Source: Lingula anatina (taxonomy: Eukaryota > Animalia > Brachiopoda). From it: a stretch of 64,000 nucleotides of DNA. Numbering within the stretch: position 1 is the first letter of the stretch; every line of letters starts with the position of its first letter. Below the pieces are notes generated by a model, which ran no database searches, was not told where the DNA came from, and saw only the letters and a program-made list of their open reading frames with translations. Below, piece after piece: positions 1 through 64,000 of this stretch. The position numbers and the translations under genes were made by a program. The stretch covers positions 21,164,534 to 21,228,533 of the forward strand of contig CM120644.1 of the NCBI GenBank assembly GCA_051362555.1, in the 5' to 3' direction.

Positions 1-1329
1 TTCACAAAACAAAAATAGGTAGTCAAAATAATCAAACTAAAAAAAACTAAGTACAAGGCCAACCTTCAACAAGGTGCTGGTCTACACACTTTTGGATAAA
101 AATTCTGAAAGAATGACAATTGTTCATATTTGTTTAAAGAAGCAAAATACTATAAAAAAAGTAATTTTGTATGATAATTCGATGAATTTTCAAAGAATTG
201 TCAAAAGAACCGCTAGCCTAAATTTAAGTAAATTTACGAAAAATGCTTATTTATTTATTAAAACTTTTCGCTTTAAATTGTAACATATTTTATTTTGAGT
301 GTATTCTTTGAGTGGTCATTATTCTAAAAAATCGGCTTTGTGACAGCTATATTATTGATTCGAATTTGTCAAGACTTCGTCGAAAATTCAGAATGTTAAA
401 GTTTCTGATGAATGTCAGTCCTACATAAACCCCTTTATGAAGATAATATAGCGAAATAAAACATTATCTTTGATTATTGTAATCTACCACGACTACAATA
501 ACAAGTGCATATTAATTTCGAGAATTCTAAAGCCAGGGTGACTTTTGACCCCCTCCCATCACTGACAATGTGGCCTGTCACATCAGACACTCGATATTTT
601 AATAAACACCAAGTTTGTTTTTATATGAGTCACAATCGCACATTCAAACTTTTAAAAGATCGTTTCAATATGTATGGGCAGCTCTGCAATACTGATGACA
701 CATCTGCCAATTTCATAATGCTGCAATTTCTGGTACGTTCTTATTCAAATTACAGCGACTTATTATCATTATTATTTTTTAAAATTATTTGTAGATGTAC
801 GTCTCTTTTTTCTCTCAAAATGAACACACAGTTTAACCTCCAAAGGTTTCCATAAATGCATTTAACGCGGTTGTGAGGTTTTCTTTCTTCTAAAAAATTA
901 GCATCACCAAAAAAGATATTAAGATTCAATTTTGAATAAACACTTGTTCAGGGTGAAATGTCAAATTGCAGATTTGCCCTCACAAATATTTTACCATCAA
1001 ATAGAAAACTGATCATCCCACGTGTAGCAAAGTACTCTTCCTGAAAACTTGGTGATAATTTGACAATAACTACAACCGATTTAGTACATCAATACAGCAA
1101 GTCACTTTTTGCATTAGCAATATTTATATCAAATGAGGACTTTAAAAAGGCGTTTTCACATTAGAGACCCGAAGTGTACCTCTCCTTAAACCAAATGCAC
1201 TAGCAAATTACCATTAAAACACCACGAGCGGGAAGAGTACTGTACAACAACATGGTAACATACATACACGTACATATGTACAATAGCAAACCAGCGACAT
1301 ACAGGGCTGACGCTTAGTATAGAAATAGA

Positions 1330-1472
1330 CGGCGTTCACAACCAGTTGATCCGTGGGCTATCTAGTCCACGCGCACCGTCCCAGAAGGGGCGAGCAATTG
1401 AATCTAGGCTTGCTTACAAGTAAGGCTTTCTATTTGATAGTCTGCAGATTAACTAGTTGTGAACGTGGCCTT
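1330..1472. mobile_element. Degenerate PIF/Harbinger-like MITE
   Basis: Left end gcgttcacaaccagttgatcc and right end gcagattaactagttgtgaacgtggcc(tta) are imperfect inverted repeats. It shares gcagattaactagt with the MITE at 2919-3098. Confidence 0.45.
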
Positions 1473-1609
1473 AGTCTTTTTTAAATCAGACGTTTCGTGA
1501 AAAAAATACTTCTTACATCCGACTTTTCATTTGATACACCTTCTGATGGAGTACAACAACACAAAGCAAACATTACACTTCATATTAAATGTTAACCCTG
1601 CAAATTTAC

Positions 1610-1861
1610 TACATGTAGCAGACGAACTCTGCCATGCGACATGTAATCTTGACATGGATGCAGCCGCTGTGGAACACGAGTCTGACGTCATTGATGGAGA
1701 ACGTATTCAGTCTTCTCGTGCACGGTTGAGTCACTGAAATTAAACAAAAACACTTTACAAAACGATCTCTACGGGTTGTTTTCATAAAGCAGTTTTAAAT
1801 ATAATGAACCCGATTTCGATAGTAATATTCAACAAATCGTTTTTCAACTTCTAATTTATAC

Positions 1862-1907
<46 letters not shown>

Positions 1908-2758
1908 TGCGGTATATTTTATGTAATCATGGACGTTAAAACAATACCATTTCTATTATTTTACATCATGTTCACACTGTAACCCGACAATATTCTGTGT
2001 CTTTAGAATTACATTTCAGTGAGGCTAGAAAAAGATACTGGTGCTCGGATTACGTATAAGTTTCAAGTGAAAAATATTAAAATAAACTATTTCAAGGAGG
2101 TATTAAAATAAAAATTTACGAGATCTTTGAGAGAAGAACAACATAATCACGACATGCACACATTGGCGGGTAGGGGTTTGCCGGTAGTGGATTTTGAATA
2201 TTTCAAAATCAAATCGGGATCTACAAATGTATTTACCTGCTAAAAATGTCTCACATTGTTGAAGACGGAAGACGCGTTCACAGCTGGAGCAAACCTCTCA
2301 CCACCTGTTTACTGGCAAATGTATTCCATCTGAAAAGAAGAACAGAAAATAAACTATTTAAGCGTCAAGTTTAATTTGGACTTTGGAAGGAATATATTGG
2401 TGACGTCAAGACAAAATGTCCCCATGCACCATTTTTTGACAGATATCATTAACGCCAAATAACAAATGTTATTTTCAATCATCTATACAGTACTTACAAC
2501 AGTTCGATGCCAATTTCAGTCCCAGATTTTCGACCAAGTCGTGGAAACTATAGGAATGTAACACAAGGCTGCTTTCTTGTCCATCTTCTACTGACCTTGG
2601 TCCTTTCTGAACGCCTCTCACCAAAATGCTCATCTGGATTACATAATAATGTACAGTTCACCACCTTCCGTACAGAAGCCTCGATTTCAACTTTTGCCTT
2701 GGTTGTATTGACATAGTGCAATAATGCCCCTCCATCCCTGGGAGGTGACTCAAGTTTG
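1610..2758 (-). pseudogene. Decayed minus-strand exons (pseudogene or lncRNA), first exon weakly sushi/CCP-like
   Basis: Three polypyrimidine-cag acceptors (~2759, ~2330, ~1734) and gtaagt/gtaaat donors (~2496, ~2236). The first exon reads NCTLLCNP...WTRKQPC, but stops occur in all frames. Confidence 0.3.
1864..1906. repeat. (TA)n microsatellite
   Basis: Direct reading. Confidence 0.95.
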
Positions 2759-2918
2759 CTGAAATCATAAAGGCAAAAATAGTTTAAAATTATCTGATTT
2801 TTCCCCACAACATTTGTGATATGAAATGTTCAATATACACGAGTGCCCCCTGTACTCTCCGTGTCTTTGTGTTAAACACATGGGGTAGGGAAATTACCCC
2901 CACCCCCAGCACAGTGTG

Positions 2919-3098
2919 TAAGGCTGCATTCAGACCAGCAGATTAACTAGTCCACGGGCCAAATATGACGACCGACTAAAAAGCTAGCCGTCTAAACAAC
3001 TATTAGACACTGAATAGAGTCCCCGTGGGGAAGTATTCAAGTGGCTCGGCCATATTCGACTCGTGGACTAGTTAGTCCGCTGTTCTGAATGCTGCTTA
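2919..3098. mobile_element. PIF/Harbinger (Tourist-like) MITE
   Basis: ~37-bp imperfect TIRs (taaggctgcattcagaccagcagattaactagtccacg / cgtggactagttagtccgctgttctgaatgctgctta) bounded by TAA/TTA. Confidence 0.7.
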
Positions 3099-3977
3099 AG
3101 TATCACAGAAGAAGGCATTCACTAGTGAGGTGCAATGTCATGATTTACATAAATTTTAGCCGAAGAGATCCGAGTAAAACAGACATAGAAATAGAACGCC
3201 ATTTCTGTCATATACGCAATACACTGCCCTGTTGCAAATAAAATTTTGTGAGTTTTCTAAGTCACAAGACACCCATCCTGTCTATTTCACCATGGCTGGT
3301 TACTCAGGGCAACAACAAAATAATTTTTTAGCATGATTTAGCAGTTATAATTTGGGCAACAGATGTGTTGGCCAGTGATATGATGCCCAAAAGTTACCAC
3401 ACAATTCCTTCCAAGACGAAAAGAAATAACCAAAATTACACGATTGCCCATAATTGGGAAACCTTGACCTATGCAGTAATTGGCATGACCTAACGAAAAT
3501 ATCAAAAACGAAAAGAAAAGAAACTAGGAAATAAATAAAAATGAGCAAAAATGACCAAACACTGATACAATATTGTACTTGTGTCTGAAATTAATGCTAG
3601 TAAGTGAAATTGCAGTGGAAATTTGGTAGAGCTGGTGAATTATTTAGATAAAAGAGAAAAGTCAGCAAAGAATAAATTAAAAAACATGAAAAATAATGAA
3701 AAAAATGTTGCAGACATTCTGATGTAGTTTGATTATTTGGTAAATGGGAAGACGTGTAGCAACTGACAATTTTGGGATCATTTAAAGGTACTGCAGGCGA
3801 ATCTAAAAAAATTATATAAAAAAGTCTCCTCACATCAAGCATTAGAAAAAATGATGAAATAATAATAATGTTTTCAAGTTTTTAATACATTTGAAGTTAA
3901 CCGATTGGAACAGACACGTAGCAGAAACTTAAAGAAAAAGCATACACAGTTACCGGTAATCATCAAAATTAATATTT

Positions 3978-5800
3978 AACTAGAGGATCAGAGAGGCGAT
4001 ACCGCCTCCGGATATTGTACCACCAGCTGGAGTAAGTGCATTCGAATGGAACCCCCCCCCCAAAAAAAAAGGAACACCACAACCAGTCTTGTCCTTGACA
4101 AGCTCTATGCAATAAACAAGAATTCTCAAAGTATGAAAAAAAATCGAAAAAATATAACATACATGGCCTGTATTTTCCTAACATTGATCACTCCTGTGAT
4201 TTTCTGGACGATAGGCCCATTGGTTTTCCTTGAAATGAGTTATCAGTGTTGCATATATGCTGACAAAAGAGGGGCAACTCTGGGCATATCTCTGCTAGTT
4301 TTGAAGATGTGAGGGGCAAGAAAATATGCAAAGTTCAGTTCATGATGAAAAAGTAGGTCAATTTCAAGGTCACAGTATATGACTTTCTATTCAAGTTCAA
4401 TAGTAACTATGGGCATTTCCTTGCCAATTTTGGAAATGTAAAGGCCAGAAAACATGCAAAGTACAGTTCATCATAAAAAGTAGGTCAAAGGTCAATTTCA
4501 ATGGCACAGTTAGATTGCCAGTATATGACTTCCTATTTAGGTTCAATAGTAACTATGGGCTTATCTCTGCCAGTTTTCAAGATATAAGGGAGAGAAATTT
4601 TTCAAAGTTCAGTTCATGGTGAAAAGTAGGTCAAAGGTCAATTTCAAGGTCACAGTTAGATTGCCAGTATATGACTTCCCACTCAAGCTCAACAGTAACT
4701 ATGGATGTATCTCTGCCAGTTTTAGAGATATAAGGGCTGGAAAATTTGCAAAGTTCAGTTCATGGTGAAACTTAGGTCAAATGTCAATTTCAGGATCACA
4801 GTTAGATTGCCATTATATGACTTCCTATTCAAGTTCAATGGTAACTATGGGCGTATCTTTGCCAGTTTTGGAGATATAAAGATCAGAAAACTTGCAAAGT
4901 GCAGTTCATCATGAAAAGTAGGTCAAAGGTCAATTTCAAGGTCACAGTTAGATTACCAGTATATGACTTCCTATTCAAGTTCAAAAGTAACTATGGGCAT
5001 ATCTCTGCTAATTTTTGAGTATTTCACATTTTATTTTCACCACTGAATTTAGGATGTTGAACTTTTTGATATAGTGCAGTGCCTAAGCAGTATTGAAAAC
5101 AAAAAAATAGACACCACCTCCAGTGTTGCCCTTGACAAGTTCTACAAAATGCATAAAACAAGAGGTCTCTAGCATTAATGGTACCAGAATTAGAGAGAGT
5201 TTTCAGTTTCGGCATCTAATGGCTGCTGCTACCATGAAAATGCAATGATTGACCCAAAACTCACGAAAATGAAAGATGACCCTAAGGGTAACACCTGCCC
5301 GTAATATTATAGGTAGGATCTGTTTAGTTTCTGAAAATCGGCTGAAATAAAAATTTTCTAGCAAAAAATTCCTATTTTTTAGAAAATTTTGGCCTGTTTG
5401 ACCTTGAAATAAAGGTCAAAGGTCGAATCCAAGGGCATATTTGAAATCCTCACATATGACTTTCGTCAGCCATCTGTAGAAATTTTTCCCATAATTCCAT
5501 CGGTTTGGGAGATATTTAGCATTGAATTTTCAAAAATTTTGACAAGGGTGCGTTTCAACGAGCGTCACGCCCAGGTCAATGCACCAACTGAGACAAAAAA
5601 ACCTGTGTGTTCAAGTTGAGATTATATGTGACCTAAATCCAAGAGATAGGGACACAGGTCCTTGTGGTTTAGGAGGAGAAGCGGTAACGGTGACTTGTAT
5701 CCCACGTCATCCTGCGGAGCCGCAGGAGCCGGCGGAGCTGTACGAGACGGGTCGGGACTAAAACCATGAGTACCGCCAGCGTACACGCTGGTGGTACTGA
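3978..5800. mobile_element. Non-autonomous Helentron-type element (HINE/DINE-1-like) with central tandem repeats
   Basis: Starts aactag with a hairpin gaggcg-atac-cgcctc (3993-4008) and ends with hairpin agtaccgccagcgt-ac-acgctggtggtact (5769-5798). It has an internal 146-bp tandem repeat, no clear TSD, and is absent at the paralogous site ~60173. Confidence 0.7.
4270..5025. repeat. ~146-bp tandem repeat, ~5 copies, inside the Helentron-type element
   Basis: tatgactt motif recurs at ~4378, 4524, 4670, 4816 and 4962. Confidence 0.9.
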
Positions 5801-6489
5801 TAATACAGATTATCTTTCAGCAAAGCATTTCATAAAAGAAAGCATAATCCATTAACTTGGAGGTAATTGGAATTTATAAATTTGTATATTTTTTATTTGG
5901 AAAATGCACTTATTGATATTATTCCCTTTTTTCATAAAATATATAAAAGTTTCAAAATTAATATTATCGAAGTTTTTTTTTTTCTAAAAAGTTAAGTGAA
6001 AGGAAAAAAATTAAAGGAAAAAAGAGTAACAATGGAACATACACGTTTTCCCCAAAAAAACATCCTTTATTACAGTAAAATAATGAAGAACATACATAAT
6101 ATTGGCATGTACGTACTAAAAAACAAGAAATACTCTTTCACTAGTACCTAAAAATGAAAATGAATATATCTTCATTTCTATAGAATAATGCACTAAACGA
6201 ATTAACAGAATCTCAAGTACGGTATAACGGTATCTACAGTCCTCTAGTCAAACAAAAGTTTTTTAAACATACATCAATAGAAATATTTTAAGTATGCGAT
6301 TTGTTCCATTATGAGATTCTGAACACAGTGAAGGATTGAATCTGACAAACTGCACTGATATAATTTTATTTCCACTTTTGACTATTTATTACACAATACA
6401 CGATAACAGATTTACCATAATTTTTATAAAATCAACTCACAAAATTGTTAAGATGGAGAAAATGTGAGACTTTTTACATGTCTAAGAAT

Positions 6490-6800
6490 TCAATCTGATG
6501 AAAAACCACTTATATACAAAAATGGCATTTCTTCATCGAAATTAAACTGATTAAGATCATTTTCAAATTTATCCTGTACATATGAATCAGCCCTGCAAGT
6601 TTTAAAACAAAATATGACAATAAGAATGATGTGATTTTTTTCTTCAGTCAACAGTTAATATTGATATAGTTTTTACCTCCACTATTTCGATGTCTATCAG
6701 GACATCTTCATCAGGGAATGAGGCTATCCAGGTGAATAGCTTCTATTCAGGAGATATACCCCCCCCGAAAGTGTATGGGTATGACAGATGCAGGTGACAG
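6490..6800 (-). pseudogene. Decayed 3' exons of a minus-strand gene (…PDEDVLIDIEIVE / ADSYVQDKFENDLNQFNFDEEMPFLYISGFSSD*)
   Basis: Donor gag|gtaaaa at ~6676 and acceptor cttgcag at ~6593. The translation looks protein-like, but the phases do not join cleanly. Confidence 0.3.
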
Positions 6801-6937
6801 CAATATATACAGACACATCTGTGTCTGTATATAAAAATCATATATATAAGTGAATGTTGCAAATTTTCTTCTAGCATTATTAAAGCTTTTATAAAATATT
6901 AATAAAAGTCCCATCTGAAGACGTCTATATCAATGTC

Positions 6938-9900
6938 ACTGAAAATAGTTAAACATTAATAATTATAAAAAAATTTGTCCAATGTTTCTAAAATCTGTAC
7001 AAATGATTTTTAACAACAATAAAAATCTGGGATAAGCTGAACAGTTGTCTGTGTCTTTTTGTAATGGTAAAGTTAATGGGAAATTAATCATCAGAAGAGT
7101 GACAATTAACCGAAACAAATATTTCAATATCGCAATGTATTATTTACTCTGAAAGAAAACAGCAAATGTGATGATTTGAGGTTGTTTGTGTAGGAAGTTG
7201 CAAGTTACCTAAACTGTCATCTGGAATGCAATATATACCCATAAATGACTTCTCCTTACTACCAATGCCAGATGCAGATTACTCCTTACAATGGGATTCT
7301 GGAAGGGGTGGTTGTTATCACAATATCTGACAATGTCCTAAATCCTGCCAAATATCGTGTACTGTACACATGGATAAGATATAGTGCTGCTCTTGGTGCC
7401 GTCTTTCACTGCCTGCTTTTTCATGGTAAGGGTACTCTGGAAAAAGAACAAAATAACTGAAAGAACTGAAAATTACATTGAAAAGACTGGCAAATTCAAT
7501 GACTTAAAATAGTTAAACGATAATAATTTTGTCAAATCTGGTCTAATATTTCTGAAATTTGTACAAAAGATGCTTAACAACAATAAAAATATGTGATAAT
7601 ATGATCAGTTGACTGTATCTAATGAAAAGTGTTTTTTAAGACAATATATTTGGGAAAACTAAAAATTACATTGAAAAGACTGGGAAATTGTTGGACTTAA
7701 AATAGTTAAACACTAATAATTTTGTCAAAAATGGTCCAATATTTCTGAAATTCATACAAATGATGCTTAACAACAATAAAAATCTGTGATAAGCTGATCA
7801 GTTGACTGTATTTAACGAAAAGTGTTTTTTAGGACAATATATTTTGGACAACTAAAAAATTAAATTGAAAAGACTGGCAAATTGCAGGACTTAAAATAGT
7901 TAAACGCTAATAATTTTGTCAAATCTGGACCAATATTTGTGAAATTTGTACAGATGATGCTTAACAACAATAAAAATCTGTGATAAGCTGATCAGTTGAC
8001 TGAGACTAATGAAAAGTATTGTCTTCGGATGATATATGTGAGAAAACTGAAAGTTACACTGAAAATTAACACTGCAAAATTCAATGACTTAAAATAGTTA
8101 AATGTTAATAATTTTGTCAAATCTGGTCTAATATTTCTGAAATTTGTACAAAAGATGCTTAACAACAATAAAAATATGTGATAATCTGATCAGTTGACTG
8201 TATCTAATGAAAAGTGTTTTTTAATACAATATATTTGGGAAAACTAAAAATTACATTGAAAAGACTGGGAAATCGTTGGACTTAAAATAGTTAAACACTA
8301 ATAATTTTGTCAAAAATGGTCCAATATTTCTGAAATTCATACAAATGATGCTTAACAACAATAAAAATCTGTGATAAGCTGATCAGTTGACTGTATTTAA
8401 TGAAAAGTGTTTTTGAGGACAATATATTTCGGACAACTAAAAAATTATATTGAAAAGACTGGCAAATTGCAGGACTTAAAATAGTTAAACGCTAATAATT
8501 TTGTCAAATCTGGACCAATATTTGTGAAATTTGTACAGATGATGCTTAACAACAATAAAAATCTGTGATACGCTGATCAGTTGACTGTGACTAATGAAAA
8601 GTATTGTCTTCGGATGATATATGTGAGAAAACTGAAAGTTACACTGAAAATAATTAACACTGCAAAATTCAATGACTGAAAATAGTTAAACGATAATAAT
8701 TTTGTCAAATCTGGTCTAATATTTCTGAAATTTGTACAAAAGATGCTTAACAACAATAAAAATATGTGATAATATGATCAGTTGACTGTATCTAATGAAA
8801 AGTGTTTTTTAATACAATATATTTGGGAAAACTAAAAATTACATTGAAAAGACTGGGAAATCGTTGGACTTAAAATAGTTAAACACTAATAATTTTGTCA
8901 AAAATGGTCCAATATTTCTGAAATTCATACAAATGATGCTTAACAACAATAAAAATCTGTGATAAGCTGATCAGTTGACTGTATTTAATGAAAAGTGTTT
9001 TTTAGGACAATATATTTCGGACAACTAAAAAATTATATTGAAAAGACTGGCAAATTGCAGGACTTAAAATAGTTAAACGCTAATAATTTTGTCAAATCTG
9101 GACCAATATTTGTGAAATTTGTACAGATGATGCTTAACAACAATAAAAATCTGTGATAAGCTGATCAGTTGACTGAGACTAATGAAAAGTATTGTCTTCG
9201 GATGATATATGTGAGAAAACTGAAAGTTACACTGAAAATTAACACTGCAAAATTCAATGACTTAAAATAGTTAAATGTTAATAATTTTGTCAAATCTGGT
9301 CTAATATTTCTGAAATTTGTACAAAAGATGCTTAACAACAATAAAAATATGTGATAATCTGATCAGTTGACTGAGACTAATGAAAAGTGTTTTTTAATAC
9401 AATATATTTGGGAAAACTAAAAATTACATTGAAAAGACTGGGAAATCGTTGGACTTAAAATAGTTAAACACTAATAATTTTGTCAAAAATGGTCCAATAT
9501 TTCTGAAATTCATACAAATGATGCTTAACATAAATAAAAATCTGTGATAAGCTGATCAGTTGACTGTATTTAATGAAAAGTGTTTTTGAGGACAATATAT
9601 TTAGGACAACTAAAAAATTATATTGAAAAGACTGGCAAATTGCAGGACTTAAAATAGTTAAACGCTAATTATTTTGTCAAATCTGGACCAATATTTGTGA
9701 AATTTGTACAGATGATGCTTAACAACAATAAAAATCTGTGATACGCTGATCAGTTGACTGTGACTAATGAAAAGTATTGTCTTCGGATGATATATGTGAG
9801 AAAACTGAAAGTTACACTGAAAATAATTAACACTGCAAAATTCCATGACTGAAAATAGTTAAACATTAATAATTTTAGAAAATTTTGTCCAATGTTTCTG

Positions 9901-12900
9901 AAATCTGTACAAATGGTTTTTAACAACAATAAAAATCTGGGATAAGCTGAACAGTTGTCTGTGTCTTTTTGTAATGGTAAAGTTAATGGGAAATTAATCA
10001 TCAGAAGAGTGACAATTAACCGAAACAAATATTTCAATATCGCAATGTATTATTTACTCTGAAAGAAAACAGCAAATGTGATGATTTGAGGTTGTTTGTG
10101 TAGGAAGTTGCAAGTTACCTAAACTGTCATCTGGAATGCAATATATACCCATAAATGACTTCTCCTTACTACCAATGCCAGATGCAGATTACTCCTTACA
10201 ATGGGATTCTGGAAGGGGTGGTTGTTATCACAATATCTGACAATGTCCTAAATCCTGCCAAATATCGTGTACTGTACACATGGATGAGATATAGTGCTGC
10301 TCTTGGTGCCGTCTTTCACTGCCTGCTTTTTCATGGTAAGGGTACTCTGGAAAAAGAACAATATAACTGAAAGAACTGAAAATTACATTGAAAAGACTGG
10401 CAAATTCAATGACTTAAAATAGTTAAACGATAATAATTTTGTCAAATCTGGTCTAATATTTCTGAAATTTGTACAAAAGATGCTTAACAACAATAAAAAT
10501 ATGTGATAATATGATCAGTTGACTGTATCTAATGAAAAGTGTTTTTTAAGACAATATATTTGGGAAAACTAAAAATTACATTGAAAAGACTGGGAAATTG
10601 TTGGACTTAAAATAGTTAAACACTAATAATTTTGTCAAAAATGGTCCAATATTTCTGAAATTCATACAAATGATGCTTAACAACAATAAAAATCTGTGAT
10701 AAGCTGATCAGTTGACTGTATTTAACGAAAAGTGTTTTTTAGGACAATATATTTTGGACAACTAAAAAATTAAATTGAAAAGACTGGCAAATTGCAGGAC
10801 TTAAAATAGTTAAACGCTAATAATTTTGTCAAATCTGGACCAATATTTGTGAAATTTGTACAGATGATGCTTAACAACAATAAAAATCTGTGATAAGCTG
10901 ATCAGTTGACTGAGACTAATGAAAAGTATTGTCTTCGGATGATATATGTGAGAAAACTGAAAGTTACACTGAAAATTAACACTGCAAAATTCAATGACTT
11001 AAAATAGTTAAATGTTAATAATTTTGTCAAATCTGGTCTAATATTTCTGAAATTTGTACAAAAGATGCTTAACAACAATAAAAATATGTGATAATCTGAT
11101 CAGTTGACTGTATCTAATGAAAAGTGTTTTTTAATACAATATATTTGGGAAAACTAAAAATTACATTGAAAAGACTGGGAAATCGTTGGACTTAAAATAG
11201 TTAAACACTAATAATTTTGTCAAAAATGGTCCAATATTTCTGAAATTCATACAAATGATGCTTAACAACAATAAAAATCTGTGATAAGCTGATCAGTTGA
11301 CTGTATTTAATGAAAAGTGTTTTTGAGGACAATATATTTCGGACAACTAAAAAATTATATTGAAAAGACTGGCAAATTGCAGGACTTAAAATAGTTAAAC
11401 GCTAATAATTTTGTCAAATCTGGACCAATATTTGTGAAATTTGTACAGATGATGCTTAACAACAATAAAAATCTGTGATACGCTGATCAGTTGACTGTGA
11501 CTAATGAAAAGTATTGTCTTCGGATGATATATGTGAGAAAACTGAAAGTTACACTGAAAATAATTAACACTGCAAAATTCAATGACTGAAAATAGTTAAA
11601 CGATAATAATTTTGTCAAATCTGGTCTAATATTTCTGAAATTTGTACAAAAGATGCTTAACAACAATAAAAATATGTGATAATATGATCAGTTGACTGTA
11701 TCTAATGAAAAGTGTTTTTTAATACAATATATTTGGGAAAACTAAAAATTACATTGAAAAGACTGGGAAATCGTTGGACTTAAAATAGTTAAACACTAAT
11801 AATTTTGTCAAAAATGGTCCAATATTTCTGAAATTCATACAAATGATGCTTAACAACAATAAAAATCTGTGATAAGCTGATCAGTTGACTGTATTTAATG
11901 AAAAGTGTTTTTTAGGACAATATATTTCGGACAACTAAAAAATTATATTGAAAAGACTGGCAAATTGCAGGACTTAAAATAGTTAAACGCTAATAATTTT
12001 GTCAAATCTGGACCAATATTTGTGAAATTTGTACAGATGATGCTTAACAACAATAAAAATCTGTGATAAGCTGATCAGTTGACTGAGACTAATGAAAAGT
12101 ATTGTCTTCGGATGATATATGTGAGAAAACTGAAAGTTACACTGAAAATTAACACTGCAAAATTCAATGACTTAAAATAGTTAAATGTTAATAATTTTGT
12201 CAAATCTGGTCTAATATTTCTGAAATTTGTACAAAAGATGCTTAACAACAATAAAAATATGTGATAATCTGATCAGTTGACTGAGACTAATGAAAAGTGT
12301 TTTTTAATACAATATATTTGGGAAAACTAAAAATTACATTGAAAAGACTGGGAAATCGTTGGACTTAAAATAGTTAAACACTAATAATTTTGTCAAAAAT
12401 GGTCCAATATTTCTGAAATTCATACAAATGATGCTTAACATAAATAAAAATCTGTGATAAGCTGATCAGTTGACTGTATTTAATGAAAAGTGTTTTTGAG
12501 GACAATATATTTAGGACAACTAAAAAATTATATTGAAAAGACTGGCAAATTGCAGGACTTAAAATAGTTAAACGCTAATTATTTTGTCAAATCTGGACCA
12601 ATATTTGTGAAATTTGTACAGATGATGCTTAACAACAATAAAAATCTGTGATACGCTGATCAGTTGACTGTGACTAATGAAAAGTATTGTCTTCGGATGA
12701 TATATGTGAGAAAACTGAAAGTTACACTGAAAATAATTAACACTGCAAAATTCCATGACTGAAAATAGTTAAACATTAATAATTTTAGAAAATTTTGTCC
12801 AATGTTTCTGAAATCTGTACAAATGGTTTTTAACAACAATAAAAATCTGGGATAAGCTGAACAGTTGTCTGTGTCTTTTTGTAATGGTAAAGTTAATGGG

Positions 12901-15900
12901 AAATTAATCATCAGAAGAGTGACAATTAACCGAAACAAATATTTCAATATCGCAATGTATTATTTACTCTGAAAGAAAACAGCAAATGTGATGATTTGAG
13001 GTTGTTTGTGTAGGAAGTTGCAAGTTACCTAAACTGTCATCTGGAATGCAATATATACCCATAAATGACTTCTCCTTACTACCAATGCCAGATGCAGATT
13101 ACTCCTTACAATGGGATTCTGGAAGGGGTGGTTGTTATCACAATATCTGACAATGTCCTAAATCCTGCCAAATATCGTGTACTGTACACATGGATGAGAT
13201 ATAGTGCTGCTCTTGGTGCCGTCTTTCACTGCCTGCTTTTTCATGGTAAGGGTACTCTGGAAAAAGAACAATATAACTGAAAGAACTGAAAATTACATTG
13301 AAAAGACTGGCAAATTCAATGACTTAAAATAGTTAAACGATAATAATTTTGTCAAATCTGGTCTAATATTTCTGAAATTTGTACAAAAGATGCTTAACAA
13401 CAATAAAAATATGTGATAATATGATCAGTTGACTGTATCTAATGAAAAGTGTTTTTTAAGACAATATATTTGGGAAAACTAAAAATTACATTGAAAAGAC
13501 TGGGAAATTGTTGGACTTAAAATAGTTAAACACTAATAATTTTGTCAAAAATGGTCCAATATTTCTGAAATTCATACAAATGATGCTTAACAACAATAAA
13601 AATCTGTGATAAGCTGATCAGTTGACTGTATTTAACGAAAAGTGTTTTTTAGGACAATATATTTTGGACAACTAAAAAATTAAATTGAAAAGACTGGCAA
13701 ATTGCAGGACTTAAAATAGTTAAACGCTAATAATTTTGTCAAATCTGGACCAATATTTGTGAAATTTGTACAGATGATGCTTAACAACAATAAAAATCTG
13801 TGATAAGCTGATCAGTTGACTGAGACTAATGAAAAGTATTGTCTTCGGATGATATATGTGAGAAAACTGAAAGTTACACTGAAAATTAACACTGCAAAAT
13901 TCAATGACTTAAAATAGTTAAATGTTAATAATTTTGTCAAATCTGGTCTAATATTTCTGAAATTTGTACAAAAGATGCTTAACAACAATAAAAATATGTG
14001 ATAATCTGATCAGTTGACTGTATCTAATGAAAAGTGTTTTTTAATACAATATATTTGGGAAAACTAAAAATTACATTGAAAAGACTGGGAAATCGTTGGA
14101 CTTAAAATAGTTAAACACTAATAATTTTGTCAAAAATGGTCCAATATTTCTGAAATTCATACAAATGATGCTTAACAACAATAAAAATCTGTGATAAGCT
14201 GATCAGTTGACTGTATTTAATGAAAAGTGTTTTTGAGGACAATATATTTCGGACAACTAAAAAATTATATTGAAAAGACTGGCAAATTGCAGGACTTAAA
14301 ATAGTTAAACGCTAATTATTTTGTCAAATCTGGACCAATATTTGTGAAATTTGTACAGATGATGCTTAACAACAATAAAAATCTGTGATACGCTGATCAG
14401 TTGACTGTGACTAATGAAAAGTATTGTCTTCGGATGATATATGTGAGAAAACTGAAAGTTACACTGAAAATAATTAACACTGCAAAATTCAATGACTGAA
14501 AATAGTTAAACGATAATAATTTTGTCAAATCTGGTCTAATATTTCTGAAATTTGTACAAAAGATGCTTAACAACAATAAAAATATGTGATAATATGATCA
14601 GTTGACTGTATCTAATGAAAAGTGTTTTTTAATACAATATATTTGGGAAAACTAAAAATTACATTGAAAAGACTGGGAAATCGTTGGACTTAAAATAGTT
14701 AAACACTAATAATTTTGTCAAAAATGGTCCAATATTTCTGAAATTCATACAAATGATGCTTAACAACAATAAAAATCTGTGATAAGCTGATCAGTTGACT
14801 GTATTTAATGAAAAGTGTTTTTTAGGACAATATATTTCGGACAACTAAAAAATTATATTGAAAAGACTGGCAAATTGCAGGACTTAAAATAGTTAAACGC
14901 TAATAATTTTGTCAAATCTGGACCAATATTTGTGAAATTTGTACAGATGATGCTTAACAACAATAAAAATCTGTGATAAGCTGATCAGTTGACTGAGACT
15001 AATGAAAAGTATTGTCTTCGGATGATATATGTGAGAAAACTGAAAGTTACACTGAAAATTAACACTGCAAAATTCAATGACTTAAAATAGTTAAATGTTA
15101 ATAATTTTGTCAAATCTGGTCTAATATTTCTGAAATTTGTACAAAAGATGCTTAACAACAATAAAAATATGTGATAATCTGATCAGTTGACTGAGACTAA
15201 TGAAAAGTGTTTTTTAATACAATATATTTGGGAAAACTAAAAATTACATTGAAAAGACTGGGAAATCGTTGGACTTAAAATAGTTAAACACTAATAATTT
15301 TGTCAAAAATGGTCCAATATTTCTGAAATTCATACAAATGATGCTTAACAACAATAAAAATCTGTGATAAGCTGATCAGTTGACTGTATTTAATGAAAAG
15401 TGTTTTTGAGGACAATATATTTCGGACAACTAAAAAATTATATTGAAAAGACTGGCAAATTGCAGGACTTAAAATAGTTAAACGCTAATTATTTTGTCAA
15501 ATCTGGACCAATATTTGTGAAATTTGTACAGATGATGCTTAACAACAATAAAAATCTGTGATACGCTGATCAGTTGACTGTGACTAATGAAAAGTATTGT
15601 CTTGGGATGATATATGTGAGAAAACTGAAAGTTACACTGAAAATAATTAACACTGCAAAATTCCATGACTGAAAATAGTTAAACATTAATAATTTTAGAA
15701 AATTTTGTCCAATGTTTCTGAAATCTGTACAAATGATTTTTAACAACAATAAAAATCTGGGATAAGCTGAACAGTTGTCTGTGTCTTTTTGTAATGGTAA
15801 AGTTAATGGGAAATTAATCATCAGAAGAGTGACAATTAACCGAAACAAATATTTCAATATCGCAATGTATTATTTACTCTGAAAGAAAACAGCAAATGTG

Positions 15901-18900
15901 ATGATTTGAGGTTGTTTGTGTAGGAAGTTGCAAGTTACCTAAACTGTCATCTGGAATGCAATATATACCCATAAATGACTTCTCCTTACTACCAATGCCA
16001 GATGCAGATTACTCCTTACAATGGGATTCTGGAAGGGGTGGTTGTTATCACAATATCTGACAATGTCCTAAATCCTGCCAAATATCGTGTACTGTACACA
16101 TGGATAAGATATAGTGCTGCTCTTGGTGCCGTCTTTCACTGCCTGCTTTTTCATGGTAAGGGTACTCTGGAAAAAGAACAATATAACTGAAAGAACTGAA
16201 AATTACATTGAAAAGACTGGCAAATTCAATGACTTAAAATAGTTAAACGATAATAATTTTGTCAAATCTGGTCTAATATTTCTGAAATTTGTACAAAAGA
16301 TGCTTAACAACAATAAAAATATGTGATAATATGATCAGTTGACTGTAACTAATGAAAAGTGTTTTTTAAGACAATATATTTGGGAAAACTAAAAATTACT
16401 TTGAAAAGACTGGGAAATCGTTGGACTTAAAATAGTTAAACACTAATAATTTTGTCAAAAATGGTCCAATATTTCTGAAATTTATACAAATGAAGCTTAA
16501 CAGCAATAAAAATCTGTGATAAGCTGATCAGTTGACTGTATTTAATGAAAAGTGTTTTTTAGGACAATATATTTCGGACAACTAAAAAATTATATTGAAA
16601 AGACTGGGAAATTGCAGGACTTAAAATAGTTAAACGCTAATAATTTTGTCAAATCTGGACCAATATTTGTGAAATTTGTACAGATGATGCTTAACAACAA
16701 TAAAAATCTGTGATAAGCTGATCAGTTGACTGAGACTAATGAAAAGTATTGTCTTCGGATGATATATGTGAGAAAACTGAAAGTTACACTGAAAATTAAC
16801 ACTGCAAAATTCAATGACTTAAAATAGTTAAATGTTAATAATTTTGTCAAATCTGGTCTAATATTTCTGAAATTTGTACAAAAGATGCTTAACAACAATA
16901 AAAATATGTGATAATATGATCAGTTGACTGTATCTAATGAAAAGTGTTTTTTAAGACAATATATTTGGGAAAACTAAAAATTACATTGAAAAGACTGGGA
17001 AATCGTTGGACTTAAAATAGTTAAACACTAATAATTTTGTCAAAAATGGTCCAATATTTCTGAAATTCATACAAATGATGCTTAACAACAATAAAAATCT
17101 GTGATAAGCTGATCAGTTGACTGTATTTAATGAAAAGTGTTTTTGAGGACAATATATTTCGGACAACTAAAAAATTATATTGAAAAGACTGGCAAATTGC
17201 AGGACTTAAAATAGTTAAACGCTAATTATTTTGTCAAATCTGGACCAATATTTGTGAAATTTGTACAGATGATGCTTAACAACAATAAAAATCTGTGATA
17301 CGCTGATCAGTTGACTGTGACTAATGAAAAGTATTGTCTTGGGATGATATATGTGAGAAAACTGAAAGTTACACTGAAAATAATTAACACTGCAAAATTC
17401 CATGACTGAAAATAGTTAAACATTAATAATTTTAGAAAATTTTGTCCAATGTTTCTGAAATCTGTACAAATGATTTTTAACAACAATAAAAATCTGGGAT
17501 AAGCTGAACAGTTGTCTGTGTCTTTTTGTAATGGTAAAGTTAATGGGAAATTAATCATCAGAAGAGTGACAATTAACCGAAACAAATATTTCAATATCGC
17601 AATGTATTATTTACTCTGAAAGAAAACAGCAAATGTGATGATTTGAGGTTGTTTGTGTAGGAAGTTGCAAGTTACCTAAACTGTCATCTGGAATGCAATA
17701 TATACCCATAAATGACTTCTCCTTACTACCAATGCCAGATGCAGATTACTCCTTACAATGGGATTCTGGAAGGGGTGGTTGTTATCACAATATCTGACAA
17801 TGTCCTAAATCCTGCCAAATATCGTGTACTGTACACATGGATAAGAAATAGTGCTGCTCTTGGTGCCGTCTTTCACTGCCTGCTTTTTCATGGTAAGGGT
17901 ACTCTGGAAAAAGAACAATATAACTGAAAGAACTGAAAATTACATTGAAAAGACTGGCAAATTCAATGACTTAAAATAGTTAAACGATAATAATTTTGTC
18001 AAATCTGGTCTAATATTTCTGAAATTTGTACAAAAGATGCTTAACAACAATAAAAATATGTGATAATATGATCAGTTGACTGTAACTAATGAAAAGTGTT
18101 TTTTAAGACAATATATTTGGGAAAACTAAAAATTACTTTGAAAAGACTGGGAAATCGTTGGACTTAAAATAGTTAAACACTAATAATTTTGTCAAAAATG
18201 GTCCAATATTTCTGAAATTCATACAAATGATGCTTAACATAAATAAAAATCTGTGATAAGCTGATCAGTTGACTGTATTTAATGAAAAGTGTTTTTGAGG
18301 ACAATATATTTCGGACAACTAAAAAATTATATTGAAAAGACTGGCAAATTGCAGGACTTAAAATAGTTAAACGCTAATTATTTTGTCAAATCTGGACCAA
18401 TATTTGTGAAATTTGTACAGATGATGCTTAACAACAATAAAAATCTGTGATACGCTGATCAGTTGACTGTGACTAATGAAAAGTATTGTCTTCGGATGAT
18501 ATATGTGAGAAAACTGAAAGTTACACTGAAAATAATTAACACTGCAAAATTCCATGACTGAAAATAGTTAAACATTAATAATTTTAGAAAATTTTGTCCA
18601 ATGTTTCTGAAATCTGTACAAATGATTTTTAACAACAATAAAAATCTGGGATAAGCTGAACAGTTGTCTGTGTCTTTTTGTAATGGTAAAGTTAATGGGA
18701 AATTAATCATCAGAAGAGTGACAATTAACCGAAACAAATATTTCAATATCGCAATGTATTATTTACTCTGAAAGAAAACAGCAAATGTGATGATTTGAGG
18801 TTGTTTGTGTAGGAAGTTGCAAGTTACCTAAACTGTCATCTGGAATGCAATATATACCCATAAATGACTTCTCCTTACTACCAATGCCAGATGCAGATTA

Positions 18901-21900
18901 CTCCTTACAATGGGATTCTGGAAGGGGTGGTTGTTATCACAATATCTGACAATGTCCTAAATCCTGCCAAATATCGTGCACTGTACACATGGATAAGAAA
19001 TAGTGCTGCTCTTGGTGCCGTCTTTCACTGCCTGCTTTTTCATGGTAAGGGTACTCTGGAAAAAGAACAATATAACTGAAAGAACTGAAAATTACATTGA
19101 AAAGACTGGCAAATTCAATGACTTAAAATAGTTAAACGATAATAATTTTGTCAAATCTGGTCTAATATTTCTGAAATTTGTACAAAAGATGCTTAACAAC
19201 AATAAAAATATGTGATAATATGATCAGTTGACTGTAACTAATGAAAAGTGTTTTTTAAGACAATATATTTGGGAAAACTAAAAATTACTTTGAAAAGACT
19301 GGGAAATCGTTGGACTTAAAATAGTTAAACACTAATAATTTTGTCAAAAATGGTCCAATATTTCTGAAATTTATACAAATGAAGCTTAACAGCAATAAAA
19401 ATCTGTGATAAGCTGATCAGTTGACTGTATTTAATGAAAAGTGTTTTTTAGGACAATATATTTCGGACAACTAAAAAATTATATTGAAAAGACTGGCAAA
19501 TTGCAGGACTTAAAATAGTTAAACGCTAATAATTTTGTCAAATCTGGACCAATATTTGTGAAATTTGTACAGATGATGCTTAACAACAATAAAAATCTGT
19601 GATAAGCTGATCAGTTGACTGAGACTAATGAAAAGTATTGTCTTCGGATGATATATGTGAGAAAACTGAAAGTTACACTGAAAATTAACACTGCAAAATT
19701 CAATGACTTAAAATAGTTAAATGTTAATAATTTTGTCAAATCTGGTCTAATATTTCTGAAATTTGTACAAAAGATGCTTAACAACAATAAAAATATGTGA
19801 TAATCTGATCAGTTGACTGTATCTAATGAAAAGTGTTTTTTAATACAATATATTTGGGAAAACTAAAAATTACATTGAAAAGACTGGGAAATCGTTGGAC
19901 TTAAAATAGTTAAACACTAATAATTTTGTCAAAAATGGTCCAATATTTCTGAAATTCATACAAATGATGCTTAACAACAATAAAAATCTGTGATAAGCTG
20001 ATCAGTTGACTGTATTTAATGAAAAGTGTTTTTGAGGACAATATATTTCGGACAACTAAAAAATTATATTGAAAAGACTGGCAAATTGCAGGACTTAAAA
20101 TAGTTAAACGCTAATTATTTTGTCAAATCTGGACCAATATTTGTGAAATTTGTACAGATGATGCTTAACAACAATAAAAATCTGTGATACGCTGATCAGT
20201 TGACTGTGACTAATGAAAAGTATTGTCTTCGGATGATATATGTGAGAAAACTGAAAGTTACACTGAAAATAATTAACACTGCAAAATTCCATGACTGAAA
20301 ATAGTTAAACATTAATAATTTTAGAAAATTTTGTCCAATGTTTCTGAAATCTGTACAAATGATTTTTAACAACATTAAAAATCTGGGATAAGCTGAACAG
20401 TTGTCTGTGTCTTTTTGTAATGGTAAAGTTAATGGGAAATTAATCATCAGAAGAGTGACAATTAACCGAAACAAATATTTCAATATCGCAATGTATTATT
20501 TACTCTGAAAGAAAACAGCAAATGTGATGATTTGAGGTTGTTTGTGTAGGAAGTTGCAAGTTACCTAAACTGTCATCTGGAATGCAATATATACCCATAA
20601 ATGACTTCTCCTTACTACCAATGCCAGATGCAGATTACTCCTTACAATGGGATTCTGGAAGGGGTGGTTGTTATCACAATATCTGACAATGTCCTAAATC
20701 CTGCCAAATATCGTGTACTGTACACATGGATGAGAAATAGTGCTGCTCTTGGTGCCGTCTTTCACTGCCTGCTTTTTCATGGTAAGGGTACTCTGGAAAA
20801 AGAACAATATAACTGAAAGAACTGAAAATTACATTGAAAAGACTGGCAAATTCAATGACTTAGAATAGTTAAACGATAATAATTTTGTCAAATCTGGTCT
20901 AATATTTCTGAAATTTGTACAAAAGATGCTTAACAACAATAAAAATATGTGATAATATGATCAGTTGACTGTAACTAATGAAAAGTGTTTTTTAAGACAA
21001 TATATTTGGGAAAACTAAAAATTACTTTGAAAAGACTGGGAAATCGTTGGACTTAAAATAGTTAAACACTAATAATTTTGTCAAAAATGGTCCAATATTT
21101 CTGAAATTTATACAAATGAAGCTTAACAGCAATAAAAATCTGTGATAAGCTGATCAGTTGACTGTATTTAATGAAAAGTGTTTTTTAGGACAATATATTT
21201 CGGACAACTAAAAAATTATATTGAAAAGACTGGCAAATTGCAGGACTTAAAATAGTTAAACGCTAATAATTTTGTCAAATCTGGACCAATATTTGTGAAA
21301 TTTGTACAGATGATGCTTAACAACAATAAAAATCTGTGATAAGCTGATCAGTTGACTGAGACTAATGAAAAGTATTGTCTTCGGATGATATATGTGAGAA
21401 AACTGAAAGTTACACTGAAAATTAACACTGCAAAATTCAATGACTTAAAATAGTTAAATGTTAATAATTTTGTCAAATCTGGTCTAATATTTCTGAAATT
21501 TGTACAAAAGATGCTTAACAACAATAAAAATATGTGATAATCTGATCAGTTGACTGTATCTAATGAAAAGTGTTTTTTAATACAATATATTTGGGAAAAC
21601 TAAAAATTACATTGAAAAGACTGGGAAATCGTTGGACTTAAAATAGTTAAACACTAATAATTTTGTCAAAAATGGTCCAATATTTCTGAAATTCATACAA
21701 ATGATGCTTAACAACAATAAAAATCTGTGATAAGCTGATCAGTTGACTGTATTTAATGAAAAGTGTTTTTTAGGACAATATATTTTGGACAACTAAAAAA
21801 TCATATTGAAAAGACTGGCAAATTGCAGGACTTAAAATAGTTAAACGCTAATAATTTTGTCAAATCTGGACCAATATTTGTGAAATTTGTACAGATGATG

Positions 21901-24900
21901 CTTAACAACAATAAAAATCTGTGATAAGCTGATCAGTTGACTGAGACTAATGAAAAGTATTGTCTTCGGATGATATATGTGAGAAAACTGAAAGTTACAC
22001 TGAAAATTAACACTGCAAAATTCAATGACTTAAAATAGTTAAATGTTAATAATTTTGTCAAATCTGGTCTAATATTTCTGAAATTTGTACAAAAGATGCT
22101 TAACAACAATAAAAATATGTGATAATCTGATCAGTTGACTGTATCTAATGAAAAGTGTTTTTTAATACAATATATTTGGGAAAACTAAAAATTACATTGA
22201 AAAGACTGGGAAATCGTTGGACTTAAAATAGTTAAACACTAATAATTTTGTCAAAAATGGTCCAATATTTCTGAAATTCATACAAATGATGCTTAACAAC
22301 AATAAAAATCTGTGATAAGCTGATCAGTTGACTGTATTTAATGAAAAGTGTTTTTGAGGACAATATATTTCGGACAACTAAAAAATTATATTGAAAAGAC
22401 TGGCAAATTGCAGGACTTAAAATAGTTAAACGCTAATTATTTTGTCAAATCTGGACCAATATTTGTGAAATTTGTACAGATGATGCTTAACAACAATAAA
22501 AATCTGTGATACGCTGATCAGTTGACTGTGACTAATGAAAAGTATTGTCTTGGGATGATATATGTGAGAAAACTGAAAGTTACACTGAAAATAATTAACA
22601 CTGCAAAATTCCATGACTGAAAATAGTTAAACATTAATAATTTTAGAAAATTTTGTCCAATGTTTCTGAAATCTGTACAAATGATTTTTAACAACAATAA
22701 AAATCTGGGATAAGCTGAACAGTTGTCTGTGTCTTTTTGTAATGGTAAAGTTAATGGGAAATTAATCATCAGAAGAGTGACAATTAACCGAAACAAATAT
22801 TTCAATATCGCAATGTATTATTTACTCTGAAAGAAAACAGCAAATGTGATGATTTGAGGTTGTTTGTGTAGGAAGTTGCAAGTTACCTAAACTGTCATCT
22901 GGAATGCAATATATACCCATAAATGACTTCTCCTTACTACCAATGCCAGATGCAGATTACTCCTTACAATGGGATTCTGGAAGGGGTGGTTGTTATCACA
23001 ATATCTGACAATGTCCTAAATCCTGCCAAATATCGTGTACTGTACACATGGATAAGATATAGTGCTGCTCTTGGTGCCGTCTTTCACTGCCTGCTTTTTC
23101 ATGGTAAGGGTACTCTGGAAAAAGAACAATATAACTGAAAGAACTGAAAATTACATTGAAAAGACTGGCAAATTCAATGACTTAAAATAGTTAAACGATA
23201 ATAATTTTGTCAAATCTGGTCTAATATTTCTGAAATTTGTACAAAAGATGCTTAACAACAATAAAAATATGTGATAATATGATCAGTTGACTGTAACTAA
23301 TGAAAAGTGTTTTTTAAGACAATATATTTGGGAAAACTAAAAATTACTTTGAAAAGACTGGGAAATCGTTGGACTTAAAATAGTTAAACACTAATAATTT
23401 TGTCAAAAATGGTCCAATATTTCTGAAATTCATACAAATGATGCTTAACATAAATAAAAATCTGTGATAAGCTGATCAGTTGACTGTATTTAATGAAAAG
23501 TGTTTTTGAGGACAATATATTTCGGACAACTAAAAAATTATATTGAAAAGACTGGCAAATTGCAGGACTTAAAATAGTTAAACGCTAATTATTTTGTCAA
23601 ATCTGGACCAATATTTGTGAAATTTGTACAGATGATGCTTAACAACAATAAAAATCTGTGATACGCTGATCAGTTGACTGTGACTAATGAAAAGTATTGT
23701 CTTCGGATGATATATGTGAGAAAACTGAAAGTTACACTGAAAATAATTAACACTGCAAAATTCCATGACTGAAAATAGTTAAACATTAATAATTTTAGAA
23801 AATTTTGTCCAATGTTTCTGAAATCTGTACAAATGATTTTTAACAACAATAAAAATCTGGGATAAGCTGAACAGTTGTCTGTGTCTTTTTGTAATGGTAA
23901 AGTTAATGGGAAATTAATCATCAGAAGAGTGACAATTAACCGAAACAAATATTTCAATATCGCAATGTATTATTTACTCTGAAAGAAAACAGCAAATGTG
24001 ATGATTTGAGGTTGTTTGTGTAGGAAGTTGCAAGTTACCTAAACTGTCATCTGGAATGCAATATATACCCATAAATGACTTCTCCTTACTACCAATGCCA
24101 GATGCAGATTACTCCTTACAATGGGATTCTGGAAGGGGTGGTTGTTATCACAATATCTGACAATGTCCTAAATCCTGCCAAATATCGTGTACTGTACACA
24201 TGGATAAGAAATAGTGCTGCTCTTGGTGCCGTCTTTCACTGCCTGCTTTTTCATGGTAAGGGTACTCTGGAAAAAGAACAATATAACTGAAAGAACTGAA
24301 AATTACATTGAAAAGACTGGCAAATTCAATGACTTAAAATAGTTAAACGATAATAATTTTGTCAAATCTGGTCTAATATTTCTGAAATTTGTACAAAAGA
24401 TGCTTAACAACAATAAAAATATGTGATAATATGATCAGTTGACTGTAACTAATGAAAAGTGTTTTTTAAGACAATATATTTGGGAAAACTAAAAATTACT
24501 TTGAAAAGACTGGGAAATCGTTGGACTTAAAATAGTTAAACACTAATAATTTTGTCAAAAATGGTCCAATATTTCTGAAATTTATACAAATGAAGCTTAA
24601 CAGTAATAAAAATCTGTGATAAGCTGATCAGTTGACTGTATTTAATGAAAAGTGTTTTTTAGGACAATATATTTCGGACAACTAAAAAATTATATTGAAA
24701 AGACTGGCAAATTGCAGGACTTAAAATAGTTAAACGCTAATAATTTTGTCAAATCTGGACCAATATTTGTGAAATTTGTACAGATGATGCTTAACAACAA
24801 TAAAAATCTGTGATAAGCTGATCAGTTGACTGAGACTAATGAAAAGTATTGTCTTCGGATGATATATGTGAGAAAACTGAAAGTTACACTGAAAATTAAC

Positions 24901-27900
24901 ACTGCAAAATTCAATGACTTAAAATAGTTAAATGTTAATAATTTTGTCAAATCTGGTCTAATATTTCTGAAATTTGTACAAAAGATGCTTAACAACAATA
25001 AAAATATGTGATAATCTGATCAGTTGACTGTATCTAATGAAAAGTGTTTTTTAATACAATATATTTGGGAAAACTAAAAATTACATTGAAAAGACTGGGA
25101 AATCGTTGGACTTAAAATAGTTAAACACTAATAATTTTGTCAAAAATGGTCCAATATTTCTGAAATTCATACAAATGATGCTTAACAACAATAAAAATCT
25201 GTGATAAGCTGATCAGTTGACTGTATTTAATGAAAAGTGTTTTTGAGGACAATATATTTCGGACAACTAAAAAATTATATTGAAAAGACTGGCAAATTGC
25301 AGGACTTAAAATAGTTAAACGCTAATTATTTTGTCAAATCTGGACCAATATTTGTGAAATTTGTACAGATGATGCTTAACAACAATAAAAATCTGTGATA
25401 CGCTGATCAGTTGACTGTGACTAATGAAAAGTATTGTCTTCGGATGATATATGTGAGAAAACTGAAAGTTACACTGAAAATAATTAACACTGCAAAATTC
25501 CATGACTGAAAATAGTTAAACATTAATAATTTTAGAAAATTTTGTCCAATGTTTCTGAAATCTGTACAAATGATTTTTAACAACAATAAAAATCTGGGAT
25601 AAGCTGAACAGTTGTCTGTGTCTTTTTGTAATGGTAAAGTTAATGGGAAATTAATCATCAGAAGAGTGACAATTAACCGAAACAAATATTTCAATATCGC
25701 AATGTATTATTTACTCTGAAAGAAAACAGCAAATGTGATGATTTGAGGTTGTTTGTGTAGGAAGTTGCAAGTTACCTAAACTGTCATCTGGAATGCAATA
25801 TATACCCATAAATGACTTCTCCTTACTACCAATGCCAGATGCAGATTACTCCTTACAATGGGATTCTGGAAGGGGTGGTTGTTATCACAATATCTGACAA
25901 TGTCCTAAATCCTGCCAAATATCGTGTACTGTACACATGGATGAGAAATAGTGCTGCTCTTGGTGCCGTCTTTCACTGCCTGCTTTTTCATGGTAAGGGT
26001 ACTCTGGAAAAAGAACAATATAACTGAAAGAACTGAAAATTACATTGAAAAGACTGGCAAATTCAATGACTTAAAATAGTTAAACGATAATAATTTTGTC
26101 AAATCTGGTCTAATATTTCTGAAATTTGTACAAAAGATGCTTAACAACAATAAAAATATGTGATAATATGATCAGTTGACTGTAACTAATGAAAAGTGTT
26201 TTTTAAGACAATATATTTGGGAAAACTAAAAATTACTTTGAAAAGACTGGGAAATCGTTGGACTTAAAATAGTTAAACACTAATAATTTTGTCAAAAATG
26301 GTCCAATATTTCTGAAATTTATACAAATGAAGCTTAACAGCAATAAAAATCTGTGATAAGCTGATCAGTTGACTGTATTTAATGAAAAGTGTTTTTTAGG
26401 ACAATATATTTCAGACAACTAAAAAATTATATTGAAAAGACTGGCAAATTGCAGGACTTAAAATAGTTAAACGCTAATAATTTTGTCAAATCTGGACCAA
26501 TATTTGTGAAATTTGTACAGATGATGCTTAACAACAATAAAAATCTGTGATAAGCTGATCAGTTGACTGAGACTAATGAAAAGTATTGTCTTCGGATGAT
26601 ATATGTGAGAAAACTGAAAGTTACACTGAAAATTAACACTGCAAAATTCAATGACTTAAAATAGTTAAATGTTAATAATTTTGTCAAATCTGGTCTAATA
26701 TTTCTGAAATTTGTACAAAAGATGCTTAACAACAATAAAAATATGTGATAATCTGATCAGTTGAATGTATCTAATGAAAAGTGTTTTTTAATACAATATA
26801 TTTGGGAAAACTAAAAATTACATTGAAAAGACTGGGAAATCGTTGGACTTAAAATAGTTAAACACTAATAATTTTGTCAAAAATGGTCCAATATTTCTGA
26901 AATTCATACAAATGATGCTTAACAACAATAAAAATCTGTGATAAGCTGATCAGTTGACTGTATTTAATGAAAAGTGTTTTTTAGGACAATATATTTTGGA
27001 CAACTAAAAAATCATATTGAAAAGACTGGCAAATTGCAGGACTTAAAATAGTTAAACGCTAATAATTTTGTCAAATCTGGACCAATATTTGTGAAATTTG
27101 TACAGATGATGCTTAACAACAATAAAAATCTGTGATAAGCTGATCAGTTGACTGAGACTAATGAAAAGTATTGTCTTCGGATGATATATGTGAGAAAACT
27201 GAAAGTTACACTGAAAATTAACACTGCAAAATTCAATGACTTAAAATAGTTAAATGTTAATAATTTTGTCAAATCTGGTCTAATATTTCTGAAATTTGTA
27301 CAAAAGATGCTTAACAACAATAAAAATATGTGATAATCTGATCAGTTGACTGTATCTAATGAAAAGTGTTTTTTAATACAATATATTTGGGAAAACTAAA
27401 AATTACATTGAAAAGACTGGGAAATCGTTGGACTTAAAATAGTTAAACACTAATAATTTTGTCAAAAATGGTCCAATATTTCTGAAATTCATACAAATGA
27501 TGCTTAACAACAATAAAAATCTGTGATAAGCTGATCAGTTGACTGTATTTAATGAAAAGTGTTTTTGAGGACAATATATTTCGGACAACTAAAAAATTAT
27601 ATTGAAAAGACTGGCAAATTGCAGGACTTAAAATAGTTAAACGCTAATTATTTTGTCAAATCTGGACCAATATTTGTGAAATTTGTACAGATGATGCTTA
27701 ACAACAATAAAAATCTGTGATACGCTGATCAGTTGACTGTGACTAATGAAAAGTATTGTCTTCGGATGATATATGTGAGAAAACTGAAAGTTACACTGAA
27801 AATAATTAACACTGCAAAATTCCATGACTGAAAATAGTTAAACATTAATAATTTTAGAAAATTTTGTCCAATGTTTCTGAAATCTGTACAAATGATTTTT

Positions 27901-30900
27901 AACAACAATAAAAATCTGGGATAAGCTGAACAGTTGTCTGTGTCTTTTTGTAATGGTAAAGTTAATGGGAAATTAATCATCAGAAGAGTGACAATTAACC
28001 GAAACAAATATTTCAATATCGCAATGTATTATTTACTCTGAAAGAAAACAGCAAATGTGATGATTTGAGGTTGTTTGTGTAGGAAGTTGCAAGTTACCTA
28101 AACTGTCATCTGGAATGCAATATATACCCATAAATGACTTCTCCTTACTACCAATGCCAGATGCAGATTACTCCTTACAATGGGATTCTGGAAGGGGTGG
28201 TTGTTATCACAATATCTGACAATGTCCTAAATCCTGCCAAATATCGTGTACTGTACACATGGATGAGAAATAGTGCTGCTCTTGGTGCCGTCTTTCACTG
28301 CCTGCTTTTTCATGGTAAGGGTACTCTGGAAAAAGAACAATATAACTGAAAGAACTGAAAATTACATTGAAAAGACTGGCAAATTCAATGACTTAAAATA
28401 GTTAAACGATAATAATTTTGTCAAATCTGGTCTAATATTTCTGAAATTTGTACAAAAGATGCTTAACAACAATAAAAATATGTGATAATATGATCAGTTG
28501 ACTGTAACTAATGAAAAGTGTTTTTTAAGACAATATATTTGGGAAAACTAAAAATTACTTTGAAAAGACTGGGAAATCGTTGGACTTAAAATAGTTAAAC
28601 ACTAATAATTTTGTCAAAAATGGTCCAATATTTCTGAAATTTATACAAATGAAGCTTAACAGTAATAAAAATCTGTGATAAGCTGATCAGTTGACTGTAT
28701 TTAATGAAAAGTGTTTTTTAGGACAATATATTTCGGACAACTAAAAAATTATATTGAAAAGACTGGCAAATTGCAGGACTTAAATTAGTTAAACGCTAAT
28801 AATTTTGTCAAATCTGGACCAATATTTGTGAAATTTGTACAGATGATGCTTAACAACAATAAAAATCTGTGATAAGCTGATCAGTTGACTGAGACTAATG
28901 AAAAGTATTGTCTTCGGATGATATATGTGAGAAAACTGAAAGTTACACTGAAAATTAACACTGCAAAATTCAATGACTTAAAATAGTTAAATGTTAATAA
29001 TTTTGTCAAATCTGGTCTAATATTTCTGAAATTTGTACAAAAGATGCTTAACAACAATAAAAATATGTGATAATCTGATCAGTTGACTGTATTTAATGAA
29101 AAGTGTTTTTTAATACAATATATTTGGGAAAACTAAAAATTACATTGAAAAGACTGGGAAATCGTTGGACTTAAAATAGTTAAACACTAATAATTTTGTC
29201 AAAAATGGTCCAATATTTCTGAAATTCATACAAATGATGCTTAACAACAATAAAAATCTGTGATAAGCTGATCAGTTGACTGTACTTAATGAAAAGTGTT
29301 TTTGAGGACAATATATTTCGGACAACTAAAAAATTATATTGAAAAGACTGGCAAATTGCAGGACTTAAAATAGTTAAACGCTAATTATTTTGTCAAATCT
29401 GGACCAATATTTGTGAAATTTGTACAGATGATGCTTAACAACAATAAAAATCTGTGATAAGCTGATCAGTTGACTGAGACTAATGAAAAGTATTGTCTTC
29501 GGATGATATATGTGAGAAAACTGAAAGTTACACTGAAAATAATTAACACTGCAAAATTCCATGACTGAAAATAGTTAAACATTAATAATTTTAGAAAATT
29601 TTGTCCAATGTTTCTGAAATCTGTACAAATGATTTTTAACAACAATAAAAATCTGGGATAAGCTGAACAGTTGTCTGTGTCTTTTTGTAATGGTAAAGTT
29701 AATGGGAAATTAATCATCAGAAGAGTGACAATTAACCGAAACAAATATTTCAATATCGCAATGTATTATTTACTCTGAAAGAAAACAGCAAATGTGATGA
29801 TTTGAGGTTGTTTGTGTAGGAAGTTGCAAGTTACCTAAACTGTCATCTGGAATGCAATATATACCCATAAATGACTTCTCCTTACTACCAATGCCAGATG
29901 CAGATTACTCCTTACAATGGGATTCTGGAAGGGGTGGTTGTTATCACAATATCTGACAATGTCCTAAATCCTGCCAAATATCGTGTACTGTACACATGGA
30001 TAAGATATAGTGCTGCTCTTGGTGCCGTCTTTCACTGCCTGCTTTTTCATGGTAAGGGTACTCTGGAAAAAGAACAATATAACTGAAAGAACTGAAAATT
30101 ACATTGAAAAGACTGGCAAATTCAATGACTTAAAATAGTTAAACGATAATAATTTTGTCAAATCTGGTCTAATATTTCTGAAATTTGTACAAAAGATGCT
30201 TAACAACAATAAAAATATGTGATAATATGATCAGTTGACTGTAACTAATGAAAAGTGTTTTTTAAGACAATATATTTGGGAAAACTAAAAATTACTTTGA
30301 AAAGACTGGGAAATCGTTGGACTTAAAATAGTTAAACACTAATAATTTTGTCAAAAATGGTCCAATATTTCTGAAATTTATACAAATGAAGCTTAACAGC
30401 AATAAAAATCTGTGATAAGCTGATCAGTTGACTGTATTTAATGAAAAGTGTTTTTTAGGACAATATATTTCGGACAACTAAAAAATTATATTGAAAAGAC
30501 TGGCAAATTGCAGGACTTAAAATAGTTAAACGCTAATAATTTTGTCAAATCTGGACCAATATTTGTGAAATTTGTACAGATGATGCTTAACAACAATAAA
30601 AATCTGTGATAAGCTGATCAGTTGACTGAGACTAATGAAAAGTATTGTCTTCGGATGATATATGTGAGAAAACTGAAAGTTACACTGAAAATTAACACTG
30701 CAAAATTCAATGACTTAAAATAGTTAAATGTTAATAATTTTGTCAAATCTGGTCTAATATTTCTGAAATTTGTACAAAAGATGCTTAACAACAATAAAAA
30801 TATGTGATAATCTGATCAGTTGACTGTATCTAATGAAAAGTGTTTTTTAATACAATATATTTGGGAAAACTAAAAATTACATTGAAAAGACTGGGAAATC

Positions 30901-33900
30901 GTTGGACTTAAAATAGTTAAACACTAATAATTTTGTCAAAAATGGTCCAATATTTCTGAAATTCATACAAATGATGCTTAACATAAATAAAAATCTGTGA
31001 TAAGCTGATCAGTTGACTGTATTTAATGAAAAGTGTTTTTTTAGGACAATATATTTCGGACAACTAAAAAATTATATTGAAAAGACTGGCAAATTGCAGG
31101 ACTTAAAATAGTTAAACGTTAATAATTTTGTCAAATCTGGACCAATATTTGCGAAATTTGTACAGATGATGCTTAACAACAATAAAAATCTGTGATAAGC
31201 TGATCAGTTGACTGAGACTAATGAAAAGTATTGTCTTCGGATGATATATGTGAGAAAACTGAAAGTTACACTGAAAATTAACACTGCAAAATTCAATGAC
31301 TTAAAATAGTTAAATGTTAATAATTTTGTCAAATCTGGTCTAATATTTCTGAAATTTGTACAAAAGATGCTTAACAACAATAAAAATATGTGATAATCTG
31401 ATCAGTTGACTGTATCTAATGAAAAGTGTTTTTTAATACAATATATTTGGGAAAACTAAAAATTACATTGAAAAGACTGGGAAATCGTTGGACTTAAAAT
31501 AGTTAAACACTAATAATTTTGTCAAAAATGGTCCAATATTTCTGAAATTCATACAAATGATGCTTAACAACAATAAAAATCTGTGATAAGCTGATCAGTT
31601 GACTGTATTTAATGAAAAGTGTTTTTGAGGACAATATATTTCGGACAACTAAAAAATTATATTGAAAAGACTGGCAAATTGCAGGACTTAAAATAGTTAA
31701 ACGCTAATTTTTTTGTCAAATCTGGACCAATATTTGCGAAATTTGTACAGATGATGCTTAACAACAATAAAAATCTGTGATACGCTGATCACTTGACTGT
31801 GACTAATGAAAAGTATTGTCTTCGGATGATATATGTGAGAAAACTGAAAGTTACACTGAAAATAATTAACACTGCAAAATTCCATGACTGAAAATAGTTA
31901 AACATTAATAATTTTAGAAAATTTTGTCCAATGTTTCTGAAATCTGTACAAATGATTTTTAACAACAATAAAAATCTGGGATAAGCTGAACAGTTGTCTG
32001 TGTCTTTTTGTAATGGTAAAGTTAATGGGAAATTGATCATCAGAAGAGTGACAATTAACCGAAACAAATATTTCAATATCGCAATGTATTATTTACTCTG
32101 AAAGAAAACAGCAAATGTGATGATTTGAGGTTGTTTGTGTAGGAAGTTGCAAGTTACCTAAACTGTCATCTGGAATGCAATATATACCCATAAATGACTT
32201 CTCCTTACTACCAATGCCAGATGCAGATTACTCCTTACAATGGGATTCTGGAAGGGGTGGTTGTTATCACAATATCTGACAATGTCCTTAATCCTGCCAA
32301 ATATCGTGTACTGTACACATGGATAAGATATAGTGCTGCTCTTGGTGCCATCTTTCACTGCCTGCTTTTTCATGGTAAGGGTACTCTGGAAAAAGAACAA
32401 TATAACTGAAAGAACTGAAAATTACATTGAAAAGACTGGCAAATTCAATGACTTAAAATAGTTAAACGATAATAATTTTGTCAAATCTGGTCTAATATTT
32501 CTGAAATTTGTACAAAAGATGCTTAACAACAATAAAAATATGTGATAATATGATCAGTTGACTGTAACTAATGAAAAGTGTTTTTTAAGACAATATATTT
32601 GGGAAAACTAAAAATTACTTTGAAAAGACTGGGAAATCGTTGGACTTTAAATAGTTAAACACTAATAATTTTGTCAAAAATGGTCCAATATTTCTGAAAT
32701 TTATACAAATGATGCTTAACAGCAATAAAAATCTGTGATAAGCTGATCAGTTGACTGTATTTAATGAAAAGTGTTTTTTAGGACAATATATTTTGGACAA
32801 CTAAAAAATTATATTGAAAAGACTGGGAAATTGCAGGACTTAAAATAGTTAAACGCTAATAATTTTGTCAAATCTGGACCAATATTTGTGAAATTGGTAC
32901 AGATGATGCTTAACAACAATAAAAATCTGTGATAAGCTGATCAGTTGACTGAGACTAATGAAAAGTATTGTCTTCGGATGATATATGTGAGAAAACTGAA
33001 AGTTACACTGAAAATTAACACTGCAAAATTCAATGACTTAAAATAGTTAAATGTTAATAATTTTGTCAAATCTGGTCTAATATTTCTGAAATTTGTACAA
33101 AAGATGCTTAACAACAATAAAAATATGTGATAATCTGATCAGTTGACTGTATCTAATGAAAAGTGTTTTTTAATACAATATATTTGGGAAAACTAAAAAT
33201 TACATTGAAAAGACTGGGAAATCGTTGGACTTAAAATAGTTAAACACTAATAATTTTGTCAAAAATGGTCCAATATTTCTGAAATTCATACAAATGATGC
33301 TTAACAACAATAAAAATCTGTGATAAGCTGATCAGTTAACTGTATTTAATGAAAAGTGTTTTTGAGGACAATATATTTCGGACAACTAAAAAGTTATATT
33401 GAAAAGACTGGCAAATTGCAGGACTTAAAATAGTTAAACGCTAATTATTTTGTCAAATCTGGACCAATATTTGCGAAATTTGTACAGATGATGCTTAACA
33501 ACAATAAAAATCTGTGATACCCTGATCACTTGACTGTGACTAATGAAAAGTATTGTCTTCGGATGATATATGTGAGAAAACTGAAAGTTACACTGAAAAT
33601 AATTAACACTGCAAAATTCCATGACTGAAAATAGTTAAACATTAATAATTTAAAAAAATTTTGTCCAATGTTTCTGAAATCTGTACAAATGATTTTTAAC
33701 AAGAATAAAAATCTGGGATAAGCTGAACAGTTGTCTGTGTCTTTTTGAAATGGTAAAGTTAATGGGAAATTGATCATCAGAAGATGTGACAATTAACCGA
33801 AACAAATATTTCAATATCGCAATGCATTATTTACTCTGAAAGAAAACAGCAAATGTGATGATTTGAGGTTGTTTGTGTAGGAAGTTGCAAGTTACCTTAA

Positions 33901-35620
33901 CTGTCATCTGGAATGCAATATATACCCATAAATGACTTCTCCTTACTACCAATGCCAGATGCAGATTACTCCTTACAATGGGATTCTGGAAGGGGTGGTT
34001 GTTATCACAATATCTGACAATGTCCTAAATCCTGCCAAATATCGTGTACTGTACACATGGATAAGACATAGTGCTGCTCTTGGTGCCGTCTTTCACTGCC
34101 TGCTTTTTCATGGTAAGGGTACTCTGGAAAAAGAACAAAATAACTGAAAGAACTGAAAATTACATTGAAAAGACTGGCAAATTCAATGACTTAAAATAGT
34201 TAAACGATAATAATTTTGTCAAATCTGGTCTAATATTTCTGAAATTTGTACAAAAGATGCTTAACAACAATAAAAATATGTGATAATATGATCAGTTGAC
34301 TGTATCTAATGAAAAGTGTTTTTTAAGACAATATATTTGGGAAAACTAAAAATTACATTGAAAAGACTGGGAAATTGTTGGACTTAAAATAGTTAAACAC
34401 TAATAATTTTGTCAAAAATGGTCCAATATTTCTGAAATTTATACAAATGATGCTTAACAACAATAAAAATCTGTGATAATCTGATCAGTTGACTGTATTT
34501 AATGAAAAGTGTTTTTGAAGACAATATATTTCGGACAACTAAAAAATTATATTGAAAAGACTGGGAAATCGTTGGACTTAAAATAGTTAAACACTAATAA
34601 TTTTGTCAAAAATGGTCCAATATTTCTGAAATTCATACAAATGATGCTTAACATAAATAAAAATCTGTGATAAGCTGATCAGTTGACTGTATTTAATGAA
34701 AAGTGTTTTTTAGGACAATATATTTCGGACAACTAAAAAATTATATTGAAAAGACTGGCAAATTGCAGGACTTAAAATAGTTAAACGCTAATTATTTTGT
34801 CAAATCTGGACCAATATTTGTGAAATTTGTACAGATGATGCTTAACAACAATAAAAATCTGTGATAAGCTGATCAGTTGACTGAGACTAATGAAAAGTAT
34901 TGTCTTCGGATGATATATGTGAGAAAACTGAAAGTTACACTGAAAATTAACACTGCAAAATTCAATGACTTAAAATAGTTAAATGTTAATAATTTTGTCA
35001 AATCTGGTCTAATATTTCTGAAATTTGTACAAAAGATGCTTAACAACAATAAAAATATGTGATAATCTGATCAGTTGACTGTATTTAATGAAAAGTGTTT
35101 TTTAGGACAATATATTTCGGACAACTAAAAAATTATATTGAAAAGACTGGGAAATTGCAGGCCTTCAAATAGTTAAACTCTAATAATTTTGTCAAAAATG
35201 GTACAATATTTCTGAAAATTGTACAAATGATGCTTAACAACAATAAAAATCTGTAATAAGCTGAGCAGTTGACTGTATTTAATGAAAAGTGTTTTTGAGG
35301 ACAATATATTTCGGACAACTAAAAAATTACATTGAAAAGACTGGGAAATTGCAGGCCTTCAAATAGTTAAACGTTAATAATTTTGTCAAATCTAGTCCAA
35401 TAATTCTGGAATTTGTACAGATGATGTTTAACAACAATAAAAATCTGTGATAAGCTGATCAGTTGACTGTATCTAATGAAAAGTATTTTTTAGGACAATA
35501 TATTTGGGAAAACTAAAATTTACATTGAAAAGACTGGCAAATTGCAGGCCTTAAAATGGTTTAATGTTAATAATTTTGTCAAATCTTGTCCAATGTTTCT
35601 GAAATTTGTACAAATGATGT
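6938..35620. repeat. Higher-order satellite array: 195-bp monomers in 585-bp trimers, punctuated by 14 copies of a cassette (one divergent monomer plus ~370 bp non-satellite DNA)
   Basis: Cassette marker positions are 7245, 10155, 13065, 15975, 17712, 18864, 20601, 22923, 24075, 25812, 28134, 29871, 32194 and 33932. Spacings equal 567 + n x 585 (within 3 bp). Monomer core is aaatagttaaac...gctgatcagttgactg...gaaaagactgg. Confidence 0.97.
7209..7436 (-). pseudogene. 228-nt exon-like segment repeated in each of the 14 cassettes (first copy given)
   Basis: Acceptor ttgttctttttccag and donor ag|gtaact, followed by a 60-nt intron-like stretch ending gttttctttcag (~7149). Stops occur in all frames except in copy 13. 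Confidence 0.5.
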
Positions 35621-35624
35621 GTAG

Positions 35625-35713
35625 TAGTCTGGAGTCATTGTGTTTTACTGTGGCAGTATAGTCCTGTGCCTCCTAGTACAGTGTGGTGTGGAGTCATGAT
35701 GGACTGGAAAAGA

Positions 35714-35755
<42 letters not shown>

Positions 35756-36449
35756 AGTGATCTGAGGCTTTTTCCGTAAGATCCAGAATATTAGAGTAAT
35801 TTTAGTAGGTTTACTACATGTGTACATCATATTAACTGTGAAGAAATGAATATATAAATTACAAAATAAAGCGTTGTTGTAAGTCAAGGCTGAGGAGGAA
35901 AAAGGTCTACTTATAAATCAGATACAACATCAGTTCTCTAGTTAATTATCTTACCTTCATAAGCCAATGCAAAACTAGATGAAAAGGGAATGCCCGGGAA
36001 TGGCAAAACTTGAAGTATCTGACGGTGTGCAATCTTGTCAGTTCCCTAAAAACAATTTTAGCCTGCACGTTAACATTCTGTAGCACATTGTAAAATCTTC
36101 ACAAGCACATTGCATCGTGATGTGAACAGTGAACAACTGACACAGTCGATACCGTGTGTGTCCTTCACTTCAGATGTCTCATCCTGAACTCACCGATAAA
36201 GTTTGCCAAAAGAATCTATAACAGAACCATGAAAGGAAAGGGTCCTGATGGAAGGTGACCTTCAGTGTACAGAACGTTTGATGAAAATCCCGGCTTTTCA
36301 GCGTCACCCTTTGCATACATTGTTTCGTATAGATGGCGCTGTGCAAGAGGTGAGACTTTGGATTTGTGATGGACTGCGGCCATTATCAGCAACAGGTTCG
36401 CCGCCTTCTTTCTAAGAAACTCGTGCAAGGAGGGAGAGGCTTCTGGCAC
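35625..36449 (-). pseudogene. Decayed 5' exons of the minus-strand unit that runs into the satellite
   Basis: Relatively GC-rich ORF 36216-36449 (…MAAVHHKSKVSPLAQRHLYETM…), donor aag|gtaaga at ~35955, and acceptor (t)n-gtcttttccag at ~35704. Internal stops are present. Confidence 0.35.
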
Positions 36450-36539
36450 TGCAATAGATATTACCAGGGTCCAAGTATTGATATATGTATATTGTGATAT
36501 ATTGTGATTTGTATTTAGCAGAAAGACTCAAGGTCGAGA

Positions 36540-36620
36540 GCTTCAACTAAGCGTCAATCTGATTGGTTTAAAGTTAAGGAAACAATACAGGAGCCGTCCA
36601 ATGAAATTCCTTTATACAAT
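36540..36620. promoter_or_regulatory. Candidate bidirectional promoter with two opposed CCAAT boxes
   Basis: tgattggtt (~36560) and gtccaatg (~36596) lie between divergent exon sets. Confidence 0.4.
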
Positions 36621-36657
36621 AATTATTCTTATTAATTGTTTTGTAAGCAAAGAGACA

Positions 36658-39285
36658 ATGTCTACACAGTCATTGGTAAGTTTTATTTATTTTTTTTTTA
36701 TTCAAAACTTAAACCCGGCAGCAAGTTTAATGTAATCCCTCATAGCGCCTTTTTACCGGTACCTGTTCACGAATTTTACGATTCAATAATATTCTAAATG
36801 AATTTCTTATAAATTTCCTGTCATACAACGTTTTGCTGATCTGTCACAAACTACCAAATTGTTCAACTTATGATTTCATTTATTTATTATACATATTGCA
36901 GATGACACCTGATATGGAGATTAAGATAAACAAAGAAGAACAGTGTGCGCGTAAGTTGCGTGTGTGTGTGTGTGTGTGTGACTGTGTGTTTGATAATTGG
37001 GCTAGCAATTCATTACAATGGGCCTAAAACAACTAATTTCTTCATGATATGAAAGTAAGATATCCCATTCTTCATTTCCATTAATTAAGTGGTCAATTTG
37101 AATGCTGTAGTAAAAATATCAAAAAGATATATTGATAGGATCTCTTTCTTTTTTTACTTTGTTTTGAACAGCCAAGGCCAAAGTTAGAATTATTCTAAGA
37201 GCCAACTTGTTGAAAGCTAAACTAGTGGGCAGGGGAACTGCCGTTGGAGGCTGGGACACCCAGCGCGGCATTAACATGCCAAGGACTACCAGCATGGGTG
37301 TCCCGTCTCTTAGGGCAGAGTTTCTCCTGCCCAAGGGCTCAAAAATGGAATGGAAATTCATTAAGCCACAAAATGTAATTATTATACCTTTTTTTTTTTT
37401 TTTTTTACAAAAGTAATGATATAAGGTAAAATAGTTTTCTTTGAAATTTAAAAAGAAAATTTTAAGTCCTGCATGTTTAAGTAATTATTTATACCTTCAT
37501 TTTTCTAGTGTTTTTGATTTATCAGTTATTGTATATATTTATAAACATTTTATTTTTCATTTTAGACATAAACATATTATTCAAGTTATTTATTTATTCA
37601 TTCATCATTCTTTCAGCCTTACCACCCTGGGTCTGGCTGGACATGGGAGCCTGAACCTTTTAGGAACAGGTGCCTCCAGGTGACCACCAAGGACAGCATG
37701 GAAGTGACCTGTACTTGGGGAGAACTGGACATGGAAATAAAAGGTGCTTGATCTTATTATTCTATTTGATATAACCAATGGAAATTTAAGTTGAATTAAC
37801 CTTTCAATTCTGTCATGTATAACATATGGAAATAAAACGTTATTTGATCTCACCATCCTATAAATTATAACCTATGGAAAGCAATAACGAAATGGCCCTT
37901 TCATTCTGCCAAATACATTTTGGACTATATTTTAATTTGTATCATAATTTGTGAATGACAAATAAATGGAAATAAAAGGTGAAATAAACTTTTAATTTTG
38001 TCATGTATAATGTATGGAAAAAAGATTACTTGATCTCATAATCCTATGAAATATAACCTATGGAATGAAATGATAAAATGGTCCTTTAATTCTGTCAAAT
38101 ACATTTTAGGCTATATTTTAATTTATATCACAATTTGTGAATGACAAATGAATGTGACATCTTATTCCAGAGTTGAACTACATGTATGAGCCTGAAGTCC
38201 ACAACAGTGGTAAGTGAATTGCATTATATAATTGTATTGCTCTATTCAAGACAATAATTAAGCAGTTTTAGCAATAAACTTGGTGCATTTTTAAATCTAC
38301 TAGCAAGGAATCATGTAATTAAATTATTTATGACAACAACATCCTGACTCATCGACGGCGCCTGCTGATATCTGGACCTTCAGGGCCTGTTCACAAAGAA
38401 TTTAAAGACCTAGCTAATATGCACTAACTCCATGGAAACTCTCGCTGAATACAATCAGATTAACACACTAACACCCCCCCCTTTGTCTTCAACATCCAGA
38501 ATCACCAGGTTTACTGTATTTTACTCAATGCCATGATGTATTTGATATGTTAAGTTTAGAAAGAACAAATACATGTATTGTGTTTCCTTAGATTTGAATT
38601 CAATTCTCATGTTTCAGCTGATACCAACATAGTAACAATTGTAAAGAATCCTAACACAAAACAGATAGATAAGACAAGCATCTCAGTAAAATAATTATGA
38701 CTTTAATGCACACATGAAACATGCACATGTGCGTGCACACATACACACACACACATGAGCACACACACACTTAAGGCACACACACATGCACACTATGTTG
38801 CACAGTATGTCTGGCTTTTGACAGTCTTAAGAAGATACTTTATCTTCAGAAAAATTGATGCTCTTGCGGTGTTAATCATTGAACATGCTTGGTTTTCCTT
38901 AAAATTCAATTCTGTTTTTTCAGTTGATACCAAAGAAGATAACAATGTAGCAATTGTTAAGATCCTAAGTATTGAGGAGCTAGGTAAGGCTTAATATGCT
39001 TATGCACACACACACATACCGTACACTAACAAGCCCACACACACACATTCATTACACACTGCAAGCATGTTGCTCAAGCAGTCTGGTCTTTAGAATACTT
39101 AAGAAAATTTATTTATTTTTAAGTCAATTAAATCTTTGAATGTGTCTTCAACAAATTGTAATACTGAACCCTAATTGAACATGCACAGGTATGGAATGTT
39201 AAATTTTTATTTGATATCATTTTTTCTTTAGCTGATATCAAAGATACAAAGAGTGTGTCAGATGCTGAGGGCATCAAAGAAAAAG
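36658..39285 (+). CDS. 5' coding micro-exons, probably of the zinc-finger gene: 36658-36675, 36902-36950, 38171-38209, 38924-38983, 39232-39285
   Basis: All have canonical ag/gt boundaries and join in frame (phases 0,1,1,1,1): MSTQSL-MTPDMEIKINKEEQCA-QLNYMYEPEVHNS-VDTKEDNNVAIVKILSIEEL-ADIKDTKSVSDAEGIKEK. Confidence 0.55.
37800..38155. repeat. ~190-bp intronic tandem duplication
   Basis: tgtcatgtataa...ataacctatggaa...aaatacattt...aatttgtgaatgacaaat occurs twice. Confidence 0.8.
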
Positions 39286-40085
39286 GTAACTTAAAGACAG
39301 TAAGGTCAGTTTAACAGGAATTCATTTAATACACTTAAAAAGTGTAAACACACACAGGCGGACTTTAGGGTGGAGATTCCCATAATAAAACAGTTTAAAT
39401 TCACTGATTAGTGATCTAAATCTTTAAATATGTCTTTGACTATGTAAAATAATGTATTGAATCCTTGTTGTGCACAGGCATTGAATGTTAAATTTGTGTT
39501 CCATTTTTTTTCTTCAGTTGATGTCAAAGTTAACAGCTAATACATTTTAATTGAATTATATTTTAATATTTTCATCTTCTAATTTTTTAGGGTCATCATT
39601 GCAGAACTACTATTGCTTCTGTAGCAGCCAGTTAAAAACTTCAAATGACATTCTCTTAATTTTACAATAAAATATAAATTTTGTGTAATCAAATGTGTTT
39701 TGTTTTTCTTTCTTTTCTTAATTGAGGGTAGCATTGGGAATGTGTGATCACAGTTCATGGGAAATAAAATCATCAATTAAAAAATCACAGTAAACGAAAC
39801 TTTATGCATGCCTCACTGGCAGGAGGAGTTGAAAATCCTGAATATTACGAATTACCGGGTATAATGCTTCGTTTCACGAAGGGCAAAAAATAAAAAGCCG
39901 TATTTAAGAGTTACAGGAATGAGGATCTCCCTAAATAATATGAACATTTCATGCATCTCAGGGAAATAAAAAGTGGCTTTCACATGTAACAAAAATACCC
40001 TTTTAAATAAAAAGTTTTTAAAAACATAGAATAGTGATTCTTGCTTTAAGGCAACACTTGATTTCTGATTCAAGTTTATCTTCAA

Positions 40086-41560
40086 TTTTTTTTTTAATTT
40101 CTTTTATTAAAGTTAAGAAATAAACTATACATTGCAAAAACTTTAAAGTATACTCAAATACATACATACACACTCATTCTCACATACCCTACCACGCTGC
40201 TCAATTACTGATAACTTCACTTTTGCTTTTATATTCTAGTATGTTCACATTTGATAACAACAGATAAACTAAGGTTATAATAAAATGCAAATAATTAGTG
40301 CCAAATACACAAAGGATCTCATCCATTTGATGCATATTTTCTTTATAATGTATATTGTGTAACATAAAATATAACATTTGTATATCATGAAAGACAGAAT
40401 GAAGAAAACAAAGATTATGGGGACCCCACCCATCCAGCAAGTTCCCTTTTCAAATTTTACACATCAATAGTAGACTAAGGAACATGACAAAACTATGATG
40501 CACATTTGTGGGTAAAATTGAAGTTACAGTAAACTAACACATACACTGTAGCAAATGCTTTGAAAAAATTAATACACGCAAACCATCTTAATTCAACTAG
40601 AAAGCATTAAAGCCATTGGAATCATTAAAGGTTCCATATATCCCCCCACTCCCATGGATAACAAAATAAAATTAAGGAATTAATTTTTTTAAACATCCAC
40701 ACCATCCTAAAACTATGTTATTTATAGAATATCATACTGCCATACAATGTATCTATTCCTGTTAAATTAAACCAATAATCTATATTTCCAACAACAGTTT
40801 TATGACTTTTATATCTTGAGATTCACAAAAAAAATGTTTTATTAACATCTACACCCGTTTAAAACAATGTAATTTATTCAATTATTAGAGTGTTATTCAA
40901 AGTTTAATCAAATCAAACCAATCCAATGTGGTGTAGACAATAATTCAACAACTTAAGCCTCACAAAACCATAATTAAAAAGTTTATTTTGCTGGTGAGCA
41001 ACCAGAAAAGAAATTTAATCACTTGGTTGTCTCAGTTAGTGGATCAAAGTTTTAACAGACAATACAGCCCCACACATTTTGATATAAAATTTTGGAAGAA
41101 AAAGCTAAAAACAAAAACATCAGTTTTACATCAGTATCAGTTTTACATCAGTATCTTGTGATAACACATGAATCATCCAGTGGGACTGTCATAAAAGTTG
41201 TGGAAAAAATAATTTTAAAAAATATTAATGCTAAATATCAGTGTTGCCTGAAATAAAACTGACTTGACACCAGAAAACTATGGATCTTGAAGTGGTTCAC
41301 TCTAATTATTTCTCTGATCCACATTACTGCCGAGTTTTAAGTTATTTTGAAGAAGAAAAACATGTCCAAGTCAATCTTCTGGTCAAGATTTGCATTTGAT
41401 GAAGTGCACCAGATTTGTCCTCGCTGTCACGCTGATAGTAAAGTGGTCTCCTAGGCTTTTCCTCTGTTAATTTATCTGAAAAATTTTGATATTATTCCTT
41501 AAGAAGATATCCATCGCTTTAGTTCATCAATATGTTTCTAAATAAAGATTATCATTACAC
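40086..41560 (-). mobile_element. Possible heavily decayed non-LTR retrotransposon 3' fragment
   Basis: Minus-strand AATAAA plus A-tail at ~40086-40110 and an eroded C-x2-C...H-like zinc-knuckle remnant near 40490-40545. No intact ORF. Confidence 0.3.
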
Positions 41561-43818
41561 TGTGAAAGAAAATATTAAATACCCAACTGCAGGAATCATT
41601 TTAGTAAGTAAACAACACTTTTTCATATTGCCCTCTATACAAATAATGCAACTGCTCCTGGTATATGCCTTTAACTGTTTTGATAAATAAATTAATTAAT
41701 TAATTAATTAATCTAACAGGGAGTAGTATTACCTTAGCTGTCAGCTGTGGTACCATAAGGTCTGGAGTTTGTTTGTTACCCTAATCTCCATGACAACAGG
41801 TCCAGATGATCTTCTGCAAACACATGATCAAAGATGGCGTCCAGAGCCTCAGCAACCACCCACAATTTCTGGTCTTTGGTCACTACTTCCACAAGAAATG
41901 AGCCAAATTCTGAAGGAAAAAAAAAACTCAACATCAAAACTGCCAAATATACAGATACCAAACAGCAACCAGAATTTCAACAACATTAGCAAAAGAATTT
42001 TAAAAATTCTAAAAGCAATCAAAGTGTTCACCTTAACAACAGATGAAAGAAGTAAATGTTTTTTACTCTTCACAAGCTCTGTTGGTTTTATGATCATCTG
42101 TACACACTTTCATGTCAGAAAGCTTTCAATATTTTAAATTGTTATCAACTGGACGCAACAGTTCATTTAACACTGGTACTACTGAGTATTTGCTATGAGT
42201 AAACCATGAAAAAAATGTAAAATTCTTTGAAAACACAGACTTTCATGTCTAAAAAAGAAGTAAAATATTTTTTATTGGCCCAAATATTTTGGTTTGGTTT
42301 GGTTTTCTGACCAGCCATCAATACTACTGCGTCTACCATCTTTCATTATTTTAATCTGTCTGATGAACATACCACAAATGAACATTGGCAGTATTTATGA
42401 GTAAAGCAAAATTACATAAAACTTAAATAGGTCATAATATATAATATCAAATAATGTTAGAAAGAAAGAGTATTCCAACTTTAAGACACAGCAAATTCAA
42501 AGACTAAATAACATGACATACATGTACATATCTGGGGTACCTTGTAGGTGTGTTTTCATCTCTGTCTTAATGGTGTGGTGGCTCACTGATATTACAGCTA
42601 TTTTCAACTAGTGTTTCCCTGACCTATTGGTGCACTCACCTGAGAGACAAAACTTACAACGGTAACAAGCTGAGAGGAATAAATTATGTTTGAAACAGAA
42701 AGGCCAGCAAAAATGCAGTCACAAACAGTAAAATAACCTGCACATGCACCCACATTTAAAAAAGTCTATTCTTGCTCCTTTTTGAAAGTAACATGCCTTG
42801 GTGGAGTTAATGGATTAAGTTTTAATACCTATAACTGAACTAATTCTTTTATAAATTTCTTAACCTGAACATGCCCAGTAGTCAGGGGGTGTGTGGAGTC
42901 CATTTTTGCTGGGAAAATGTTCCATCTGAGAAAAATTTTATCTAAGTACACAAAGATTGGATGGCATAAGGTCCATTTTTTTTTTTTTTTTCAGAAAAAG
43001 AACCTCACTTTTGAAACTGCTGGCTGCTGAAGGGTTTCATAAATTGAATTAATTGAATGACTTATCACATCATCTACATGTACCGTACAGAACCAGCCTG
43101 GCATGTGTGACAAATACAAACTAACTGATAAAATCACTTCTTGTCTTTTAACTAGCTAGATGTTAGCTTGATGGTGTCATGTTACATGTTTACCAATGCT
43201 AAGTGAAGTAATAACAGATAATTATATGCAGTGGGTTGTGCAGATAACATCTTTTAATTATGGCACCTGAAGTATTGGAGAGAAATGACTTCAACCAATC
43301 AGATATGTCCACTGTAACCAGCAGTTACATCGTCCAATAGAATGACTGGATTCAAGATTTTAAACAGGGGGTTCCTAATACAACTTTATGCATTGCTCAG
43401 TACAAAAACTGGGTGCATTGGTAATGTTAACAACAAGTTCATACAGAATCCTAATGGATATTCTTATAGTGCTCTGATACTTGAATTGTGAACACAATTA
43501 CAGTATTGGAAAGGACAGATCAAGCCTCAATAAGTCTTATACCTTATCCAAGTGACTGACTGGCTCACAGCAAAATGTAAGACAGTAGTGTAACAATGGC
43601 TGACAGGAGTTGTCTGGAAAAGGAACGACAAAAAAAGGAAATTATGTGAAAAGAAGACTTGGAATCAGGACTCAATGTAACTTGTGAAAAGAATCTTTCA
43701 GTGATGAATCATCTCATGAAATTCAAGAAAATAAGTATACTGGACAGAAACCTTACAGAGTAGATTCTGTGACAAGACTTTTATATCACCAATTAAGTTC
43801 TTACAGCACTCAGTAAAA

Positions 43819-45117
43819 ATGTGCACAGGAGAGAGACCTTACAAGTGTAGATTCTGTGACAAGACTTTTACTCAAAAAGGCAATTGCACTGTGCATGAAA
43901 GAATTCATACTGGAGACAAACCTTACAAGTGTAGATTCTGTGACAAAACTTTTACTCAAAAAGGCCACTGTGCTGAGCATGAAAGAATTCATACCGGAGA
44001 CAAACCTTACAAGTGTAGATTCTGTGACAAAGCTTATAAAGACAAAACTTCTTGCATAAAGCATGAAAAAATTCACACAGGAGAGAGACCTTACAAGTGT
44101 AGATTCTGTGGCAAAACTTATAAAGACAAAACTACTTGCATAAAGCATGAAAGAATTCACACAGGAGAGAGACCTTACAAGTGTAGATTCTGTGACAAAA
44201 CTTTTACTCAAAAAGGCCATTGCACTGAGCATGAAAGAATTCATACTGGAGAGAGACCTAACAAGTGTAGATTCTGTTACAAAACTTTTACAGACAAATC
44301 AAATTGCATATCTCATGAGAGAATTCACACAGGTGAGAAACCTTACAAGTGCAGATTTTGTGACAAAACTTATAAAGACAAAACTTCTTGCATAAGGCAT
44401 GAAAGAATTCACACAGGAGAGAAACCTTACAAGTGCAGATTCTGTGACAAAACTTATAAAGACAAAACTGCTTGCATAAAGCATGAAAGAATTCACACAG
44501 GAGAGAAACCTTACAAGTGTAGATTCTGTGACAAAACTTTTACTCGAAAAGTCAATTGCACTGTGCACGAAAGAATTCATACTGGAGAGAAACCTTACAA
44601 GTGTAAATTCTGTGACAAAACTTTTACAGCCAAAACAAATTGCACATCTCATGAGAGAATTCACACAGGAGAGAGACCTTACAAGTGTAGATTCTGTGAC
44701 AAATTTTTTATAGACAAAAAATCTTGCATATGTCATGAGAGAATTCACACAGGAGAGAAACCCTACAAGTGCAGATTCTGTGACAAATTTTTTAAAGGCA
44801 AAAATTCTTGCATGTTTCATGAGAGAATTCACACAGGAGAGAAACCTTACAAGTGTAGATTCTGTGACAAAACTTTTACTCAAAATGGCCATTGCACTGA
44901 GCATGAAAGAATTCATACTGGAGAGAGACCTTACAAGTGCAGATTCTGTGACAAAACTTTTAAAGACATAACTTCTTGCATATATCATCAGAGAATTCAC
45001 ACAGGAGAGAGACCTTACAAGTGTAGATTCTGTGACAAAACTTTTACACAAAAAAAATGTTGTAACTTTCATGAAAAAAATCACACTGGAGACAAACATA
45101 TCTGTAATTTTTTTTAG
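43819..45117 (+). CDS. C2H2 zinc-finger protein, 15 tandem 28-aa fingers in one exon
   Basis: 432-aa ORF of YKCRFCDKxF/Yxxxxx-C-xxHERIH fingers with TGE(K/R)P linkers and 84-bp periodicity. Confidence 0.93.
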   Translation: MCTGERPYKCRFCDKTFTQKGNCTVHERIHTGDKPYKCRFCDKTFTQKGHCAEHERIHTGDKPYKCRFCDKAYKDKTSCIKHEKIHTGERPYKCRFCGKTYKDKTTCIKHERIHTGERPYKCRFCDKTFTQKGHCTEHERIHTGERPNKCRFCYKTFTDKSNCISHERIHTGEKPYKCRFCDKTYKDKTSCIRHERIHTGEKPYKCRFCDKTYKDKTACIKHERIHTGEKPYKCRFCDKTFTRKVNCTVHERIHTGEKPYKCKFCDKTFTAKTNCTSHERIHTGERPYKCRFCDKFFIDKKSCICHERIHTGEKPYKCRFCDKFFKGKNSCMFHERIHTGEKPYKCRFCDKTFTQNGHCTEHERIHTGERPYKCRFCDKTFKDITSCIYHQRIHTGERPYKCRFCDKTFTQKKCCNFHEKNHTGDKHICNFF

Positions 45118-45737
45118 AAAACATTCACTCCAAAAGGGAATTGCACTTACGATGAAATAATTTACACTGGAAACAAAACTTTTAAACAAGGTTTTTGCAC
45201 TGTCCATGAAACCATTCATACTGCAGAAAAGCACGATGCATGCAAGTTCTGTGACAAAGAGTTCAAACCAAAATTAGCCTGCACTAGCCCTAAAAGAATG
45301 CACACTTGTGAGAAACCAGACAAATGTGGAGTAGAATTCAGTCAAGGGAATAATTGCAGAACACAAGAAACAACGCACAACAAAAGAAAACATCTAGTTC
45401 AGATAATATATATGGAACTTTAGGCAATGAAGGCGAGCCTAACAATGCTCCAGATTCAGAGGGGGAGACAGATGAAATCAATAACGTGGAAAATAAACTG
45501 ACCAATAATAATGTCATAACCCATCATATATATGAGGAAGAAGGAGCAGAATACTATCACAAAGATGATGACACTTTTACCACGGAGAATGTCACCATCA
45601 ATACTGACAATGATGTCTATGAAATACATAAAAAGAACCACGCCAGGTGTCATCACTACAATTATAAAAAATCCTTTCCACAGCTCTCGATGATATGTTC
45701 AGATGACAGAAGCAGAAAACTAACTCTTACTTTATAA
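45118..45737 (+). pseudogene. Decayed fingers and acidic tail downstream of the stop codon
   Basis: The same frame continues after TAG with KTFTPKGNCTYDEIIYTG…CKFCDKEF…MHTCEKP. The acidic ORF 45354-45737 is in another frame. Confidence 0.55.
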
Positions 45738-46524
45738 CTATGCTATTGTTGGACATCTTAAGAACAATCAACTTTTATTTGTTTAGAGTTAAACAATAAT
45801 TATTACTTTTATACTGTGTAGGTTCAGTATTCATCAGACCATTTACTTCCATGATCAGATACATTATCTATGATAGATCATCTTTTAAAGAAGAATTGTA
45901 CTTGATATTACGCTAGAAAATCCCTGTCCTCTACCTTTATTGTTGAAAACAGATAGAGAAATAGACAAGTGTTTCATTTTCAAAGGACTTACATTTATAA
46001 GATGAAAAGAATTTACATTATTTGATTTTTTATGTATGAAATTTATATATCCAATGACTTAGAGACCGAATAAAGAGTTGAAAAAGAAACATCTTTTTCT
46101 TTATTCAACAAAATATCAAACTCCAAATGAATATTTGATAAAACCAGACATAGTAGACAGCCCTTTATAATATAGACTTTAAAGAAATAGATTCAATGAC
46201 AGATAGACAAGTCAGATGTAGAAAAAGAAAAATCTCAAAAAAGAAAGAAAGAAACTGTAGATGTAAAACTATATGCTTTGTCTAAAAGAAGTCAATGTAT
46301 TATCAGTGTTCCAAGGTTTTCTGACCAGCCATTAACAAGTCACTACTGTGTCAGCACAATTTCATATATTTTAAGTTATCAATTGAACACAAGCCCACCT
46401 AACATTCTGTATCAGTGGGTCAGAGACATTTAATAATTCACAGGCAATTTCTGTAACTTCACATGATAACTTTTTATTGTAGTCCTTAATTCCACATAAT
46501 ATGTTATGTAAAGTCTAAAGAGGT

Positions 46525-46582
46525 AAAGTAAGCTTGTTGACTATTCTGGTTAGTTAATCAGAATAATCAACAAGCTTACTTT
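46525..46582. repeat. Near-perfect inverted repeat (27-bp arms, 4-nt loop)
   Basis: aaagtaagcttgttgactattctggtt-agtt-aatcagaataatcaacaagcttacttt; 25 of 27 positions complementary. Confidence 0.9.
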
Positions 46583-46915
46583 TATAAGATGTTCATAAAG
46601 CCATTGTCTTGGTTTGGTACTAAAGAGTGTAATTCGCCACATATCGTTAGAATGTAACTGAGTAAGCAACAAGTACATTAAATGACTAAAACTGGTTATA
46701 AATATGATCGGATTTTCTCATAGGAATTTGCATGTAATGTAAATATTTTGACCACAAATCAGGAATGAGTATTACCGCATTATCCAACACAAATGCATAC
46801 AGCAGTGTCCGTATTTCGAGCCTGTTTGTAATTTTTATCAGTGTTAAATTTGCACAGTTCCAGACAAGTGAACCATAAGTGATGCTGAACTGTAGTCATC
46901 AAAAGATATTCTAGC

Positions 46916-46916
<1 letters not shown>

Positions 46917-46963
<47 letters not shown>
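46917..46963. repeat. (AAT)n microsatellite
   Basis: Direct reading. Confidence 0.95.
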
Positions 46964-46966
<3 letters not shown>

Positions 46967-47397
46967 CAACATATATGTCAATGAATCAAAATGTCAAAAC
47001 ATGGAAAATTCAGTAGTTAAGAAAATAGGCAGTGGCAGATTTAGAGGTGGGAAGCCACCCCCTTTGGTTTCTGAAAAATAAAACACAAATCTCAAAAACT
47101 AGCTTTCTTAGCTACAAGAATCTGTTGATCAAAATTTCATGTCTGATCACAGGTAATAATTGATATCATATATAAACTTAGCATTGATATAAAATCTATG
47201 AAAAATACAAATATAACCCACTGACAGTGACCTCTGTATTGTGGCCAACTGATGACCCCATCACTAATGGCCAGTTTACCTGAGTGTCCCTAGTGCTGTC
47301 TTCCCGACTTGTTAACAACTGACCACTAAGTGAAGGCCTTGGGTTGCCGGACCAGGCTGGAAACAGTGCTGCGGTTGACTCTGGTACTGACAGAACG

Positions 47398-47460
47398 CCC
47401 CCCCCCCCCCCCCCCCCCCCGTCTCGCCCCCCCCCCCCCCCCCCCCCCCCGTCTCGCCCC
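47398..47460. repeat. Two poly-C tracts each followed by gtctcg
   Basis: Direct reading; a related cccgtctcgcccc motif occurs at ~47714. Confidence 0.85.
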
Positions 47461-49493
47461 ACATGCCGGCTCCTACTACGTGTCATGGAATAGACCTCAC
47501 GGATCACGCTAAATAATAGAATGTTTGACGCATCTCGGGTAAATAAAAAGTGGTTTTCATGGGTTACAAATACACCCTAATTAAAGTTTGAAAATGCATA
47601 ATAACAGTGAATGATTCTTAAACAAATTGACTGGTTAGTGCTGAGGGAACGCATTCGCTCCCTGCTCAGTGTGACGCAGTTGGTTGTGAAAGGGTTAAGC
47701 GCCCCCCCCTCCTCCCGTCTCGCCCCTATCCCGGCTTCTCACCCTGAGCGTCAGCGATAACTTGAAACAAACATCTAAACTACATGTATGGCATACCCTT
47801 GTCGTTTCCAGTTACTTGAAACGGCAAGGGTTAATTGCGATTAAGATCTGACGTTCAGGGTGCGGCTCCTACACCTGTGTATCAAAACTATCCTTGGCTG
47901 GTTCATCTTCTGCCGGGAGTTGAACAGTTAACGTGGTCAATAAATTGTTAGGGAGAGACAGATGGCATAGAGAATTATCTTGTTATCTGCAAAGTGCTAC
48001 ACAGTGAAACTGGAAAAGTGTGCTATTTTTACACTCTTCTCAAAGATAATAATAGACTCTGATTATAGCAGCCCCACGCTCTCTTTTTATTTTGCGGTTC
48101 AATGGATACCTCTCTCTCTCGTCCGCCTCTCCCTAAAATGTTCCACTTCAGAAAAAATCAATAATGCTATGGGAGAATTGCACAGGCAATTGACCTACAT
48201 TCTCCACTGCAGTTATTGGCGCTAGTTTAACAATGTTATGACTTGGACGTGATAGCGTGATTCACACCTGTGACATGAAAGTTTATAATTTATATAAATA
48301 AATTAATAAACAGGGCGTGTCGATCAAATAATTGGAAAGATGTAAGTGTAAAGAGACATTGCTTTTTATGAAAATAATATAAACAACTTTACACAACCCA
48401 AAACCAGGAAAAATGCATTTTTCTCTTATATGCAAATTAGATTGCCTGTAGTAATATAAGGCTGTCCGGAAGTGATGTCCACATCAGAGATTTCAAATAG
48501 TGGTGATATTGATGACTAAAGCTATCTTAATTTTTATTATTTGATAAAAAATAATATATTTAGGCAACCGTATGTAATTTTCGCCTCGAAATAAAACAAA
48601 TTTATTTTTATTATGAATCAATGCTGGACCAACCCTTCGGAAGAATTTTGTAACAGCTAGAAGGCTGAGAAGGGCTCCTGGACGAGAGCCCCCGGTACAT
48701 ACCCCCCCCCCCCCCCCCTCTCTGACTTTTTATGGGCATACAGATTACTCGTATTCCAATGCTTTCTTACTTCATTTCATGATTTAAGTGTTTCCAAATG
48801 TTTGAGGTACTTATATAAAAAAGTAGTTCAATAACTTCAGGGTGTTGGAGAGAGATTTATTATTATTTTATTTTTTTTTTGGGGGGGGGAGGTAAAGGGG
48901 CTTGGAAGGTTTACAAGGTTGACGCTAGGAAACTGGTTAATTGCAACGCTTATGGTTCTCATCTATACTCATCCAGTATCGACTGAAAGAAAATACTAGA
49001 CTGCCGCCTTGCCCCAACCTCCCGTAGCTCACGGCACGGTTGAAAAGTTCAAAACTCTCCACATCAATTTGACATGCACCGCTCTTTAAATTCTATTTTT
49101 TCATACACAAAATGACACAAACTGATTCTACAAAATTAACGCATTTTTAATTTTTTTACTTTATGGAGATGCCAATTTCGAATAAAGTTATGTATTCACA
49201 GGTGTGTGCGGGACGTCATCTGTGTATTGTAAGGCTGACAGTAAAACCCTTTACAACTGAACAGTTTGGCTCGACAATAATCAACCGCTACCTACCTGGC
49301 AAATGTTTCTTATTTCGTTTGGTTTGTACATAGAATAATAATTATTTATCAGAAAGGTAACTCACACATACGCTTTTCGAATACTTCATGCTGTTTCCGG
49401 CGCGACTGCATGTCTAGAGAGGCAACATTTTTGATAATCAACACGAGTATACATGAAAATGAAAAAAAAAAGAAAAACAGCATTTCTCTGTCA

Positions 49494-49494
<1 letters not shown>

Positions 49495-49534
<40 letters not shown>
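49495..49534. repeat. (CA)n microsatellite
   Basis: Direct reading. Confidence 0.95.
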
Positions 49535-49539
<5 letters not shown>

Positions 49540-49765
49540 AATGGATTAAGTTAATAAGTCAGAAAAGCAAGTAAGACAAACGCCCTCAAACATAAAACTT
49601 TTTACGCTTAATTTTATAGACAAAGCAAAGAAAATTTACTGAACTGTATTGAGATGTCGTGTCCTGAAGTCTTATTCTTGGGGAAGTTGCTGATGAAGAG
49701 AATACGTTTTGTGATTCGCGCGCATGGTTTACTTTTTCTGGTAGAGATCAGTATAAAAATAGACT

Positions 49766-49788
49766 TGCATCGGCCGGGAATCGAACCC
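49766..49788 (-). tRNA. tRNA-Gly: tRNA-Gly(GCC), 3' fragment (B box/T-loop and acceptor strand) of an interrupted gene
   Basis: Minus strand reads GGGTTCGATTCCCGGCCGATGCA, followed 6 nt later by TTTTT (Pol III terminator, plus-strand aaaaa at 49755-49759). Confidence 0.88.
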
Positions 49789-49790
49789 AC

Positions 49791-50107
49791 TTAGGGCTCA
49801 ACTCACCCTGTTGAGAAATCTCAAGGCTGATTACATGGCTGATAATTGTTTGCATAACTGCTCAGGCACTGCCACTTAGCAGGTCCAGTCTAAGTCTGTG
49901 TGACAGCAATCAAGACAGTTAATTACTCTGACTTCAATCACTTGCTCTTCTGTGACAGATAAAAAAGCCTTAGACTGGTTGCGTAACAAGCAGTTATCAC
50001 ATCGTTGTGAAGCTCAGCTCATGCAGAGCAAGTACAAAGCCTTTGGCGCGCGCGCAGAGATAATTGTTTCCACATGGGATTCCTCAACAGGGTGAGTTGA
50101 TCCCTAA
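49791..50107. repeat. Left-end fold-back module with 29-bp inverted repeats (MITE-like, TTA/TAA boundaries)
   Basis: ttagggctcaactcaccctgttgagaaat vs attcctcaacagggtgagttgatccctaa (2 mismatches). Confidence 0.85.
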
Positions 50108-50181
50108 ATGACCATCTATCTAGCTAGAGACATATCTGTGAATATCTGTAAAAAATCTATCACTCGCCCTGGTAGAGGGTA
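50105..50181 (+). repeat. 77-bp direct repeat, left copy
   Basis: taaatgaccatctatctagctagagacat…ctcgccctggtagagggta; 75/77 identical to 57763-57839. Confidence 0.95.
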
Positions 50182-51018
50182 TTTAAGACCTATCTTGCGC
50201 GTAGGTTCATTTAAGGGAGACATAACCATTTTTTCTTGGTCAAGCCCAGAAGTTTTACGAGATAATCAAGGCATGTTTTCCGTTCGAGGATGTCCTGTGC
50301 CAGGATAATTTTGCGTGGGCGTTACACTCCTTGCCTCCCATTGTACTCAGCACTCTATACATTTCGACCAATCAGAGAGCGGCAAACGGGCACCACCCTC
50401 AAGTGTTGCGTCTCCTGCTTATATATAACTCCTTGGTCAAGCGTGGCATCAAGTCCCTTGCCATTATGGACGTGGTCCTGTGCGAGTTGTTCACAGCTTA
50501 AATGCATGTATTTAATTTAAATCAATTAGACAGTTGTTGACAATTGTTCAAGTCGAAGTTTTAGACATGATAATTAATTATGAGGCTTAGTACTTTTTGG
50601 TGGTGGTGCAGTAAGCCCAAGTTGTTATGGTCATCTGGACATACATGTACTAAGTATCGGTGATAATTGCAAAATTCATCACTTTATGAGTATGACAATA
50701 TGTCACTTTATTGACTACTTGGATGAGGTACTTCTTGGACATTTCGTTTTCCTGTATGTATTGCTGTGGTGTTTTTCAAAGAATGATTGCTCTATTTTGT
50801 TTTATTTCATCATCATCAGGAGTGACACGAGACTGAAGCAACTAAAATAAATTGTCAATGACAAAAAAATCACTAGACCACAATAAAATGTTCCTTACGG
50901 CTATCCTATTTCAGAAATTATCTGACAAACACGTTGTTTTTTGTCCGTTGTTGCTTTCAGCCACTTTTTAAACCTGTTCATTTATCATATAAATTAAATT
51001 AATTTTTTATCATACCAG

Positions 51019-51495
51019 GCTCCACCAGCGGTATGGGTTAGGAAACTACGTCGATTCGGCCGCCTTTTCGACCTTGACGGGGACGGCGTAGTTACCAAAG
51101 ACGAAGTCGTTCAAAAGACCGTAGAGGAAGCGGGAGACGCCCTTGACGGGAAAATGGCCGCAGAAGTCGCCGACGTTGAGGCCGAGGCATGGAGCACAGT
51201 GTTCGCTATGCCGGGGGCACGACAGTACAGCAGTGATCTCAGGAAGAGGAAGCTGAGAATGTGGGCACGAAGCGTCTTCCAAGTGGTCGACACAAACCAC
51301 GACTGTAAGCTGAGTGCAGCGGAACACGAGTTCACCTTTAAGATTTTCTTTCATGTTCCCCAGGCCGCTATTGCAGCATCCTTCGATGGAACTGATTTTA
51401 ACAACAATGACGAACTCGAAAAGATCGAATTTGTCAATGCAATTGTAGGATATTTCTGTAATAAATCACAGGATTCTGCACTGTTTGGGCTGTAG
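51019..51495 (+). CDS. SCP/aequorin-family EF-hand protein copy A (EF exon open; exon 1 eroded, possibly a pseudogene)
   Basis: Acceptor tcataccag, then APPAVWVRKLRRFGRLFDLDGDGVVTKDE…YFCNKSQDSALFGL*. A remnant FIDYLDEVLLGH at 50707-50742 resembles FKDLLDEKLFGQ of copy B exon 1. Confidence 0.75.
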   Translation, partial: APPAVWVRKLRRFGRLFDLDGDGVVTKDEVVQKTVEEAGDALDGKMAAEVADVEAEAWSTVFAMPGARQYSSDLRKRKLRMWARSVFQVVDTNHDCKLSAAEHEFTFKIFFHVPQAAIAASFDGTDFNNNDELEKIEFVNAIVGYFCNKSQDSALFGL

Positions 51496-52108
51496 GTAAA
51501 AAATAAAATCAGGCCTCACCTTTCTCTTGGACATGAGAGATTTAAAAGAAAAAATCTATCCAATTACTTACCACAACATGACAATTAATTGTGATCTTAC
51601 CGTATATGAACAGTAAGACTACATGTATATAGCCCAGTTATCACTGCGAGGACAAAAATACTTACTTCTAAGTAGTTCTTACAAGAACATGTAATTCAGA
51701 TTTTGAGTACACGTACTTACAACGAGTCGCCAACCGGCTGAGAAAATTCATCTTAATAAAGTTATTCTAAAATGTTTCTGTTCCATTATTATGTTAACAC
51801 CGTCCAATAAAACAAGTCAAAGCCTTAGCCCGAATTTATTGTGTAATAGCAGCTGTGTCTCAGTTTCCATAATAAGTTTGGAAATAGTAAAAAACTTGGT
51901 TTCCATCACGGAACAAATGTTTTTGGCTTCAAGACTTCTTGGATGTCTTTTTCATTACAGTCACCTCGAAATATTTTTAAAAAGATGAGGGGGAACTTGC
52001 TGAAATGTTTAGTGTGTTTGGGAGATGAAAGTTTACTGCTTGTTATCTGAGGGTCATGTGTAAGATAAGTGTGCGCACTTAACATGTTTTACCCTCTTTA
52101 AATAAAGT

Positions 52109-52153
52109 TTATTATTATTATTATTATTATTATTATTGTTATTATTATTATTA
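52109..52153. repeat. (TTA)n microsatellite
   Basis: Direct reading. Confidence 0.9.
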
Positions 52154-53002
52154 TCTACCTTGGGATATTTTATAACTCATAACATTCTACTGCTTCTTCA
52201 AATATTAAAGCGCGCATTCTCAATATATCTAACTTTCTACTTAGATGGATCCAACCCTGCGGGGACTCTTGCTGAATGCAATCAGATTAACTGAATGACA
52301 CGCCTCCTTGGGTACCTAGGGGTTGATTTTAAGTTAGAACTTCTGTGCGCTTTCGGTAGCACCAAAAACGAAGTGCACATGACAGTTGATCACCTCCTCA
52401 ACGAGTACCTGCAGAATTGTTTCTATATACGTAGAACGATAGTTTCGTTGGGAAAGCACCCTAAGTGTATGGATCACTACCCCTTACCTTGCACGACCTC
52501 TATCCGCAGCTGACTTAATGTATGTGTTACACGCGTGACACAACTGTGAAAACATGAGGATTACCTTAGATTTTCAACAGTAAAATAATAGCCGGAGGGC
52601 ACTCATGAATTTCAATTGTGAAAAAACAGTAAATAATACCTATGAAAATAATAACTGACCCCAACTGCACGACTCTCACATTTGTGGGTGTCAGTTCGTG
52701 CGTCATTTTTTAAGGATTGTCAAAATTATAACACTCAAAATAAGTGGGACAATAAAAGTGGGACTGACATTTGCTCGGGGGCAACGTGGGTAATAACAGC
52801 GACGTCAAGTAAGAGACATCTCTAATTTTCATCTTCCAAAAATATTTTTTCTAGCATGACATCGATGGGTATTAAAGTGATCTTCCATCGTTTACACCGC
52901 AACATTTGGTCTCGTCTACCCTTGTGTGCGGACGTTCCAGTTTGTTCCTTTCCACCACATAGCGGGTAAACCAAGCAGTTACCAGTAAAGCAATCCAGAA
53001 AG

Positions 53003-54317
53003 ATGGCCAACTTCAAGCCGTTTCTTCTCCTGCTGGCATTGGGCACTTTCCTGTTCTTTACGGAGGCAAAACCGAGGCTGACTCGAGAGCTTGGCTCTCT
53101 GTATGACGATATCCTTACGAGAGAATTTAAAGATCTTCTCGACGAGAAGCTGTTTGGCCAAAGAATGGTAAGTCATATGGTTAACAGCGTCCAAATCTCA
53201 GTTCTATTGCCGACTAAATCAATATACTTTCGTTAGTTAAATGTTGCCTTGTATACACCGTGTTTCTTAATACGTCCCTCTATGATCGGCTAAATCCTGG
53301 TGATTGAAGTCATCTGTTGTTTGATCTATTAGACCTTGGACGAATAAAACGTTATTTGTCCAATGTTAGACTTGGCGCATTAGTTGGTAGAGTTAGTGTC
53401 CTTGACGAGCGTCGCATCGAGTCACTAAATTATTCCGGCTGACAGGTTTGGGCTTGTGGTCGTGATTTTCTACAAATCACTTAGACGATTGTTAAAAATT
53501 CACGAACTGGAAGGCATCTTATACATATGAAAAACACTTTTAGACTTATGATGTTAATACAGCAGTTGCTTAAAATCTAAAGTTTGAAGAGATCGGTGAC
53601 AAGTGCAATGGGAAATTTTTACTATTCGAAATTCTTAACACCGCTAGTTACTCTGCTTTATAAAAATGCTCAATATGGTAATTTCAGTTCAGAAATGACC
53701 AGAGAATGACAGGAAAACGAGTTATTATCTTTTTCAATGGTTCATTTCAGCCACTTTTTAAGCCCGCTGTATTATCAAATTAATTAACTTTTTTATCATA
53801 CCAGGCGCCATCAGATGTATGGCCTAGGAAACTACGTAGATTCGCCCGCAACTTTGACCTTGACGGCAACGGCGTAGTGACCAAAGACGAAGTCGTTGGA
53901 AAGACAGTAGAGGAAGCAAAGAACTCACTAGACACGGAAACGGCTGCCGAAGTGGCCGACACTGTAGCCGAGGCATGGAAGGCCGTGTTCGGCATGCCTG
54001 AAAATGGACTGACGATCAGTTCCGATGATATTGTAAAGACAGCCGACATGGTATGTGGCAATGAAGACAGGAAGAGGGAACTCAGAATATGGGCAAGAAA
54101 CGTCTTTGAAGAGGCCGACACTAACCACAACGCCGAACTTAGTCGATCAGAGCACGGGCTCTCGTTTAGGATGCTCCATGTTCCCCCTGCTGGTCTCGCA
54201 GCATCCTTTGTCGCCGCGGATAGAAACAAAAATGGCTCAGTCGAAAAGGAGGAATTTGTGGATGCAGTTGTAGATTATTTTTGTAATAAATCGCAGGATT
54301 CCCCTTTGTTCGGGTAG
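53003..54317 (+). CDS. Secreted SCP/aequorin/calerythrin-like EF-hand calcium-binding protein copy B, 225 aa; exons 53003-53167 and 53805-54317
   Basis: Exon 1 MANFKPFLLLLALGTFLFFTEA-KPRL…FGQRM|gtaagt is a signal peptide plus pro-region. A phase-0 intron leads to tcataccag|APSDVWPRKLRRF. EF loops are DLDGNGVVTKDE, DTNHNAELSRSE and DRNKNGSVEKEE; the C-terminus is SPLFG. Confidence 0.88.
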
Positions 54318-55834
54318 TAGGTTTCAGTTTAAACGGATGATATACGGAAGGCTGTATAGCCTGCTTCTAGACGGTAGAAACAACTACTTTCTAGTAGTTC
54401 TCAACAGAACATTTAACGGAAATTTCAAGTAACACATCAAAATGGTCTACTTTCGTAAAAAAAAATCACCTTTAAATAAATGTCTCAAAAATGTTTTTTA
54501 CTTTGTTATATGTACCTGTTTAACCCGATCTTTCATACTTTCATTCTTTCATAACCCGATTCATTCAGTTACTGTGTAGAAGTTGCCCTCAGTTTTCAAA
54601 ACGTTAGAATATTAAGATAAACTTTAATTGTACGACCGCAGCCCATAAAATCGCCTATCTAAACTTGACTTTTGAAATTGTGACTGTGTGTATTATAAAT
54701 ACGTAAATACACCGAGCTCCCCTTTTATCCATTTTCTATTTACTTGTTATCTATTCTCTCATAATGTCTTTTCATAATGTTTATTAGTGGACTGCTGTCC
54801 AGTACGCAAATATTCCAGTGCTGTCTTGTATTGCGCGGTTCTAAAAAGGTTACCTTTAAAACTGTGGCCTCGAGCTATTTTACTTATTTTTTTTATTTAT
54901 CTAAAAATAAATCGGGTCTCCCGCCTTTGTCTCCTTCGCATGTTTTAAATAAAAAATAAGTCAGGGATGAAGCGGCCGCTGGCGGGCATTACTGGTTGTC
55001 GGTTGGCTACTCATCCATGCTGCCTTAGTTGAACCCCCGCAGACGTGGATTATGACAGTGCCACTTGTTGTAGATACAAAATTGGTAATTTTTGGTAAAA
55101 ATGACTCCCCATGTTGTGGATGGTGTCTAGGGAGATATATGATGTAAAACAACCGCAAATAAAACATTTAATTCAATTGGATGAATTAACGATAGAAATG
55201 TCGGTATTTTACCTGCGTTGTGCATTGTTTCTAAGTTGTTATATGATGGTAAAAACCCGTAAATAATATAATTAAATTCAAAACACTACGAGTGATGTCT
55301 CTCGCCTGGTATCGTGGACCAAGAGCACTGTACAGGGACTCCCGCTTGTCCAAAGGGGCGTAGGATGGGTGGACTAGTTGTATACTCTTGTCTCCTGTCA
55401 TTTTAGGCCATTATGAAAGAAAAATGGACGGCAAATGAAATATGAGCAAAAGGTAAAAGGCCAGAGACGAAGAATGGCACTGCTGTCGGTCTGTTAATTA
55501 TCATTTATGGAATATAAATATGAGAACTGGGCTGCCCTCTATCGGGAAAGAGAAAAATATTGTATGCATTAAAGAATAAAGTATTTAATAGTTATCACGT
55601 TTTTTTAATTGCATGGTGGCAATGGCTACCCAAGAAGGCTGACAAGATGATAACCAGCACCAGTTACTCTTCAGATAAACTTTTATCAACGGTTTTCATT
55701 GTCTTAAGAGTCTTAATTGGGATGTAAAAGTTTTACAGGGCATGAATATGACTGTGGGGATTTTCGAACGCATGAAGACGACTTCTAGAGTACATTTTGA
55801 TGGGAATATCCCATGGAGTGAGTGGCCTTTCAAG

Positions 55835-56332
55835 TCAGTTTCCACAATAGTTGCTCAGGACCTTAATTTTCTTTATTTAATTCGACTGGGGGAAAGAAAT
55901 TTAATGTTACAAGATAACAAAATAAATACATTTATATCTGCTAGAGGGATTTTTTCAACGTATAGGCGATTTACTGAACAAGTTTTGTTTTGTAAAAACT
56001 GCATTAACAAGTAGTTTCTTATAACTAAGAAATACCATCGGTAAATAGAGCCCATATCCACGTAGTGAATATTAATCTTAATTAATCAGTTTCCATCACA
56101 CAGTTGCTCACCTGGACCTTGATTAATTTAATTTAATTTATTTGACTGGGGGAAAAATTCAATGTTACTAGAGAACAACAAAGTAATATATCTGCTAGAC
56201 AGATTTTATTACTGAGAGATTTTTTCAACGTATAGGCTATTTACTAACATTAACAAGTAGTTTCTTATTACTAGTAACTGTAGTAGTAGGCAAAACACTA
56301 ACGTATATCATCGGTAAAAAAGTCCATATCCA
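55835..56332. repeat. ~250-bp tandem duplication 3' of EF-hand copy C
   Basis: tcagtttcca…gttgctca…gactgggggaaa…tatatctgctaga…ttttttcaacgtatagg…cattaacaagtagtttcttat occurs twice. Confidence 0.8.
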
Positions 56333-56418
56333 TGTTGTAAAAACGAATCCGATCTCTGCCTGTTGAAATTTCTTAAGCGCAGAAGCAGGCCAAGTCCGAT
56401 TTTATAATTTCATTTTAC

Positions 56419-56934
56419 CTACAGCCCGAAGAATGGAGAATCTTTAGACTTATTGCAGAAATAGTCTAAAACTGCACTGACAAATTCAACCTTTTCCACT
56501 TTGCCGTTCACGTTTGCATCAGCTCCGGTGAAAGACGCCTTGAGGACAGTCGGGGGAACGTGGAACATGCCAAAAGTCAGCCGGTATTCTGCTGAACTAA
56601 GCTCAATGTTGTGGTCAGAGTCGGACTCTTCAAAGACGCTTCTCGCCCAAATTCTGAGTACCCTCTTCCTGTCTTCACTGCTGCATAATTTACCGGCTCT
56701 CTTTACGAGATCAGCAGAATCGATCCTCAGTCCTTCCTCGGGAACAGCGAACACGGCTTTCCATGCCTCGGTTACAGTGTCGGCAACTTCGGCAGCCGTT
56801 CCCTTGTCAAAAGCGCTGTTTGCTTCCTGCAACGTCTCCCCGACGACTTCAGCTTTGCTCACTATGCCGTCCCCGTTTAGGTCGAAGAGGCGGGCGAATC
56901 GCCGTAGTTTCGTAGCATATATAGCTGATGGCCC
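56419..56934 (-). CDS. SCP/aequorin-family EF-hand protein copy C (EF exon open; exon 1 not intact nearby)
   Basis: Acceptor tcataccag, then GPSAIYATKLRRFARLFDLNGDGIVSKAE…DANVNGKVEKVE…YFCNKSKDSPFFGL*. Confidence 0.8.
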   Translation of the reverse strand, partial: GPSAIYATKLRRFARLFDLNGDGIVSKAEVVGETLQEANSAFDKGTAAEVADTVTEAWKAVFAVPEEGLRIDSADLVKRAGKLCSSEDRKRVLRIWARSVFEESDSDHNIELSSAEYRLTFGMFHVPPTVLKASFTGADANVNGKVEKVEFVSAVLDYFCNKSKDSPFFGL

Positions 56935-57569
56935 CTGGTATGATGAAAAAATAGAATTCCATAAAAAGGATAGGTTTTAAAAAGTAAGAGTAGTCACAGA
57001 TTATGACGTGTACTCTAAAATACCAGACGAGCTTTGAAATTTGCCACAACGAACAAGTTGTTAAAGTCCAGTAATTTTCTTTGTCCAGTCACAGCCACAT
57101 GACCATAACAGCCTGCCAACGTCCCTGGTTTCAGATCAGATCGCCGGTTTCTGTTAGTGCGTGGGCGACACATATATATATACTCGTACAGGGCGTAGCC
57201 CACAACATAACATTTGTTCCAGCCAACCCTTGTGTGCGGAAGTTCCATCCTGCTCCCGTCTCCCAGTTGACAAGCACATACTAGTAAACCTATCCAGTAC
57301 CAGGGGCGGAGCTAGAAATATTTTCTGACAGTCTTCCAAATTATCTTTGTTGATCCATCCTCCATTTTGACCGTCTTCCGACAGAAAAAAATTAGATACC
57401 CGTCAATGTAAACTTATTCGCTGTTTCTCTTACAGTTGGCGTTTTGCACTTGCCTTTTAGCGGACGTAAAACCCCGAAAACCATAGTTTTATTGAGAACG
57501 GAGCTTGGTCTTTTTTCACCTGTTCTCTGTTTTCTTTTTGTACTTGTATATATATTTCTTTTGTCCAGT

Positions 57570-57620
<51 letters not shown>

Positions 57621-57762
57621 GAGTCTCGCTTAGGATTGCGAAACGTTATAACTTTGAAATTAATCGACCCGATTAGCTGTGCCGCAGATAAAAAAAATTA
57701 TTAATTAAATTGCAACTATCAGCCATGTAATCAGCCTTGAGATTTCTCAACATGTCAGAGGA

Positions 57763-57839
57763 TAAATGACCATCTATCTAGCTAGAGACATGTCTGTGAA
57801 TATCTGTAAGAAATCTATCACTCGCCCTGGTAGAGGGTA
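57763..57839 (+). repeat. 77-bp direct repeat, right copy, abutting the tRNA 5' fragment
   Basis: 75/77 identical to 50105-50181. Confidence 0.95.
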
Positions 57840-57886
57840 GGCCGCCCGCGTGGCAGGCGAGCATTCTACCACTGAACCACCGATGC
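57840..57886 (-). tRNA. tRNA-Gly: tRNA-Gly(GCC), 5' fragment (acceptor strand, D arm/A box, anticodon arm, variable loop) of an interrupted gene
   Basis: Minus strand reads GCATCGGTGGTTCAGTGGTAGAATGCTCGCCTGCCACGCGGGCGGCC with anticodon GCC. Its GCATCGG pairs with CCGATGC of the 49766-49788 fragment. Confidence 0.92.
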
Positions 57887-59774
57887 TTACATTTTATCGA
57901 ATCGTAGCCAAAAACGGCCCGAACCGACCCCAGACCCCCCTCCTCCCGACTGCCCAATAAAACAATCCGTGATATTAGTCAAATTCTCTACAAGTTTGTG
58001 CAGATTTGTTCTGTATTTTGAATTTTTTCCAACAAGCAATTTATGAACGTAATGCTCTATTTCTATTATATTTCCGTAAGGTAATATGATGTACATAATT
58101 AAAGATGTATCTCCTGCTACTGACAGAAGTGCGTGATGAGTTTAATAACAATAAATGACAGAGATGGTAGTTTTACACGTCTATTGTATATGTATGAGGG
58201 ACATATAAAAGGTGTGTTTGTTAAATTCAAACTAATTGTCCTTAAAGGAATTGTTCGTTTTTGACTTCTTATTACATCTATTATAATTCAAAAATTGAAT
58301 GCGACGGACTTCACTTGAATTCGAATCGATTGCATGGACACCAAATAAAATTCATTGGAATCATGCAGAAAATGCCACAAGGCAAAGGGCGTGGTCTCAG
58401 GTAAAATCGTGACTAAAGAGGGCAGAGAATTTCCACGCTTGGACTATGTACAATATTTATTTATTTATTCATTTCTTGAGACGTTACGCCATTTTATTTA
58501 CCATATAACAACGAGCATGGTTGATTTCAGTATGAAAATGTCAAGATAAATATAACCTTAACAGTACTTTAAACAAAATACAAACGCACAATTATGGTTT
58601 CATGTAATGTAGAAATAACATAACATTCTGACGTCAGAGGATACATAGAAATATGGAAACAAGATAAAAGTGAAGGAAATTTTTTAAATCATTTTTCCAT
58701 GTCGTCCGTAAGCAGGTCATGTTTATCTGGAAAAGACTTGCACGAAAACTAAACAGTTCTCAGTTTTGACCATTATTGGAGACCCTTGGTTTCATGCCAA
58801 CGGCTTACAAATGGCAAATCTAAAAATTTCCCGTCTTGATTTTTTTCCGGTTTAGCGTGCCATAATTTTGTCTGTGACTTTGTTGATTTTGAAAGAGAGA
58901 GAGAAATTATGTTTAACGTTAGATCGCGGTGAAGATGTGGTATTTAACTGCTAGAAAATTTCCATAACTTTCATTAGATAAAAATCTTCCTTACTGAATG
59001 ACCAGTTCGAAAATAAGTTTTAGATAAGAAGATTACGCAAATTATAAAGAAATTGTGAAAAATGATCAAGAAAGTCAAACTCAAGGAAGGTTACAGTTTT
59101 TATTTTCCACACAATCCAAATGCAATAAATTACCAATTGTTTTTATTTTGGTTTTTCAACTGAAAGTGTACTTGTACTTTTTGTGTCAATTCTGGTGCAA
59201 CACAAACAAAAACCGAACGTGGTTAAAAATTTATGATTGTCGTGAAGCACCAGTTACCGCCAGCCTTATTCAAAACACAGTAGAATCTTCGTCGACAAAG
59301 AGAGAAGACACTCCTCATGTCATCTTAAAACAAAGCTGTTCGATAGTTAACGTGGTTATAAACATTGGAAGTCCAGGATTTTGTCTTGAACGGGGGAGGG
59401 GGGAGGGTGTAAAACAGTAGAGGGAGAACTTAATTCTACAGTGTGTAATGAACCTTTTTATACATATGGTATGAACATCCCAATTCAAATATATATTTAA
59501 ATTTCGCATGCAAGCGTAGTCCCGAAATAAGGCAATACGTGTTCGACTTGTTTAGCGCATAACGCAATTCAAAGATTCCACGATTCTGATTTATTCGTCG
59601 ACGCTCGGTAACTACATATTCCTAAAACCCGTTCCCATACCTAGATCGATCTCGCAGGCTCGGCACATCTCCGAGGGGTTACTCGCTAAATTGCTTTCAG
59701 CTCTGATGTCTGTAACGCCGACTGAAGCTGTTAGGGGGTAATTAACTATCGTTTAGCAGCTTTAGTAGGCGTGC

Positions 59775-60558
59775 CTTGACCTATGCAGTGAGTAATCGGG
59801 ATGACGTAAGGAAAAGATCAAAAACGAAAGGGAAAAACTAGGAAATAAATAAAAATGAGCAAAAATGACCAAACACTGATACAATGTTGTAACTGTGTCT
59901 AAAATAAATGCTTGTAAGAGAAGTTACAGTGGAAATTTTACAGGAAGACTAACAACTGACATTTTTGGGGTCATTTAAATGTACTGTAAGCAAATTTGAA
60001 AAACAATAATAACAATTTATATAAAAAGGCTCCTCACACCAAGAAAAAAATGAAATAAGAAAATTGTTTGAAAGTATTTAATATTATTTGAAGTAAACTT
60101 ATTGGAGCAGACACATAGCACAAATCTACGGAAAACCATGCAGTTGTCTGTTATCATCAAAAATACTATTTAATTATACAAATGATCTTTAAGTAAAGCA
60201 TGTCATAAAAGAAAGCATAATCCATTAACTTGGAGGTAATCAGAATTTTTAAATTTGTATATTTTTAATTGGAAAATGTACTTATTGATATGATTCCATT
60301 TTTTCATAACATTTATTAAAGTTTTTTTTTCTAAAAAGTTAAGTGAAAGGAAAAAGATTAAAGAAAAAAAGAGCAACAATTCAACATACATTTTTCCCCA
60401 AAGAACATCCTGTATCACTGCATGTACGAACTCAGAAACAAGAAATACTCTTTCACTAGTATCTAAAAATTAGTATATCTTCATTTCTAAAGAATAATGC
60501 ACTACAAAAATTAGAAAATCTCAAGTACAGTATTACAGTATATGGACAGGCCTCTATT

Positions 60559-60602
<44 letters not shown>

Positions 60603-60610
60603 CAACAGAA
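59775..60610 (+). repeat. Dispersed duplicated segment, copy 2 (lacks the Helentron-type insertion)
   Basis: Colinear with 3461-3979 joined to 5801-6290. Confidence 0.85.
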
Positions 60611-61063
60611 CAATTTTAAATTTCTGCACAATTCACTTGCCAGGAATAAAGATTTAAGTCTTACTATCGTGATGGTTACTTTTTAGGTAATTTGCCAAAC
60701 TCATATAGTTATCATTAGTATAAACTGACAAATGAAAATATTTGGTCTGAAAGGATGACTTTACTTTATATAGATTCCTGATTACGTAAGCCAGTTGATG
60801 GGACTGATTGAAATTTTAAATGGAATACGATGTTACCCTTTTCTGCATTCTTCATTGAGCTCATGGCAGCCACCTTTATTAAATAATAAAGTCCACCAGA
60901 ATGGACTTTTCTGGCAATAAAAGTCATGAAGCTTATAAAAATACTTAGAATATTGTCAAGGGATAACAAATTATACGAGATCCATACTTTCCAACAAATA
61001 CTTTGTAAACAACTCAAAAATGTAATAAATACTACTATTCCACCAAAACAGCAATTATCATAA

Positions 61064-61614
61064 TTATAATGCATTAATTAAGTTGAACTTAATCTGGGTT
61101 TTTATATTCGCTGTCAAAGAATTTGGTGCAGTCGTGCTTGCCAACTTCTCAATTGCCTGAAAAATGAAAAACAAAATGTTTCCATTTCAACCTGACAGTG
61201 ATTATATAAACTTTTTTAGTCAGTTATGTATGAATTCATCATTAACTTTACAAATTTTGCATTTATATTATTTTGTTAGTCAGAAAAACTAACACACTTT
61301 TATTTTTCTGAACGCTATTTCTTAACAAAGTTTGCATGCCTTTGAAGTTTAGGTATGTTTACGTTTGTTGATATTACATACTGTTGTTTGAACCATGAAG
61401 CAATTTAGAATAATTGTAATTAAAACTTAAATGCCCTTACAATTTTCACCTACATTTCCTTTTCTTTTTCACTTGAACTATCCACAAAATTCTAGTGGTT
61501 TTACAATTGGAACATGGTAGAAAAACTATAATTTTTGAATTTCCTTACATTTTGCAATCTTTGAGAACCATTTTCATCCTCAGTTGCAGACAGGTAATAC
61601 AAATCCTCTACAAT
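61064..61614 (-). CDS. Last two candidate coding exons of an unidentified minus-strand gene (61549-61614, 61064-61156)
   Basis: gtttttcag|IVEDLYYLSATEDENGSQRLQN|gtaagg and catttttcag|AIEKLASTTAPNSLTANIKTQIKFNLINAL* join at phase 0. Confidence 0.45.
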
Positions 61615-62169
61615 CTGAAAAACAAAATTAATGATTTGAATACATCTAGACTGATATATAAATTCATTTATGTAATTACCTCCACCAAGGAGGTTACGGT
61701 AAAGTCTTGAAAATTTCGTCGCTTAAAAATTAATTAATATTTTTAATTGTGTAAATTCGACTAATTTTTCAAAATTACCTCTCCCCGACTCCTGGGTATG
61801 ACGAAATTTTCAAAAATCCGGCCTTTGGGCTCTTATCCTTAGCGGCTGTTATCTTTGACCCTCATATATTGTGGGATATTTATTACTACTACTTCCTTAG
61901 TCGTTTCTGGCGGTAAATAATAATCTATTTATTACTGCATCTCGATTATAAGTTATACCATAGAAGTTCTATGGTTATACTTACTGTACCCGGTAAGAAA
62001 TATACCTCCTGATAGAGGAGAACGACCAAGATAAGCCTAATTGCCTCCTTGCATCAATAACCCTGGACGCGACATACGCACTTGGCAACGTTTGTTGCGG
62101 GCAGGGCTTTTCCCAGGATTGAGTGTTAGGCGTCAAATTACCATCTGTAACTTCCTAAAAATTTACAGG

Positions 62170-63535
62170 GAGTTCAAATAATTGTTCCCGCTGACGATCT
62201 TACGCAATTTAAGTTCCTTGAAATAATATGAAAACTGCATTTTATTATTGCTTACTGTTACATCGCGAACGATCTCCCTCTGACGATCTTACGCTAAGTC
62301 CTGGCGATATTACGCAAACGATTCTTCGCCGAAGATACATGTATGCCGTAGGCGGGGAAGGGGTTTCAAGATAAAATTTTAATTATATATCATTTTAATT
62401 TTTATAATATTCAAAGGGGAAGGGGTATTAAAATAATGATCTCCTGCTGACGATCGTTCGCAAACTTTGTTCCTGCATTTTATTATTGCTTACATCGCGA
62501 ACAATCTCCCGACGATGATATGAAAAATGCCTTTACGTCATGCTAGGATCGCGAACGATCTCCCTCTGATATGATCTTACGCGAACAAAGTCCTGGGGAT
62601 ATTACGCGAACGATTCTCCGCCGAAGATATACCGTGAGCGGGGGAGGAGGGGCTGATTAAAGAAAAAATGAAAATGATTTTTTTTAAATCCAAAGTGTAT
62701 GTGTTTGGGGGAGGGGGGAGTTAAATAATGATCTCCCACTGACGATCTTCCGCGAACGAAGTTCCCTAAATCCCTTGAACTAATATAAAAATTGCATTTC
62801 ATTCTTGCTTACATCGCAAACGATCTAACGATGATCATCTTACACGAACGATTCTCCGCCGAAGATATGCCATGAGCGGGGAAGGAGGGGTTTAAGATAA
62901 AATGAAAAATATATATTATTTATAAAATTCAAAGGGGAGGGTTAGAATAATGATCTCCCGCTGAATATCTTTTGCAAATTAAGTTCCTTGAGCTACTTTG
63001 AAAATTGCATTTCATTCTTGCTTACATCGCGAACGATCTCCCAATGATGAAATGAAAATTGCCTTTTCGTCTCGCTCGGATCGCGAACGATCTCCCTCTG
63101 ACGATCTTACGTGAAAGATTCTCCGATGGATATATGCCGTGAGCAGGAGAAGGGGGGGGGGGGTTAAAGATAAAATGAAAAATACATGTTATTTATAAAA
63201 TTCAATTCCGATGAATATATGCCGTGAGCGGGAGAAGGGGGGAGGGGGGTTATAATAATGATCTCCTGTTGACGATCTTTCACGAACGAAGTTCCCTTGG
63301 ACTAATATGAAAAATGCAATTTATTTTCGCTTTCACCGCGAACGATCTCCCGGTGAAGATATGAAGATTGCCTGTTCGTCTCTCTGTAATCGCAAACGAT
63401 CTCCCGCTGATGGTCTTACGCGAACGGAGTCCACTTCAAATATAAAATCTGTTGACGATATTACGCGAAATATTCTCCTCTGAAGATATGAAAATTGACA
63501 TCTTGCCTCATTCGCATTGCGAACGATCCCCACGA
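62170..63535. repeat. CpG-rich degenerate tandem repeat (~280-300-bp units built of gcgaacgatctccc / gacgatcttacgc subrepeats)
   Basis: The motifs recur many times. cagggctttt at ~62102 may mark an enclosing DNA-transposon end. Confidence 0.8.
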
Positions 63536-64000
63536 CGAGCCAGGTAATCGTTAAATGGTCCCAAATTGAACATGGGCATGAATAGAAGTGACGGGTACAT
63601 TTCCCTTCGAGATAATATCTTGCTTTTTTCATGTGTCTTCCTCATTTAGGACAGCCGCCGATAACAATAACGTCGTTACGAATGATAAAGCCGCGACCTG
63701 TGACTTCTATTTGCCGGCTTGATAACGCACCTTGAGCCAGGTGTAGAAATTAGACAAAAGGCCGACGTTCCCGCAATTAAGAACGGGAATTCACATCTTA
63801 ACCACCTATATTGTGAGTAACCGCTCGTAGGGGCGCACCATTGTTCCTATCTCCCATTGAGAGTGTTATCGGCAATGATATCCTGATCGTATCATTGTCT
63901 TGAATCAACTGACGCATTACCTTCATGTTTGAGCTGGACAACGACGAACTTTTCAAAAATTATCAAGTACCTCATTTTCAAGGTCGACGAAGTTTTCAAA

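What the first reader, a model, noticed from the sequence alone, without database searches (positions are those of the whole stretch)
49766..57886. A tRNA-Gly gene split by an 8-kb gene-carrying island: candidate tRNA-targeted cargo element in an animal
Seen: 57840-57886 (47 nt) and 49766-49788 (23 nt) on the minus strand rejoin into a 71-nt tRNA-Gly(GCC), short by one T-stem base, with its TTTTT terminator. Neither half appears decayed. The break is in the 5' strand of the T-stem just before the B box. There is no multi-base TSD: either 1 bp is lost or the single A at both junctions is a 1-bp duplication. The 8051 bp between them has structured ends and three protein-coding paralogues but no visible transposase or recombinase. 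Known: tRNA genes are classic integration sites for prokaryotic islands, and eukaryotic Dada transposons also insert inside small-RNA genes but with 6-7-bp TSDs. Inference: a site-specific, non-autonomous element that ferries host-type genes using multicopy tRNA genes as safe harbours.
Basis: partly seen in the sequence, partly recalled or inferred. Interest (0 to 1): 0.92.

Follow-up and report, generated by a model that had tools for sequence, protein, structure and literature searches.

The report
Gene-capturing transposon splitting a brachiopod tRNA
In a Lingula (lamp shell) genome an 8-kb insert bounded by the ends of an abundant repeat family and carrying a partial copy of a host calcium-binding gene cluster splits a glycine tRNA gene; it is likely a gene-capturing transposon that hit the tRNA by chance, not a dedicated tRNA-targeting gene ferry.

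Summary
The split is real. The halves rejoin into a tRNA-Gly(GCC) lacking one T-stem base, with no target duplication, and an independent contig spans the low-coordinate junction. The host is Lingula. The 8,051-bp insert has asymmetric ends: a terminal 40-46-bp inverted repeat at one end, and its partner plus a 77-bp module at the other. A second module inside defines a nested 393-bp mini-element. The cargo copies a sarcoplasmic-calcium-binding-protein-like cluster annotated on other scaffolds (92-93% aa identity to the donor genes). Only one gene is complete: one lacks the exon 1 to which donor transcripts splice, one has a deletion and no recognisable exon 1, and a fourth is a remnant. tRNA targeting is not supported. 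The 77-bp end module is extremely abundant and meets heterogeneous AT-rich flanks in 83 contigs of one run. Best reading: a non-autonomous composite transposon, most like Helitron2 rolling-circle elements, that captured host DNA between two family ends. The enzyme is unidentified, and Helitron2's T|T target and strong hairpins are not shown. A tRNA-specific low-copy subfamily is not excluded, because no genome was available and tRNA-like reads are filtered.

The parts
57840..57886 (-). 5' part of tRNA-Gly(GCC) gene (positions 1-49)
49766..49788 (-). 3' part of the tRNA gene (positions 51-73, B box), followed by a T5 terminator
   Evidence: junction spanned by a contig of X2
49789..57839 (.). 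8,051-bp insert, no TSD, one tRNA base missing or replaced
49789..49848 (+). terminal arm of the asymmetric inverted repeat; pairs with both subterminal arms
   Evidence: (I5 98%, I6 89%)
49789..50181 (+). nested 393-bp mini-element (terminal arm, interior, subterminal arm, 77-bp module); repetitive family
   Evidence: bin depth 17,474 / 1,528 / 12,557 at 49748-50059
50105..50181 (+). internal copy of the 77-bp end module with a weak 4-bp terminal hairpin; very abundant, many unrelated flanks
   Evidence: (loose ends before 50106 and behind 50181)
57713..57752 (-). subterminal inverted arm of the outer end (40 bp, 98% to 49809-49848; contigs of X1, X2 and X7 carry small insertions next to it)
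   Evidence: table 4
57763..57839 (+). outer copy of the 77-bp end module, abutting the tRNA 5' part
   Evidence: D5, 97%
51019..51495 (+). cargo gene 1: EF-hand (SCP-like) coding exon, 14 residues shorter than paralogues, no signal-type exon 1 found upstream; CCAAT (50368) and TATA-like (50422) motifs upstream
   Evidence: another copy in X7 has extra letters at 51214
53003..54317 (+). cargo gene 2: complete two-exon SCP-like gene (53003-53167, 53805-54317), 225 aa, hydrophobic N-terminus; 99.1% to P0003, 93% to donor-type P0001/P0004
56419..56934 (-). cargo gene 3: exon 2 only, 92% to P0002/P0005; its exon 1 is absent from the window
   Evidence: (290 RNA reads go on at 56935 into a sequence encoding the end of P0002 exon 1)
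57202..57474 (+). remnant of a fourth paralogue: promoter-like stretch (73 of 98 nt identical to gene 2's) and decayed start of exon 1 (46 of 61 nt), interrupted by a repeat
   Evidence: 0 of 300 shuffles reach either score
57301..57415 (.). very abundant repeat nested in the cargo
   Evidence: depth and loose ends
52242..52308 (.). second abundant repeat nested in the cargo
   Evidence: depth and loose ends

Best explanation
The insert is likely a non-autonomous composite transposon of an abundant Lingula repeat family that picked up about 7.5 kb of a host calcium-binding gene cluster between two family ends and, probably by chance, landed in one tRNA-Gly gene. Steps: (1) shown: family ends bound the insert and the cargo copies a cluster annotated on other scaffolds; (2) inferred: two family members sat in or entered the donor cluster, and a transposase supplied in trans used the terminal arm of one and the 77-bp module of the other, bypassing the inner module, which truncated gene 3 inside intron 1; (3) inferred: the chemistry is single-strand, rolling-circle (HUH, Helitron2-like), which explains asymmetric inverted repeats, doubled termini and no TSD; (4) inferred: the copy was tolerated because tRNA-Gly genes are redundant, and it is old enough to have drifted 7-8% in protein from the donor.
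For: Ends and nested duplicate end. End module abundant with unrelated AT-rich flanks. Donor cluster: P0001/P0005/P0006 share a longest contig of 246,165 and P0004/P0002/P0082 one of 329,602 (the P0001/P0004 and P0002/P0005 pairs are 98.7% alike, read as two haplotypes), whereas the cargo-type P0003 (99.1% to gene 2) is annotated at two other loci. Donor-like contigs 8-13% diverged lie under the cargo at about twice single-haplotype depth in X1 and X7 (table 8). Gene 3 lacks exon 1. Amino-acid divergence (15 of 225; 13-14 of 170) lies at the low end of a rough neutral simulation for 4-5% DNA change (95% range 11-33 and 8-26), so selection on the cargo is not required. Helitron2/HLE2 elements have asymmetric inverted repeats, no TSD, multiple termini and composite transposition (PMC3627910, PMC4067079, PMC5148889, PMC11417382). 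With an assumed 500-1000 tRNA genes in 400 Mb, a family of 300-3000 copies gives 0.03-0.5 chance hits (illustrative).
Against: No autonomous partner was seen; no genome was available. The inverted repeats (36-46 bp) are longer than the 8-18 nt described for HLE2 and lie 71-87 bp from the end (described: 20-60). The terminal hairpins fold no better than shuffles (z -0.5 to -1.7 for the short ends, +0.3 and +0.6 for the whole module). The target is GC-rich, not T|T, and the consensus next letter in loose ends behind 50181 is G. Annotated Helitrons are only 0.004% of the Lingula assembly, though about 93% of its repeats were unannotated (PMC4595640 supplement). Whether family ends flank the donor cluster was not seen. 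The outer end belongs to a low-depth variant (401 / 83 / 40 at 57752) whose target preference is unknown. The two P0003 loci may be alleles, so mobility of the whole 8-kb unit is unproven.
Confidence: 0.45

Rival explanations
1. A tRNA-targeted cargo element: a low-copy subfamily with the long 40-46-bp arms integrates specifically at the CCC/GGG centre of the tRNA-Gly T-stem, for example by a recombinase with a 1-bp core, while short relatives have lost specificity.
For: Precise break in an otherwise intact tRNA with a single T at both junctions. The long-arm end is low-depth and distinct from the abundant mini-element. tRNA-like reads are filtered, so tRNA-flanked copies would be hidden.
Against: The shared end module has at least 83 contigs with non-tRNA flanks in one run. 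The inner end is not beside a tRNA. There is only one observed event. No similarity between a joined-end sequence and the target is visible.
Confidence: 0.13
2. An untargeted tyrosine- or serine-recombinase element (Crypton-, DIRS- or IS607-like) moving as a circle with a 1-bp crossover core; the single A/T at both junctions is the core.
For: No TSD; the same single base at both junctions; asymmetric ends.
Against: No 4-6-bp terminal direct repeats as described for Cryptons (PMC3212892). The internal end copy is a direct copy of the module, not a DIRS-type complementary region. No recombinase frame.
Confidence: 0.17
3. A cut-and-paste (DDE) MITE family plus an independent ~80-bp mini-repeat that inserted beside its ends; the cargo arrived by gap filling or template switching (Pack-TIR type), and the target duplication was lost or very short.
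For: Long, near-perfect inverted arms (98%). The module occurs with other inner neighbours in 55 and 46 contigs (loose ends before 50106). Pack-TIRs are known in animals (PMC8277862 abstract).
Against: The module sits outside the arm at both copies in the same orientation and reaches the tRNA break exactly. No TSD flanks either the arm pair or the whole insert.
Confidence: 0.15
4. Not transposition of the whole unit: a break in the tRNA gene was repaired by copying a donor segment whose ends happened to be repeat copies (templated insertion or segmental duplication).
For: One base is lost. Cargo copies in different runs differ by about 0-2%, in line with the reported 1.6% heterozygosity, so one old event can explain them.
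Against: Both breakpoints fall exactly at complementary family ends, which a random repair would not predict.
Confidence: 0.1

Closest known systems
Helitron2 / Helentron / HLE2 non-autonomous elements (HINE, DINE-1, FoHeli, HelenXT233; PMC3627910, PMC4067079, PMC5148889, PMC11417382; passages and named sections read)
   Same: Asymmetric inverted repeats (one terminal, one subterminal), small terminal hairpin, no TSD, abundant non-autonomous copies, two alternative termini in direct repeat, capture by end bypass or composite transposition.
   Different: Arms of 36-46 bp instead of 8-18; a 71-87-bp outer module; GC-rich target instead of T|T; weak hairpins; no RepHel seen.
Dada DNA transposons (PMC3706591, PMC8869645; passages read)
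   Same: Inserted inside a multicopy tRNA gene in an animal.
   Different: Dada makes 6-7-bp TSDs, lacks TIRs, encodes a DDE enzyme, targets tRNA positions 8-13 or the anticodon stem, and is target-specific; none of these holds here.
Pack-TIRs of animals (PMC8277862; abstract only)
   Same: Non-autonomous DNA element ends enclosing a copied piece of host gene DNA.
   Different: Ends here are asymmetric, with no TSD; the cargo is a multi-gene 7.5-kb block.
Cryptons (PMC3212892; passages read) and fungal Starships (search listing only; features recalled)
   Same: No classical TSD; Starships carry host-like genes.
   Different: No 4-6-bp direct repeats, no tyrosine recombinase gene, mostly broken cargo.

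Membership tests
Helitron2/HLE2 | Asymmetric inverted repeats, one terminal and one subterminal | tested here: met
Helitron2/HLE2 | Arm length 8-18 nt, 20-60 bp from the end | tested here: not met
   36-46 bp arms, 71-87 bp from the end
Helitron2/HLE2 | Terminal hairpin(s) | tested here: inconclusive
   4-6-bp stems are present but z -0.5 to -1.7
Helitron2/HLE2 | No target-site duplication | tested here: met
Helitron2/HLE2 | Insertion between T and T | tested here: inconclusive
   The insert begins and ends with T on the minus strand and the inner end is followed by TTT, but the tRNA target is GC-rich and the loose-end consensus starts with G
Helitron2/HLE2 | RepHel-encoding partner with the same ends | not testable with these tools
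   no genome held; no such frame in the window
Dada | 6-7-bp TSD | tested here: not met
Dada | Family confined to one site in small-RNA genes | tested here: not met
   the end module has many non-tRNA flanks
Dada | No TIRs, only 7-9-bp subterminal repeats | tested here: not met
   40-bp arms
Crypton | 4-6-bp terminal direct repeats, no TIRs | tested here: not met
Crypton | Tyrosine recombinase in an autonomous partner | not testable with these tools
DIRS (features recalled) | Internal region complementary to both termini | tested here: not met
   the internal copy of the 77-bp module is direct
Pack-TIR / Pack-MULE | Captured host gene sequence with a parent locus elsewhere | tested here: met
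Pack-TIR / Pack-MULE | TIRs at both termini plus TSD (recalled) | tested here: not met

The most novel reading that the evidence does not exclude
An undescribed animal DNA-transposon group with long asymmetric inverted repeats and a 77-bp end module, one subfamily of which integrates without duplication at the centre of the tRNA-Gly T-stem and ferries multi-gene host cargo: an animal counterpart of tRNA-anchored genomic islands.
Probability: 0.13. Interest if true: 0.85.

Novelty: new variant of a known kind. Interest (0 to 1): 0.42.

Why it matters
As it stands, it is a clear case of transposon-mediated duplication of a multi-gene host block in a brachiopod, a phylum whose repeats were largely unannotated (about 7% annotated, PMC4595640 supplement). 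It exposes an abundant repeat family whose end structure fits no described superfamily exactly, so its autonomous partner is worth finding. If a subfamily proved tRNA-specific it would be a second tRNA-inserting DNA-transposon type in animals beside Dada (none other turned up in the searches) and a cargo carrier with a safe harbour.

Tried and rejected
No whole genome is held, so copies, empty alleles and an autonomous partner could not be searched. End motifs found nothing in metagenome contigs, GTDB genomes or paper text. In viral contigs one motif gave 0 hits and the other one 19-nt match with no further similarity, treated as chance. No RNA holder was listed by index. Earlier-findings look-ups by sequence, by place and by Lingula words were empty; one search failed on word count. 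The HELIANO supplement has no Lingula entry. Paper searches for this end structure or for tRNA-inserting non-Dada elements gave 0 papers or only Dada, Helentron, FoHeli and unrelated papers; subscription papers, Repbase and bioRxiv supplements were not searchable, so the family may already be named there. Assembly artefact was rejected for the low-coordinate junction. A tRNA-derived SINE pair was rejected because the halves are complementary, undecayed and followed by a terminator. DIRS, Dada and Crypton membership were rejected as listed. Low depth at 49436-49747 in X7 was not used, because the tool says dips are no finding. The copy-number arithmetic rests on summed contig depths that the tool says are not copy numbers, so it is order-of-magnitude only. 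No structure prediction was run; the cargo family was clear from sequence.
Full report
Observation. Joined in silico they fold as tRNA-Gly(gcc): 70 nt without fill, 71 nt if one terminal T of the insert is kept. The unjoined window has 0 ARAGORN genes and one sub-threshold Rfam tRNA hit. The break is between positions 49 and 51, a T5 terminator follows, and no repeat of 2 bp or more flanks the 8,051-bp insert. A 308-nt contig of run X2 matches 49548-49820 with 0 differences and crosses the low-coordinate junction. The other junction was not examined in reads.

Host. The cargo proteins' only close relatives are Lingula anatina proteins (2 hits among 99 candidates; 99.1% to P0003). No genome is held.

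Ends. On the + strand the insert starts with an arm (49789-49848) whose inverse occurs twice: at 50075-50110 (36 nt, 89%) and at 57713-57752 (40 nt, 98%). Each inverse arm is followed by the same 77-bp module (97%), which ends in a 4-bp stem. So there is one terminal arm and two alternative far ends: a 393-bp mini-element nested in an 8-kb one. The hairpins fold no better than shuffles.

Abundance and flanks. I laid 4 of the 21 listed runs on 48500-57839: three DNA contig sets and one RNA run, of which about 6% was read. Long, near-identical contigs have depths of about 36-52 (X1), 5-9 (X2) and 44-60 (X7). The bin with the module has 70,370 / 7,534 / 57,890 and the mini-element interior 17,474 / 1,528 / 12,557. 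These are summed depths, not copy numbers, but they imply hundreds of copies or more. Outside the module 83 contigs of X7 and 171 reads of X13 go on into AT-rich sequence with agreement 0.37-0.42, unlike a tRNA. Inside it, 55 and 46 contigs (X1, X2) go on into other sequence, so several subfamilies share the module. Only 24 of 1,492 loose-end rows were shown, none for 49789. Human-like reads are dropped, so tRNA-flanked copies are under-counted. The outer-end variant is much rarer (depth 401 / 83 / 40 at 57752).

Cargo. These are EF-hand proteins closest to sarcoplasmic calcium-binding protein among solved structures (1q80, E 5.5e-12); in the wider search 2 of 77 hits are above 50% identity, both Lingula. 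Two RefSeq contigs each carry three paralogues (P0001/P0005/P0006 and P0004/P0002/P0082), which I read as two haplotypes of a donor cluster. Gene 2 is complete, 93% identical to the donor type and 99% to P0003, which is annotated at two further loci, allelic or not. Gene 3 is exon 2 only: 290 RNA reads leave the window at its acceptor and continue into the end of P0002's exon 1, which is not in the window. Gene 1 is 14 residues short, has no close annotated match (best 63.5%) and no recognisable exon 1. A fourth promoter and exon-1 remnant lies at 57202-57474. Donor-like contigs 8-13% diverged underlie the non-coding cargo. All 10 RNA reads at three diagnostic sites of gene 2 exon 1 differ from the window, so expression of the cargo copy is not shown. 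Protein divergence is compatible with a rough neutral expectation, at its low end. No mobile-element domain was found in 93 frames scanned.

Mechanism. Shown: family ends at both breakpoints, a copied and truncated host block, no TSD. Inferred: a transposase acting in trans used the terminal arm and the outer module, bypassed the inner module, and carried the donor DNA between them. The closest described architecture is Helitron2/HLE2: asymmetric inverted repeats and hairpins (PMC3627910 passages); 12-15-bp subterminal repeats, T-rich targets and composite capture (PMC4067079 passages); two alternative termini in direct repeat (PMC11417382 sections 18 and 24); multiple termini and circles (PMC5148889 passages and section 6). 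It works like such an element but fails the arm-length feature, and target and hairpin features are inconclusive, so I do not file it as a member. Dada (PMC8869645 and PMC3706591 passages) and Crypton (PMC3212892 and PMC13565253 passages) features are not met. Pack-TIRs show that gene capture by DNA elements is known in animals (PMC8277862 abstract). In the published Lingula assembly annotated Helitrons are 0.004% and only about 7% of repeats were annotated (PMC4595640 passages and supplement).

Targeting. One event cannot show specificity. With assumed tRNA gene numbers, a family of this size hits a tRNA gene by chance with expectation 0.03-0.5, and the shared end demonstrably uses other sites. 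The rarer long-arm subfamily remains untested, and that is the novel case (0.13).

Verdict. A real split tRNA and a real gene-capturing insert; tRNA-targeted ferrying is unproven and disfavoured. New variant of a known kind, interest 0.42.

Noticed in passing
window 7464-33738: 26-kb satellite array, period 193 bp, about 136 copies, with apparent higher-order structure.
   Followed up: no
window 4373-5008: 146-bp tandem repeat, 4.4 copies.
   Followed up: no
window 43735-45117 (+): 460-aa open frame of tandem C2H2 zinc fingers.
   Followed up: partly
window 41779-41976 (-) and 37168-37413 (+): Pfam hits to SYO1-like TPR repeats (E 5e-10) and a CBM20 starch-binding domain (E 4e-5); likely exons of host genes.
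   Followed up: no
window 57076-57090 and 57555-57570: 15-16-bp direct repeat flanking the 460-bp piece that holds the fourth-paralogue remnant, followed by about 48 A's; looks like a secondary insertion with a target duplication in gene 3's intron.
   Followed up: partly
window 57301-57415, 52242-52308, about 48500-48720: Three further abundant repeat families; the first has the highest depth in the stretch.
   Followed up: no
window 49136-49253: A second, diverged flank haplotype (62-bp skip, several substitutions) in X1 and X7; X7 shows only that one there yet holds window-like cargo contigs, which would fit the unit lying at another site or on that haplotype.
   Followed up: no
P0001-P0005, P0082: Lingula SCP-like proteins carry a 55-62-residue N-terminal exon with a hydrophobic, signal-peptide-like start (my reading, no predictor run), unusual for normally cytosolic SCPs; no relatives above 50% identity outside Lingula were found.
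   Followed up: partly
window 55835-56349: Tandem duplication of about 250-270 bp downstream of gene 3 (69%); 25 RNA reads join 55983 to 56248.
   Followed up: no
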